Part shown: piece after piece, positions 1 through 40,780 of the stretch
Layout: each line of letters starts with the position of its first letter
Numbering within the stretch: the first letter of the stretch is position 1
Origin: a virus
Reading direction: 5' to 3' (one strand)
IMG/VR virus record: IMGVR_UViG_3300045988_047143
Span: 1 to 40,780 of that record
DNA length: 40,780 nt
Made by a program: the position numbers and the translations under genes
The notes under the pieces: generated by a model
What the model was told of the DNA's origin: nothing
The model's database searches: none
The model's input: only the letters and a program-made list of their open reading frames with translations

Positions 1-99
1 CCCCAAATCAAGACGGCGAGGGCTAGGAGGAATACCCCCCCCCGTCCGGAACCGCCGCGTAGGGCGCGGTCAGGGCGGTGAACGCGCCCACATTCAACA
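1..99. repeat. Terminal direct repeat, copy 1 (identical to 40682-40780)
   Basis: Base-by-base comparison of the first and last 99 nt shows they are identical. The repeat contains a C9 run at 45-53. Confidence 0.95.
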
Positions 100-271
100 G
101 ATCCATGATCTCCTTCTCCTCTCCCGTGACGAGTGTCATGTCATTGACATGCAATACGTCGGTGCCCTGCGGCTGGACGTTGGCCAGTGCGGGTCGCACC
201 GAGAACGAATCCCTTATGCCCTGCACATGGCTTACTTCGGCCGACAGGATTGAGGTCCGCCCGGCAGCCAT
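23..271 (-). CDS. Hypothetical distal tail / fibre-associated protein (about 82 aa from ATG 271; the ORF is open to a TTG at 298)
   Basis: Third-codon-position GC (GC3) becomes high from ATG 271 onward. It lies in the tail-distal gene string. The C-terminus ...PDGGGYSS is encoded across a G9 homopolymer (45-53). Confidence 0.5.
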   Translation of the reverse strand: MAAGRTSILSAEVSHVQGIRDSFSVRPALANVQPQGTDVLHVNDMTLVTGEEKEIMDLLNVGAFTALTAPYAAVPDGGGYSS

Positions 272-618
272 GGCGAATTCACACTTTTTGCCTGGCAACC
301 AATACTTTCGTCTTCCTGCCGTGCTGTAAGAATGTTGACGGTCATGTCGACGAGCGCCGTGGCTTTCAAGGCGAGGCAGAGGCGGCAGTCCAGCAGTTTC
401 GTGACCCGATCGATGTCCGCGTTGGACTGAGATGCTCCGATGTTGATGTCCTGGTTGGCGAGGATGTCGAACTCGGTCTTTTCGGTCGTGCCCTCATTGC
501 TTCCGGTGTTGAGCGTGAAATGCCCGTCACCGTCCGAAATCCTCGCAAACCACCTGACTTTGATCATGTCGTTGCCTCTGGCCGAGGATGGTTTCACCAT
601 GAGATTCCTGACTCTCAT
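232..618 (-). CDS. Hypothetical distal tail protein (128 aa)
   Basis: The ATG at 618 directly abuts the upstream stop (TGAATG). Coding GC3 is good for most of the ORF but decays over the last ~25 codons, which overlap the next ORF by about 40 nt. Confidence 0.55.
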   Translation of the reverse strand: MRVRNLMVKPSSARGNDMIKVRWFARISDGDGHFTLNTGSNEGTTEKTEFDILANQDINIGASQSNADIDRVTKLLDCRLCLALKATALVDMTVNILTARQEDESIGCQAKSVNSPWLPGGPQSCRPK

Positions 619-1224
619 TCACAGCTCCTTTCCTGTCAAAAGCTTCCAACCATCCCATTCCCTGCGCCACACCTCGCGGATACGGTCGATGAGGAAGCAC
701 ATCACGTTCGCATCATCACCGACTGCGCCGGTGTAGTATTTCAGCCCGTTATGCAGTTTTTCGGTGCGGCACCACAGGCTGCCGACCGGAACCGTCGAAG
801 GCTGGTCGGGCTGGACGAGAATCTGCTTGGCGCCCAAAGCCTTATCGCCTTCGCCAATCGACACGTGACACGGGTTGAACGCGTCCTGTTTGAGGACGGC
901 GAGGAAATTCGAAGCGTCGGAAACGAAGCTCACCGTGCCTGCATTGATGCTCGCCACGGTGGAATCAGCCGTGGAAAGCGTCAAGGACGCGTCCTCGATG
1001 TGACCGTCCGCGAAGACTTTCTGCGCGGCCACCTTGACTTCCGGATGGTCGGCATAGAGTGCCTGAGCCGTGAAATCGACCGGTTTGAGCCATACGTCCA
1101 CGAGTGTTTCGGCGGCTGGCGGCCACACCTGCACGCCGTTGTAAAGCGCGTTCATCGGCACAGGCACGCCATTATTGGCCCTATACGGGAGGCCGACTTT
1201 CACGCCGTTGAGCAGTACAGCCAT
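619..1224 (-). CDS. Hypothetical tail/baseplate-distal protein (201 aa)
   Basis: Long ORF in the tail gene string, tightly packed with its neighbours. Confidence 0.7.
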   Translation of the reverse strand: MAVLLNGVKVGLPYRANNGVPVPMNALYNGVQVWPPAAETLVDVWLKPVDFTAQALYADHPEVKVAAQKVFADGHIEDASLTLSTADSTVASINAGTVSFVSDASNFLAVLKQDAFNPCHVSIGEGDKALGAKQILVQPDQPSTVPVGSLWCRTEKLHNGLKYYTGAVGDDANVMCFLIDRIREVWRREWDGWKLLTGKEL

Positions 1225-1227
1225 TTG

Positions 1228-1983
1228 TCACGCCTCCTGAGAGGAGGCGGAATCGGTGGAATCGGTCGGCATGGTATCCGTCCTGTCCTCGCCAGACACG
1301 TCGGACGCCTTGTCCTTCACGCTCTTCACCGCCTCGTCAATCGCCGTCAGAGCCTCATTCGCATGGGATTCCACGACCGTTTTCGACTCGGTGATGCTGT
1401 CGGCCACCGCCGTCACCTGCGCGCTGGCGGCCTGTGAAGCGTCGGACGCGACCTGAGCGGCATTCGCCGCCTGAGCGGCCATGGCACTCTGAGCCTCCAC
1501 CACGGCACGCGCACCGGTCAGATCCTCCAGGATCTGCGAAGCCACCGTCTTAGCCTGACCCTCCGGATAAAACACCATCTGACCCGGATTCGCCGCCGAC
1601 ATGGACTGCGCCTCCTGCAAGCTGGACGCCAGCAGATACGTCAACGCCGCACCAGTGTTAAGCTCCGGAGCCAAAGTACTCGCATCCACATCCACCAGCG
1701 ACGTATACTCGACAGTGCTGGTGGAAGACGGCACCTGCACGACGCGCTCGAACGAACTATTCGTATCATCAGGAAATTCGTTTACCCTCCACGCGAAAGT
1801 GTTGTCGGTCGGCTCAAGCTGCACGGTGGCGGTGCCGTCCGAGCCAAGCGTCACATCGAATCCACCCTGCACGACCACGGTCGATCCGGAAATGTGGCGT
1901 CGTACCGGCGCGACATGCAAAGTACCGGTCTTCGGCCTGCCTTGCGCGTCCTTGAACGAAAAATGGACATTAGTCGCGGCCAT
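1228..1983 (-). CDS. Tail fibre-like minor structural protein (251 aa)
   Basis: Beta-rich N-terminal half, then an Ala/Gln/Ser-rich coiled segment (AQSAMAAQAANAAQVASDASQAASAQV). It sits downstream of Tal. Confidence 0.65.
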   Translation of the reverse strand: MAATNVHFSFKDAQGRPKTGTLHVAPVRRHISGSTVVVQGGFDVTLGSDGTATVQLEPTDNTFAWRVNEFPDDTNSSFERVVQVPSSTSTVEYTSLVDVDASTLAPELNTGAALTYLLASSLQEAQSMSAANPGQMVFYPEGQAKTVASQILEDLTGARAVVEAQSAMAAQAANAAQVASDASQAASAQVTAVADSITESKTVVESHANEALTAIDEAVKSVKDKASDVSGEDRTDTMPTDSTDSASSQEA

Positions 1984-2146
1984 TGTTTTCCTCCTTGTTC
2001 ATGGCTTCGAGCACGTCGGCTGGAATCAGTTTCATCGCCGCCGACAATTGACTTTTCAAAATCGCGAGTTCCCTTGAAAGCTGGCCGACCTGCATGGAAA
2101 GCTGGCCGATCACCTCGTTCGCGTCAGCAGGAATCTGCTGCATCAT
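1970..2146 (-). CDS. Small coiled-coil protein (58 aa, start MMQQIPAD)
   Basis: ATGA overlap with the upstream stop at 2143. The longer 74-aa version has an implausible N-terminus. Confidence 0.45.
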   Translation of the reverse strand: MMQQIPADANEVIGQLSMQVGQLSRELAILKSQLSAAMKLIPADVLEAMNKEENNGRD

Positions 2147-2718
2147 CCCTCCTTTATTGGTGGCATGAGCGAAGCGAAGAACCGCTCCTCGCATTCGTCA
2201 AGCATGTTTTTATTGGAATCGTCGTCCAGAAATTCATCCAATCCGTCGATATTCCGCGTGCAGGCCACGTCGATGCCACTCGACGCTTCCGCATCGGAAC
2301 CGTCAGCAGTCAATGCGGCACGCATTCGCGCGTCGATCTCATTAGACATGACAGGCAGGCTCATACCCTCACGGGTCTTGTTGCGTGCGGCTGTCAGCGG
2401 ATCGTCCAACACTTCCCCATCGTCGGCGAGCATGCTCACCCCGGTAGCGGAATCCGCCAAAGCCGACTCCAACGCTTCGAACGCTCCAGTCCACACGCCC
2501 CTGCCGGTCTTCGGGTCATACCGGCGCACGTCCTCCCTGCCCTGCATGATCGCCGCGATAGCCTCACGGGTCGAAGCCAATCCGAGCAGCGCCTTCCACG
2601 ATGCGATCACCTCGGGTTGGAACACGAAACTGTCCGACCCGTTCACCGGCGGATCGCATCGGATGATGCACAATCCGTTCTCGTCCATTTCAAAAGTCGA
2701 TGACAAGATCTCCTCCAA
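2143..2718 (-). CDS. Hypothetical tail-associated protein (191 aa, acidic)
   Basis: The ORF follows Tal immediately (stop and start are adjacent). Confidence 0.65.
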   Translation of the reverse strand: MEEILSSTFEMDENGLCIIRCDPPVNGSDSFVFQPEVIASWKALLGLASTREAIAAIMQGREDVRRYDPKTGRGVWTGAFEALESALADSATGVSMLADDGEVLDDPLTAARNKTREGMSLPVMSNEIDARMRAALTADGSDAEASSGIDVACTRNIDGLDEFLDDDSNKNMLDECEERFFASLMPPIKEG

Positions 2719-5700
2719 TCATTTGACCAGATAGGCGAGGTATTCGGCCCACACTTCGACCGGGCACGGCTGGTCGGCGTTGTAAAGCTTCATTTGGAAG
2801 CCGCTCTGGCCGCCCGTGTTTACCGGATGCGCGATGATGCCTGCCCATTGCGAATCCGCGTTCGCGACGACGTAATAGCGTCCGAATTTAGTCGGGCTGA
2901 ACGTGCAGTTGACTTGCGTTGATGCGCCGGTCGCGATCGTGCTGCCGGAATTCGGCCACCACGCCTTCCACGCGACCGCGCCTCGGAACGTGAAACGGTT
3001 CGTGATGCCGCCAAGAAAGCCACCGAGATACACGTATCCGGTCGCGATATTCGCTCCGATTCCGACCGAACCGTTCCCGTCTTCGGCTTCGAGCCACACG
3101 CTCGACCCATCATTGGCATTACCAGTCAATCGCAGAAATGCCTGACTTTTTTTCGTAATGTCAGGCTCGTCGTAATCCGTATTCGCCACCACCTTCACAG
3201 TGGATGTGACGCCACCACTGCCGGTACCGCCCCTCTCGCGTGGCTTCGACTGGAGTCTCAGGAAAGCGGCCGGATCGTTCTTCGTGACGTGTCCGCTCCA
3301 CAAGTCCAGCTCGCTCATCGAGCCGACCAGATTCGACTGGATGGCGGACGCGACCGTCGGATGACTGTAGTAGGCGGCGGAGTCGTTGTAGGCGGGGAAT
3401 TCCAATCCGTCGCCGGTAAAAGTCTCCGAACCGCCGATTATGTACGACTGGTAGTCCGGGCTGATGCGCACGCGATGCCCGCTCGTGCGGGTCTGGAAAG
3501 TGCCGGTCAGCACATTCGACTTGCCCTCGCCATCAAGATATACGGTTCGGTTGTGGTTGGAATCCCACATTTGCAGGCCGGTCGAATTGAGCTTAAAGCC
3601 GGTGTTCGCCGCATCGGAGCTTTGGAATATCGCGCCGGTGAACACATAACCCTTGAATTGGCCTGCCTCGACGTCATCGGTCACGATTTTTCGAGCCTTG
3701 AGCAGTTCGGTCAGAATTTCGCCGTTGCCGATGTGCACGTTTTTCGCTTCGATGCTGCCGTCCTTGATGAGCACGCCGCCATTAACGCTGCCCGGCACGA
3801 GCAGACTGTCCGCCACAAGCGTGTAAGCGGCGAACCTCGTCCCATTCCACACGTTGACGGAACCGATATGGCCATTGACATCAAGCTTGTACCACAGGTC
3901 ACCCATGCTCAGCCCGCTATGGGACGGCTCATACATTTGAGCGAAGATCCTGTTCTTCCCGTCGGCGGTGGTCTTCGCGGCTTTCGCCTCGGCCTCGGCC
4001 TCGGCGATGTCCTGATTGATGGAATCCAAAGTCTCCTGCGGGACTGCACTCGCCACCGTCACCGCAGCGATGGACGACCAACCGGACTTGTTGCCGGCAT
4101 GGTCCACGCTGCGCAGCGCGTATCTGTGAGTGCTGCCGACGGTCAGACCCGTGACGACGTAATCGCCTTTGCCGGACTGCGTGGCGCTGATGACCTGCAT
4201 GCCGGAAGCTGCCGCATCCTCCCCGACCTCGATATGGTCGAAATCCGATTCCATCGACGTGCCAGTGCTTGTCTTGCCATCCCAGTGGATGGTCACCACG
4301 CCAAGCTCGGACGACAATACCGGCTTCGACGGCATGGAGCATGGCGTCACGTCCGATTCGACGGTGGTCACGACGATGCTTGACCATTCGCCGAGCTTGT
4401 CCGAATACGTCGGCACAGCCCTGACCCTGACCTCGATTTGCGTGCCGCAATCCAAGCCGCCGAAACCAAGCTGCGTCTTATCGGTGGTGCCAGCGGAATG
4501 CCAGGGCGCGCCATCCTTGTGCAGCTTCCACTCGACCAAATAATTGGAGATCTCGATGGCGGTGTTGTTCGTGGCCTGCGTGACCGCGCTCCACATGGCG
4601 GTGGCCAGACCATGCGCATAACCGTCCGAGCCGATGTAGGCGTCGGTCTGCACAATCAATCCGAGCGGCGCTTTCGGCACGCGATGGTCACGGTCGGACG
4701 AGGCGGTCGTGCCGCCCTCGCTTCCGGCCAATGCGGCGCCACCTGTGATGCCCTTTATCTTCTTCGCCTGACGCACGGAAGCGTCATACTTAATATCATT
4801 CAGAGCGATTGAGCAGGATAGGCCCTCGTTCTGGCGCATGCTCAGGTCGATTTCCTGCACGCGCACCTTCTCCCCATGGGTGATGGTCGGAGCCGTAATC
4901 CAATCGCCGGCATGATAGTCGACGAGCGGCAGACTGTCCACGTCGCTGATGACCAAATCGCGCGTGTACTGGCCACGCACCCTCGCCGCATCAGCCAAAG
5001 TGGACTGCATAAAGGCTTGAGCGGTGTCCTTGTCGGACACGCCCCCCTGCGAACTGTAGGATTCCCACTTGCCCCAAGGCGTCGGAGCAGCCGGATTATC
5101 CATGCGGAAAAGCAGATTATTGTCACCCTCGACAAGGATGGTGCTGGCCAGATCGGCGATGGACTCCTCGAAGGGTGCCTCGCTGATGTCACGCGCCAAT
5201 TGCAGCACAATGCTCTTGCTCAGGTCACGGCTCAATGCGGTGCTGTCCGCATTCCACATCTTGAGCGTCCTACCGGTGGTGCGCCAATCGCAGCCGCCAC
5301 CATTGACAAGAGACGACAGGATCGTCTGCAGATCCGTGCCGAGACTGTAATAAAGCGTGTATTTCCTCGCCCATGCAGCGCCGCCCGCGTCCTTCGCCGT
5401 ATCGAAGCCGAGCGACAGTCCGGTGGCCACGCCGCCACGCTGCTTGTTCTCGTCGAGCAGCGTTTTGAGGATCACGCCCGGATTTGACGAATAGAAGGGC
5501 CTCTTGCCCTTGTTGTCGCCGTCCGTTAGCAGATGGCTGGAATCATTGTTTTCAGCCTTGGACAGGAGCCAGCTGATCGACTGTCCGCTGTAGGTGACGG
5601 TGCGAGTCCGGTCATCGGTCTTGCCGGATCGTCCGGTGATGACGAACCGCGCGTTGTCCGGCTCGCGATAGCCAGTGCCGTCAGACACCTCCACGGCGAC

Positions 5701-5895
5701 TTCCAGCCCGTCCGTCAGCTCTCGGTCGAACGCCTGCGCGTCACCCGACAGCAGCGAATACTCGATGCTGATGGCTCCGTCATCATTGTGCAGCATGGAA
5801 GCGCTGAAGCTCACCGGCTCCGCCAAGACGCCGATTCGAGCGCCGAAGGGCCTGTAGGCCACGAGACGCGCGTGTAAAGACTTGCCCATGATCAT
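2719..5895 (-). CDS. Tail-associated lysin-like / receptor-binding tail protein (Tal/RBP), roughly 1058 aa
   Basis: Position after Dit, with an N-terminal prophage-tail-type region. Two FN3-like repeats (...VRVRAVPTYSDKLGEWS... and ...YALRSVDHAGNKSGWS...), an AEAEAEAKAAK coiled linker and a large C-terminal domain. Start at 5895 (TGATG overlap) or 5889. Confidence 0.8.
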   Translation of the reverse strand: MIMGKSLHARLVAYRPFGARIGVLAEPVSFSASMLHNDDGAISIEYSLLSGDAQAFDRELTDGLEVAVEVSDGTGYREPDNARFVITGRSGKTDDRTRTVTYSGQSISWLLSKAENNDSSHLLTDGDNKGKRPFYSSNPGVILKTLLDENKQRGGVATGLSLGFDTAKDAGGAAWARKYTLYYSLGTDLQTILSSLVNGGGCDWRTTGRTLKMWNADSTALSRDLSKSIVLQLARDISEAPFEESIADLASTILVEGDNNLLFRMDNPAAPTPWGKWESYSSQGGVSDKDTAQAFMQSTLADAARVRGQYTRDLVISDVDSLPLVDYHAGDWITAPTITHGEKVRVQEIDLSMRQNEGLSCSIALNDIKYDASVRQAKKIKGITGGAALAGSEGGTTASSDRDHRVPKAPLGLIVQTDAYIGSDGYAHGLATAMWSAVTQATNNTAIEISNYLVEWKLHKDGAPWHSAGTTDKTQLGFGGLDCGTQIEVRVRAVPTYSDKLGEWSSIVVTTVESDVTPCSMPSKPVLSSELGVVTIHWDGKTSTGTSMESDFDHIEVGEDAAASGMQVISATQSGKGDYVVTGLTVGSTHRYALRSVDHAGNKSGWSSIAAVTVASAVPQETLDSINQDIAEAEAEAKAAKTTADGKNRIFAQMYEPSHSGLSMGDLWYKLDVNGHIGSVNVWNGTRFAAYTLVADSLLVPGSVNGGVLIKDGSIEAKNVHIGNGEILTELLKARKIVTDDVEAGQFKGYVFTGAIFQSSDAANTGFKLNSTGLQMWDSNHNRTVYLDGEGKSNVLTGTFQTRTSGHRVRISPDYQSYIIGGSETFTGDGLEFPAYNDSAAYYSHPTVASAIQSNLVGSMSELDLWSGHVTKNDPAAFLRLQSKPRERGGTGSGGVTSTVKVVANTDYDEPDITKKSQAFLRLTGNANDGSSVWLEAEDGNGSVGIGANIATGYVYLGGFLGGITNRFTFRGAVAWKAWWPNSGSTIATGASTQVNCTFSPTKFGRYYVVANADSQWAGIIAHPVNTGGQSGFQMKLYNADQPCPVEVWAEYLAYLVK

Positions 5896-6713
5896 CACTC
5901 CCAGGAAGGTTTGAATCGGCACGTCACAGCAGACGCGCCGGACTGTTTGACCTGCAGCGTGTAGCTGCAGGAATCGACGGCAGGCCACACCTGCAACGGT
6001 TCGCCCGTCCAGTCGACGCCGGACGTCACATCCGTGCCGCCAGTCCAAGCGTTATCGCCGTCTGCGGTCCACGCGCGCCGATTACCGGTATCAAGATAAA
6101 GATTCGACGCATTCGACCCGTTCCACTTGATATCCGTGCCGGTCACCGGGTCGGACACGGTCGCGGACGACACGTTAGAAAAACGAAGGATGAGATTAAG
6201 CAGCGGAGCGTTGGAATCCCATCCCTCACTGCCGGTCTCCGCGTTGCCGTGAAGGAAGACGCCGCCGGAAGCGGGAAGCGTGGCAGTCTGCCAATCACCC
6301 TGCCAAAACACGTCAGGCAGTTGGAAGACCGCCGTGGCGGCACGATGATCGCTCCACGGTATCTCGTCACCGTCCGGCTGACATGACGTGCACACAGCGC
6401 TAGCGGTCATGCGGCGCGTACGACCGGTGGACGTGTCACGCTCCACGCGGGTCAGAGACGATGCGAGACGGCAAAGACGATAGAACCGGTGCATGAGCGC
6501 GTCCGCGTTTAGCCCATCGGTGATGAATTTGAGCGTGATTTCTGGCGCGTCGAAAGCCACTGGACCGGGCGGAAGCATCACACCACTCCTGCCATTCACG
6601 CTGACCGAATCGATGCGAGGGCTGATGCTCGTGAAATGGGTGGTGCCGACGATCAGACTCGCATGCTCACCGGTCAGCTGCTGACCATTGATGAGATAAT
6701 CCGTGAGAATCAT
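5895..6713 (-). CDS. Distal tail protein (Dit-like, siphovirus tail component), 272 aa
   Basis: Lies immediately downstream of the tape measure gene, with typical size and position. Confidence 0.75.
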   Translation of the reverse strand: MILTDYLINGQQLTGEHASLIVGTTHFTSISPRIDSVSVNGRSGVMLPPGPVAFDAPEITLKFITDGLNADALMHRFYRLCRLASSLTRVERDTSTGRTRRMTASAVCTSCQPDGDEIPWSDHRAATAVFQLPDVFWQGDWQTATLPASGGVFLHGNAETGSEGWDSNAPLLNLILRFSNVSSATVSDPVTGTDIKWNGSNASNLYLDTGNRRAWTADGDNAWTGGTDVTSGVDWTGEPLQVWPAVDSCSYTLQVKQSGASAVTCRFKPSWE

Positions 6714-6731
6714 TGCACCACCCTTTCCATG

Positions 6732-9700
6732 TCACCATTGCGGCATTGCCGCCGTCTGCAATTTCTGCTGCGTGCTAATGCTTGTCGGAGCGATCGCCGG
6801 ATAATTGAATGTCTGAGTGACGAAGGTGTTGCCACCGGAACCACCTGCCGGCGTCCCGTTCGTGACATTCGTCCTACCGGCCTTCGACCCGTCGACCTGC
6901 CCATCCACGTGCACGGTCATATCCTTCACGGCAGCCCGCACGCCTTCCAAGCCGGATCTGATGCCGTCGCTGACATCCTTGGCGACATTGGCTCCGAACG
7001 AGTCCCCGGCATCCGGCATCGACATTCCAGCAGTGTCGAACGCCACGTCGAAACCGCCGGACAGTCTTGCGTTCATTCCGTCGATGGTTTTCTGCACGCC
7101 ACGCCAACCATTTCTCAGACTTTTGTCAAAGCCCTGCATGATCGCCAAGCCAGCAGGCTTAAGCATCACCTTGTCGTAGCTGAGCGGACCCTTATGCCTG
7201 ACGATCCAATCGCCGATGCCACTCACAAAGCTCTTCACTCTGCCGAAAGCCGCCATCAAACCATTGAGCAGACCATTGATGATGCTCGCGCCAGCATTCC
7301 ACAGCCACGCGCCAGCACCGGCAAAGCAGCCCATGATGGCACTGCCGATGCCACCAAGGAAGCCAAGCACACCCTGCACGACACCATGCACGATCTGGCT
7401 GAAACCGTTCCATGCCTGCTGCCAATTGCCGTGAATCAGACCGGTCACCAGATTGATGACACCCTGGATCACATTGACAATGCCGCTGACAACCGAAGCG
7501 ATTCCACTGATGACGCCCTGAATGAACGGCAGCATGGCCTGCACGGTCGGCAGAAGCGTCGTGCCGATGAAACCGACGATCGCGGAAATGATGCCGGACA
7601 CGAGCGGAACCAACGCCTGAATCACGGGCATAAGCGCTTGAATCACACCAGAAACAATCTGGCCCACACCCTCCACAAGTGGTGCGAGTCCTTGGATCAA
7701 TGGCGTGATGGCATCCACCATGCCGGTCACCAGACCGCTGATCTGCGAAATCACAGGTGTAAGCGCCTGCACCACAGCCGTGACCACGGTGATGACGCCT
7801 TGGATGACAGGCACCAAAACGCCCACCAAGGCGGAGATTATCGGCGTCAGCAACGGGATTATCTGACCGATCACATTCGTGATCACCGGCATGACCGCCT
7901 GCACCAGCTGATTCAGAGCGTCCATGAGCGTCTTTATCGACGGTTGGAGCGTCTGGAAAGCCTGCTTGAGGCTGTCAAGGACGCCGGTGAGCATCGTCCC
8001 GAATTCGCTGCGCAGTTGCGGGCTTGTGGCGATAAGAGCTCCGATCATCGCGATGATGATGCCTATCGGCGAAGCCAATCCTCCAAGCAAGCCGGTCAAA
8101 GGCTTAAGCATGCCGCCGACAAGCGGAATGTTAGCCAGCAATCCACCGAAACCGCCGGCGCCCAACGCGGCCAAAGCGGCTGCGACGGGGGCGATGATCC
8201 CGCCAAAATCCGAAAAAACGCCACGAACGGCGTTGACGGCATTCTGGAAAGGAGCCGGCAAAGTCGACACAAGAGTGTCGAACATTCCAGGAATCGCATG
8301 AACGAAACTCTTGATGATGACACCGACGCGAGGAATCACATTCTTAGCCGCAGCCATCACCGAGTTCACGAGATTCTGCGTGACCGCATCCATGTCCGCG
8401 TCGCTTTTGCCAAGCTCGGCAAGCCAATTCGTCCAAGCGGCCTTCATCGCGCTGACCGACCCCTCGATCGTCGACGCGGCCTCACGAGCAGTAGTGCCAG
8501 CGATATGCTGCTTCTCCTGGATCTGCTGAATCGCCTGAATCACATCAGCGAACGAATCGATGCTCAGATTGGAAGCCTCACCGTTCGCCGCCCCCCACTC
8601 GTTGGCGTCCTTGATAAGACGTTCCATCTCCTCATTGGTACCACCGTAGCCAAGTTTGAGATTGTCGAGCATCGTGTAATTCTGCTTCGCGAAACCGTTG
8701 AACGCGTTCTGCACGTCCGTCGCGCTGCTGCCGAAAGTGTTGATGTTGTCGGACATGGCGCGCATCGCAACGTCGGTCATGTCGGCGGCCTTCTTGGTGT
8801 CGCCGCCAAGAGCGTTGATCAAAGCCGCGGAAAAGCTCGTAGCCTGCTCCATGTACGCGTTCGCGCTCATGCCGCTGGTCTTCCACGCATTCTGCGCGTT
8901 CGCCATCACGGTCTTCTGCGCCGCCTCGTTGCGTTCCCAGTCGGCACGCACCGATTCCGCGCTCTTCCCGGCCTGCTTGGCATAATCGTCCAAAGACATG
9001 CCCATATTGCCGTAAAGTTTCGCGACGCCACCGCTCAGCTGCTCGTAATCACTGTAGCTTTGGAACGCCTGCTTGCCGAAATCGACAAGCTTCGCACTGA
9101 CGGCGGCAATGCCGACGCCGACGGCAGTGACCACGCCTGTCGCCATGTTTTTGACATGTTCGACGGCCTTTGACGAGATTTCCCCGAACTTCTCTCCAAC
9201 ATTCGAAGCGAAACTACCGACAGTCTTGCCGATAGAGGCGAACCCACTGCCAAAAGCGGAGACGGTGGACCTTACCCCTGCCGGCAGACCATCCCACATG
9301 CGTCCTAAAGCGCCCTTGACGGCACCGGCGGTTTCTGACGCGACTGACTTGACGCCGCCGAAAGCGCCTCGTATGACTGTCGTCGCGCCGGTGAACGCCC
9401 CACCAACCGACTTTGCGGCCGAGCCAATCGATTTCACGGCAGAGCCGACCAGAGGAATCTTCTGCACAAGTCCGGAAACACCGGAACCGATGGTCGAAAA
9501 ACCAGTCTTGAACGCGTTCGCGGCGGCACCGAAACCAGTAGCGGACTTAGAGGACTGCGCCGCCAATTCGGCTTCAAGATTCTTCAGACGTTCCTTGGCG
9601 CCCTTCAGATTCTCGGTCGACGCTTTCAGGGTGTCGGCTGCTGTCTGCTGTTTCAGCTCGGCTTGCTGCAGTCTGATCGCCGCGGCCTGCGCCTGAGTGG

Positions 9701-10055
9701 AATCCGCTCCGTATTTCTGCGTGGCAGCGTTCAGCTTTTCCTGCGCGGCCTGCACCTGCACGGACGCGGCCTTGTATTTCAGCAGTGCATCCGTGTTCTT
9801 CTGGCTCGCCTGCGCCACGTCCTTTTTAAAGGACTGCAGGGCTTCGGAATTCAGCTCTTTGCTGCCGTCGCCGAAGCCTTTTTTAAACGCGCCGCCAAGC
9901 GTCTTGCCTTGCTTGCCCGCATCAAAACCCTTCGAAAAGGCGTTTTTTATGTTGGAGACGGCTTTGCTGGTTTCTTTCGCCACATTCTGGCGGAATCCCC
10001 GCATTTGAGGGAAAATGCTCACATGCGCGGAGCCAAGCTCACTACCGCCAGCCAT
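6732..10055 (-). CDS. Tail tape measure protein, 1107 aa
   Basis: Largest tail gene. Helical N-terminus, a long Gly/Ala/Val/Ile-rich repetitive hydrophobic core (..VIQALMPVIQALVPLVSG..), and it follows the chaperone pair. Confidence 0.92.
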   Translation of the reverse strand: MAGGSELGSAHVSIFPQMRGFRQNVAKETSKAVSNIKNAFSKGFDAGKQGKTLGGAFKKGFGDGSKELNSEALQSFKKDVAQASQKNTDALLKYKAASVQVQAAQEKLNAATQKYGADSTQAQAAAIRLQQAELKQQTAADTLKASTENLKGAKERLKNLEAELAAQSSKSATGFGAAANAFKTGFSTIGSGVSGLVQKIPLVGSAVKSIGSAAKSVGGAFTGATTVIRGAFGGVKSVASETAGAVKGALGRMWDGLPAGVRSTVSAFGSGFASIGKTVGSFASNVGEKFGEISSKAVEHVKNMATGVVTAVGVGIAAVSAKLVDFGKQAFQSYSDYEQLSGGVAKLYGNMGMSLDDYAKQAGKSAESVRADWERNEAAQKTVMANAQNAWKTSGMSANAYMEQATSFSAALINALGGDTKKAADMTDVAMRAMSDNINTFGSSATDVQNAFNGFAKQNYTMLDNLKLGYGGTNEEMERLIKDANEWGAANGEASNLSIDSFADVIQAIQQIQEKQHIAGTTAREAASTIEGSVSAMKAAWTNWLAELGKSDADMDAVTQNLVNSVMAAAKNVIPRVGVIIKSFVHAIPGMFDTLVSTLPAPFQNAVNAVRGVFSDFGGIIAPVAAALAALGAGGFGGLLANIPLVGGMLKPLTGLLGGLASPIGIIIAMIGALIATSPQLRSEFGTMLTGVLDSLKQAFQTLQPSIKTLMDALNQLVQAVMPVITNVIGQIIPLLTPIISALVGVLVPVIQGVITVVTAVVQALTPVISQISGLVTGMVDAITPLIQGLAPLVEGVGQIVSGVIQALMPVIQALVPLVSGIISAIVGFIGTTLLPTVQAMLPFIQGVISGIASVVSGIVNVIQGVINLVTGLIHGNWQQAWNGFSQIVHGVVQGVLGFLGGIGSAIMGCFAGAGAWLWNAGASIINGLLNGLMAAFGRVKSFVSGIGDWIVRHKGPLSYDKVMLKPAGLAIMQGFDKSLRNGWRGVQKTIDGMNARLSGGFDVAFDTAGMSMPDAGDSFGANVAKDVSDGIRSGLEGVRAAVKDMTVHVDGQVDGSKAGRTNVTNGTPAGGSGGNTFVTQTFNYPAIAPTSISTQQKLQTAAMPQW

Positions 10056-10066
10056 GACAGCCTCCT

Positions 10067-10438
10067 CTATTCACTTATCTTTTTGACGCCGAAAAGACCA
10101 CTCATCGACGCCTCGGCCTCACGACGCTCCTCATCGGTCACTTCGACATGCTTTTCCCCAGCTTTTTCGGGCGCGAGGTCACCAAGAATCGACGTGCCAC
10201 CAGCCTGAATCGCGGTGATGATAGCCGTCGCATCCATCGGCAGCACCATATGCACGGCAGCCATGCCGGTGTAACTGCCCGGGTCTGCCGAAATGCTCTC
10301 GAAGAGAGCTATCGCGTCCGCATAGCGGAGCCTGCCGCCCAAGTCGGCCTGCAGGCTCCATCCACGCGCCGCGAAATCAGCCCTTATTCGGTTTCCGTCT
10401 TCTCCTCGGAGGAGCTGGCAGAAGTCGACGATTTTCCC
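10067..10438 (-). CDS. Frameshift extension of the tail assembly chaperone (GT-like product 10803->10432, -1 shift, ->10067)
   Basis: I translated the -1 frame from GGGAAAA: GKIVDFCQLLRGEDGNRIRADFAARGWSLQADLGGRLRYADAIALF... It stays open to the stop at 10067 and has no independent RBS. Confidence 0.7.
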   Translation of the reverse strand, partial: GKIVDFCQLLRGEDGNRIRADFAARGWSLQADLGGRLRYADAIALFESISADPGSYTGMAAVHMVLPMDATAIITAIQAGGTSILGDLAPEKAGEKHVEVTDEERREAEASMSGLFGVKKISE

Positions 10439-10803
10439 AATTCCACGCCCTGAATCTTCGCGAGAATCTCGCCGTAGGAGCTCAAAATGTTGAATGGGAC
10501 CATTGCAGGCTCCTTCGACAGTTCCTTTGCCGCATCCTCGCCGGCGAAGGCCTCGAGAATGCTCTTGAGCATCTGAATCTGCTCACCATTGGACTGCAGG
10601 TCGGACAGACGGACGAAATCATCAATCGACAGCGCGAGAGGCAGCTTGTAGATATGGCCATGAGGAGCCAGGAACCATACTCCGTCGCCCTTGATGATGT
10701 GCTTCACGTTCATGGCTTCTGCCGACTCCCGCAGAGCCTTCGCCTCGTCTTCTGCAGTCCATGCTTCGAATTCCTCGACAGTCGGCGTCATATTCTTGCT
10801 CAT
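10384..10803 (-). CDS. Tail assembly chaperone (G-like), 139 aa
   Basis: Acidic protein between the major tail protein and the tape measure. It contains the slippery heptamer near its 3' end. Confidence 0.8.
   Translation of the reverse strand: MSKNMTPTVEEFEAWTAEDEAKALRESAEAMNVKHIIKGDGVWFLAPHGHIYKLPLALSIDDFVRLSDLQSNGEQIQMLKSILEAFAGEDAAKELSKEPAMVPFNILSSYGEILAKIQGVELGKSSTSASSSEEKTETE
10432..10438 (-). promoter_or_regulatory. -1 programmed ribosomal frameshift slippery heptamer G_GGA_AAA
   Basis: The plus strand reads ttttccc at 10432-10438. On the coding strand the zero frame reads TTG GGA AAA TCG, matching the canonical X_XXY_YYZ pattern. Confidence 0.7.
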
Positions 10804-10861
10804 TTCTTCCTTCTTTCAAACGACTAAATTTTTCCTTTGCTTCACCGGATTAAAAGGAAGA

Positions 10862-10907
10862 TTCCCAGCACGTGCGAAGAAAGGGAGAAAGAAACACGCG
10901 CTGGGAA
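10862..10907 (-). terminator. Hairpin/attenuator downstream of the major tail gene
   Basis: 13-bp stem (TTCCCAGCgCGTG / CACGtGCTGGGAA, one mismatch) followed on the minus strand by TCTTCCTTTT. Confidence 0.5.
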
Positions 10908-10917
10908 GAATCGAAAA

Positions 10918-11511
10918 TCAGGCTGCCGGAGTGTAATAGGACTCCAGATACTTCGAGTTGCCGGAATCCACGGCCACGTCCACAATCCATTCGCCGGTCA
11001 GCTTGACACCGGACACCTCGCCGCGATTATCCTGGTCAGGTTCGGCGTTCGTGACCTGCACGACACCAAGACGACGACGATGCACGCCACTCTTATACAC
11101 CGTCTCCTGATAGGCAAACCACTTAGCGTCCTGAACGATGTCCTTGACATGATAGACGCCGCTCGAATCCGGCTTGCCCTTCATGATCTCACGAGTCAGA
11201 TCATTGTCCTCGGCGACAGTGAAGCCCAATGTGAGCTTCGAATCTGCTGCCTGCAATTTGTATCCAGGCTGGTGGAATTCGGTGGCGTCATCGCCGTCTC
11301 GCCCATCCTCCGGAGCGCCATCGGAGGTGATGAGTCCGACATTCTGTCCGACCGTGAAAATCCCGGTCAGCTTGCTCATCGGTTCGGCCACGGTCTTCGC
11401 GATCATCGCCGCAGTGAGCGACTTGGAGGCATCATAATGCGCCAGCAGAATCTTGCTGGTAAGCACCACCTTGACAGCGCCAAGGTTGTTGCCGTCTTTA
11501 TCGGCTGCCAT
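10918..11511 (-). CDS. Major tail protein, about 197 aa (start MAADKDGN)
   Basis: Position upstream of the chaperone pair. There is an AAAGGA RBS before the ATG at 11511, and the protein is beta-rich. Confidence 0.8.
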   Translation of the reverse strand: MAADKDGNNLGAVKVVLTSKILLAHYDASKSLTAAMIAKTVAEPMSKLTGIFTVGQNVGLITSDGAPEDGRDGDDATEFHQPGYKLQAADSKLTLGFTVAEDNDLTREIMKGKPDSSGVYHVKDIVQDAKWFAYQETVYKSGVHRRRLGVVQVTNAEPDQDNRGEVSGVKLTGEWIVDVAVDSGNSKYLESYYTPAA

Positions 11512-11582
11512 TGTTTGTCCTTTCAACAAAAAAGGCGCTGAAACACTTGGTTTCAACGCCTTAAAAATTCAGAAAACTTAAA

Positions 11583-12002
11583 TTATTGGAATTCCCCAAT
11601 AGCGGAGAATTCGAGAGCCATGTAGTAGCGTGCGATATTCGCATCCTCGGCCACGGGAAACGGACCATTGCACCCGTCCTCATCAATGCCCGCGATCGGC
11701 GAACCGTCAAGCGAGCAAATATCGGGGTCGGTGAGCATGCCGTAGATCCGTGCCGCCAAGTCACGGCATGGTTTCGGAGCGGCACGAGAGCCATAGCGCA
11801 CGGTCACGCCGACACTCCGGTCGAAGAGCACGCGATTCGACTGCACGCCGCCATCGTCACGCACCACGACGAGAGGCCGTGAACCGTCGTAATCGTCCGG
11901 CTCACGATTCGAAACGATGATCGTCGGAAAAGACTGCTTAAGCCTGGCGCGCAGAAAAGAGCAGATCCACAATTCAATGTCTGGCGGCAAGACTGCTGTC
12001 AT
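11583..12002 (-). CDS. Tail terminator / tail completion protein, 139 aa
   Basis: ATGA overlap with the upstream gene; position between the gp10-like gene and the major tail protein. Confidence 0.65.
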   Translation of the reverse strand: MTAVLPPDIELWICSFLRARLKQSFPTIIVSNREPDDYDGSRPLVVVRDDGGVQSNRVLFDRSVGVTVRYGSRAAPKPCRDLAARIYGMLTDPDICSLDGSPIAGIDEDGCNGPFPVAEDANIARYYMALEFSAIGEFQ

Positions 12003-12277
12003 GTTTTGCCTGCCTTCAACGCCTTGCGGAGATTGCCCGTCTGCGACTCCACGAGCAGGGTCTTCGGGTCGTGGCCGACCACCATGCATGTGGTTCGGTG
12101 CGCATGCTTGACCTCCTCGATTTGGAGGCCGTCGCGATACGCGCCCGTGTCCACCGGAGCATGCGATTTCGCATATTCGAGCGTCTTTTCGGCGGCACGA
12201 CGGGTCATGGCCTTGACGCCAGCCGAATTCAGCAGTTCGTCAAAATATTTGTCGTTGAATTTGACCATCACTCCCAA
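11999..12277 (-). CDS. HK97 gp10-family head-tail joining protein, 92 aa
   Basis: The motif ...SHAPVDTGAYRDGL... is typical of the gp10 family, and the position fits. Confidence 0.7.
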   Translation of the reverse strand: MGVMVKFNDKYFDELLNSAGVKAMTRRAAEKTLEYAKSHAPVDTGAYRDGLQIEEVKHAHRTTCMVVGHDPKTLLVESQTGNLRKALKAGKT

Positions 12278-12283
12278 AAGCCA

Positions 12284-12679
12284 TCACCCCCTGTATTCAG
12301 CTAGTGGAATCTCGATCGTCGGCTGCCACGATGTGAAAGCATTCGCGTCACGGCTCGGATAGCCGCTGACCTCCCAACGTCGCCCGTCATCCGGCAATGC
12401 TTGAATCCTGTCCCTCGGCATGATGTCGAGAGTCGGATCTGGAGACGTGAGGTAAGCCGTGCTCGTGGTCTGCTCGCGCAGACCGTCGGGCGTGCGCGTG
12501 CTGCTGGAGCTGGCGAGAGCGCCGGTGAAATCCAAGGTTTCCGGATTGGACCAGTCCTCGCCAGCCTGCTCGCCGGAATACGGGTCATCGACCTTCCTCG
12601 CACGCAGTCGCCGCCACTTGGTCACGCCCGGCATACGCCATCCGCCGCCACCGGCATTCAGGTCGTCAAGCAGGCTCAT
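12284..12679 (-). CDS. Head closure / head-tail adaptor protein, 131 aa
   Basis: Position and size within the connector block. Confidence 0.6.
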   Translation of the reverse strand: MSLLDDLNAGGGGWRMPGVTKWRRLRARKVDDPYSGEQAGEDWSNPETLDFTGALASSSSTRTPDGLREQTTSTAYLTSPDPTLDIMPRDRIQALPDDGRRWEVSGYPSRDANAFTSWQPTIEIPLAEYRG

Positions 12680-13191
12680 GGCAATCCTCCAAGCCTGTAA
12701 GGCTTGAGCTTGTCCTTCTCCTCCTGCATGAGCGACACCACGTCATACGACGCGCTGGAACCGTTCGTGGACTGGGATTTGACCAATCCGACCGGACTCA
12801 TGCCCGCTCGCTTCGCGGCACTGATGAGCACCTGCTGCACGTCCGGCGCGTCATCGTATCCGGCGTGAATCTCGTAGCGGATGGCCGCAATACCTGCCGG
12901 GAAGCCACCGGACAAGGATTCGACCAAACCCGTCTCAGGGTCGTAGGCGTAGGCCAGTGGATTGCCCTGACGGTCGGTCAATGATTCGATGCTCGTCACA
13001 TGACGTGCTGGCAGTCGGATCACCGTGCCGCCGCGAGTGTTCAGTACTCCCGTCAAGGCCGCGTTCGGCATGACATGCCATCCACATTCGCGGCGGATGG
13101 CCGCCTGCGCGGCCCTGAGCCGGAAGGCGGCGTCATCCTCGAAGGCCGAAGGGTCGGCAATCATGTCGGGAACCACATTCGCATCACTCAT
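12676..13191 (-). CDS. Head-tail connector (gp6-like), about 171 aa
   Basis: GGAGG lies 6 nt before the ATG at 13191 (MSDANVV...). It is the first connector gene after the capsid block. Confidence 0.65.
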   Translation of the reverse strand: MSDANVVPDMIADPSAFEDDAAFRLRAAQAAIRRECGWHVMPNAALTGVLNTRGGTVIRLPARHVTSIESLTDRQGNPLAYAYDPETGLVESLSGGFPAGIAAIRYEIHAGYDDAPDVQQVLISAAKRAGMSPVGLVKSQSTNGSSASYDVVSLMQEEKDKLKPYRLGGLP

Positions 13192-13205
13192 GCCGACCTC
13201 CACGC

Positions 13206-13436
13206 TTACTCTGCAGCCATCAGGCCAGCCGCAATCAGAGAATTGACCAGGGCGTCGAATTCGCTCTTGGTTGGTGTGGCGCCGGCGGCCAAAGCCACAT
13301 GCGTTGCAGGCTTCACTGCAGCGCTGCCAATGTCGGTCGGCTTGCCGTTGGCCCCGACGAAGACCACATCGGCCACGTTGGCATTCGGGTCAAGTTTCGC
13401 CGCCGAGGCTGGAATCACTCGAAACTGTCGAGCCAT
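13206..13436 (-). CDS. Small Ala-rich head-associated protein, 76 aa
   Basis: ORF directly after the capsid gene. Function unknown. Confidence 0.55.
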   Translation of the reverse strand: MARQFRVIPASAAKLDPNANVADVVFVGANGKPTDIGSAAVKPATHVALAAGATPTKSEFDALVNSLIAAGLMAAE

Positions 13437-13447
13437 ATCACGTCTCC

Positions 13448-14653
13448 TTACTTAAGGGTCAGCTTGACGAAAGCCTTCGGCTTGCGCACGGCCAAAGCCA
13501 CACGCTCCTTGGCGCGAATGGTCACCAGATCGGAGATGAAGTCGGTGTCATTGGAATTGGTGGCCTCGACCGTCACGCCGCCCTTGCGGTAGAAGGTGGC
13601 AGCGCCCTTAAAGGAGCCGACGATGGCTGTGCCGGCGTCGACAGCGGGAGTCACCACGGTGTCCAGACCCCAGAGGCGCGGAGTGATGGTCAGCGCGCCG
13701 CCATTCACGCCGTAGAACGGTCCACCGCCGATGAAATTGCCATCATTGTCCTTCTTCAATCGAATGGCCTCATAGTCTGTCGGATTGATGACAAGGGCAT
13801 CCGGCATCATGCCGGTCGTGGTGGAGATCATCGACTGCGCGTGCAGTACGGCAACGTCATTGCCGGCGTCGGTAGCGGTGTATGACTGGATTCCTTCACG
13901 ATTCAGCAGGCCCTTGATGTTCTTGCCGGTACCGTCGCCGTTGAGCAGCTGCTTCTCCTCGACGATGCTCAGATCGTAGAGCAGGCGTCCATCGATGTCG
14001 GACTTCAGAAATTCGAGGTCGGTGATCATGTCGTTGGACTCCTTGATGAATCCAGCGATTGTGGATAATGCGTCGGTGTGCTCGGTCGCGTCGGCGTAAT
14101 GGATCTGGCTGAATTTCTCGCCTTCGCCGACGGTTTTGAAATCGCCTTCCTTTTCGCCTTCCACGTAGTAGGTGATGGCCTGTCCGCTCATCGCGCCGAC
14201 ACCGAATAGGTTGGTGATGGTCGGACGACGGTAAGCCTGGACGAAATTCGGGTCCACGTAGGTCAGCAGGGAGCCGTACACGCCGGACGGTCCGCCGGTG
14301 ACCTGCGTGTCAGTGTTGGCCTTGCGGCGCGGAGCCCATTCCGGTGCTGCGATTGACGCTCCCGAAACTCCCTTTATCTTCGCCAGCTGTTCGCCGATGT
14401 TCTCCACGACGAAATCGCCAAGAGACTCGCCGGATGCGGCTCCGCTCTTCTGGGTGTCCGCCAGATTGTCGGTCAATCCCGCGAAACGCTTATGCACCGC
14501 ATCCAACGTTTCGATGGAATCCTGCAATTCGTGCGCTTCGGCGTTCAGCCCCTTCAGCTTCTCGATGTCGGAAGCGTCAAGATTATCCTCGCCCTTGGCA
14601 AGCACCGCTTCGATGGCGGCCTTGGTCTTGGCGAGACGATCATTGAAACTCAT
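13448..14653 (-). CDS. Major capsid protein, HK97 fold, 401 aa
   Basis: N-terminal helical delta-like region followed by a capsid body. It follows the prohead protease with an ATGA overlap and has an AAGGAG RBS. Confidence 0.92.
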   Translation of the reverse strand: MSFNDRLAKTKAAIEAVLAKGEDNLDASDIEKLKGLNAEAHELQDSIETLDAVHKRFAGLTDNLADTQKSGAASGESLGDFVVENIGEQLAKIKGVSGASIAAPEWAPRRKANTDTQVTGGPSGVYGSLLTYVDPNFVQAYRRPTITNLFGVGAMSGQAITYYVEGEKEGDFKTVGEGEKFSQIHYADATEHTDALSTIAGFIKESNDMITDLEFLKSDIDGRLLYDLSIVEEKQLLNGDGTGKNIKGLLNREGIQSYTATDAGNDVAVLHAQSMISTTTGMMPDALVINPTDYEAIRLKKDNDGNFIGGGPFYGVNGGALTITPRLWGLDTVVTPAVDAGTAIVGSFKGAATFYRKGGVTVEATNSNDTDFISDLVTIRAKERVALAVRKPKAFVKLTLK

Positions 14654-15420
14654 TTGGTCTCCTTGTTGTCCTTGCCGCCAGTGACCAGTTCACGGGCGGA
14701 TTTGATTACATTCAGACGCTCGGCCTCCTCAGCTTCCGCGTCCCTACCCTTATCAGGGGCAAGCTTCTTATCATCCTTTTTCTCGCCGGTCTTGGAATCA
14801 TCCGGCTTATCTTCGTCGGAAGTGCTGGAATTGTCGGAATCGATGCCTTCCAACACCTCGTTCAGCGACGCCAATGCCGCACGAAGCTTCTCCTCGTTGG
14901 CGGAGCTGATGGCGCGACCTGACTTGACGGCCAGAATCTCGGCCTGCTGGTTCGCGGCCACCGGCACCACGCTGATCTCGAAAAGCTTGATCTGCTGGAA
15001 TTCGGAATGGCCGCCCCACGGGCCGTCGCCCTTTTCCGTGATCCAAGCGGTCTTCGTCGGCACGAAGCCGATGCTCATCTGGTGGACCCTGCCATCCTTG
15101 AGCAGGTCGTAAGCCTGCTGGGCGGTCGGATTATCCTCGATATCGAGCTGGGCCGAAATGAGCAGGCCCTTCTCGTCCTCGACGGCGCTCAAAGTGCGTC
15201 CGATGATGTCGGTCGGCTTGCCGTCCTGATGGTTCCAATGGATCGGGATGCCTGCTCCACCGTCGTAGTCCTTTTCCAAGGTCTCCGCGAAAGCGCCCTT
15301 GGCGATCACGTCGCCCTGCAGATCCTTGTTGCCGAAAGTGCTGGCGTATCCGCTGAACACGCCTTCACCTGCGGAATCGTCCAAGGATTTCACGTTGAAT
15401 CTGAGCTGTTTGAGATTCAC
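14650..15420 (-). CDS. Prohead maturation protease (HK97 / S78 family), 256 aa, with an acidic scaffold-like C-terminal tail
   Basis: N-terminus ...GVFSGYASTFGNKDLQGDVIAKGAF... is typical of the family. GTG start overlapping the portal stop. Confidence 0.88.
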   Translation of the reverse strand: MNLKQLRFNVKSLDDSAGEGVFSGYASTFGNKDLQGDVIAKGAFAETLEKDYDGGAGIPIHWNHQDGKPTDIIGRTLSAVEDEKGLLISAQLDIEDNPTAQQAYDLLKDGRVHQMSIGFVPTKTAWITEKGDGPWGGHSEFQQIKLFEISVVPVAANQQAEILAVKSGRAISSANEEKLRAALASLNEVLEGIDSDNSSTSDEDKPDDSKTGEKKDDKKLAPDKGRDAEAEEAERLNVIKSARELVTGGKDNKETK

Positions 15421-16700
15421 TGTCCTTCTCCGTTCACTGGATTGTTCTGTTGCGCGTTCTGCGTCCTGCCGCCATCCTGCGGGCTGGGCTGGCCTCCGGT
15501 TGCCACATTCAAGGGCGTCACCAATTCGTCGCCACCATCAAGCTTCGGATAGTTAAGGATGCGCCGCGCCTCGTTCGTGGTCATGAAACTGCGCCCCGTG
15601 GCAGTGCTGAGCGCCTGATACTGCTCGGAGAACGTGCCGCGCAGCTTCGCGTCAACATTCGCTTCGATGTAGGCGTCCGGCTGTCCGAGCGCGTCTGGCA
15701 GCAGCAAATTGAGCGACTGTTCGAAAGCCACGATGTACGGCATGAGCTCCACATTCCACATCTGCTCCTTGAAGGAAGCGATGTTGGAATTCGTGCCACT
15801 GCGAAAGCCTAAATTTTCTGGCGCGATATGGAAGGCGTTGGCCACGTCTATGCGAATCCTGTCCCTCGCGTCGATGTCCTGCATGTCAATCGGCTTGAAG
15901 GCGTCCACGGTCTTGATTTCCATGCCGTCGTTGAGCAGCGGCCAGCCACCGGCAAGATTGCCTCCAGCCTTGTAGTTCCTCATGCCCTGCACGAATTCGT
16001 CCTGCGCCTCCTGCGACGGCCACGGCATCTCCTTCGGACGCGAGATGTACGCCGGAATCTGACCGCCGTTATGCGCTATCGCACGCCGATATTCGGCCAT
16101 CTCACGAGCCTCCGCCAAAAGCGGTGCGAGAGTGCCGGACACCGGAGAACCGCCGATGCCAGACGTGCTATAGCCCACATCCAGCAGAATCTGCGGGTCT
16201 GGCAGTTTGAAATACTGGCTGCCTTCCGGCTGTCCGGTACTGATCTGCACGCCGGTGATCTCATCAAGAGTGTTGCCGGAAAGAGTGAAATTCTGCACCG
16301 GAATACGCCGCAGCCACAATCTGCCGGACTGCCTGTCGGCATCCAACAGACAGAGCCAACGGTCATTGAGCAGGCCATCGCAGAGCAGCGAGTAGAAGAA
16401 TCGGTAGCGCGTCATGCCAGGAAGCACACTCGGTTTTGCCATCAACTGCGCCAACGGGCTTGTGGTGTCCTCCACACGGTCACCGTCATGCTGGCGAGTG
16501 TAGACCTTGAACGGCATGCTGGCGATATTCCGCGCGATATGGTCGATGACGGTGCGCACCGCAGCCTCTCGCTCGTAGACTCCGGCGCCGAACCAATCGA
16601 TTGGCAGCTGCGCGACCTGCGAAATGTTGACTGGCGATTCGGAGAACTTCTGGGCCACGGATACCGGGCTTTTCTTGAGCCATCTGGAAAAGAACCCCAT
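15417..16700 (-). CDS. Portal protein (HK97 family), 427 aa
   Basis: Size and position directly after TerL, with a GAGGAGG RBS. Confidence 0.9.
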   Translation of the reverse strand: MGFFSRWLKKSPVSVAQKFSESPVNISQVAQLPIDWFGAGVYEREAAVRTVIDHIARNIASMPFKVYTRQHDGDRVEDTTSPLAQLMAKPSVLPGMTRYRFFYSLLCDGLLNDRWLCLLDADRQSGRLWLRRIPVQNFTLSGNTLDEITGVQISTGQPEGSQYFKLPDPQILLDVGYSTSGIGGSPVSGTLAPLLAEAREMAEYRRAIAHNGGQIPAYISRPKEMPWPSQEAQDEFVQGMRNYKAGGNLAGGWPLLNDGMEIKTVDAFKPIDMQDIDARDRIRIDVANAFHIAPENLGFRSGTNSNIASFKEQMWNVELMPYIVAFEQSLNLLLPDALGQPDAYIEANVDAKLRGTFSEQYQALSTATGRSFMTTNEARRILNYPKLDGGDELVTPLNVATGGQPSPQDGGRTQNAQQNNPVNGEGQ

Positions 16701-16717
16701 GAAACCTCCTCACTGGG

Positions 16718-18331
16718 TCATACGACTGCGAAATGGGTCACGCTCGGCGCATATTTCGGTTTTTCGTTTTCGACTTGCATGGTCTCCAACGCGTAAAGCG
16801 CCTGCGATTCGGCCACTAGGCCAGAAATCTGCAATGCGGATTTCGTCCTGTCCCACACCTCGACCTCGCCAAGACGCCGGGACACGGCCACACTCACCTG
16901 CTGTTCGATGGCAGGCTGCGGAAGATGCCGCAACTTCCCCTCACGTACACGGTCATGGAAACGACCACAGCACGCGCCGAGGCGGAAACCCTCGATGAGA
17001 TGGACGTTCCAGCCTTTTTCGGTGAGCGGGTCGATGAAATCGACTGCCGGACATCCCTTCGACTGCACTGCTATCTCGCAGATGCCCGGCCAGCTCTCAC
17101 GAAGCAGATCCAAAAAGTGCGGCACCCACAGCATGCCGTCACGACGAGCAATCAGCTCCACATGGGGCAAACCGTCCGTACGCATTCCGGCAGCGGCCAC
17201 ATACGTTGTCTTACGGTCAGCCGACGTGTCCACGGACAGTACGACGCGATTCTCGTCCGGAATCGTGGAACGCGAGTCGAGGCCGCCAGCCCACATTTTC
17301 GGATTGATGAAAGGAATGATGTCAGCAGTGACCCACTGGCACAAGACCTCGGTGCGAAACGCGGCCTCGGTCATGCCGTCGATATCCGATCGGACGCTCA
17401 TGACGGTCATCGGCCCATAGCCGAGCGACGGATTCGCCTGCCGGATGGCGTCGGCATCATCCACCGGACACTTGTCAGGGGCGCTCCACTCGAAATACCC
17501 GAAGCTGCCGTCCTGTTCGCCGGACAGGAACGCGTCGGCCGGATTGCCACCGTCGGCGCTCAGGCGCGTCCACTCGTCAACAAGCTTGCGGCCTTTGTCC
17601 ACCTGCTTGCGAAGCGCGACGCTGCGATAATCGCCCGCATTGCTGATGCCCCACAATTGGGAGCTCCAGACGGCCTTCGTGGTCTGCGACACCGCGTTCC
17701 AGCCATCGTCCGTATGCTGCTCACGCAACTCATCGAACACGACGCGGGCAGCGCTCTTCGCGCGAATGTTCTTATCGGCGCGGACGATATACCGGGCCTT
17801 CGAACGGGTGATGATCGCCTCCTCGCCGTTCGTGTTGACGAATTTCTGCGTCATCGCGGCGAGATCCGGAATCACCAGATCCTCTTCCTCATCAGTCGCC
17901 GGAGCAGGATTACACCATTCTTTGACCTGATTGTAAGGACCCTTCGCATTGTCCAATGTCTGCGCTGCGCCGACCACCAGGAATTTGACGGGCGGCACCC
18001 TGTCGGGATGCTTGTTGGAGTCCACGAACAGCCACCATGCGGCCAGCACGCCCATAAGCGTCGTCTTGCCGTTCTGTCTGGCCACAAGCACGATGACCTT
18101 GCGGAAACGATAACTACCATCCTCAAGCAGTTCGAGAGCATGCACTAAAAGCCATTGCTGCCACGGGTAAAGGTGGACATGCAGCATGATCTCCGCGAAC
18201 GCGATCACCGCGAAACCATTGCTCGTCTCCCTCGTCAACGGCCTGAGCGGCGGCGTAAAGATACGCGGCAAAGTCACGCCATGACTCTCATCGTCGATGG
18301 CACCGAAAACCGTAAGATTCTCAGCCGCCAT
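16718..18331 (-). CDS. Terminase large subunit, 537 aa
   Basis: Walker A-like VARQNGKTTL, a C-terminal nuclease-like half, and a GAGGAGG RBS. Confidence 0.92.
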   Translation of the reverse strand: MAAENLTVFGAIDDESHGVTLPRIFTPPLRPLTRETSNGFAVIAFAEIMLHVHLYPWQQWLLVHALELLEDGSYRFRKVIVLVARQNGKTTLMGVLAAWWLFVDSNKHPDRVPPVKFLVVGAAQTLDNAKGPYNQVKEWCNPAPATDEEEDLVIPDLAAMTQKFVNTNGEEAIITRSKARYIVRADKNIRAKSAARVVFDELREQHTDDGWNAVSQTTKAVWSSQLWGISNAGDYRSVALRKQVDKGRKLVDEWTRLSADGGNPADAFLSGEQDGSFGYFEWSAPDKCPVDDADAIRQANPSLGYGPMTVMSVRSDIDGMTEAAFRTEVLCQWVTADIIPFINPKMWAGGLDSRSTIPDENRVVLSVDTSADRKTTYVAAAGMRTDGLPHVELIARRDGMLWVPHFLDLLRESWPGICEIAVQSKGCPAVDFIDPLTEKGWNVHLIEGFRLGACCGRFHDRVREGKLRHLPQPAIEQQVSVAVSRRLGEVEVWDRTKSALQISGLVAESQALYALETMQVENEKPKYAPSVTHFAVV

Positions 18332-18341
18332 CGCAACCTCC

Positions 18342-18704
18342 TCAGCCGAAACGCTTCATAAACTCATCCATCGCGATGACCTTGCCGCTCTTCGACTCCT
18401 CGGCCTTCGGCTCAGGCTTCGCCTTCGCGGGACGCCCAACCTTGGCGGGCTCCACCAACGTCAAACCAAGCGACTGGCAGTATTTCAAAAACGTCGGCAC
18501 CGACACATTGTCCAATTTCCCGTTCTCATCAATGAAACCAGTCTCGCAAACCGAATCAATCCGAGCGGCAAGGATACGCGCAGCGGCCACGACAGCCGCA
18601 TTCTCAGCACGCAACGACTTCGCATTGCGCAAAGACCGTTCCAACGCGTCAGCCACGGACTCATGAGGAAAACGACGCTCGGAAACACCCTTCTTGACTG
18701 TCAT
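18342..18704 (-). CDS. Terminase small subunit (P27-like size), 120 aa
   Basis: Immediately upstream of TerL and downstream of HNH. It has a basic C-terminus and a GAAGGAGG RBS. Confidence 0.65.
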   Translation of the reverse strand: MTVKKGVSERRFPHESVADALERSLRNAKSLRAENAAVVAAARILAARIDSVCETGFIDENGKLDNVSVPTFLKYCQSLGLTLVEPAKVGRPAKAKPEPKAEESKSGKVIAMDEFMKRFG

Positions 18705-18757
18705 AGAGCCTCCTTCGCGCGCGACCCATCAACAAAAAAACATCATCGGGGAGAGGA

Positions 18758-18793
18758 AGAGCAACCACGCGGGCAGTGTTGCGTGGTTGCTCT
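18758..18793. terminator. Strong 13-bp-stem hairpin between the 98-aa gene and TerS
   Basis: AGAGCAACCACGC-N10-GCGTGGTTGCTCT. A T-run (GTTTTC) follows on the plus strand, and T7 lies about 20 nt downstream on the minus strand. It could be a terminator or part of the packaging (cos) region. Confidence 0.45.
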
Positions 18794-18797
18794 GTTT

Positions 18798-19094
18798 TCA
18801 GGATTTCACCGCCCCTACCCCTTTGGGGTTGTTTTCGAATGCTGCCTTGAATGCTTTGATTGCGTTTGTGAATCGTGTGATGAGTTCGTCTGTGCTTGGT
18901 AGTTTTGGAGTGATGCGTGTGGTGTATGTGTCTCCGACTGTGAAGGTGTTGACTTCGTTGTGGGTGACTTTGACTGGGATGTTGACGGTGAATGAGCTGA
19001 TTGGGAATGTCTTGTCGCTGATTGTGGCGGTGAGCTCTAGTGTGACTGGCTGCTGTGGCATCATTGCCTCCTTGCTCATGCTGTTGTTATCCAT
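18798..19094 (-). CDS. Hypothetical protein (98 aa; more likely starts at MMPQQ about 19064 behind AAGGAGG)
   Basis: The ORF is visibly AT-richer than its neighbours and lies between HNH and TerS. Confidence 0.5.
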   Translation of the reverse strand: MDNNSMSKEAMMPQQPVTLELTATISDKTFPISSFTVNIPVKVTHNEVNTFTVGDTYTTRITPKLPSTDELITRFTNAIKAFKAAFENNPKGVGAVKS

Positions 19095-19381
19095 TGTCTT
19101 GAGAGTGTGCCGATTGGTGTTGGTGGGTCTTGGTTGCTTCTGAGCCGGTTGCAGCTGGTGTGGCTTGGTTTGAAGCCTGCCGGGTCGAACTGCAACTCAG
19201 GGTGCTTCGAGACGGGATAGAGGTGGTCGAGATTGAATGAATCGTCGGTGGTGTTCTTCGTGGCTGCATAGTCTATCGGCATGCCACACAACCAGCAGAC
19301 CGCATGCCGTGCTTTGCATTGGTTGAAGAATGCGGCCTTGTCTTTTTCGAATTGGCGTGTGGTCTTGCGGATTCTTGGCAT
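19076..19381 (-). CDS. HNH endonuclease, 101 aa
   Basis: CWLCG...DHLYPVSKHPE...SHTSCN gives the HNH/zinc pattern. It sits next to the terminase genes, as in HK97-like cos phages. Confidence 0.85.
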   Translation of the reverse strand: MPRIRKTTRQFEKDKAAFFNQCKARHAVCWLCGMPIDYAATKNTTDDSFNLDHLYPVSKHPELQFDPAGFKPSHTSCNRLRSNQDPPTPIGTLSRQWITTA

Positions 19382-19551
19382 GTGGTCACCGCCTTGTAAG
19401 TGCTTCGTGCCGGAGTCGGACCGGCGTGGGTGGAATGCGTTGTTGTCATCATGGTTGCGTGTGCAGTATGGCGCCATGGTTGGTTTGGGGTCCGACCGTT
19501 GGTATTTGCGCTATTCCGCCTGCTCTGCCGTTGAGCTATCGAAGCTGGATA

Positions 19552-19590
19552 TGTAAAATGGTCCAACCATCTCTGGCGAACCATTTTACA
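19552..19590. promoter_or_regulatory. 10-bp inverted repeat TGTAAAATGG-N19-CCATTTTACA in the 230-bp gap before the late genes
   Basis: Perfect inverted repeat (IR) seen directly, in the AT-rich intergenic region between the early/middle genes and HNH. Confidence 0.4.
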
Positions 19591-19611
19591 AACATACGAC
19601 AGTATAGCATT

Positions 19612-20364
19612 TTAATTGTGACAGTCAAGCATGGCTGTTATTTCTCCGAGGTTGAACACGTACTCTCCTTTGTGTTTTGTCGGCGTGGCGTGGAGTTTGC
19701 CTCTGGTGAGCCATTGGCGGATCTGGTCGCTGGTGCAGTGGATGTCCATTTTGGCGAGGTAGCGTGCGACTTCGACTGGTTTTCCGGTGTATTCGAGTTG
19801 CCAGAGTTTGTTGTCACGTTCGGCTTTGATGGCTTGGACTCCGCCTTGCCATTTGCAGGCTGGGCATGTCCATGTTTCGGCTTGTGGCGTGCTGGTGGCT
19901 TGGTGGCCGCATTTTGGGCAGGTGCCGATGATGACCATGGCTTCTTCCGGCGTCAACGCTTGTTCGTTGCGTCTGGCGATGTGTTCCAGGGCGGCGTAGT
20001 CGTCTGCTGCGGTCGGCATGTTCAATATGGTGTGCCGGTTGCTGATGATGGCATACCATGCTTTCCGCCAGTCGTACCCAGCGTATGCCGCTCTGATTTT
20101 GCCTGCCTGTTCGGCGAGCCATGCTTCGCTGTCTGCGATGAGGTCCTGCGCGCGGGTGTCGATCGGCAGTGGCGCGTTGCCTTTGTTTGGCGTGTGTGCC
20201 GAGGTGCCGATGTGCGCCTGACGGAGCATGATGCTTCGCAGGGCGGGCAGTTGGACGTGTCCGAGCTGGCGGATCAGCTGCCGGTAGGTTTCACGGCAGT
20301 TTGCGCAGAGCATGTTCGCCGTCGCCGGTTTCATGGGCTTGTGGCAGTGCTGGCAGTCGGTCAA
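19612..20364 (-). CDS. Zinc-ribbon / C-terminal HTH-like protein, about 250 aa (possible late-gene regulator)
   Basis: CQHC...CANC and CPKC...CPAC motifs. The C-terminus ...GEYVFNLGEITAML is MerR/excisionase-like. TTG start coupled to the upstream stop. Confidence 0.6.
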   Translation of the reverse strand: MTDCQHCHKPMKPATANMLCANCRETYRQLIRQLGHVQLPALRSIMLRQAHIGTSAHTPNKGNAPLPIDTRAQDLIADSEAWLAEQAGKIRAAYAGYDWRKAWYAIISNRHTILNMPTAADDYAALEHIARRNEQALTPEEAMVIIGTCPKCGHQATSTPQAETWTCPACKWQGGVQAIKAERDNKLWQLEYTGKPVEVARYLAKMDIHCTSDQIRQWLTRGKLHATPTKHKGEYVFNLGEITAMLDCHN

Positions 20365-20504
20365 AGTCTGGTCTCCTTGTCGTGCTGGTGAATGATGGCC
20401 GCGATTGCGGCTTTCGGCACTTGTGGCATGAGCGGCGCGATCTCGTCGAGCGCGTAGCCCGCTTGATGCCATTTGATGATCATGTCTTCGAGTATTTTCT
20501 TCAC
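20361..20504 (-). CDS. Small protein, 47 aa (HTH-like)
   Basis: GTGA overlap with the upstream stop and a TTGA overlap downstream; GC3 is acceptable. Confidence 0.4.
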   Translation of the reverse strand: MKKILEDMIIKWHQAGYALDEIAPLMPQVPKAAIAAIIHQHDKETRL

Positions 20505-20725
20505 TTGTATTCCTCCACTGTGTCGCAGCCGATGGTCTTGCCATGATCGGTCAAACAGACCCAGTTCACGTCGCCGGTCCTGACCGTCACCATGCCGTAA
20601 TCGTGATGCGTGACCGCATACCAAGACGCATAGATGCCTAATCCCCCCAGGGAGAGCATTGAGGTGCCGAATACCACCAGTGCGCCAATCAGAATTTTCT
20701 CAACCTTGTCCAAGTCGCCCATCAC
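20501..20725 (-). CDS. Small membrane protein, 74 aa
   Basis: One clear hydrophobic helix (ILIGALVVFGTSMLSLGGLGIYASWYAV); coupled start. Confidence 0.6.
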   Translation of the reverse strand: MMGDLDKVEKILIGALVVFGTSMLSLGGLGIYASWYAVTHHDYGMVTVRTGDVNWVCLTDHGKTIGCDTVEEYK

Positions 20726-21186
20726 TCACCTTCCTTTTCGATTTCGTTGATCTTGTTCTTGAGGGCCGTTAGAATTTCCCGTTTCGTACCGTTGTTCGCG
20801 AATGCCCACCAAATGCCTCTAAGCCCCGCCCAATCGGCGTCCCCGAGGGCGGCGAACAATGCATTGCACAGGCCAGACAAATTGGTGTCAGCGTAGAGCG
20901 GTATGCCGTGTATCGCCGCGTCGTTCGCATACCAGAGCGCTTTCCTCAAGTCTTCGACGCCGTTCTTCGACTGCCAGCGGTAGCAGTATTTGACCACGTT
21001 GCCCCAGTCGAAACTCAACAGGCGGGTCAGTTCGATGCATTCGAACGGGCCGTTCTCGTAATGCTTTGGGTGATTGACGTTGTCCATGTGCTGCTCCTTG
21101 ACCGATGCCGAATCTGATGATTGCGACGTATAGGCGGCACCGGCCAATACGTTGTCGGCGATGATTTCAAACGGGTTGTGTTTCAT
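20722..21186 (-). CDS. DUF3310-type protein, 154 aa
   Basis: VNHPKHYENGPFECIELTRLL...NVVKYCYRWQSKNGVEDLRKALWY matches the DUF3310 signature as I remember it. ATGA-coupled start at 21186. Confidence 0.7.
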   Translation of the reverse strand: MKHNPFEIIADNVLAGAAYTSQSSDSASVKEQHMDNVNHPKHYENGPFECIELTRLLSFDWGNVVKYCYRWQSKNGVEDLRKALWYANDAAIHGIPLYADTNLSGLCNALFAALGDADWAGLRGIWWAFANNGTKREILTALKNKINEIEKEGE

Positions 21187-21341
21187 TCGATGGTCTCCTT
21201 GTATGGGTTGTCGGTGGTGTGCGGCGGGAAATCGCATTCCTGGTCTTTCCAGCCTGCGGCGTAACCTTCCTGCCATGCCCTACGACGCTCGTGTTCCAAC
21301 CATTCACGGCTGTACATGATTTCCGGTTCGTCGTGTCTCAT
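21183..21341 (-). CDS. Small protein, 52 aa (MRHDEPEIMYSREWLEHERRRAWQEGY...)
   Basis: GGAGGAATC RBS, good GC3 and ATGA coupling downstream. It is below the 60-aa ORF-track cutoff. Confidence 0.5.
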   Translation of the reverse strand: MRHDEPEIMYSREWLEHERRRAWQEGYAAGWKDQECDFPPHTTDNPYKETIE

Positions 21342-21352
21342 GATTCCTCCTT

Positions 21353-21838
21353 TTAGAAAAGTGTTTGCTGTTCGCTGTCTTCGGGTTGCGGCCAGCTGGA
21401 ATCCGATAGGTCATTCACCGGTAGTCCGGCCCACGGGTCAGGGTTGCCGGGCACCGGCCGCGTTTTCGGAAAACCAGGAAGCGTCGAATAATGGAATCCG
21501 TTGTCGCCCACTTCCGCCGGCTTGACGCTGACGGGCATCAGGCCACATTCGTGCGCGCCCAAATATTGGCCGTCCGGACTGATGCCCAATGGTCCGGCGA
21601 CGGTTTCCAATCTGATGATGTCCATGTGTGACACGCGCCGGATGCGGATAAGCGGCCTGCCAAGAATGATCGCAGTAACCAGGTCGTCACCTTCGATGAT
21701 TCCCGCGTCCCATGACTGCCAGACCACGTCCCTTTCGCTGAAAATCCACCGGCCGCATGAGCACACGACCGGAAAGAGATGCGCCGGATTGCCTTCCGGG
21801 GCGAACCGGCGCATCCACTGTGGCGGTTTCCTGCTCAT
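21353..21838 (-). CDS. Hypothetical protein, 161 aa (start MSRKPPQW)
   Basis: ATGA coupling to the upstream zinc-ribbon ORF. The longer 196-aa version has a junk-like N-terminus. Confidence 0.6.
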   Translation of the reverse strand: MSRKPPQWMRRFAPEGNPAHLFPVVCSCGRWIFSERDVVWQSWDAGIIEGDDLVTAIILGRPLIRIRRVSHMDIIRLETVAGPLGISPDGQYLGAHECGLMPVSVKPAEVGDNGFHYSTLPGFPKTRPVPGNPDPWAGLPVNDLSDSSWPQPEDSEQQTLF

Positions 21839-21969
21839 CCCATCAGTCGCTTCCCAAAACCGTCGGACGCCTCCACGAGCCTGTAGCCGCAGTATGGGCA
21901 GGTCACGTAATATGCTCCGACACGTTCTCCGCAATGCGCGCATTCCACATACCTGATCGTCTTGTTCAT
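21835..21969 (-). CDS. Zinc-ribbon mini-protein, 44 aa (CAHC...CPYC)
   Basis: My own translation gives MNKTIRYVECAHCGERVGAYYVTCPYCGYRLVEASDGFGKRLMG. ATGA-coupled at both ends. Confidence 0.5.
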   Translation of the reverse strand: MNKTIRYVECAHCGERVGAYYVTCPYCGYRLVEASDGFGKRLMG

Positions 21970-22229
21970 CTGTCTACCGCCTTCACATTCGTGTCCTCGA
22001 TTTGATTAGGCACTTCGGACGGCATGGAGCCGCTGTAGCCGAGCATGGAACGGTAGTGGTCGGCTGTCTTTTTGTATGCGTTGATTTGTCCCTTCACGAC
22101 ACCGTATGCGTCCATTTCATGCTGCATCAGAAGAGCGTTCGCTAATCTCAGTCCTTCCACTTCTAGCTGTTCGCACCAGTCGATGACTTCCTGCAATGCT
22201 TTGTATTTTTCACTCACGTTCGTTACCAT
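21966..22229 (-). CDS. Hypothetical protein, 87 aa
   Basis: AAGGAGG RBS; follows the primase/helicase. Confidence 0.6.
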   Translation of the reverse strand: MVTNVSEKYKALQEVIDWCEQLEVEGLRLANALLMQHEMDAYGVVKGQINAYKKTADHYRSMLGYSGSMPSEVPNQIEDTNVKAVDR

Positions 22230-22240
22230 GGTGTTCCTCC

Positions 22241-24646
22241 TTAGTTGAGGCTTCGTTTGATTGATTTCCAGATCTGGTCGAGTTCGGCATCGGCCAATCC
22301 ACTATCCCTACCGCGCCGCAGCAGGTCATCGTGGATCTGCTGTTCGTTCTCGGGATGATTCTTCAGCCGTCCGTACGCCCACGCATGCAGCATGCTGTTG
22401 CGTTGGCCCTCCGGCACCGGCGTCATATCCGGCGTGCCATTGGAATTCGACGTGGCACGCCTATCGGCCATGACATCGTCCAGACTCATTTGCGGCGCGT
22501 CCGGCTTCGGCTCGTTCGTGTAGCCGTAATCCTTGAGCATGCGCATGACCGCCTCGCTTGCCTCCGGCACCACGCCGGCGGGCAGATCCGCCAGCTCATA
22601 CCGTTTGCCGTCGATGACGCTGCCGGGGCCAAGCACATAACCCTTGTTGCTCACACGCAGGTCGATCGGCAGATTCTGCTCATGCACCGCGTTCTTCAAT
22701 AATCCGATATCCATGCCGGCTGGCATGCGATAGTACAGGTGCATGCCATGCGGTGTTTTCGTGACCAGCGTGGCAGGAAGCATGTCGGTGCCATAGTCGC
22801 CGGTCAACGCCTGCAAGCACTGCCAGCCGTCAGGACCGCCATCCTCGGACGGCTTGTCGCAGTCGATGACGAAACAGTCGCCGAGCGGAACGACCGCATA
22901 CCTGCTCATCTGGCCGGTGATGAACGATGCGTCCACGTGGCTATCGTCAGACGGATTCAACCGCTTCCACGACAACGACACCTTTCCATCAACAGCGCCG
23001 CCGGATTTGCGTGCCTTGCCCTCGCATGGAGCGAAACCGACATGGCCATCCAACGCAGATTCGACGATGCCGGCCAGATCATGACAATCGCCCACATCCT
23101 CCAACGGGAGCAGACTGTCACGAGACGGCTTCGACAATGCCGTCTGCCACCAAGTGTCGGCAGGCTCCGTCTCGTTGTCGAGAGCGGCCTTACGGTACGC
23201 GTCGAAACGGTCACGGTTGACGACGCGGACGACACGCGGCTGTCCCTTGCCAGGCAATGCCCTGGAACGCGCGTTCTCCAATCCGAGCACGTCCATAATG
23301 GATTGCGGAATGGTCGTGTGGAATTCCTTACGGTAGTCGCCTTTCACGGCAACCGGGTCCCCATACTGCTCTTCGTTCGACGCGATTTCGCTGATCAGCC
23401 AATACATCTCATCGCTGATGTTGCGGGCAGGACTCAGATTCACGATCTCCGGCTCGTCCGACCTCTCCCACAGGCGGCACGACAGCACGAAGAACGCTGC
23501 GGGATGCCGATGACAGAAACCCTCGATCGCATGATATTCGTCATACGAACGACCCTTCGACTGGTGGAATTCCACCTTGACGAAGCGTCGCACGTCCGAA
23601 TTCTCACCGGAATCCGCGAACTGCATGTTCGTCAGAATCAGCAACGTCGCAGATGGCGTCATCACGCGATAACGACCGCCGGTAACGCGGGCATTGACCT
23701 GCGAGCCGGTCGACAATGCTCGCAGTAAAGGAAGCATGTCCTCAGTGACCGCGCAGGCCTCGTCGTCAATCGCGAATGCCTTGCCGTCCATCTCATCATT
23801 CATCGATTCGCGGCCAAGCGTATAGCCGCCTCCTGCGCAGTAGCCTTGCACGCTGAAGCCGGGAAACACCTTGCCTACACCCAACACGCCAAGCAACGCC
23901 TGACGGGCGATCAGCGTCTTGCCATCACCACCATGGCCGGACAGCACATAGGAAAGCTGCTTGAACGGTTCCAACCACGGAGTCGCGAACATGCGGCATA
24001 GATTCGCATAGGACTTCTCGTCGACGGTCAGCCATCTGAGTATCCGTTCCGCGTCCTTCAAAGCCTGATTGCCCATGCCGGCAGGCGAGAAAGTCTGTGT
24101 GACGGCGATATCCGGCTCATTCTGCAGGCAAACGACTTTGCCATCGCGCCGCACCCATACGCAGGGGTCGCAGCGCACGCCGCGCTCGACTTGGTCGAAC
24201 CATTGGCTTCGCTTCGCCTCGCGCAGGATCGTGGCCGAATAGAGCGGATTGCGGTCGCCGCTGCGCGCGTTGCCGCCGATATGGTATTCATCCTCGATGG
24301 TCTTGACCGGATGCCAGCTGTTGAGCAGCAGTCGTTCGCCTTCGTGGTCGGCCATGTCCGGGTCGCGACGCCATAACCTGTCCTGTGACGGACAGTAGCG
24401 AAGGTGGCCTTCGCGGAGTTCCCATATGGCTTTCTGATATCCGGCCGCCACGACGGGCTCCTTCTTGCGTCGGTCGTTCTCTCCGCCGCCTTGGCAGATG
24501 AGTTCGAGGTTGTGGCCGGTGATGGTCGTGACGATCGTGTGGTCGTTCGCCGGAGTGAAGGTGAGTGCAAGCATGTGGAAGATTCCTGCGAAAATTGCCG
24601 GCAGGTCTTCGGTTGGTATCGGCTGGTATTGGCGATAGTCCCTCAT
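22241..24646 (-). CDS. Replicative primase/helicase fusion: D5/P4-type P-loop helicase followed by Prim-Pol and PriCT-like domains, 801 aa
   Basis: Walker A SGHGGDGKT and Walker B FAIDDE lie in the first half. Prim-Pol motifs (CFVIDCD, TKTPHGMHLYY, DLRVSNKGYVLGPGS) and a PriCT-like tail lie in the second half. AAGGAGGTGG RBS before the ATG at 24646. Confidence 0.85.
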   Translation of the reverse strand: MRDYRQYQPIPTEDLPAIFAGIFHMLALTFTPANDHTIVTTITGHNLELICQGGGENDRRKKEPVVAAGYQKAIWELREGHLRYCPSQDRLWRRDPDMADHEGERLLLNSWHPVKTIEDEYHIGGNARSGDRNPLYSATILREAKRSQWFDQVERGVRCDPCVWVRRDGKVVCLQNEPDIAVTQTFSPAGMGNQALKDAERILRWLTVDEKSYANLCRMFATPWLEPFKQLSYVLSGHGGDGKTLIARQALLGVLGVGKVFPGFSVQGYCAGGGYTLGRESMNDEMDGKAFAIDDEACAVTEDMLPLLRALSTGSQVNARVTGGRYRVMTPSATLLILTNMQFADSGENSDVRRFVKVEFHQSKGRSYDEYHAIEGFCHRHPAAFFVLSCRLWERSDEPEIVNLSPARNISDEMYWLISEIASNEEQYGDPVAVKGDYRKEFHTTIPQSIMDVLGLENARSRALPGKGQPRVVRVVNRDRFDAYRKAALDNETEPADTWWQTALSKPSRDSLLPLEDVGDCHDLAGIVESALDGHVGFAPCEGKARKSGGAVDGKVSLSWKRLNPSDDSHVDASFITGQMSRYAVVPLGDCFVIDCDKPSEDGGPDGWQCLQALTGDYGTDMLPATLVTKTPHGMHLYYRMPAGMDIGLLKNAVHEQNLPIDLRVSNKGYVLGPGSVIDGKRYELADLPAGVVPEASEAVMRMLKDYGYTNEPKPDAPQMSLDDVMADRRATSNSNGTPDMTPVPEGQRNSMLHAWAYGRLKNHPENEQQIHDDLLRRGRDSGLADAELDQIWKSIKRSLN

Positions 24647-24686
24647 TTTTCCACCTCCTTTTTCGCTGTGCCGTTCCACGCCCATA

Positions 24687-24870
24687 ACACACAACACAAA
24701 ACAAACAAAATAAATACATATATAAAAAACAATGGAACATTGGTTGTTTGTTTATATATGGTTGAAATTCCGGCACTTTCACTGTGCCAAAGCTTTGGCA
24801 CAGAATGGCACATGTGCCGTTTTTTTGATGATGGGAGCTGTTCCACTGTGCATACCTGTGCCATTTCCAT
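24687..24870. promoter_or_regulatory. Candidate replication origin and/or middle promoter: A/T-rich tract plus clustered GTGCC/GGCAC palindromes
   Basis: 22-bp perfect palindrome CTGTGCCAAAGCTTTGGCACAG (24782-24803) and 12-bp GGCACATGTGCC (24807-24818). There are extra half-sites at about 24772, 24845 and 24855, plus an A/T-rich stretch at 24687-24760. Confidence 0.5.
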
Positions 24871-24908
24871 AGGTTTCCTCTCGAAGAGACTCGTCATGTT
24901 TGGAACAA

Positions 24909-24940
24909 GCGTCCGCCGCCGTTGTGTCCGAGGCGGACGC
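24909..24940 (-). terminator. Hairpin after the 248-aa gene (9-bp stem GCGTCCGCC/GGCGGACGC)
   Basis: The stem is seen directly, but the T-tract is weak. Confidence 0.35.
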
Positions 24941-24959
24941 TGTCGAATTCATGACCGGC

Positions 24960-25706
24960 CTAGAATTCAGGCTCTCGTCCACTGCCTGCGCCGAACGCGT
25001 TGACGACCTGGTCGACCGGCTTGCCGAGGAGTCCCGCGATCTCCTGCGCGGTCTTTCCCGCAGCTGCGAGCTGGCTTATGGTCTGCCTGTCGCTCGCGGT
25101 CAATCCGGTCGGCTGTCCATAGGCGGACTGTTGGGGCTGCTGTGGCGCATACTGCTGCTGTCCTGCCTGCGGGTCGTTCATCGCCGCGTTCAGATCGGAC
25201 TGCTTCTTCGGCGTGACGACGTAGTCGTAGATCTTCGCATCGTTGTATCCGCGGGTCTTCGCTGGCTGCGTGCGCGCGAACGTGGCTTTCAGATGGTCGC
25301 CGACGTTCGGATGGTCGCCGACTCCGGCCTGACGGCATGCGAGGCGCAATTGGCCGATGTTGTAGCCTTTGACGTACACGCCGCGGATGCCGCTGTCTCC
25401 GACCCTGTCGGGGTCCTGCAGGCTGGTCTGCAAGTGGATGACGACCTGCGGTTTCGCCTTGCCGTTCGGATAGTACAATGGTTCGCCGGTGGTGAAGTCT
25501 GTCTGCTGTTCCGCGCGGATTTCGACGATTTCGCCTTCCACGCTGGTGCCGATCGGATCGTCCTTGCTGAACGCGCTGGGCGCGCCTCCTTGCATGACGT
25601 CGTCGAGGCTCAACGCTTCGGCGGACTGCTGCTGCGCCTGTTGTGGCCGGTAGCTGGCTCCGCCTTGCTGGGTGAATCCGCCACCATAGTTTTGTGTTCC
25701 GAACAT
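24960..25706 (-). CDS. Q/G-rich protein with a possible OB-like core and a C-terminal HTH-like segment, 248 aa
   Basis: Start MFGTQNYGGG. The C-terminus reads LTASDRQTISQLAAAGKTAQEIAGLLG. It lies next to the exonuclease, so it may be an ssDNA-binding/annealing or origin-binding protein. Confidence 0.6.
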   Translation of the reverse strand: MFGTQNYGGGFTQQGGASYRPQQAQQQSAEALSLDDVMQGGAPSAFSKDDPIGTSVEGEIVEIRAEQQTDFTTGEPLYYPNGKAKPQVVIHLQTSLQDPDRVGDSGIRGVYVKGYNIGQLRLACRQAGVGDHPNVGDHLKATFARTQPAKTRGYNDAKIYDYVVTPKKQSDLNAAMNDPQAGQQQYAPQQPQQSAYGQPTGLTASDRQTISQLAAAGKTAQEIAGLLGKPVDQVVNAFGAGSGREPEF

Positions 25707-25714
25707 TGTGTTTT

Positions 25715-26668
25715 TTACCTTTCTGTTTCCCTGTAGGTGGATTCGAGCAGCCCGACGAGCTGCCCCCATTTGTCCGGCAATGCCGGATATTGGTCTTCGT
25801 TGAGTTCGGAGAGGTTTCCGAGCTGGTCGTCCGGCCATGTGCCGCATTGGAAGCAGTGGGTCGGACTGGTCGGCAGGGCGTGGATCCACGCGTCACGCGT
25901 TTCGACGCCGTCCTCCTGTTCGATGAGGTCGAGGAGGTTGACGATGAGCTGCGCGCGGCTTAAAGCCCATTTGCCGGGTTTCGGGTCGAAGTCGAATTCG
26001 ATTGGCAGTGCGTCGGCCAGGCTGACGCTGTTCCTGGGCAGGAAGTAGATGGCGTTCCTTTTGCATGGTTCGCCGTCGTTTTCCAATCCGATGCCATATA
26101 GGCTTGCTTGGATGCGGTATTGTTGGCTTGGCCCGTTGGCTTTGACGTTGCGGATCGTGGTGTTGCCGGTGATTTTCCAGTCGATGGTCATGCCGGTCTT
26201 CGCATCCCACAGGTCGATGCTGCCGCTGATTTTCTGGAGGCCGTGCAAACCATGGATTTCACCCACGTGCACGGTCTTTTCGGCTTCGAACCGGCTGGTA
26301 GTCTCGTCATGGTCGCCGACGCCACTGCCCTCGTCGGGCACATGGATGGTGGTCATTTCACGATTCTCGTCGAACAGTTGCTCGAATCGGGCGTGGACTG
26401 CCGTGCCGATGAATGGGAGCCATGCGGCCGACTGGCGTTTCTCCCATCCTGCGAGCCGGGCGGCGAGGCAGTGGAGGCAGTCGGTGCCGAGTTCCGATGG
26501 TCCGATCTCCTTTTGCAGGCTTCTCGGCTGGTTGGTGATGTGGTCTTCGATGATGCCGCGTATCTCATCCCATTCCGTCGACTTCACCGTGGGTGCCGGC
26601 GTCGTTTCCGGTGTGGTCTGGTTTGCGGCCATGACGGCTTCAAGGTCGAGTTCGCTGGCCATTTTCAT
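25715..26668 (-). CDS. PD-(D/E)xK exonuclease, Cas4/RecB-like with Cys cluster, 317 aa
   Basis: The pattern is CLHC...GSIDLWD...IDWKITG...CFQC, i.e. nuclease motifs plus four Cys. ATGA-coupled start. Confidence 0.8.
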   Translation of the reverse strand: MKMASELDLEAVMAANQTTPETTPAPTVKSTEWDEIRGIIEDHITNQPRSLQKEIGPSELGTDCLHCLAARLAGWEKRQSAAWLPFIGTAVHARFEQLFDENREMTTIHVPDEGSGVGDHDETTSRFEAEKTVHVGEIHGLHGLQKISGSIDLWDAKTGMTIDWKITGNTTIRNVKANGPSQQYRIQASLYGIGLENDGEPCKRNAIYFLPRNSVSLADALPIEFDFDPKPGKWALSRAQLIVNLLDLIEQEDGVETRDAWIHALPTSPTHCFQCGTWPDDQLGNLSELNEDQYPALPDKWGQLVGLLESTYRETER

Positions 26669-26835
26669 GCCTCGCATTTCACGTCGAATAGGTAGCGGTA
26701 CAGGAGGTCGGAAAAGTATCCGAGGTCGTCCGCGTCGATGAGATACACGTTCTCGCTTAAGGACTTGTCGTAGGCGTCCAGCGCGTTGTTCAACGCGTGG
26801 TTGAAGTGTTGTCTGATGATCTTGTCGCCCATCAT
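26665..26835 (-). CDS. Small protein, 56 aa
   Basis: ATGA-coupled at both ends (MMGDKIIRQHF...). Confidence 0.45.
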   Translation of the reverse strand: MMGDKIIRQHFNHALNNALDAYDKSLSENVYLIDADDLGYFSDLLYRYLFDVKCEA

Positions 26836-27167
26836 TCGACCACCAGGCTTGCCGCGCCGACTTTCACGCAATCCTGCAAAGCGTTTTCGCCGACCAGTTT
26901 GATGATCGCGGACAATGCTTTCGGCTTGACCTGATAGCAGTCCGCATGCTGTTGGATTGGGAAGTGTTTTTCGAATGCTTTGGCGTCGAGGTTGCGTTTG
27001 CCTTTCTTGATTTTCACGGTCAATGGTCCGGCCGCGTATTCGCCGGGCTCGCGGTTTTCCATGATGAGTGCTTTGAGACTGTCGGCCTGTTCCTGCAGTT
27101 GGTGGATTCGGTCGAGGATTTCCGCGTATCTGCTTGCCAGCGTGGCCAGTTCCTGCTGTTCTGCCAT
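26832..27167 (-). CDS. Hypothetical protein, 111 aa (N-terminal coiled coil)
   Basis: ORF in the early operon. Confidence 0.6.
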   Translation of the reverse strand: MAEQQELATLASRYAEILDRIHQLQEQADSLKALIMENREPGEYAAGPLTVKIKKGKRNLDAKAFEKHFPIQQHADCYQVKPKALSAIIKLVGENALQDCVKVGAASLVVE

Positions 27168-27170
27168 TGG

Positions 27171-27524
27171 TCAGTCCTCCTGTGTTTCTTCGAGTTCGGC
27201 CTGTTCCGCTTCGGTTTTCTCCGATTCGGCCAGCTTGTTGTCGTCGAGCTCTTTCCTGCAGTGGAGTGGATTGCGGAGGAGTCGGCTGATCGCGGCGCCT
27301 TCCTTGACGACGTTCTGGCAGATGCCGATGCATTCCGCGACGACGACGGCGGGCGTGCCGTACAGTTCTTTCTTTTCGATGGTCGTGTCGGCCTTGTCGA
27401 TGAACGATGCGGCGGCGTCGCCTATCTTGCTGGCGGCCGGATAGAGGCTTGCGAGGTCGGCGTTCATGTCCTCGTCGTCGATGAGGGACTGTACGACGTA
27501 GTTGCTGCGGGTGGTTTTCTTCAT
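27171..27524 (-). CDS. Hypothetical protein, 117 aa with an acidic tail
   Basis: AAGGAG RBS before the ATG at 27524. Confidence 0.6.
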   Translation of the reverse strand: MKKTTRSNYVVQSLIDDEDMNADLASLYPAASKIGDAAASFIDKADTTIEKKELYGTPAVVVAECIGICQNVVKEGAAISRLLRNPLHCRKELDDNKLAESEKTEAEQAELEETQED

Positions 27525-27534
27525 TGGTTTCTCC

Positions 27535-28011
27535 TTATCTTGGAACGTATTCCTGTTGGAAGTTGATAATTGCCTGCGTGCACGGCTGGTAGGGGCTGCC
27601 GTGCCAGGTGAGCGGGTCGCCGGTCTTGCGTTTGCGGGGGCCGCGCGTGCCAAGCACGAGCTTGTCGGGGCGTCTTACGTGGACGTTCGCGTCGATGATC
27701 TGCCGGTCATCCTCGTATGCGACGCCGTTGAGCGCGTCGGTGAAGAGTTTCGCGAGATTGTCCCAGTCGCGTCCGCGCCGTGTCATGGTCCAGAAGATGA
27801 GTGTGATGGCGACCGGGCCTTTGTATGGGGGCAGGTCTGGGTATTGTCGTCGCCATTCCGAGTAGACGCGATTTTCCGCTTTCCGCGTGGCTTCGGGGGT
27901 GATGCCGTGGCCGTTGTAGACGCGTGGACGGCCTTTTGACTGTGGGTCTCCTGGGATTGTCAGCCTGCAGGCGGCCGGCCATGATGGCAGGTCGAGCGTG
28001 TCGAAGCTCAT
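27535..28011 (-). CDS. rusA: RusA-family Holliday junction resolvase, 158 aa
   Basis: IPGDPQSKGRPR...RRGRDWDNLAKLFTDALNGVAYEDDRQI matches the RusA pattern. Confidence 0.85.
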   Translation of the reverse strand: MSFDTLDLPSWPAACRLTIPGDPQSKGRPRVYNGHGITPEATRKAENRVYSEWRRQYPDLPPYKGPVAITLIFWTMTRRGRDWDNLAKLFTDALNGVAYEDDRQIIDANVHVRRPDKLVLGTRGPRKRKTGDPLTWHGSPYQPCTQAIINFQQEYVPR

Positions 28012-28646
28012 TTCGCCGCGTCCTTGCTGTAGTTGGCTTTCAAGTCCATGAGTTCGCCGTTGAGGAGTTTCGTGGCGAATCCGTAGACGACTTTGTCGTT
28101 GGTTTCGAACGCGGTTCGTTGCAATGCCGAGATGGAGTCGAAAATGCCGGTCAATGCGTTGGAGATGATGGCACGTGGGTCGGCTGTGGCTTGTGGCGTG
28201 CTGGTGATAATTCCGGTGGTGACGCCGTTTACCGTGAGCTTCGATTCGGTGACGTCGGTCGGCGTGAGTTTCTGTGTGGTGGTCATGGTTTCTTTCTTCT
28301 TTCCGCTTGTGGTTGTTTCCCGTGCTTTGCTGCGTGGCGAGTGCTTGTCGAAGGCCGGCAATAGTCCCTCCTTGCGGAGCTGGCTGAGAATGTTGCCGAC
28401 CGTTTTCGGACTCAGGCCGAGCGCTTCGGCGGTTTCCTTGCCGTCGAACGGTTGGCCTTGGCTGATGCGTTTTTTGCAGTGCGCGAGGATGCAGTCTCGT
28501 TTCGACGGTTTCTCCGGCAGTCCTTGCGTGAGGAGTCCGGCCTTGCGCAACGCCCGCATTTCGTCGAGTTCGAGTCCACCCTCTCCTGACTCGTTGTAGA
28601 TTTTTCTCAGTTCGGATAATTCTTCGAACGTGTATTCGTGTTTCAA
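28008..28646 (-). CDS. wHTH-containing early protein, 212 aa
   Basis: ETAEALGLSPKTVGNILSQLRKEGLL looks like a winged helix. TTG start overlapping the upstream TGA. Confidence 0.6.
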   Translation of the reverse strand: MKHEYTFEELSELRKIYNESGEGGLELDEMRALRKAGLLTQGLPEKPSKRDCILAHCKKRISQGQPFDGKETAEALGLSPKTVGNILSQLRKEGLLPAFDKHSPRSKARETTTSGKKKETMTTTQKLTPTDVTESKLTVNGVTTGIITSTPQATADPRAIISNALTGIFDSISALQRTAFETNDKVVYGFATKLLNGELMDLKANYSKDAAK

Positions 28647-28822
28647 CGTGTTCCTTTCCTGAGTTTTTCGATGAGCGCGTGGTTGCCGCTGATGAACTCG
28701 TCCACGTCGATTCCCTGCTGGGTGAGGGTCGGCTTGTTGTCGCCGAAGCGTGCTTTCACGTCGCTTGTGACGTTCGGACTGCTTTTAACCCGTGAGCCGG
28801 GATGAGCATGCCGTTTTTTCAC
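28643..28822 (-). CDS. Small protein, 59 aa (GTG start)
   Basis: GTGA coupling upstream and TTGA coupling downstream. Confidence 0.4.
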   Translation of the reverse strand: MKKRHAHPGSRVKSSPNVTSDVKARFGDNKPTLTQQGIDVDEFISGNHALIEKLRKGTR

Positions 28823-29037
28823 CTCGCCACCGTCCTTCGGTATTCGTGCGCAGAAGCCCACCGTTCGGCCACGGCGCGTTGGTATCTGACTTTGCGCCTG
28901 TCCTGATGTCCTTCGGGCGGTTCCACGCCGATTTTCAAGTACGGCGGGCCTTTGCCGGTACTCCGCCAGTTGGCGAGGGTGCGCACGCTCATGCCGAGCA
29001 TGACGGCCAGTTCGGCTGGCGTGAGCAGATCGGTCAT
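28819..29037 (-). CDS. Excisionase/MerR-like HTH protein (HTH_17-like), 72 aa
   Basis: LLTPAELAVMLGMSVRTLANWRSTGKGPPYLKIG is a typical Xis-family helix-turn-helix. ATGA-coupled. Confidence 0.7.
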   Translation of the reverse strand: MTDLLTPAELAVMLGMSVRTLANWRSTGKGPPYLKIGVEPPEGHQDRRKVRYQRAVAERWASAHEYRRTVAR

Positions 29038-29333
29038 GGCCTGCCGTCCTGAATGTCGCCCATCGGGTCGATGTGGAGGCCGTCGAGCATTTCCACGGTG
29101 TCGCCGCCGCGTTCGAGGTGACGTTTGAGCGCCTTGTCGATGGCCTGGCATGCGGTTCGGGCGGCAAGCGCGGTGGCCTCGCCGAGTCTGTTGCCGGTCA
29201 GGGTGACGCTGATCAGGCCGCCGTCCAGCGGCATGTCAAGTGCGGCGACGAACATTGGGTCGGATTCCGGGTTATCGGGGTCGATGTCGACGCAGAGCAC
29301 CCATTTTGCCGACTGTGGTTTGTTTTCGTCCAT
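29034..29333 (-). CDS. Hypothetical acidic protein, 99 aa
   Basis: First ORF after the 440-bp non-coding island, with an AAGGA RBS. Confidence 0.6.
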   Translation of the reverse strand: MDENKPQSAKWVLCVDIDPDNPESDPMFVAALDMPLDGGLISVTLTGNRLGEATALAARTACQAIDKALKRHLERGGDTVEMLDGLHIDPMGDIQDGRP

Positions 29334-29775
29334 GGTGTGGTTTCCTTTGCTTGTTTGGCGTTGTGTGCCCCGTCCTGACGAGTGGATGGGGCTGAGTGGC
29401 TGGCATTGGAGTCGAACCAGTGCCGTCCGTGGATTCCGAGCGCCCCTTTGACTGTTGGAACAACGACCTGAACGTGTTCGCGGTCGGTGGCGTGGCCGAC
29501 GGTGACTGGCCGTCAGGCGGATTTGAAAGGGTCTGCAAGCACCGGAGTGCCTGCGTTTTTGATAGAGAGAAGAAGATTTGGAATCCGTGGACGGGCGAAC
29601 CGTCGCCCAGCCGAAGCCACGACAGAGTGATGTGTATGTAAACGCCGTGGCGGATTATTTTGTTGTTTGTCGATATCAGTTATGGTTCCCGCCAGCCGAC
29701 AATGGTGAACGTGGATGTCCGCGAAAACATCCCTAATTGGTTTGTTTTGTTGGACTGTCGGCTGGTGGGAAGTCT
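29334..29775. other. 442-bp non-coding, highly structured island inside the early operon (candidate ncRNA, terminator/promoter junction or cis element)
   Basis: No credible ORF on either strand. It carries nested perfect or G:U-containing helices (details in findings). Confidence 0.6.
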
Positions 29776-29988
29776 TTAATCTCGTGGCGCGAAACGCACG
29801 GTCAGCCATAGGCCGGTCAGAATGTAGATGACGCTCACAAGGACGGTCGCAGTCTGCGAGTCGGCTGTACGCCACGTGAAGAGGAGTGTGGCCGAGGCGG
29901 TGCATGCGATGATGGCGAGCAGGGTCTTGATGCGGCGGAGCGTGTAGTTCGGCTTCCTGACTTCGTGGTTGCTGCCATGGCTGGTCAT
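29776..29988 (-). CDS. Small two-TM membrane protein, 70 aa
   Basis: GGAGG RBS. Hydrophobic helices LLAIIACTASATLLF and VLVSVIYILTGLWL. Confidence 0.6.
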   Translation of the reverse strand: MTSHGSNHEVRKPNYTLRRIKTLLAIIACTASATLLFTWRTADSQTATVLVSVIYILTGLWLTVRFAPRD

Positions 29989-30107
29989 TTGTCTGCCTCC
30001 AGTTCCTTGAGGATTCGATTGCATTCGCGGCGGATGCGCTGCACCTCGGTCTTGGTGAGGTTGAAGTCGTATTGGCCGGTCGAGGTGCGGAGGCTCATTC
30101 GGGCCAT
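29985..30107 (-). CDS. Small protein, 40 aa (MARMSLRTSTGQYDFNLTKTEVQRIRRECNRILKELEADK), possibly the 3' part of a gene starting at 30168
   Basis: High GC3 occurs only in this frame. The upstream coupled start at 30168 is in another frame, separated by an A6 run (plus strand T6 at 30118-30123). Confidence 0.4.
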   Translation of the reverse strand: MARMSLRTSTGQYDFNLTKTEVQRIRRECNRILKELEADK

Positions 30108-30164
30108 CGTCACCCCGTTTTTTGGCGAATGTCTTGATTTCGAATCCGCCGTCGTCCATCCAGC

Positions 30165-30329
30165 TCATCGCGTGTCTCCCACCTTGTCGTTGAGTTCGAG
30201 CAGGTCGAGTTGTTCACGGCATTTCGCTTCGATTTGCGTCCGCCTGGTCTCGTCAGTCTCCTCGCTGAGCTGGGTGAACAGGTCGCGCAGATTCTGGAGG
30301 ATCTGATCTCGTTGTTCCAGGAATGTCAT
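30165..30329 (-). CDS. Small helical protein, 54 aa
   Basis: My own translation; ATGA-coupled at both ends. Confidence 0.45.
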   Translation of the reverse strand: MTFLEQRDQILQNLRDLFTQLSEETDETRRTQIEAKCREQLDLLELNDKVGDTR

Positions 30330-30541
30330 CTTGTTGCTCCGATCTTGTTGGAGAGGTTGTAGGCGATGTCTTCGATTTCCGCCGAGGTGAAGTCCGCGAG
30401 GGTGACGTCTTGGATGCCGTCCACGAGGCTGGCGCTGCCGTCCTCATGGAGACGGATGTAGAAGCCGCTTGATGCGAGCAGCAGGCTTCCGGTTTCGTGG
30501 AGTGTCGGCGGTTTTGGCGGGTTGAGTAGTTGGCTGGTCAT
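30326..30541 (-). CDS. Small protein, 71 aa
   Basis: ATGA-coupled start at 30541 (MTSQLLNPPK...). Confidence 0.55.
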   Translation of the reverse strand: MTSQLLNPPKPPTLHETGSLLLASSGFYIRLHEDGSASLVDGIQDVTLADFTSAEIEDIAYNLSNKIGATR

Positions 30542-30753
30542 TTCCGCGCTTCCTTGACGATCGTGTCGATGATGACGTCCACGAGACCGGATACGTCGAG
30601 GTCGACGTATCCGACGATGCGGTCGAGCGACCTCATGGCCTCCGCATCCCCGGCCTTGAATGGGTGGACTATTTCGCCATGGGTCTCGAATTCGTCGAAG
30701 ACGGCTTCCACGCAGGCCTTGCGCAGTTCTTTGGTGTAGGTCTTGCTGTCCAT
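30538..30753 (-). CDS. Small acidic protein, 71 aa
   Basis: AAGGAG RBS before the ATG at 30753 (MDSKTYTKEL...). Confidence 0.55.
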   Translation of the reverse strand: MDSKTYTKELRKACVEAVFDEFETHGEIVHPFKAGDAEAMRSLDRIVGYVDLDVSGLVDVIIDTIVKEARK

Positions 30754-30773
30754 CGGACACTCCTTTGTGGGTT

Positions 30774-31022
30774 TCAGGCTTTGAATTGTTTGATGCTGTC
30801 GATTGGCTGGATGAGGAGCATGACGAGGTTTTCGGGTTCCATGTCGAGCATGGATGCCGCTTTTTCGATTTCGTCTGTCGAGAGTGGCGTGTGGCCTTTG
30901 AGCCTGTTGTTTACGGCTCTTATTTCGAGGCCCCATGCTTTTGCTAGGTCTTTCGGTGTCTTGTCGTGTCTTGCGAGTTCCGCTTTGAGGTTTCTGGTGG
31001 CTGTTTCCGTCAGACAGGCCAT
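30774..31022 (-). CDS. Cro-like XRE HTH regulator, 82 aa
   Basis: TPKDLAKAWGLEIRAVNNRLKG is an HTH. It is divergent from the repressor gene and has a GAGGAGG RBS. Confidence 0.8.
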   Translation of the reverse strand: MACLTETATRNLKAELARHDKTPKDLAKAWGLEIRAVNNRLKGHTPLSTDEIEKAASMLDMEPENLVMLLIQPIDSIKQFKA

Positions 31023-31138
31023 TCATCCTCCTCGATTCCCTGTTTGGTGAGGCAGGCTCTCCAGTCGTGCCAGCCGGGGCCGCGCATGTGGCCGCATGGG
31101 TAGTGGTCGGGGGTCTTGGTTCTTTTGGTGCTCAACAT
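31010..31138 (-). CDS. Leader mini-ORF, 42 aa, Cys/His-rich (HYPCGHMRGPGWHDWRAC)
   Basis: High GC3 and an AAAGGA RBS. It overlaps the cro start by 13 nt and is below the ORF-track cutoff. Confidence 0.4.
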   Translation of the reverse strand: MLSTKRTKTPDHYPCGHMRGPGWHDWRACLTKQGIEEDEWPV

Positions 31139-31259
31139 CTCGTTTTTCCTTTCGACGGTTTTAATCTATGCAAATTCGTAGATTTAGACTATGAATTTGC
31201 ATAGTTCTTTACAATTTGTACACATTGACTACGTAATTGGCTATACTGGAGGCATGGGT
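31139..31259. promoter_or_regulatory. Divergent lysis/lysogeny switch region with a 10-bp inverted-repeat operator
   Basis: ATGCAAATTC-N15-GAATTTGCAT at 31168-31202. TATACT lies at 31242-31247 just upstream of the repressor start. The region is AT-rich. Confidence 0.65.
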
Positions 31260-31616
31260 ATGAAAGCAAACGAAGTGACCGCATTCGCAAAACAGGTCAT
31301 GCGAGAGTGCGTCAGGCTTCAAAAGCAAAGCGGCATGACCATCAAGGAATTCACCAAGGCTTGCGGCTTCGGCGAGGACTACTGGTACAAACGGCAGAAC
31401 TTCACGCGCCCGCTCAATCTGAGTGACCTGGAACGCATCAGCGAAGTGACCGGCGTACCCATCGGAGACATCGTGATGGACTCCAAACGCCATGCGGTCG
31501 AAGCCGCCGAGAGGAAAGCGCAGGCAGGCGGCTATGGTCTTGCCGCCTATAACACAGCGGGCAAGCAGGAGGCCATCGATGGAGAGGCTGGGCCAGATTA
31601 CGACGAGCCTGCCTGA
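31260..31616 (+). CDS. Phage repressor, XRE-family HTH without a peptidase domain (ImmR-like), 118 aa
   Basis: MTIKEFTKACGFGEDYWYKRQN is an HTH. GGAGG lies 7 nt upstream of the ATG at 31260. It is followed by the ImmA-like gene. Confidence 0.8.
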   Translation: MKANEVTAFAKQVMRECVRLQKQSGMTIKEFTKACGFGEDYWYKRQNFTRPLNLSDLERISEVTGVPIGDIVMDSKRHAVEAAERKAQAGGYGLAAYNTAGKQEAIDGEAGPDYDEPA

Positions 31617-32031
31617 CCTGCCGATCGACCGGCGCATGACATACGGCGCCATGCGCCGCGCCATCATCGGCCTGCCTGTCACCGTATCCAGCGCCATCCT
31701 GCCGGACGGACTATGGGGTTGCTACGACGACGAAACCCGCGTCATCCTCATAGACCGTCGGCTCACTTATGCGGCGAAGCGCTGCACGTTGGTGCACGAG
31801 CTCTTGCATTGGCGGCACGGCGACACGTCATGTGGCCATGTGGCACAGAGTCGCGAGGAGCATAGGGCAAGACGCGAAACCGCCTTGACGCTGATAGACC
31901 CACTCCGCTACGGCATGCTCGAACAAATGTACGAGGGGAATTCGTGGAATATCGCCCAGGAACTGGAGGTGACCCAGCAGGTGCTCGGAGACTTCCGACT
32001 GGCAATGTCTGAGCGAGTCTGCATCATTTAA
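31579..32031 (+). CDS. ImmA/IrrE-family zinc metallopeptidase (anti-repressor protease), 150 aa
   Basis: HELLHWRHGD contains the HExxH motif. AGGAGG lies 7 nt upstream. It overlaps the repressor 3' end. Confidence 0.8.
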   Translation: MERLGQITTSLPDLPIDRRMTYGAMRRAIIGLPVTVSSAILPDGLWGCYDDETRVILIDRRLTYAAKRCTLVHELLHWRHGDTSCGHVAQSREEHRARRETALTLIDPLRYGMLEQMYEGNSWNIAQELEVTQQVLGDFRLAMSERVCII

Positions 32032-32062
32032 GCGATAGAACCAAGAAGAAGGGAGAATAACG

Positions 32063-33151
32063 ATGGAATTTGAAGAGAGCCTTAATCAGGTTGCGGCAAA
32101 GGTACGCGGCCTAAAGGATGGAATCGAGACCGAAGAAGCTACAAAGAACGCTTTTATCATGCCGTTCATCGGCCAGGTACTCGGTTATGACGTATTCAAT
32201 CCAACCGAAGTCGTGCCAGAATTCACCGCCGACGTTGGAGTCAAAAAAGGCGAAAAGGTCGATTACGCGCTCGTGCACGACGATCAAGTGCAGATTCTTA
32301 TCGAATGCAAGAAGATCGGCGTACCGCTCAGCTTGGAGAACGCAAGCCAGCTGTACCGGTATTTCGCGGTGACGAACGCGCGCATCGGCGTTCTGACCAA
32401 CGGCCAGGTATGGAATTTCTACATGGACATCGATGAACCGAACCGCATGGACTCGAAACCGTTCCTGGTGCTGGATCTATTGGATATCGACCCGACGATA
32501 ATCCCGGCGTTGCAGAAGCTGACCAAGCCGGCGTTCGACCTTGATTCCATCGCCAGCAGTGCCGAAGAGCTCAAATACGTGGGTGCACTCAAGAGGGCCG
32601 TCGGCGACGAGTTCAAAGAGCCGTCGGACGAATTCGTGAAGCTGCTCGCCTCGCACGTGTACGAAGGCGCGTTCTATGCGTCGGTCATGGAGAAGTTCAG
32701 GCCATTGGTGGCGAAGGCGCTGAAGCAGTATCTGTCAGATCAGGTCAACGATCGACTCAAGACGGCACTCGGCGCGGATGATATCAAGATCGACACAATC
32801 GAGCCAGACGCAAACGAGGAAACAAACGACGAAGACGAATCCAATGGCAACGACGACGATGGAATCGTCACCACCGAGGAGGAAATCGCCGGTTACCGAA
32901 TCATCAAAGCCATCGCATGCAGCGATGTGGATCCGGAACGTGTAACGATGAGAGACGCAAAGGGATACTGCGCAGTATTCCTCGACGATAACAACCGCAA
33001 GCCAATTGTTCGTCTTTATTTCAACACTAAGCAGAAATATCTCGGTGTTTTCGACGAAAACAAGAACTGCGAGCGTATGCCTATCGATACGCTTAATGGT
33101 ATCTATGCATACTCTGAGCAGATTCGCGAAGAGGTGCGCCGCCTTCTATAA
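32063..33151 (+). CDS. HsdR_N-type PD-(D/E)xK nuclease-domain protein with acidic linker and C-terminal domain, 362 aa
   Basis: The N-terminus ...EEATKNAFIMPFI...KVDYALVHDDQVQILIECKK...GVLTNGQVWNFY resembles the type I restriction HsdR N-terminal fold. AAGGGAG RBS. It is the third gene of the repressor operon. Confidence 0.7.
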   Translation: MEFEESLNQVAAKVRGLKDGIETEEATKNAFIMPFIGQVLGYDVFNPTEVVPEFTADVGVKKGEKVDYALVHDDQVQILIECKKIGVPLSLENASQLYRYFAVTNARIGVLTNGQVWNFYMDIDEPNRMDSKPFLVLDLLDIDPTIIPALQKLTKPAFDLDSIASSAEELKYVGALKRAVGDEFKEPSDEFVKLLASHVYEGAFYASVMEKFRPLVAKALKQYLSDQVNDRLKTALGADDIKIDTIEPDANEETNDEDESNGNDDDGIVTTEEEIAGYRIIKAIACSDVDPERVTMRDAKGYCAVFLDDNNRKPIVRLYFNTKQKYLGVFDENKNCERMPIDTLNGIYAYSEQIREEVRRLL

Positions 33152-33277
33152 CAGCATCATTGAAAACAGTTCGAGTCCCGATGTGCAGCTCAATGAATGT
33201 CGGGACTCTGCCTTAAAAGCTGTGCGCATTGGTGACGTGCAGACTCGAATCATCGCATAGCGTCATCAATGCTCTTT

Positions 33278-33301
33278 GCCCCACATTTGTGGGGCTTTTT
33301 T
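33278..33301 (+). terminator. Intrinsic terminator of the lysogeny operon
   Basis: GCCCCAC-ATTT-GTGGGGC followed by TTTTTT. Confidence 0.8.
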
Positions 33302-33408
33302 CATATGCGCTTATATTTAAGCCGGCTGGCCTGTAACGTGGGTAAGCGTTGATTTTCCGGCACATTCTCCTTATAAAAAGAATGTTAAAGCATGTATAGC
33401 TTATATAT

Positions 33409-33505
33409 GTGCAATCACAATTGCACCAAACGTCTCTACTTTCTCTTTTGCAATTTTACTCGCTGTGCAATTTGACTTTTACTTTCGAGTGCAATTACAA
33501 TGCAG
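33409..33505. repeat. Cluster of TGCAAT motifs (iteron/operator-like) in an AT-rich region upstream of 33610
   Basis: The palindrome GTGCAAT-caca-ATTGCAC lies at 33409-33426, with further TGCAAT copies at about 33449, 33466 and 33490. Confidence 0.6.
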
Positions 33506-33609
33506 TTATAAACGAAAAAGCCCCGACGCTGACCAGAGCAAATCGGGGCGACGGAAAACCAGCTAGATTCTCCATGCACCATTCTAAGGCAAAGCATGGA
33601 GGGAAAGAC

Positions 33610-34107
33610 ATGGAAGACATGGGATACCAGAACACGCAAGCCCTTTACGACCTAAACCGCACCGGACGCCTCGCCAAGAAGCGCGGAGACAACCTGACCT
33701 GCTACACCACTGCGCAACTCGCAATCTCCTTCATGTGCTCCATGACCTACGACTGGGACCGCGAACGCAACCAGCCGCCCGAGAAGCTGCGCAAGGTCAA
33801 CGCGCCATGCCGCTACTACACGCTCGGCTGGCGCGCCATCGCCGACGCATACGGCATGATTCTGCTCACGCCGGAGCAGTCCATGGGCGAGAATGCCGAT
33901 AAGGAGATGAAGAAGCGCGAGAACACAGTCAAGACGAACATAAGCAACGCCTGGCTGTTCCTCCAGGAGCGTGGTGTGATCAAAAAGCTGGAACCCGCTT
34001 CGCTCGGCAAGAACGCCGGCTTCCTGCTCCTGCTTGGCGACGACGAGGAGAATCGTGCGGTGGAACGGTGGGCGCGCCAATGCCTCAACCTGCCGATGGT
34101 CTGGTGA
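33610..34107 (+). CDS. Hypothetical wHTH-like DNA-binding protein, 165 aa
   Basis: Very high GC3. GGAGGG lies 6 nt before the ATG at 33610. The C-terminal ...NISNAWLFLQERGVIKKLEPASLGKNAGFLL looks like a winged helix. Confidence 0.65.
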   Translation: MEDMGYQNTQALYDLNRTGRLAKKRGDNLTCYTTAQLAISFMCSMTYDWDRERNQPPEKLRKVNAPCRYYTLGWRAIADAYGMILLTPEQSMGENADKEMKKRENTVKTNISNAWLFLQERGVIKKLEPASLGKNAGFLLLLGDDEENRAVERWARQCLNLPMVW

Positions 34108-34110
34108 TTC

Positions 34111-34133
34111 CGTGCCCACATTTTGCCCACGTC
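34111..34133. repeat. 23-bp direct repeat CGTGCCCACATTTTGCCCACGTC, copy 1
   Basis: Identical to 34321-34343. It sits just after the stop of the 165-aa gene. Confidence 0.9.
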
Positions 34134-34320
34134 CTTCCGGTAATTGACGTGAATTGCAGTGATTTGAAGTGAATTGCAAACCATGCGGGAACCGTTGGAA
34201 ACACTGAGAAAACGGCGGAATCATGCGGAAGCTGGAAAACGCTACATGTAATCTGCAGATACATGCGCGACTCAACGAAACGCCAATGATGGCAACGGTT
34301 GAAACCGTCAATCAGGCCAT

Positions 34321-34343
34321 CGTGCCCACATTTTGCCCACGTC
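34321..34343. repeat. 23-bp direct repeat, copy 2 (overlaps the integrase stop codon)
   Basis: Identical to 34111-34133. The 187 bp between the two copies carry further phased short repeats. Confidence 0.9.
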
Positions 34344-35469
34344 ACGCGGCAAGACTCCGCCCCTCGCCAATCGCCTTGACCAGCAAGCCATTCATCGCCT
34401 CGCCCACGGCATCCAGATCATCATCGAACAGGTCGGCGTACACATCCAAGGTCATGGCGGCCGATTTATGGCCAAGCTGCCGCTGCACGGCTTTGACGTT
34501 CGCACCGGCGTGCACCAGCAGCGAGGCGCACGTGTGGCGCAGGTCATGCACCGTCATCGACGCGGCGGCATCCTCGTCAAGGACCGCGCGCTTCGCGCGG
34601 CAGAACCAGTCACCACGGTAACGTCCATGCGCGCGCCGAAGATACGAGCCTGTGCGCTTGTCGGGGAAAAGCAGGTCGGACGGCTGACGGCCCTTGCAAG
34701 CCTCCTCAAGGCATGGCCTGAGTAGGCTTGGGAAAATCACCGTGCGCGTCTCGCCGGTCTTCGTGGTGCCGACCACGAAGTGGTCCCTGATCTCGGACAC
34801 AGTGCGCAGGACGTGGATGCGCTGACGTGCGAAATCGACGTCACCGACCTGCAAGCCGACCAGCTCGCCCCAACGCAATCCACAGAGGCCCAGCGTGAGC
34901 ACGATGGGCCGATGCCAGCCGGAAGCGTCCGCCAAAGCCAGCAATTGGTCGACGCTCAAGTAGACGTGCTTTTTCGGAACCATCCTAGGCAAGGCGATAT
35001 CTTCGCATGGATTGTCGTGGATGCATTTATCGGCCTTGGCTTTCCTGACGAGCGCGCCGAGCGTAAAAAAGGCGCGTCTGGTCAGACTCGCGCTTTTCGT
35101 TTCCGCCAGCTCGCTGACCCACACCTGCACTTCATCGTGCGTGATCGACTGGACTTCGCGCAAGCCCCATTTCGGCTTGACATGGATGCGCCACACGCGG
35201 TCGATAAGGTCGATGGTGCCTGCTTTCGATTCGGTCTTCTTGGCGGCGATCCACGGCTCCCAGAAGTCCTCCACGAGTCTGCGTCCGGCTTGTGGGTCGA
35301 TGTAAGCTCCGACGCTTTTGGCGGTGGTCACGTTGGCCGCGCCCCATGCGTCGGCGTCCATCTTGCGCTTGAAGCCGCGTTTGCCGGTCGCGCTGCCGTC
35401 CGGCTTGCGGTAGCGCACCTCGTAGCGTTTGCCGCTTTTCGTCGTGTATTGGCGGATTGTGTAGGCCAT
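34342..35469 (-). CDS. int: Tyrosine integrase (phage integrase family), 375 aa
   Basis: HDLRHTCASLL...LGHKSAAMTLDVYADLF gives the HxxR and catalytic Tyr region. The N-terminus is an arm-binding-type YTTKSGKRYEVRY. AAGGAG RBS before the ATG at 35469. Confidence 0.92.
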   Translation of the reverse strand: MAYTIRQYTTKSGKRYEVRYRKPDGSATGKRGFKRKMDADAWGAANVTTAKSVGAYIDPQAGRRLVEDFWEPWIAAKKTESKAGTIDLIDRVWRIHVKPKWGLREVQSITHDEVQVWVSELAETKSASLTRRAFFTLGALVRKAKADKCIHDNPCEDIALPRMVPKKHVYLSVDQLLALADASGWHRPIVLTLGLCGLRWGELVGLQVGDVDFARQRIHVLRTVSEIRDHFVVGTTKTGETRTVIFPSLLRPCLEEACKGRQPSDLLFPDKRTGSYLRRAHGRYRGDWFCRAKRAVLDEDAAASMTVHDLRHTCASLLVHAGANVKAVQRQLGHKSAAMTLDVYADLFDDDLDAVGEAMNGLLVKAIGEGRSLAA

Positions 35470-35592
35470 GCTGGTCTCCTTTGCTGACATGGCCGATTAT
35501 ATAAGAGAGGCGGAGCCTCGCATTGCCCTGGCTCCGCCTTGTCCATCGTGTCAGCAAAGGACGATTCCAGTCTAGTGTGCGACACGCCCAGC

Positions 35593-35634
35593 TTGATTAT
35601 TACCGCAAGTGCGGTATTATAAGAGTGTCAGCAA
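35593..35634 (+). promoter_or_regulatory. Promoter/operator cassette, copy 1
   Basis: TTGATT(-35)-ATTACCGCAAGTGCGGTATTATAAG-AGTGTCAGCAAAG. The palindrome TACCGCA-AG-TGCGGTA spans the spacer and the -10. Confidence 0.65.
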
Positions 35635-35655
35635 AGAACAAGCAAGGAGCACAAA

Positions 35656-36108
35656 ATGGCACACTACGACGCGAAATACAGCTGCGGACACGAAGAGCGC
35701 ATCGAACTCTTCGGCAAGACCAGCAAGCGCGAAAGCTACCTCGAATGGCTCACAACGCAAAAATGCCCGGAATGCCGCCGCAAGGAACGCGACGAGCGTC
35801 TGGCGGCGGAGAACGCCAAGAACGCCGGATGGCGCGAACAGCATCACGTCGAAGAGATCATGCCGAACCTCGACGGCACGCCGAAGCAGGTCAAGTGGGC
35901 GAACGACCTGCGCGACGGAGTCATCAACCGCACGAGCCACGACCTGCGCGAGCGGTTCCAGCCACGCATGCTCTCCATCATCGCCGAATACACCAGCGCG
36001 GCATGGTGGATTGAAAACCGCGGCGAAGCCTTCGACGTACTGGCCCACGTCATGTTCGACCGACTTGTCGCCGAGAAGAAGGCCGGAATGTCGAACGAGC
36101 TGGATTGA
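35656..36108 (+). CDS. Zinc-ribbon protein of unknown function, 150 aa
   Basis: SCGHE...CPEC. AAGGAG RBS. It has its own terminator downstream. Confidence 0.7.
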   Translation: MAHYDAKYSCGHEERIELFGKTSKRESYLEWLTTQKCPECRRKERDERLAAENAKNAGWREQHHVEEIMPNLDGTPKQVKWANDLRDGVINRTSHDLRERFQPRMLSIIAEYTSAAWWIENRGEAFDVLAHVMFDRLVAEKKAGMSNELD

Positions 36109-36235
36109 CACGACGCGCCAACCCGAGTATCGTGAGGTGTGTCGTCCCGGCATGAGATGCCGGAACGTGGATTGAAATTATGTGTAATATGCGTGAATCG
36201 AAAAATGCATATCAGGCATGTTTTGATGTCGCGAG

Positions 36236-36267
36236 ACGCCTCGGCTTCGGTCGGGGCGTTTTGTTTT
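36236..36267 (+). terminator. Intrinsic terminator with cUUCGg tetraloop
   Basis: 10-bp stem (two G:U pairs) from 36236-36245 to 36250-36259, UUCG loop, then TTTGTTTT. Confidence 0.8.
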
Positions 36268-36305
36268 AGCGTCCGCATGGACGGAAACAACATGGAGGAA
36301 CACGA

Positions 36306-36530
36306 ATGACTTTGCGTGCGATGCGCGAACGCGCCGGATTGTCGCAGCAGGATTTACGCGCGAAGGTCGGAATCAATTCGATCTCGTATTTCTGGGCTTT
36401 GGAGGCCTGGGACTCCACACCTCGGCCGAAGCGTGCGCGGGATCCGCATACGATGCGTTTGGATACTGCGAAGAGGGTGTCCGAGGCGCTTGGCGTCTCC
36501 CTTGACGGACTGTGGAACGGTTTGGATTGA
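36306..36530 (+). CDS. Small XRE-family HTH regulator, 74 aa (Aca-like candidate)
   Basis: LRAMRERAGLSQQDLRAKVGINSISYF is an HTH. GGAGG lies 7 nt upstream. Confidence 0.75.
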   Translation: MTLRAMRERAGLSQQDLRAKVGINSISYFWALEAWDSTPRPKRARDPHTMRLDTAKRVSEALGVSLDGLWNGLD

Positions 36531-36549
36531 TTTTCACGGCGTGTCCGAC

Positions 36550-36593
36550 TTGATTATTACCGCACTTGCGGTAATATAAGAGTGTCAGCAAAA
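36550..36593 (+). promoter_or_regulatory. Promoter/operator cassette, copy 2
   Basis: TTGATT-ATTACCGCACTTGCGGTAATATAAG-AGTGTCAGCAAAA. It contains the perfect 10-2-10 palindrome TATTACCGCA-CT-TGCGGTAATA (36555-36576) and is about 40/43 identical to copy 1. Confidence 0.65.
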
Positions 36594-36610
36594 AGAAAGG
36601 ACGAACCAAA

Positions 36611-37039
36611 ATGGCGACGATCACATTCACCACGCGCTGCACCAACAAGACGGTCTCGCTCCCGTCCGAGGAGGCCATCGAACGACTTTTCAACGACGCC
36701 GACGAATGGTTCGCATTCCAACACCGCGCACCGGAAACGGAGATGGAACTGTTCATCGCGTCGACCTACGACACAGAGAAGACCACCATCAACCCCTACG
36801 CCACAGAGATCGACGTCAATGGCGTGCCAATGGCCATCTCGATAAAAGAGGGTGACGGAATCGCCATCCGCCCAGGCGAATGGGCGTCCGGCGCATACGA
36901 GGATTGGGAGAAGACCGACCGGAACACACTGCTGGCCGACATCAACCGCATGGCGTGCCGGCCTATGGACACGATCGGAGCGCCGACCCTTTGCGAGGTT
37001 CGCGAATACGGCGATTGCATTTGGAACCGCGAAGACTAA
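36611..37039 (+). CDS. Acidic hypothetical protein, 142 aa
   Basis: ORF directly behind cassette 2. By my count it has about 27 D/E versus 13 K/R. Confidence 0.65.
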   Translation: MATITFTTRCTNKTVSLPSEEAIERLFNDADEWFAFQHRAPETEMELFIASTYDTEKTTINPYATEIDVNGVPMAISIKEGDGIAIRPGEWASGAYEDWEKTDRNTLLADINRMACRPMDTIGAPTLCEVREYGDCIWNRED

Positions 37040-37102
37040 TCCCCGCCTAGAAAACGGTGAATCCTCATACTATTCTTGACATTTTTTATCATGGAGGTTG
37101 AA

Positions 37103-37396
37103 ATGACTGATTTTAACGCATACGTTGATTTGATGGAGCCGAATAATGAGATTTTGAAATATCCGTTGTCCAATGGTGATGACGTGTGTTTTCATATTCG
37201 CATTTTCGATGGGCCTATCGATTTCGATGATGATGAGAACGAGGTGGATTATCTGAATCTTGATCCTGATGATTGGGAGAAGAATGATTTCACGCCCGAT
37301 ATTAAGAAGGTCCTTGAAGAGAACGGTTATCGTCTCACGTCCGAATGTGAGACCGATGGCGATATTCTCTCGTTCACCTGCGTGAAGGACGCTTGA
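37103..37396 (+). CDS. Very acidic small protein, 97 aa (DNA-mimic-like candidate)
   Basis: GGAGG lies 5 nt before the ATG at 37103. It has 27 D/E versus 6 K/R and is markedly AT-richer than the genome. Confidence 0.65.
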   Translation: MTDFNAYVDLMEPNNEILKYPLSNGDDVCFHIRIFDGPIDFDDDENEVDYLNLDPDDWEKNDFTPDIKKVLEENGYRLTSECETDGDILSFTCVKDA

Positions 37397-37473
37397 CTGC
37401 TCCAAGGCCGCGAAACGCAGGGCATCGAAGCCAGATTCAAGCGACTCGCGAACACGCGCTGAAAACGCAAAAA

Positions 37474-37508
37474 CGCCCCTCCCCCAGCATGATGCTGAGA
37501 GAGGGGCG
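37474..37508 (-). terminator. Terminator of the methyltransferase gene
   Basis: On the minus strand: CGCCCCTCTCTCAGCA-TCA-TGCTGGGGGAGGGGCG (two mismatches) followed by TTTTTGCGTTTTC. Confidence 0.7.
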
Positions 37509-37560
37509 ATGTTGCATAAGGGTGCAAAATATTCCAACAGGAATCAAACCGCACGAATTT

Positions 37561-38388
37561 TCATGCGAGGTTTTCGATGATCCGCTTCTCGTTTTCGCTG
37601 AGCGGCCATATGGTCACATCCTCCGCGGCCTTCAGTTCCGCGGCCTTCAGTTCCGCGGCCTTCAGTTCCGCGGCCTTCAGTTCCGCGGCCTTCAGTTCCG
37701 CCGCCTTGGCTCCGCTCAGGAGATAGCCGCTGCCGAAGATGGCCTTCCTCGCCGCCCTCTGCGAGTCAAGCGCCCGAATGAACGCCACATCCGAAGCCTT
37801 GACGCGGAAATCCACGCCAGCCTTGCCGACCTTATTCAGTCGTGCGACGGTCAACAATTCCGGCGGATACGCATACTTCGGCAGATGTTTCCTGCTTTCG
37901 CGCCTGACTCGTTTCACCGCATCGTTGACCAGCTTCGTCAGATCCGGTGCGGTGCGAATCAGGTCATCGCCGAAACTCGTCACGAAGCTGGTGTTGACGA
38001 TAGCGCCGTTGGCGTATTCGATCGCGCAATCAGTGACCAGCATATGCGCGCCGTTGCGCGACGTGCTGCTGAAAATCGTGAGGTTCGGAGCGAACAAGAA
38101 GAAAGGAATATGGTTGTCACGGTAGAACGTGCATATCTTCGATAGAATCGAGAAAGGTGGATTGTCCACCACCACCTTGCCGTCCGAATAGTCGAAACTC
38201 TCGTAGTCGCCGCCAGGATAGAAGGGGCGCACCACTTTGCTCGGGTCGATGCCATATTCGTGGCATGCCCAGTCCTTTATGGTCTCATACACTGCGGGGG
38301 GGGTGTAGCAGTCGTCCGTGGTCTTCTTATGTTTGAATTTGTCCACGAACGCATCATAATCGTCAATCGTCTGCTGTCTGATGCCCAT
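37561..38388 (-). CDS. Orphan N6-adenine DNA methyltransferase-like protein with C-terminal (AAELK)n repeat, 275 aa
   Basis: KTTDDCYTPPAVYETI...VVVDNPPFS...FFLFAPNLTIF gives motif IV NPPF and phage Dam-like organisation. The start MGIRQQ is at 38388. Confidence 0.75.
   Translation of the reverse strand: MGIRQQTIDDYDAFVDKFKHKKTTDDCYTPPAVYETIKDWACHEYGIDPSKVVRPFYPGGDYESFDYSDGKVVVDNPPFSILSKICTFYRDNHIPFFLFAPNLTIFSSTSRNGAHMLVTDCAIEYANGAIVNTSFVTSFGDDLIRTAPDLTKLVNDAVKRVRRESRKHLPKYAYPPELLTVARLNKVGKAGVDFRVKASDVAFIRALDSQRAARKAIFGSGYLLSGAKAAELKAAELKAAELKAAELKAAELKAAEDVTIWPLSENEKRIIENLA
37624..37713. repeat. 15-bp tandem repeat, 5 perfect units (37624-37698) plus one degenerate unit
   Basis: CGCGGCCTTCAGTTC x5, then CGCCGCCTTGGCTCC. 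It is in frame and encodes GAKAA(ELKAA)5. Confidence 0.95.
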
Positions 38389-38409
38389 TTTGAAAGTCCT
38401 AAAAATAAG

Positions 38410-38436
38410 GCCCCTCCTCCATGATGGAGAAGGGGC
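38410..38436 (-). terminator. Hairpin + T-tract at the end of the lysis cassette, only about 22 nt upstream of the methyltransferase start
   Basis: On the minus strand: GCCCCTTCTCCAT-C-ATGGAGGAGGGGC (one mismatch) followed by CTTATTTTTAG. Confidence 0.6.
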
Positions 38437-38540
38437 AAATGTTAAAAAACGGGTGTAAAAAATTCCACGGACACTACAGTGCCGCAAATTTTTCCACACC
38501 CGAGTTTGAGTTTCCGGCGCGAGGTCGAGTCTCACGACTG

Positions 38541-38807
38541 TCAGGCGTTGCGCAGCGGATTATAGGCGACGCCAAGACCGCTGGCGATGAAGCCGGCCAC
38601 GGTCGAAATGTAGCCGCCGATGGCCGCATCACCGAACGTCATAAAACCAAGGCCGACGCACGAAGCGATCAGACCCAACACATAGACGACGGTACGCACC
38701 TGCTTCGAAAATACGGGCGTGTACGCGCTGTCGGTGCCGTCCTCGCGCTCGTTGGTGAGATTGGCGATGGTTGTCTCCAAAGTGGATGGTTCTGCATGTT
38801 CTGCCAT
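38541..38807 (-). CDS. Holin-like membrane protein, 88 aa (two C-terminal TM helices)
   Basis: AAGGAAGG RBS. Hydrophobic helices VVYVLGLIASCVGLGFMTF and GGYISTVAGFIASGLGV. It lies directly after the endolysin. Confidence 0.65.
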   Translation of the reverse strand: MAEHAEPSTLETTIANLTNEREDGTDSAYTPVFSKQVRTVVYVLGLIASCVGLGFMTFGDAAIGGYISTVAGFIASGLGVAYNPLRNA

Positions 38808-38820
38808 TAATACCTTCCTT

Positions 38821-39624
38821 TCAGGCTTTGACGAGATACCAGGTTGACTTGTCCTCCGGTGCCAGCGCGATGTAGCGCACCGCTCCGCTGTAAGCCACGT
38901 AGCGGCCCCAGATGTAGCCGTCCGCGACCGTGCCCCAATGATCCAGATTGACGGTCTGGCCGCTGGAATAGGTGGCGACCACATTGCCGGATACGCTCGG
39001 ACGGTCGCGCACGTTGAGCCCGTCCACGGCCACACGATACGTGCCCTGCAACACGTTCACGGCGGACGATGCCGTGGCTTCCTGCGTCGGCTGGGCGGTG
39101 GACGGCGGCGCTGCCGTGCCGGTCATCCTGTCATACCATGCCTGGGCGCGAGCCATGTAGGCCGCGTTCTGGCTTCCGGCGAGGCTGGCCGGGCATGAGG
39201 TCGAAGTGAAGTCGGAGTGCGGGAACACGTTCACGCGCCACTGCGGTCGGCCGAGGCCGTAACGCTTGCAGAGCGCGGCCACCAGATGCGCACCATTGTC
39301 CAACGTCGCTTCGGAGATCATCCACGGATCGGCCGAAACGTCCGCATGCTCCACGCCGATGGACGTGAGATTAGCATTCCAATCGCCCGAATGCCATGCG
39401 GTATCGGTATCCCACACGTGCTGCGAGACGCGGCCGTCCACGGCCACCTGGTAGTGGGCGCTGGCCTCGCGGGTCTGCCACACGTCGTAGATCTGGCGTG
39501 CGGTGAGGTTGCCGCCATTATGATGCAAAACGATCTTGTCGACCTTGCATCCCTGACGGCCCTTGGTCATGTGGGTGGAGAGGATGAGATTCTCGTCCGC
39601 CTCCAGATTCTCCCATGATTTCAT
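38821..39624 (-). CDS. Endolysin: N-acetylmuramoyl-L-alanine amidase (amidase_2/PGRP type) with C-terminal SH3b-like domain, 267 aa
   Basis: KIVLHHNGG...SAHYQV...IGVEHA...FPHSDFTSTSCP are amidase motifs. The C-terminus reads YRVAVDGLNVRDRPSVSGNVVATYSSGQTV. Confidence 0.88.
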   Translation of the reverse strand: MKSWENLEADENLILSTHMTKGRQGCKVDKIVLHHNGGNLTARQIYDVWQTREASAHYQVAVDGRVSQHVWDTDTAWHSGDWNANLTSIGVEHADVSADPWMISEATLDNGAHLVAALCKRYGLGRPQWRVNVFPHSDFTSTSCPASLAGSQNAAYMARAQAWYDRMTGTAAPPSTAQPTQEATASSAVNVLQGTYRVAVDGLNVRDRPSVSGNVVATYSSGQTVNLDHWGTVADGYIWGRYVAYSGAVRYIALAPEDKSTWYLVKA

Positions 39625-39648
39625 ATGTTTCCTCCTTTTTGATGGTTT

Positions 39649-39876
39649 TTAAGCGAAGACGAGCGTCCACATCATGACGGCCATCTCCAGCAGTCGCAGG
39701 AGCGGCAGCATGAGCAGAACGACGCAGACAAGCACGAACGCGGCCAAAAGCAGCGGCACGACACAGGTGAGCCATACCGGCACGTCATGGCCCCGCCACA
39801 ACAGCCACGCCACCGCAAGCAGCAGCACGACGAACACGGCGGCAGCGGACGTCAAAGCGAGCATGCTGGCCGTCAT
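39649..39876 (-). CDS. Holin, 75 aa, multi-TM
   Basis: Almost entirely hydrophobic, immediately upstream of the endolysin, with an ATGA-coupled start. Confidence 0.7.
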   Translation of the reverse strand: MTASMLALTSAAAVFVVLLLAVAWLLWRGHDVPVWLTCVVPLLLAAFVLVCVVLLMLPLLRLLEMAVMMWTLVFA

Positions 39877-40262
39877 TGCCGGTCCTCCAAGTATTTTTCG
39901 GCGGCGTTGACTATCCAGCATCGCGCGTCGAGTTTTTCAAGCTTGGCGAGCTCGTATCGAACGGCCTCAGAATGGTCGTGCGACTGGTCGCCGTAGATCA
40001 GGCTGATGATCGTGTTTTTGATCGTGTCTCGGCGGAGCTCGTCCATGCGATCGTCGAATTTCTCGGTACGTTCGCCAAGCTGCCGGAGCTTGGCGAAATG
40101 CTGGCTGAGCGGCGAATCGTACGGCAGGCGTTCCGGTCGCACGTGCGCGTACAGGCCGGTCGCCAACGCGTCCAACGCGCCCGGCCAGACTTTCAGGCCG
40201 AGCGTGATGAGCGCGCACGCGCCACCCACCCCACCGAAACCTGCTAGAAAATTTTGCAGCAC
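39873..40262 (-). CDS. Membrane-anchored lysis-cassette protein, 129 aa (N-terminal TM + helical domain)
   Basis: GTG start behind AAGGAG. The N-terminus is FLAGFGGVGGACALITLGL. Confidence 0.6.
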   Translation of the reverse strand: MLQNFLAGFGGVGGACALITLGLKVWPGALDALATGLYAHVRPERLPYDSPLSQHFAKLRQLGERTEKFDDRMDELRRDTIKNTIISLIYGDQSHDHSEAVRYELAKLEKLDARCWIVNAAEKYLEDRQ

Positions 40263-40284
40263 ATTACTTCTCCTTTATGGAAAA

Positions 40285-40303
40285 GCCCCGCACGTGGCGG
40301 GGC
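40285..40303 (-). terminator. Hairpin between the tail and lysis modules
   Basis: On the minus strand: GCCCCGC-CACGT-GCGGGGC followed by TTTTCC. Confidence 0.55.
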
Positions 40304-40313
40304 ATGATATTGG

Positions 40314-40673
40314 TTAATACGGGTGGTCGGTGGCGGCGAACACCAGCGGCAGGCCGAGGTTATTGAGCATGGTCACGAGCGAGGCATCCTCGTAGCCGCA
40401 CAAGCGGACAAGCACGGTAACACCGGGGGAAATGGCCACCGTATTGTTGGTTCTGATGCCGATCAGCGTGCTGCCGTCTGCCTTCTCCCACACGACCTTC
40501 GCCAGCCCGTCCTGCAGCGGCGGGTACAGCCAGCCGACAACATCGCCGGTGACGGTTATCTCACACCCCTCGGCTGTGACACTCGCGCTGGCCGTCATGC
40601 CAGCCGGCACCCACGGCACCACCGCCTCACGGTCCTTCAGGTTCGGCGGATCGTAAAGATTCCTGATCCTCAC
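40314..40673 (-). CDS. Hypothetical last tail-module protein, 119 aa (GTG start)
   Basis: Beta-rich ORF. In the circular map it follows 23-271. Its first 18 nt resemble the start of 232-618. Confidence 0.6.
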   Translation of the reverse strand: MRIRNLYDPPNLKDREAVVPWVPAGMTASASVTAEGCEITVTGDVVGWLYPPLQDGLAKVVWEKADGSTLIGIRTNNTVAISPGVTVLVRLCGYEDASLVTMLNNLGLPLVFAATDHPY

Positions 40674-40681
40674 GCGGCCAC

Positions 40682-40780
40682 CCCCAAATCAAGACGGCGA
40701 GGGCTAGGAGGAATACCCCCCCCCGTCCGGAACCGCCGCGTAGGGCGCGGTCAGGGCGGTGAACGCGCCCACATTCAACA
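40682..40780. repeat. Terminal direct repeat, copy 2 (identical to 1-99)
   Basis: Same 99 nt as the window start. The fixed length suggests an assembler k-mer overlap of a circular contig rather than a biological terminal redundancy. Confidence 0.95.

Follow-up and report, generated by a model that had tools for sequence, protein, structure and literature searches.

A solitary HsdR_N-type nuclease gene is an optional cassette in the lysogeny module of a temperate Bifidobacterium phage

The window, that is, the whole stretch of 40,780 nucleotides analysed here, comes from a temperate Bifidobacterium phage and contains a solitary HsdR_N-type nuclease gene at 32063..33151 on the plus strand, encoding 362 amino acids plus the stop codon and recognised from the ORF list, Pfam and PHROG. 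Its ATG is the first start past an in-frame stop and is preceded, 7 nt upstream, by the ribosome-binding site GAAGGGAG (32048..32055, plus strand), as read from the sequence. It lies in the lysogeny module, in the same orientation as the repressor. The first gene of the operon encodes a 118-aa helix-turn-helix (HTH) repressor (31260..31616, plus strand) with a weak, sub-threshold HTH_26 match in Pfam (E=0.0017), and a promoter-like site is found ahead of it at 31219-31247. The second gene (31579..32031, plus strand) had been described in the initial annotation as an ImmA-like peptidase, in agreement with the Peptidase_M78 match that we obtained (Pfam, E=3.1e-6). A 31-nt gap separates the ImmA stop at 32031 from the nuclease gene, and the third operon position proposed for this gene was confirmed, together with its ribosome-binding site and the gap. 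The operon ends at its own intrinsic terminator (GCCCCACA-TTTG-TGGGGC plus T6; 33278..33301, plus strand), which had been noticed as a hairpin followed by T6 and was recovered by our terminator scan as a stem of 7 bp with 6 G-C pairs at 33278-33295, followed by the T6. Scanning the plus strand from 31247 to 33278 gave neither a promoter-like nor a terminator-like site. This arrangement suggests that repressor, ImmA and nuclease are co-transcribed.

Regarding the encoded protein, residues 1-140 (32063..32482, plus strand) constitute a PD-(D/E)xK nuclease domain according to Pfam, conservation and fold matches. Both HSDR_N (PF04313, E=9e-11, residues 23-128) and HSDR_N_2 (PF13588, E=3.2e-8) matched above their gathering scores. 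The catalytic motifs are intact: KVDYAL (residues 65-70) provides D67, IECKK (residues 80-84) provides E81 and K83, and SQLYRY (residues 95-100) corresponds to the QxxxY motif, with Q96 and Y100. On the plus strand, the respective codons lie at 32261-32263 (D67), 32303-32305 (E81), 32309-32311 (K83), 32348-32350 (Q96) and 32360-32362 (Y100). In a set of 122 diverse relatives, with 38-58% identity, D67 and E53 are invariant, while E24, E25, K28, E81, K83, Q96, R99 and Y100 are conserved in at least 90% of the sequences. Using Foldseek, the model matched the nuclease domain of DrdV, Cas4, restriction-endonuclease-like proteins and a fragment of a Vibrio HsdR with probabilities of 0.99-1.0, the matches including 3h1t (Vibrio vulnificus HsdR) and 2w00 (EcoR124I HsdR). 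Sequence searches of the PDB, either with the single sequence or with a profile of the 122 sequences, gave nothing significant, the best hints being weak (beta-spectrin PH domain, E=0.3; Cas4, E=1.1). The protein is an HsdR_N-type PD-(D/E)xK nuclease, as had been assigned from its motifs, and it is predicted to cleave DNA.

The AlphaFold model of the full protein (pLDDT 85.4) shows the alpha/beta domain at residues 1-140 and bears out the three-part layout proposed in the initial annotation, with a nuclease, a helical region plus acidic stretch and a separate C-terminal domain. The middle domain is all-helical (residues 144-235; 32492..32767, plus strand; pLDDT about 85-93) and is followed by an acidic disordered tether (residues 239-267; 32777..32863, plus strand; pLDDT below 50), in which the acidic run NEETNDEDESNGNDDDG occupies residues 251-267. 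Throughout the family this tether measures 14-41 aa, with a median of 30% D/E and a net charge of -5, and its sequence is unconserved. The remaining residues, 268-362 (32864..33148, plus strand), form a conserved alpha-beta5-alpha domain, supported by its model and by invariant residues, with the motifs TTxEE, RD..SY and LLDDNNRKPI.RL.FN; in the model of the full protein it is a separate unit at 272-361. When modelled separately, this domain reached a pLDDT of 93.4 and a pTM of 0.84. A fold search against the PDB and BFVD retrieved nothing at E<=0.001. The best TM score, about 0.46, was given by frataxin-like alpha-beta sandwiches; since all matches, YkuJ, frataxin and PH-like folds among them, stayed below 0.5, we claim no fold family. 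Rare relatives carry an additional TerD, RAMA or SeqA_C-like domain, which are restriction- or stress-associated.

One could argue that such a protein is no active nuclease at all and works as a DNA-binding regulator, or as a decoy whose acidic tract mimics DNA and interferes with host restriction. The tract does keep its disordered and acidic character across the family, but it is short and unstructured, and all the catalytic positions are conserved, the HsdR-specific QxxxY included. We regard this explanation as highly improbable.

The protein belongs to an already catalogued family of its own, PHROG 4225 (‘endonuclease’), to which it matches over its full length (E=5.5e-123; residues 1-360 of 362, profile positions 2-353 of 357). 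More than 8000 homologues have equal length and architecture. Bacterial members number in the thousands, viral ones come from more than 500 contigs, and at NCBI the members appear as ‘type I restriction endonuclease’ or ‘type I restriction enzyme HsdR N-terminal domain-containing protein’. Full-text literature searches returned no functional study of the family or its members, and NCBIfam gave no match to the nuclease. DefenseFinder has a system named ‘FS_HsdR_like’. A defence role had been put forward in the initial annotation, and here PADLOC 2.0.0 lent no help, as no catalogued defence family was matched and the search yielded only weak partial similarities to the N-domain of REase_MTase_IIG, a type IIG enzyme (1.4e-4), and to PDC-M03A (0.032). 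Members from different phyla are 50-60% identical and their distribution is patchy. Within Bifidobacterium, the family is present in 9 of 151 species genomes (6%), and among complete E. coli genomes in 190 of 5426 (3.5%), the E. coli orthologue being WP_000061477.1. Such strong conservation would be unusual in a defence gene, and we counted it against the defence reading. The GC3 of the nuclease genes is usually below that of the adjacent genes.

We compared the protein with type I R subunits (2w00, 3h1t) and with the type IIL enzyme DrdV (7lvv). It shares with them the PD-(D/E)xK fold, the D...ExK signature and QxxxY, but it comes without SF2 helicase/translocase, HsdM, HsdS or fused methyltransferase, and has instead the helical domain, the acidic tether and an unrelated C-terminal domain of 95 aa. 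No Pfam helicase matched the 362-aa protein at E<=1. The gene is solitary also in its surroundings: its neighbours in the window are ImmA and a 165-aa ORF, neither helicase, HsdS nor HsdM adjoins it, and a Pfam tally of the immediate neighbours of homologues at more than 75 chromosomal and 77 viral loci, based on heuristic gene calls, revealed no conserved partner gene. The lack of an adjacent helicase/ATPase, specificity subunit or methyltransferase remarked on for this phage was borne out. As there is neither a helicase nor a conserved partner, we rejected the identification of the protein as a type I R subunit.

A nuclease without a neighbouring methylase could still be one half of a split restriction-modification pair, kept harmless by the methyltransferase-like gene at 37561-38388, which lies in the same phage, 4.4 kb away and on the opposite strand. 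Visual inspection of the product of that gene, a methyltransferase in the initial annotation, reveals NPPF and CYTPP motifs typical of N6-adenine methyltransferases; in Pfam, however, it has no match at E<=1e-3. The two genes moreover occur independently: the NPPF gene is found in three of five related phages that are complete and have no nuclease, and in none of the five phages (93-100% complete) with an 85-98% identical nuclease. Further, neither a DNA methyltransferase nor any N6_Mtase or Methylase_S family is recurrent in the genes next to homologues (150 chromosomal and 153 viral neighbours), and the E. coli copy has no adjacent DNA methyltransferase. The proposed nuclease/methylase relationship is therefore unsupported, and we consider it extremely improbable.

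Other loci were compared with the window by blastn. A block of 1.19 kb, 32036..33220, is essentially the only DNA that the window has in common with three loci of another backbone (L096, L099 and L100), in which the order is HTH repressor, nuclease, integrase; the identity there is 88-96%. With respect to related phages, homology on the left extends through the stop codon of ImmA, which forms the left flank, and resumes on the right at 33369..33609 (plus strand), the conserved leader of the next gene (ORF 33610-34107). The cargo slot hence spans 32036 to about 33368. We then surveyed 68 related phage contigs with a complete slot and an ImmA 70-97% identical to ours, and found the nuclease in only one of them (L176). 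A TM-anchored DEDDh exonuclease, PDC-S48-like in PADLOC (6e-29), fills the slot in 41 of the 68, and the other cargo consists of a lipoprotein, TM coiled-coil proteins and small ORFs. According to these results, the nuclease gene is an optional, exchangeable cassette of 1.2 kb in a hypervariable slot. The argument from the moron position made earlier for this gene is much strengthened, given the optional nature of the cargo, a cassette shared by unrelated backbones and the recurrence of its placement behind repressors.

These data also bear on whether the nuclease is a tool of the phage's own cycle, acting in excision, recombination or replication, or in the degradation of host DNA after induction. 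Many phages use PD-(D/E)xK nucleases in recombination, this gene is close to int and attP, and some relatives sit near RecT or exonuclease modules. Nevertheless, the gene is dispensable, as 67 of the 68 sister phages carry unrelated cargo beside the same ImmA; it is oriented with the repressor and not with the early lytic genes, and lone copies exist outside prophages, on plasmids and in an E. coli islet adjoining aldB. A role in the phage cycle thus appears unlikely.

The mobility of the cassette invites a different question, namely whether the nuclease chiefly serves to spread or retain itself, in a homing- or addiction-like manner, any benefit to the host being incidental. A discrete 1.19-kb block that moves between unrelated phage backbones, with 95% identity of the DNA, speaks for such an element, and the patchy spread across phyla at 50-60% identity, the atypical GC3 in comparison with adjacent genes and the existence of broken copies (that of L081 has an in-frame stop) point in the same direction. 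Against this, the insertion sites are many different intergenic contexts and not one conserved target, an antitoxin-like partner is absent, and many unrelated cargo genes use the same slot, a pattern more in keeping with recombination between conserved flanks than with homing driven by the nuclease. We judge a selfish cassette to be an improbable account of the gene.

The placement of homologues was also surveyed in other genomes. In viral contigs of several phyla the gene is often found directly behind a repressor, as in Streptococcus IPP25, Enterococcus EG-TP1, Fusobacterium FNU_1P, Lacticaseibacillus P7.1, Corynebacterium Juicebox and one gut prophage. Among the 77 viral loci, the upstream gene encodes a Peptidase_S24 protein in 20 cases, HTH_3 in 15 and M78 in 5, and downstream neighbours include Abi_2, RhuM, DUF4365 and T5orf172. 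Of the contigs that measure 20 kb or more, 60% have the gene no further than 5 kb from the end, where 30% would be expected. Many homologues of Actinomycetota and Pseudomonas are located in ordinary-looking chromosomal contexts; the 150 chromosomal neighbours fall into 166 Pfam families, with no recurrent phage or defence genes among them, which we likewise counted against a role in defence. The hicAB genes adjoin the nuclease in E. coli and in a P. gingivalis phage, but they are not recurrent elsewhere and we treated this as a coincidence.

The chromosomal copies, many of which lie beside housekeeping-type genes, could speak for a form of lysogenic conversion in which the enzyme acts on damaged or unusual host DNA, in repair or stress tolerance. 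Very high conservation across phyla and the TerD fusions, which tie some members to Ter stress-response systems, are in line with it. The gene is, however, accessory and thinly distributed (in 6% of Bifidobacterium species and in 3.5% of E. coli genomes), it is over-represented in the lysogeny modules and at the ends of prophages, and some relatives bear restriction-associated add-on domains such as RAMA. This alternative seems to us rather improbable.

Taking these observations together, we favour, with some reserve, the reading of the gene as an exchangeable prophage moron: a solitary PD-(D/E)xK nuclease that is made in the lysogen and has a role in defence or exclusion. Judging from the operon layout, the gene would be expressed in the lysogen because it would be read from the repressor promoter. 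There, the nuclease would most likely attack incoming foreign DNA, that is, superinfecting phages and possibly plasmids, and so have an anti-phage effect. The HsdR-type N-domain would cut DNA, while the helical domain and the C-terminal domain, joined via the flexible acidic tether, may restrict the timing or the target of cutting. Such gating could rely on the recognition of a feature absent from the resident DNA (type IV enzymes, for example, recognise a base modification) or of particular DNA structures, free ends among them, or the nuclease might be auto-inhibited until infection.

Some parts of this moron proposal have parallels in known systems. Like the type IV enzymes Mrr, DpnI, MspJI and PvuRts1I, the protein is a solitary PD-(D/E)xK nuclease without a cognate methyltransferase, joined to a further small domain with a possible role in target choice; in the PDB and BFVD searches, however, its C-terminal domain did not resemble any winged-helix, SRA or EVE reader. 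It resembles Shedu (SduA, DUF4263) as a one-gene PD-(D/E)xK nuclease, whose core is thought to be gated by an extra domain, but the nuclease subfamily and the accessory domains differ and there is no PADLOC match to the Shedu models. Regarding its location, several temperate phages have exclusion genes in the lysogeny module that are expressed with the repressor, vary among related phages and have been proposed or shown to exclude phages, such as lambda cI-rexAB, P22 sieB, BstA of Salmonella BTP1 and Ltp of S. thermophilus TP-J34. In the Thermus phage IN93, a variable region between a LexA-like regulator and the integrase holds a type IV-like endonuclease (PMC11437467). Our gene shares with all these the placement in the lysogeny module and the variability between related phages, but the proteins are unrelated and none of the exclusion genes encodes an HsdR_N nuclease with this C-terminal domain.

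More tentatively, PHROG 4225 as a whole could be a very widespread, unrecognised single-gene anti-phage system, in which the C-terminal domain and the tether act as a new sensor or auto-inhibitor of an HsdR-type nuclease, and whose cassette is traded behind repressors by temperate phages from four or more phyla. If the family does defend lysogens, it would represent a compact one-gene immune module missed by current defence catalogues, and its C-terminal domain and acidic tether would show how a restriction-type nuclease can be controlled in a new manner, with no methyltransferase involved. If it has no role in defence, the protein would merely be another annotated ‘endonuclease’. For Bifidobacterium phages, the precise cargo slot now defined is a natural site to search for further exclusion genes, for example the membrane-anchored DEDDh exonuclease of most sister phages. 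A sequence similar to GAAGGGAG also precedes the alternative cargo ORF in two of the loci (L199 and L183).

The nuclease ORF (32063-33151, + strand, 362 aa) begins after a 31-nt gap from the end of the ImmA-like gene on the same strand (31579-32031), with a ribosome-binding site, GAAGGGAG (32048-32055), 7 nt ahead of its ATG. By consensus scan, we found a sole promoter-like site (31219-31247), upstream of the repressor gene (31260-31616), and no terminator-like site on the + strand before the one at 33278-33301 (+), which has a 7-bp stem with 6 G-C pairs followed by T6. Hence, judging from these signals, the repressor, ImmA and nuclease genes look like a single transcription unit. The ORF, gap, ribosome-binding site and hairpin-plus-T6 terminator described in the initial annotation are all present. 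In Pfam, the ImmA product matched Peptidase_M78 (E=3.1e-6), while that of the repressor gave only a sub-threshold match to HTH_26. Direct terminal repeats flank the window, which makes up a complete IMG/VR virus record.

The nuclease matched the Pfam profiles HSDR_N (E=9e-11, residues 23-128) and HSDR_N_2 (E=3.2e-8), both above the gathering score. Its nuclease motifs comprise D67, within KVDYAL, and E81 and K83, within IECKK, and the QxxxY motif of HsdR nucleases is found at Q96...Y100, within SQLYRY. We aligned 122 representatives, 38-58% identical to the window protein: E53, D67, L97, T112 and G114 are invariant, and E24, E25, K28, E81, K83, Q96, R99 and Y100 are conserved in at least 90% of them. 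According to this alignment, the nuclease active site is under selection, and that the protein acts as a non-catalytic decoy is highly improbable. In a full-length AlphaFold2 model (49 sequences, pLDDT 85.4), residues 1-140 fold as an alpha/beta domain and 144-235 as helices only, 239-267 are disordered, and 272-361 make up a compact C-domain, as in the layout of nuclease, helical, acidic and C-terminal parts anticipated from the sequence. Its top Foldseek matches in the PDB were the DrdV nuclease domain (7lvv), a Vibrio HsdR fragment (3h1t), Cas4 (4r5q) and restriction-endonuclease-like proteins, with probabilities of 0.99-1.0 and E-values of about 3e-3 to 1e-2, modest because merely one third of the chain aligns. 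Profiles and model therefore agree on the HsdR_N-type PD-(D/E)xK fold that had been proposed.

Beyond the active site, the best-conserved part of the family is the C-domain, with the motifs TTxEE, R..RD..SY and LLDDNNRKPI.RL.FN. Modelled alone, it gave an alpha-beta5-alpha topology with a pLDDT of 93.4 and a pTM of 0.84. No Pfam family covers it, and a fold search of the PDB and BFVD returned no significant structural match, the top non-significant ones being YkuJ (E=0.11) and frataxin-like sandwiches (TM about 0.46). The acidic tract preceding it measures 14-41 aa across the family, its median D/E content and net charge being 30% and -5; its character is kept, but its sequence is not.

The family is a large one. 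PHROG 4225, 'endonuclease', matches the nuclease over its full length (E=5.5e-123), a set of 5.8 billion proteins yielded more than 8000 scored homologues, and 1125 clusters (50% identity) match at E<=1e-30, nearly all of about 360 aa. Those homologues that have a name in their source are called 'type I restriction endonuclease' or 'type I restriction enzyme HsdR N-terminal domain-containing protein'. Despite these names, we rejected a type I R subunit, since the protein has no helicase motor and there is no hsdM or hsdS in its vicinity in the window, nor a recurrent one among the neighbours of homologues, in line with the solitary nuclease first described. NCBIfam holds no model for the nuclease and PADLOC 2.0.0 none for the family, the top match there (1.4e-4) being to the N-domain of a type IIG enzyme. 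Some relatives carry add-on domains: TerD is fused N-terminally in three (P0125, P0187 and P0216), a RAMA domain lies C-terminally in one (P0122), and P0134, P0124 and P0241 continue C-terminally for some 110 aa more, a stretch in which they share the motif GTDx(Y/F)xETNLS and which matches SeqA_C weakly. TerD, RAMA and SeqA_C-like domains belong to restriction and stress-response contexts; a role of the nuclease in host DNA repair or stress seems to us improbable.

The initial annotation had also raised a split nuclease/methylase pair with the gene at 37561-38388 (- strand). NPPF and CYTPP motifs are present in its product, but Pfam gave no methyltransferase at E<=1e-3, and the (ELKAA)n repeat was the one part with any match. 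This variable gene has a homologue in three of the five complete sister phages without the nuclease, and it is found in none of five phages (93-100% complete) whose nuclease is 85-98% identical. The two genes are thus inherited independently, which makes a split restriction-modification pair very unlikely.

To place the nuclease among related phages, we gathered 80 viral contigs with a 70-97% identical ImmA, 68 of which span the slot completely, from ImmA to the homologue of orf 33610-34107. Only one of these 68 (L176) carries the nuclease in this slot, and the other 67 have alternative cargo. As the nuclease is dispensable in 67 of 68 sister phages, a function in the phage's own life cycle is unlikely. 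The commonest cargo (41 of 68 slots) is a DEDDh (RNase_T) exonuclease encoded on the minus strand; about 260-274 aa long and membrane-anchored, it has two transmembrane helices at its N-terminus (for example L183:4840-5661, -). It resembles the PADLOC candidate PDC-S48 (6e-29) and is a further exclusion candidate. Other slots hold a 200-aa lipoprotein, membrane coiled-coil proteins of 204-212 aa, and ORFs of 257-260, 139 and 96 aa without assigned function (other-cargo ORFs lie at L220:4483-5085, +; L234:4479-5093, +; and L234:5254-6027, -). No Pfam family was found in the lipoprotein, the 204-212-aa or the 257-260-aa cargo; lipoprotein and membrane cargo is typical of superinfection-exclusion genes. 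Slot variants are homologous through the ImmA stop and a common RBS, and homology resumes at about 33369 of the window. Near-identical terminator hairpins (CCCCACA-loop-TGTGGGG plus a T-run) end different cassettes (window 33278-33295; L199 at about 4800; L220 at about 5130), and might serve as recombination points besides terminators.

A second backbone (L096, L099 and L100), ordered HTH repressor, nuclease, tyrosine integrase, has in common with the window only 32036-33220, at 88-96% DNA identity, plus one 80-nt piece. This confinement indicates that the nuclease gene is a discrete mobile cassette, of about 1.19 kb by sequence comparison, which moves between lysogeny modules. The gene has 52% GC and a lower GC3 (0.66) than its neighbours (0.70-0.83). 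That the cassette is mainly selfish is improbable, and homing is disfavoured by how varied the insertion contexts are.

The same repressor-nuclease order recurs in phages of several phyla. Streptococcus IPP25, Enterococcus EG-TP1, Fusobacterium FNU_1P and Lacticaseibacillus P7.1 (annotated) show repressor, (ImmA), nuclease, (other genes) and integrase, with a slight variation in Corynebacterium Juicebox; in a gut prophage, CI and the nuclease are followed by a 375-aa ORF and host genes. At least 514 IMG/VR contigs encode relatives, and of those with at least 20 kb, 60% have the gene no more than 5 kb from an end, versus 30% expected. Directly upstream in 77 viral loci we found Peptidase_S24 (20), HTH_3 (15), HTH_26 (11) and Peptidase_M78 (5); downstream were integrases (6) and the accessory or defence-type families Abi_2, RhuM, DUF3644, EC042_2821, DUF4365 and T5orf172. 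In a Bifidobacterium provirus the nuclease is followed by a defence-type neighbour of 496 aa with DUF4041 and T5orf172/MUG113 (GIY-YIG-like) domains (L102:6243-7730, +).

Taken together, the intact active site, the optional cargo position among exclusion-type genes and the repressor wiring across several phyla lead us to favour, by a modest degree, a candidate solitary DNA nuclease made from the prophage in the lysogen and acting on incoming DNA. The defence-moron position suggested initially holds as optional cargo behind the repressor, while defence itself is a candidate function, unproven. A variable region between a LexA-like regulator and the integrase of Thermus phage IN93 offers an analogue of repressor-linked cargo, although the protein there is unrelated (PMC11437467). 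Resident DNA could be spared in three ways, all of which fit the protein anatomy. The nuclease may show a type IV-like dependence on modification absent from host DNA, an option suggested by the lack of a cognate methylase and by the RAMA or SeqA_C-like domains of some relatives; it may recognise free ends or other structural features of genomes as they enter; or the acidic tether and C-domain may auto-inhibit it until infection.

We found no functional study of the family in the full-text literature. COG4748, to which the window nuclease may belong, has been named among restriction endonucleases on mobile elements. The family is a catalogued one, and the nuclease is a sound, testable defence candidate, credible but unproven. 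New here are the census that found the nuclease in 1 of 68 slots and recorded what the others carry, the exact cassette edges given by the second backbone, the independence of the nuclease from the NPPF gene, an acidic tether conserved in character, and a confident model of the C-domain on its own, for which the fold searches gave no structural relative.

Relatives also occur on 47 plasmid records, as one copy each in 9 of 151 Bifidobacterium species genomes, and, singly, on the chromosome in 190 of 5426 complete E. coli genomes, there a lone gene adjoining hicAB between a GH127 gene and aldB. Among 150 immediate neighbours in 80 Actinomycetota and Pseudomonadota genomes we counted 166 Pfam families and no recurrent one. 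hicA-hicB lies directly beside the homologue in E. coli WP4-S18-ESBL-07 (L174:7846-10010) and in a Porphyromonas phage (L002:3244-5071), two very distant settings; as it does not recur elsewhere, we rejected a partnership, and the adjacency is probably a coincidence within accessory islets. In most chromosomal loci the GC3 of the nuclease is below that of neighbouring genes, as expected of acquired DNA. The homologue of Pseudomonas sp. TTU2014-080ASC (L081:6001-7077) is interrupted in frame by a stop codon and probably represents a pseudogene.

Follow-up and report, generated by a model that had tools for sequence, protein, structure and literature searches.

A candidate anti-CRISPR locus of the acr-racr-aca type in a temperate Bifidobacterium phage

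The RacrIC1-AcrIC5 operon of a prophage in Bifidobacterium pseudocatenulatum AF18-2AC has been validated against type I-C CRISPR (Camara-Wilpert et al. 2023, PMC10651486), the commonest CRISPR type in that species (PMC7264901). AcrIF23 and AcrIE7, proteobacterial proteins directed against types I-F and I-E, both act at the DNA-cleavage step of Cas3 (PMC9270243, PMC12002350), and each was reported as a novel or unique fold (PMC12002350, PMC9270243). Anti-defence loci may also encode small HTH proteins such as Aca1 and Aca2, which are matched by inverted repeats over the -35/-10 elements of strong promoters; some Aca proteins control several operons (bioRxiv 10.64898/2026.07.27.740549). Here we describe an island of four plus-strand genes in a 40.8-kb window (the whole stretch of viral DNA that was analysed) that resembles each of these systems in part.

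35656..36108, plus strand: g1, 150 aa, with a zinc ribbon (C10/H12/C37/C40) and an AcrIE7/AcrIF23-like helical domain
36306..36530, plus strand: XRE-type HTH protein, 74 aa, an Aca-like putative repressor of P1 and P2
36611..37039, plus strand: g3, 142 aa, acidic, pI 4.4
37103..37396, plus strand: g4, 97 aa, very acidic
37474..37508, no strand assigned: closing terminator, a GC-rich hairpin common to the island and the convergent gene at 37561-38535

We consider it likely that the island serves a temperate Bifidobacterium phage as an anti-CRISPR locus of the acr-racr-aca type. Its target is very probably the type I-C CRISPR of the host, and the means would be g1, together with a decoy RNA in the likeness of a CRISPR repeat and a repressor dedicated to the island. 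We infer the host of the window and the CRISPR type of that host from relatives; the same island is present in B. pseudocatenulatum genomes, at the int end of prophages. CP079236 is one of the complete genomes that carry it.

Promoter/operator cassettes and the HTH regulator

The first-pass annotation had proposed an Acr/Aca-like anti-defence layout, with a duplicated promoter cassette, a small XRE regulator and three small cargo genes. Re-inspection of the sequence found the cassette duplication, the 74-aa HTH gene and the three cargo genes at the positions claimed for them, and the proposed layout is now supported by three independent lines of evidence, namely the protein homology of g1, the repeat mimic and the pairing of regulator with operator over ~55 loci.

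The two cassettes (35592-35654 and 36549-36611) share 83% identity over 63 nt, and their 43-nt cores (35593-35635 and 36550-36592) agree at 40/43 positions. They comprise the following elements.

35593..35638, plus strand: P1/O1, from sequence and consensus scan, conserved in related loci
35593-98 and 35615-20, plus strand: P1 -35 TTGATT and -10 TATTAT
35598-35619, plus strand: O1 palindrome TATTACCGCA-AG-TGCGGTATTA
35626-38, plus strand: conserved leader start of P1, TGTCAGCAAAGAA
36550..36592, plus strand: P2/O2, from sequence comparison with copy 1
36550-55 and 36572-77, plus strand: P2 -35 TTGATT and -10 TAATAT
36555-36576, plus strand: O2 perfect palindrome TATTACCGCA-CT-TGCGGTAATA
36583-92, plus strand: leader start of P2, TGTCAGCAAA

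From these elements P1 and P2 are predicted to be near-identical sigma-70-type promoters, with g1 behind P1 and g3 and g4 behind P2. In each, the 16-nt spacer between TTGATT and the -10 hexamer is taken up by the palindrome, which extends into both hexamers; a promoter consensus scan detected copy 1. The palindromes were as first described, copy 2 being a perfect 10-2-10 (36555-36564/36567-36576) and copy 1 matching at 9/10. The 18-mer TATAAGAGTGTCAGCAAA has exactly 2 occurrences in 40.8 kb against 0.01 expected, and a scan of the whole window found TACCGCA-N2-TGCGGTA at P1 and P2 only.

Both HTH_31 (28.9 bits) and HTH_3 (28.2 bits) match the protein encoded between the cassettes above their Pfam cut-offs. 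No promoter of its own was found for this gene, which is probably expressed by read-through of the upstream terminator. Across ~55 related loci the pairing of regulator and operator has no unexplained exception: HTH type A always occurs with TTACCGCA-N2-TGCGGTAA and type B always with TTACCAC-TGTA-GTGGTAA, the three loci that have both palindromes encode both HTH proteins, and a third protein variant accompanies a third palindrome. Types A and B differ mainly in the recognition helix.

Like Aca1 and Aca2, this is a small HTH protein encoded inside a putative anti-defence locus with inverted repeats over the -35/-10 of strong promoters, and the arrangement of the palindromes predicts that one regulator serves two operons. 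Unlike the Aca genes, the HTH gene is not part of the acr operon itself but follows a terminator, and its specificity classes number at least three, with an operator to match each; by sequence, the protein matched none of the solved Aca structures. The controller (C) proteins of restriction-modification systems are also small XRE-type HTH proteins with palindromes at promoters, and PADLOC returned a weak 'Control_protein' match (E 6e-4). In contrast to C proteins, however, no restriction or modification genes lie under the operators of the HTH protein, and an operator placed within the promoter spacer is consistent with repression alone.

The HTH gene is also near int, and the junction between int and the island carries a leader motif found again in front of the cargo genes.

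35477..35561, no strand assigned: conserved int-island junction, from sequence and related-locus comparison
35477-89, minus strand: int leader TGTCAGCAAAGGA
35496-35501, minus strand: int -10 TATAAT
35549-61, plus strand: orphan copy of TGTCAGCAAAGGA

The leader motif, which had been said to form the int leader on the other strand as well, recurs in full at 35626-38 (plus strand) and in a 10-nt version at 36583-92. A third copy had been described as split by a hairpin; the hairpin is there (35508-35539), and the split copy, nearly invariant in all related loci, is not a recent insertion. The true int start is most likely the ATG at 35469, with its SD GGAG within the TGTCAGCAAAGGA motif. An attP between int and g1 was considered and rejected, because the boundary of integrated prophages, and the end of many viral contigs, falls immediately 3' of int. 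Proximity to int and the shared leader would also suit a lysogeny or integration regulator of the Cro, CI or excision type, with the palindromes as part of the switch. We regard this as very improbable, given that the palindrome stands only before g1 and g3 and is absent from the int promoter and the rest of the genome, that the early region of the phage is at ~31 kb, and that int alleles (46-63% identity in related loci) are exchanged independently of the island.

A solitary CRISPR-repeat-like unit downstream of g1

The interval between g1 and the HTH gene, at first annotated only for its terminator, contains a unit that resembles a CRISPR repeat, set between a predicted promoter and a terminator.

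36105..36133, plus strand: predicted promoter of the mimic, TTGACA-17-TATCGT, 10/12 consensus positions, overlapping the g1 stop codon
36141..36178, plus strand: solitary CRISPR-repeat-like unit GTCGTCCCGGCATGAGATGCCGGAACGTGGATTGAAAT, from sequence and fold, with a precedent in PMC10651486
36179..36268, plus strand: structured tail and intrinsic terminator (stem 36231-36264, then a U-run)

The unit consists of a 5' GTCG, a hairpin (36143-36167) and an 11-nt 3' handle, TGGATTGAAAT. This handle is identical in the type I-C repeat of B. pseudocatenulatum, GTCGCTCTCCTCATGGAGAGCGTGGATTGAAAT (PMC7264901), and 28-29/39 aligned positions match between the mimic and two I-C repeats of that species. The mimic and the I-C repeat share a fold in which a stem follows a 2-nt 5' overhang and leads into a tail of 11 nt, although the stem of the mimic is unlike that of the host repeat in sequence and is 5 nt longer. 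The unit is solitary, occurring once in 40.8 kb with no further repeat end, and profile scans of nine flanking ORFs revealed no cas genes. As for other repeat types, a likeness of TGTCAGCAAAG to a portion of the host type II-A repeat was considered and rejected; the best II-A, I-U and I-E alignments to the window were at chance level and located elsewhere.

Local alignment of the I-C repeat with the window gave a score of 27 (15/16 nt), compared with a mean of 22.7 and a maximum of 29 for shuffled windows. Because this score lies within the shuffled range, the assignment rests on position, fold, promoter, terminator and conservation. The same observation would fit a chance likeness in an element that is merely the structured 3' UTR and terminator of g1, but several features make such a coincidence highly unlikely. 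The match comprises the exact 3'-terminal 13 nt of the repeat, and by an arithmetic estimate this 13-mer is expected ~0.001 times in the window; upstream of the matched 3' end the unit has both the 5' GTCG and a hairpin whose geometry is that of the repeat; and the unit lies directly behind the promoter in both alleles. Furthermore, GTGGATTGAAAT is kept in 11/11 aligned related loci though the stem varies between alleles, and the alternative allele of the mimic in related loci matches the 3' half of the I-C repeat at 18/19. The mimic is conserved in 19 IMG/VR contigs and ~27 metagenome loci.

The predicted promoter ends 7 nt upstream of the unit, and by consensus match its transcription start (~36139-36141) would coincide with the first base of the unit; related loci have TGTGATACAAT or TGTGATATAAT (an extended -10) in the same place. 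Downstream, both a terminator scan and the predicted fold bear out the terminator that had been proposed to follow g1. Its first bases are GTCGC, as in a repeat. The tail has a fold z-score of -4.78 and a mean column identity of 93% across loci, and its length is 47 or 48 nt or, where a 37-nt insert is present, ~85 nt. A search of Rfam gave a sub-threshold terminator-like match only, and a scan of a genome collection for the junction of handle and tail matched nothing but true type I-C arrays, all from other taxa.

An exact 5' handle followed by a 47-48-nt stretch and then by GTCGC and a hairpin resembles the order of handle, spacer and 3' hairpin, and with a tail conserved at 93% the element might be read not as a decoy but as a functional guide RNA, a mini-array of one repeat, with which the phage would turn the type I-C Cascade of its host on competitors or would silence a gene of the host or of a phage. 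We rate this as quite unlikely, since a search for targets of the tail in 50,697 phage records found none, the tail is internally base-paired (z -4.78) and its length differs among loci.

Judged from its sequence features, the mimic is instead a candidate RNA anti-CRISPR (Racr), whose RNA would titrate Cas5c and Cas7c into dead complexes, as with RacrIF1 and RacrIC1. The likeness to acrIC5-racrIC1 (PMC10651486) extends to the probable host species and CRISPR type (I-C), and to a repeat-like unit just 3' of a small phage protein gene with a promoter close upstream. The mimic and RacrIC1 are identical at 26/39 positions but have different stems, and searches of IMG/VR and the JGI metagenomes for the exact RacrIC1 sequence returned no match. 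Nor is g1 a homologue of AcrIC5, the published gene beginning MSTIIDQD and g1 MAHYD (PMC10651486). In contrast to acrIC5-racrIC1, the RNA here has a predicted promoter and a terminator to itself, and an HTH gene comes after it.

The zinc-ribbon protein g1 and the acidic cargo

The cargo proteins had been unrecognised at first, and profile searches now match g1 to AcrIF23 and AcrIE7 and a fold search matches it to AcrIF23, the significant PDB matches all being anti-CRISPRs. Searching the PDB with a profile of 26 close g1 homologues gave AcrIF23 (7fia) with an E value of 5.7e-4 over two collinear motifs, the sole match below E=0.4. A profile of 68 diverse family members raised this to 5e-8, again in two collinear stretches, and added four AcrIE7 entries (9n3x, 9l2q, 9la6 and 9kjb) at E 5e-3 to 9e-3; apart from AcrIF23 and AcrIE7 nothing fell below E=0.07. 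The AF2 model of g1 (pLDDT 87) likewise placed AcrIF23 at the top of a Foldseek search of the PDB (E 6.6e-3, probability 1.00, 93 columns, 26% identity), with a low TM-score of 0.34 and the next PDB match at E>1. A fold search of BFVD with the same model returned unnamed gut-virome proteins only. The crystal form of AcrIF23 is domain-swapped (PMC9270243).

The two motifs of g1, GTPKQVKWANDLR and SAAWWIENR, correspond to the collinear patterns G-[ST]-x-K-Q-x-x-W-A-x-x-I-R and [ST]-A-x-[WF]-W-I-[ED]-N-R that it shares with AcrIF23 and AcrIE7, as it does a helical core. In AcrIE7, K6 and R49 are required for ssDNA binding and for protection from Cas3 (PMC12002350), and the alignment places them opposite the near-invariant K77 and R122 of g1, that of the second motif (R49) being weak when taken alone (2.2 bits). 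The Cas2/3-binding loop of AcrIF23 (residues 17-28) falls outside the region aligned with g1. Unlike both proteobacterial proteins, g1 belongs to a Bifidobacterium phage and has an N-terminal CxH...CxxC zinc ribbon. We propose g1, from these sequence relationships, as a candidate type I anti-CRISPR. By analogy with AcrIE7, which shields R-loop ssDNA, and AcrIF23, which binds Cas2/3, it would block the Cas3 cleavage step.

One member of the g1 family (P0191) has a C-terminal Cas8c domain (PF09709) above the Pfam cut-off. The family is very large, with 4169 representative clusters, and for this reason not every member need be an anti-CRISPR. Among related loci the g1 allele is reshuffled independently of operator type. 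The searched text of neither structure paper links AcrIF23 with AcrIE7, that on AcrIE7 making no mention of AcrIF23.

Downstream, the cargo usually found behind P2 is g3, which is confined to Bifidobacterium prophages, and g4 is sporadic among related islands and 100% identical wherever it is found. Neither matched anything in Pfam, PHROGs, NCBIfam or PADLOC, or in PDB profile searches. The AlphaFold model of g3 is poor (pLDDT 60) and its fold search gave noise. The recount of g4 charges confirmed 27 D/E but gave 7 K/R rather than 6, and the gene is AT-richer, as claimed, with a GC content of 0.43 against 0.58 for the window; the suggestion that g4 is a DNA mimic found no support, profile searches having shown no homology for it. 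A kinship of g3 and g4 through the common motif [ED]DWEK[TN]D was rejected, the profile comparison not being significant (probability 1.2%). The contexts of distant g4 relatives were uninformative, and Pfam identified only a second HTH protein and DUF3846 among the other cargo of related islands.

These genes bear on whether the island might instead be an ordinary prophage accessory module (a 'moron'), or one for superinfection exclusion, without a role in anti-defence, that is, small genes expressed in the lysogen under a local repressor to aid the host or exclude other phages. The island does lie at the int end of the prophage and is transcribed opposite to the late genes, g3 and g4 have no known relatives, and HTH/operator islands without the repeat mimic exist (~10 related ones), with other small acidic cargo. 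We nevertheless think this explanation unlikely, as it would leave unaccounted for the type I-C repeat mimic driven by a predicted promoter, the finding that all PDB matches of the g1 family at E<0.01 are anti-CRISPRs, and the family member fused to Cas8c.

Proposed operation of the locus and its implications

If the island is an anti-CRISPR locus, P1, P2 and the promoter of the mimic would all fire on phage entry, with g3 and g4 as additional anti-defence candidates. Slight read-through past the terminator would then yield the HTH protein, and its dimer would bind O1 and O2 and bring both operons down to a low level; it would also protect the prophage.

Pairing is predicted between the 11-nt handle and a conserved segment of the tail that immediately precedes the terminator upstream of the HTH gene. 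We can conceive, though with little confidence, that the mimic doubles as a leader through which repressor levels are set, and with it that the g1 family forms a superfamily of Cas3-step inhibitors that includes AcrIE7 and AcrIF23. Were this so, binding or cutting of the handle by Cas5c/Cas7c would alter the pairing and hence the read-through into the repressor gene, the phage would sense the presence of type I-C and tune its anti-CRISPR output, and AcrIE7 and AcrIF23 would stand in one superfamily of more than 4000 clusters.

The g1 family ties AcrIE7 to AcrIF23 through two motifs, pointing to a possible common origin of two 'novel folds', and the thousands of phage and mobile-element proteins that join them suggest a widespread common way of blocking the Cas3 step. 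For Bifidobacterium, a gut genus in which type I-C CRISPR is common, the locus is a candidate parts kit with two candidate anti-CRISPRs, one a new RNA and the other a protein, and with a family of repressors that has three or more matched operator classes and could provide orthogonal switches. The operator/leader cassette provides a search handle for further islands, and g3, g4 and similar cargo make up a short list for new anti-defence proteins.

Position of the island in the prophage

The window, 40.8 kb long, represents the circularly permuted genome of a temperate phage with almost every gene on the minus strand, and the four plus-strand genes of the island lie between the integrase and the amidase endolysin. 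Every feature listed in the first-pass annotation was found in the window.

34342-35469, minus strand: tyrosine integrase (int)
35656-36108, plus strand: g1, 150-aa zinc-ribbon protein
36141-36178, plus strand: solitary CRISPR-repeat-like unit (the repeat mimic)
36306-36530, plus strand: 74-aa XRE-type HTH protein
36611-37039, plus strand: g3, 142 aa
37103-37396, plus strand: g4, 97 aa
38821-39624, minus strand: amidase endolysin

In Bifidobacterium pseudocatenulatum genomes homologous islands are found at the int end of integrated prophages with host genes directly past int, and many viral contigs terminate 140-220 nt beyond the int stop; this places the attachment site downstream of int and makes the island the first element inside the prophage after int. 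Just 3' of int, two copies of the direct repeat CGTGCCCACATTTTGCCCACGTC lie 210 nt apart (34111-34135 and 34321-34345), and the prophage and contig ends fall within this stretch; the copies probably serve as integrase arm sites or mark the attP region. The opposite end of the prophage has a low-GC plus-strand gene (32063-33151, GC 0.42-0.46) whose product carries the N-terminal domain of a type I restriction R protein (PHROG 4225, "endonuclease"); it is followed by a 232-aa ORF without a family match (33409-34107, plus strand), and both are possibly further accessory or defence genes.

Convergent with the island is a 324-aa gene (37561-38535, minus strand; PHROG 21498, unknown function) containing VVVDNPPFS, which looks like motif IV of N6-adenine DNA methyltransferases; the gene matched no Pfam methyltransferase family. 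It carries an in-frame 15-nt tandem repeat (AAELK, about 5 copies, about 37625-37705) and is truncated or frameshifted in several related phages. Related prophages encode a reverse transcriptase (RVT_1) or a second small tyrosine recombinase (L028 13119-14210; L025-L027 about 15950-17900), the gene for the latter lying past the lysis genes and running against the minus-strand genes around it; possibly these are diversity-generating systems or systems that invert to change host range. Locus L028 has only the int-g1-HTH-g3 module in common with the other loci.

The hairpin and "split" leader copy described beside int are present, but as a conserved junction and not a recent insertion: the arrangement hardly varies in any related locus, including those where int identity drops to only 46%. 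The sequence TGTCAGCAAAGGA is present, as annotated, in the int leader (minus strand) and where both cargo leaders begin, with an orphan copy at 35549-61. Within 35477-35561 the int -10 and a 10-bp hairpin, with a loop of 10-12 nt depending on the locus, are flanked by perfect 13-nt inverted copies of TGTCAGCAAAGGA, and the segment may act as a common leader, as an insulator or terminator, or as a boundary for recombination.

Promoter cassettes and their probable regulator

The duplicated cassettes P1 and P2, ahead of g1 and g3 (35592-35654 and 36549-36611), are 83% identical over 63 nt and match at 40/43 positions in their 43-nt cores; their common 18-mer occurs twice against 0.01 expected. 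The promoter geometry is TTGATT, a 16-nt spacer, then TATTAT or TAATAT, and the palindrome TACCGCA-N2-TGCGGTA, confined to these two sites, fills the spacer and overlaps both hexamers, the position of a putative repressor operator. The putative operators are absent from the rest of the window, which makes it unlikely that the HTH protein takes part in lysogeny control. The protein, first annotated as a small XRE regulator, scores above the Pfam cut-offs for HTH_31 and HTH_3, and as the stretch from the terminator to the HTH start yielded no promoter, its gene is probably expressed by read-through.

Across related loci drawn from IMG/VR, genomes and metagenomes, the HTH protein has two main types, differing mostly at residues 18-29, which cover the end of helix 2 plus the recognition helix. 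Type A (…INS[IV]SYF…) always stands alongside TTACCGCA-NN-TGCGGTAA, and type B (…SSTVGRV…) always alongside TTAC[CT]AC-TGTA-GT[GA]GTAA, at the corresponding position of the same promoter. Three loci are apparent exceptions, with a type B operator ahead of g1 and a type A protein, and each has a gene for a type B protein as well, 2.3 kb further along. A third HTH variant pairs with a third palindrome, ACCACG-TT-CGTGGT. The two g1 alleles (150 and 166 aa, about 38% identical) are shuffled independently of operator type, and the operator therefore follows the regulator and not the cargo. This comparative evidence argues for specific pairing of HTH type and operator type.

Related islands also carry a third promoter type, TTGAAA, the palindrome TGATACCAATGGTATCA, then TATACT, followed by the repeated leader GGCATCCCCACAGACTCAAGGAG. 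It is found with either HTH type, usually alongside a second HTH protein of 148 aa that may be its regulator.

L001, 3930-4035: third promoter type
L003, about 4225-4330: third promoter type
L013, L014, L071, L077, L086 and others: third promoter type

The g1 family and the repeat mimic

Close homologues of g1 come from Bifidobacterium prophages only, and a full HMMER scan of 1.84 billion representatives gave a family of 4169 clusters (E≤1e-3). Most members have 135-180 aa, with invariant C10, C37 and C40, a near-invariant H12 and two helical motifs. Against the PDB, AcrIF23 was matched by the close-family profile (E 5.7e-4) and by the broad profile (E 5e-8, two collinear stretches); the broad profile also matched four AcrIE7 entries (E 5e-3 to 9e-3), and its next-best match was release factor 2 (E≈0.08). 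AcrIF23 (7fia) and AcrIE7 (9n3x/9l2q/9la6/9kjb), each published as a novel or unique fold, are thus joined through two shared motifs by the g1-family alignment A6. The AlphaFold model of g1 is confident (pLDDT 87, pTM 0.70), and in the PDB it has just one credible fold match, once more AcrIF23 (E 6.6e-3, 93 columns, 26% identity), but with a TM of 0.34.

AcrIF23 binds Cas2/3 and blocks DNA cleavage (PMC9270243). AcrIE7 binds the single-stranded DNA of the R-loop and shields it from Cas3, as shown with type I-C Cascade, and requires K6 and R49 (PMC12002350); these residues align to the near-invariant K77 and R122 of g1, the second-motif alignment being weak on its own. One 398-aa family member, P0191, carries the C-terminal domain of Cas8c/Csd1, the type I-C large subunit (PF09709, 30.9 bits, above the Pfam threshold), and another longer member has a sub-threshold DarA_C match. 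These data suggest that g1 is a candidate type I anti-CRISPR acting at the Cas3 step.

The commonest CRISPR type in B. pseudocatenulatum is I-C, with the repeat GTCGCTCTCCTCATGGAGAGCGTGGATTGAAAT (PMC7264901). The repeat mimic, GTCGTCCCGGCATGAGATGCCGGAACGTGGATTGAAAT, which the first-pass annotation did not pick out, folds exactly as the I-C repeat, with a 2-nt overhang followed by a stem and a tail of 11 unpaired nt; the tail, which in the repeat gives the 5' handle of the crRNA, has the same sequence in both. By consensus match, a promoter (TTGACA-17-TATCGT, 10/12) overlaps the g1 stop codon and ends 7 nt before the unit, and a 93%-conserved tail and an intrinsic terminator lie 3' of it; over its full 130 nt the RNA has a predicted folding energy of -54.4 kcal/mol (z = -4.78). 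Nineteen IMG/VR contigs contain the repeat-mimic cassette, some with the HTH gene and some lacking it, and always among the same cargo genes; of 39 metagenome loci, about 27 carry it too. When the I-C repeat was aligned to the window by plain local alignment, the match was 15/16 nt (score 27), not above shuffled windows, so that the identification rests on the conjunction of features and not on similarity alone; this conjunction makes a chance resemblance unlikely.

Loci with the other g1 allele have an extended -10 (TGTGATACAAT or TGTGATATAAT) at the promoter position and then two tandem repeat-like units, the second matching 18/19 of the 3' half of the repeat. The units, of 33 and 35 nt, have no spacer, and the first retains only the 5' GTCGC and 3' TGAAAC. 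The repeat-mimic tail of L005 and L007 contains a 37-nt insert.

L003, 3807-3874: tandem repeat-like units
L009-L011, L013, L014, L071, L076-L078, same place: tandem repeat-like units

Solitary phage repeat units behind promoters act as RNA anti-CRISPRs (Racrs), and RacrIC1, validated against type I-C, adjoins an AcrIC5 homologue in a B. pseudocatenulatum prophage (PMC10651486). The repeat mimic is 26/39 identical to RacrIC1 and has different neighbours, and it was not found in the parts of the tables of PMC10651486 that were compared. That the RNA is a working guide and not a decoy is less probable: no target turned up in 50,697 phage records, and the tail varies in length.

A model for the island

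Behind P2, g3 is the standard gene; in some loci it lies directly behind the repeat-mimic terminator. Its 61 homologous clusters are without exception close ones, found in Bifidobacterium prophages or gut metagenomes; g4 has only 10 clusters. The acidic composition noted for g4 holds at 27 D/E, with K/R numbering 7 and not 6, and the gene is AT-richer than the phage (GC 0.43 against 0.58 for the window), as had been claimed. Recent spread would fit both the low GC of g4 and its 100% identity among phages that share only 85-95% identity in their other island genes. Neither g3 nor g4 gave a family, PDB or fold match, and an anti-defence role is suggested for them by association. Both carry [ED]DWEK[TN]D, encoded by a 16-nt near-repeat (36899-36914 and 37268-37283); homology on this basis was unsupported by profile comparison (probability 1.2%).

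From the observed anatomy, homologies and co-variation of the island we infer the activities of all its parts. On phage entry P1, P2 and the repeat-mimic promoter would fire; g1 would block Cas3-dependent cleavage, the decoy RNA would tie up Cas5c/Cas7c, and limited read-through would yield the repressor that closes P1 and P2. This follows acr-aca logic, and there are published examples of Aca proteins that govern multiple operons (bioRxiv 10.64898/2026.07.27.740549). A generic moron module would leave the repeat mimic and the matches of g1 unexplained. Taken together, the AcrIF23 and AcrIE7 matches, the repeat mimic and the regulator-operator pairing support the Acr/Aca-like anti-defence reading first proposed. 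New leads from the island are a new candidate Racr, a very large family of proteins that connects AcrIE7 with AcrIF23, and a repressor family whose types pair with matching classes of operator.
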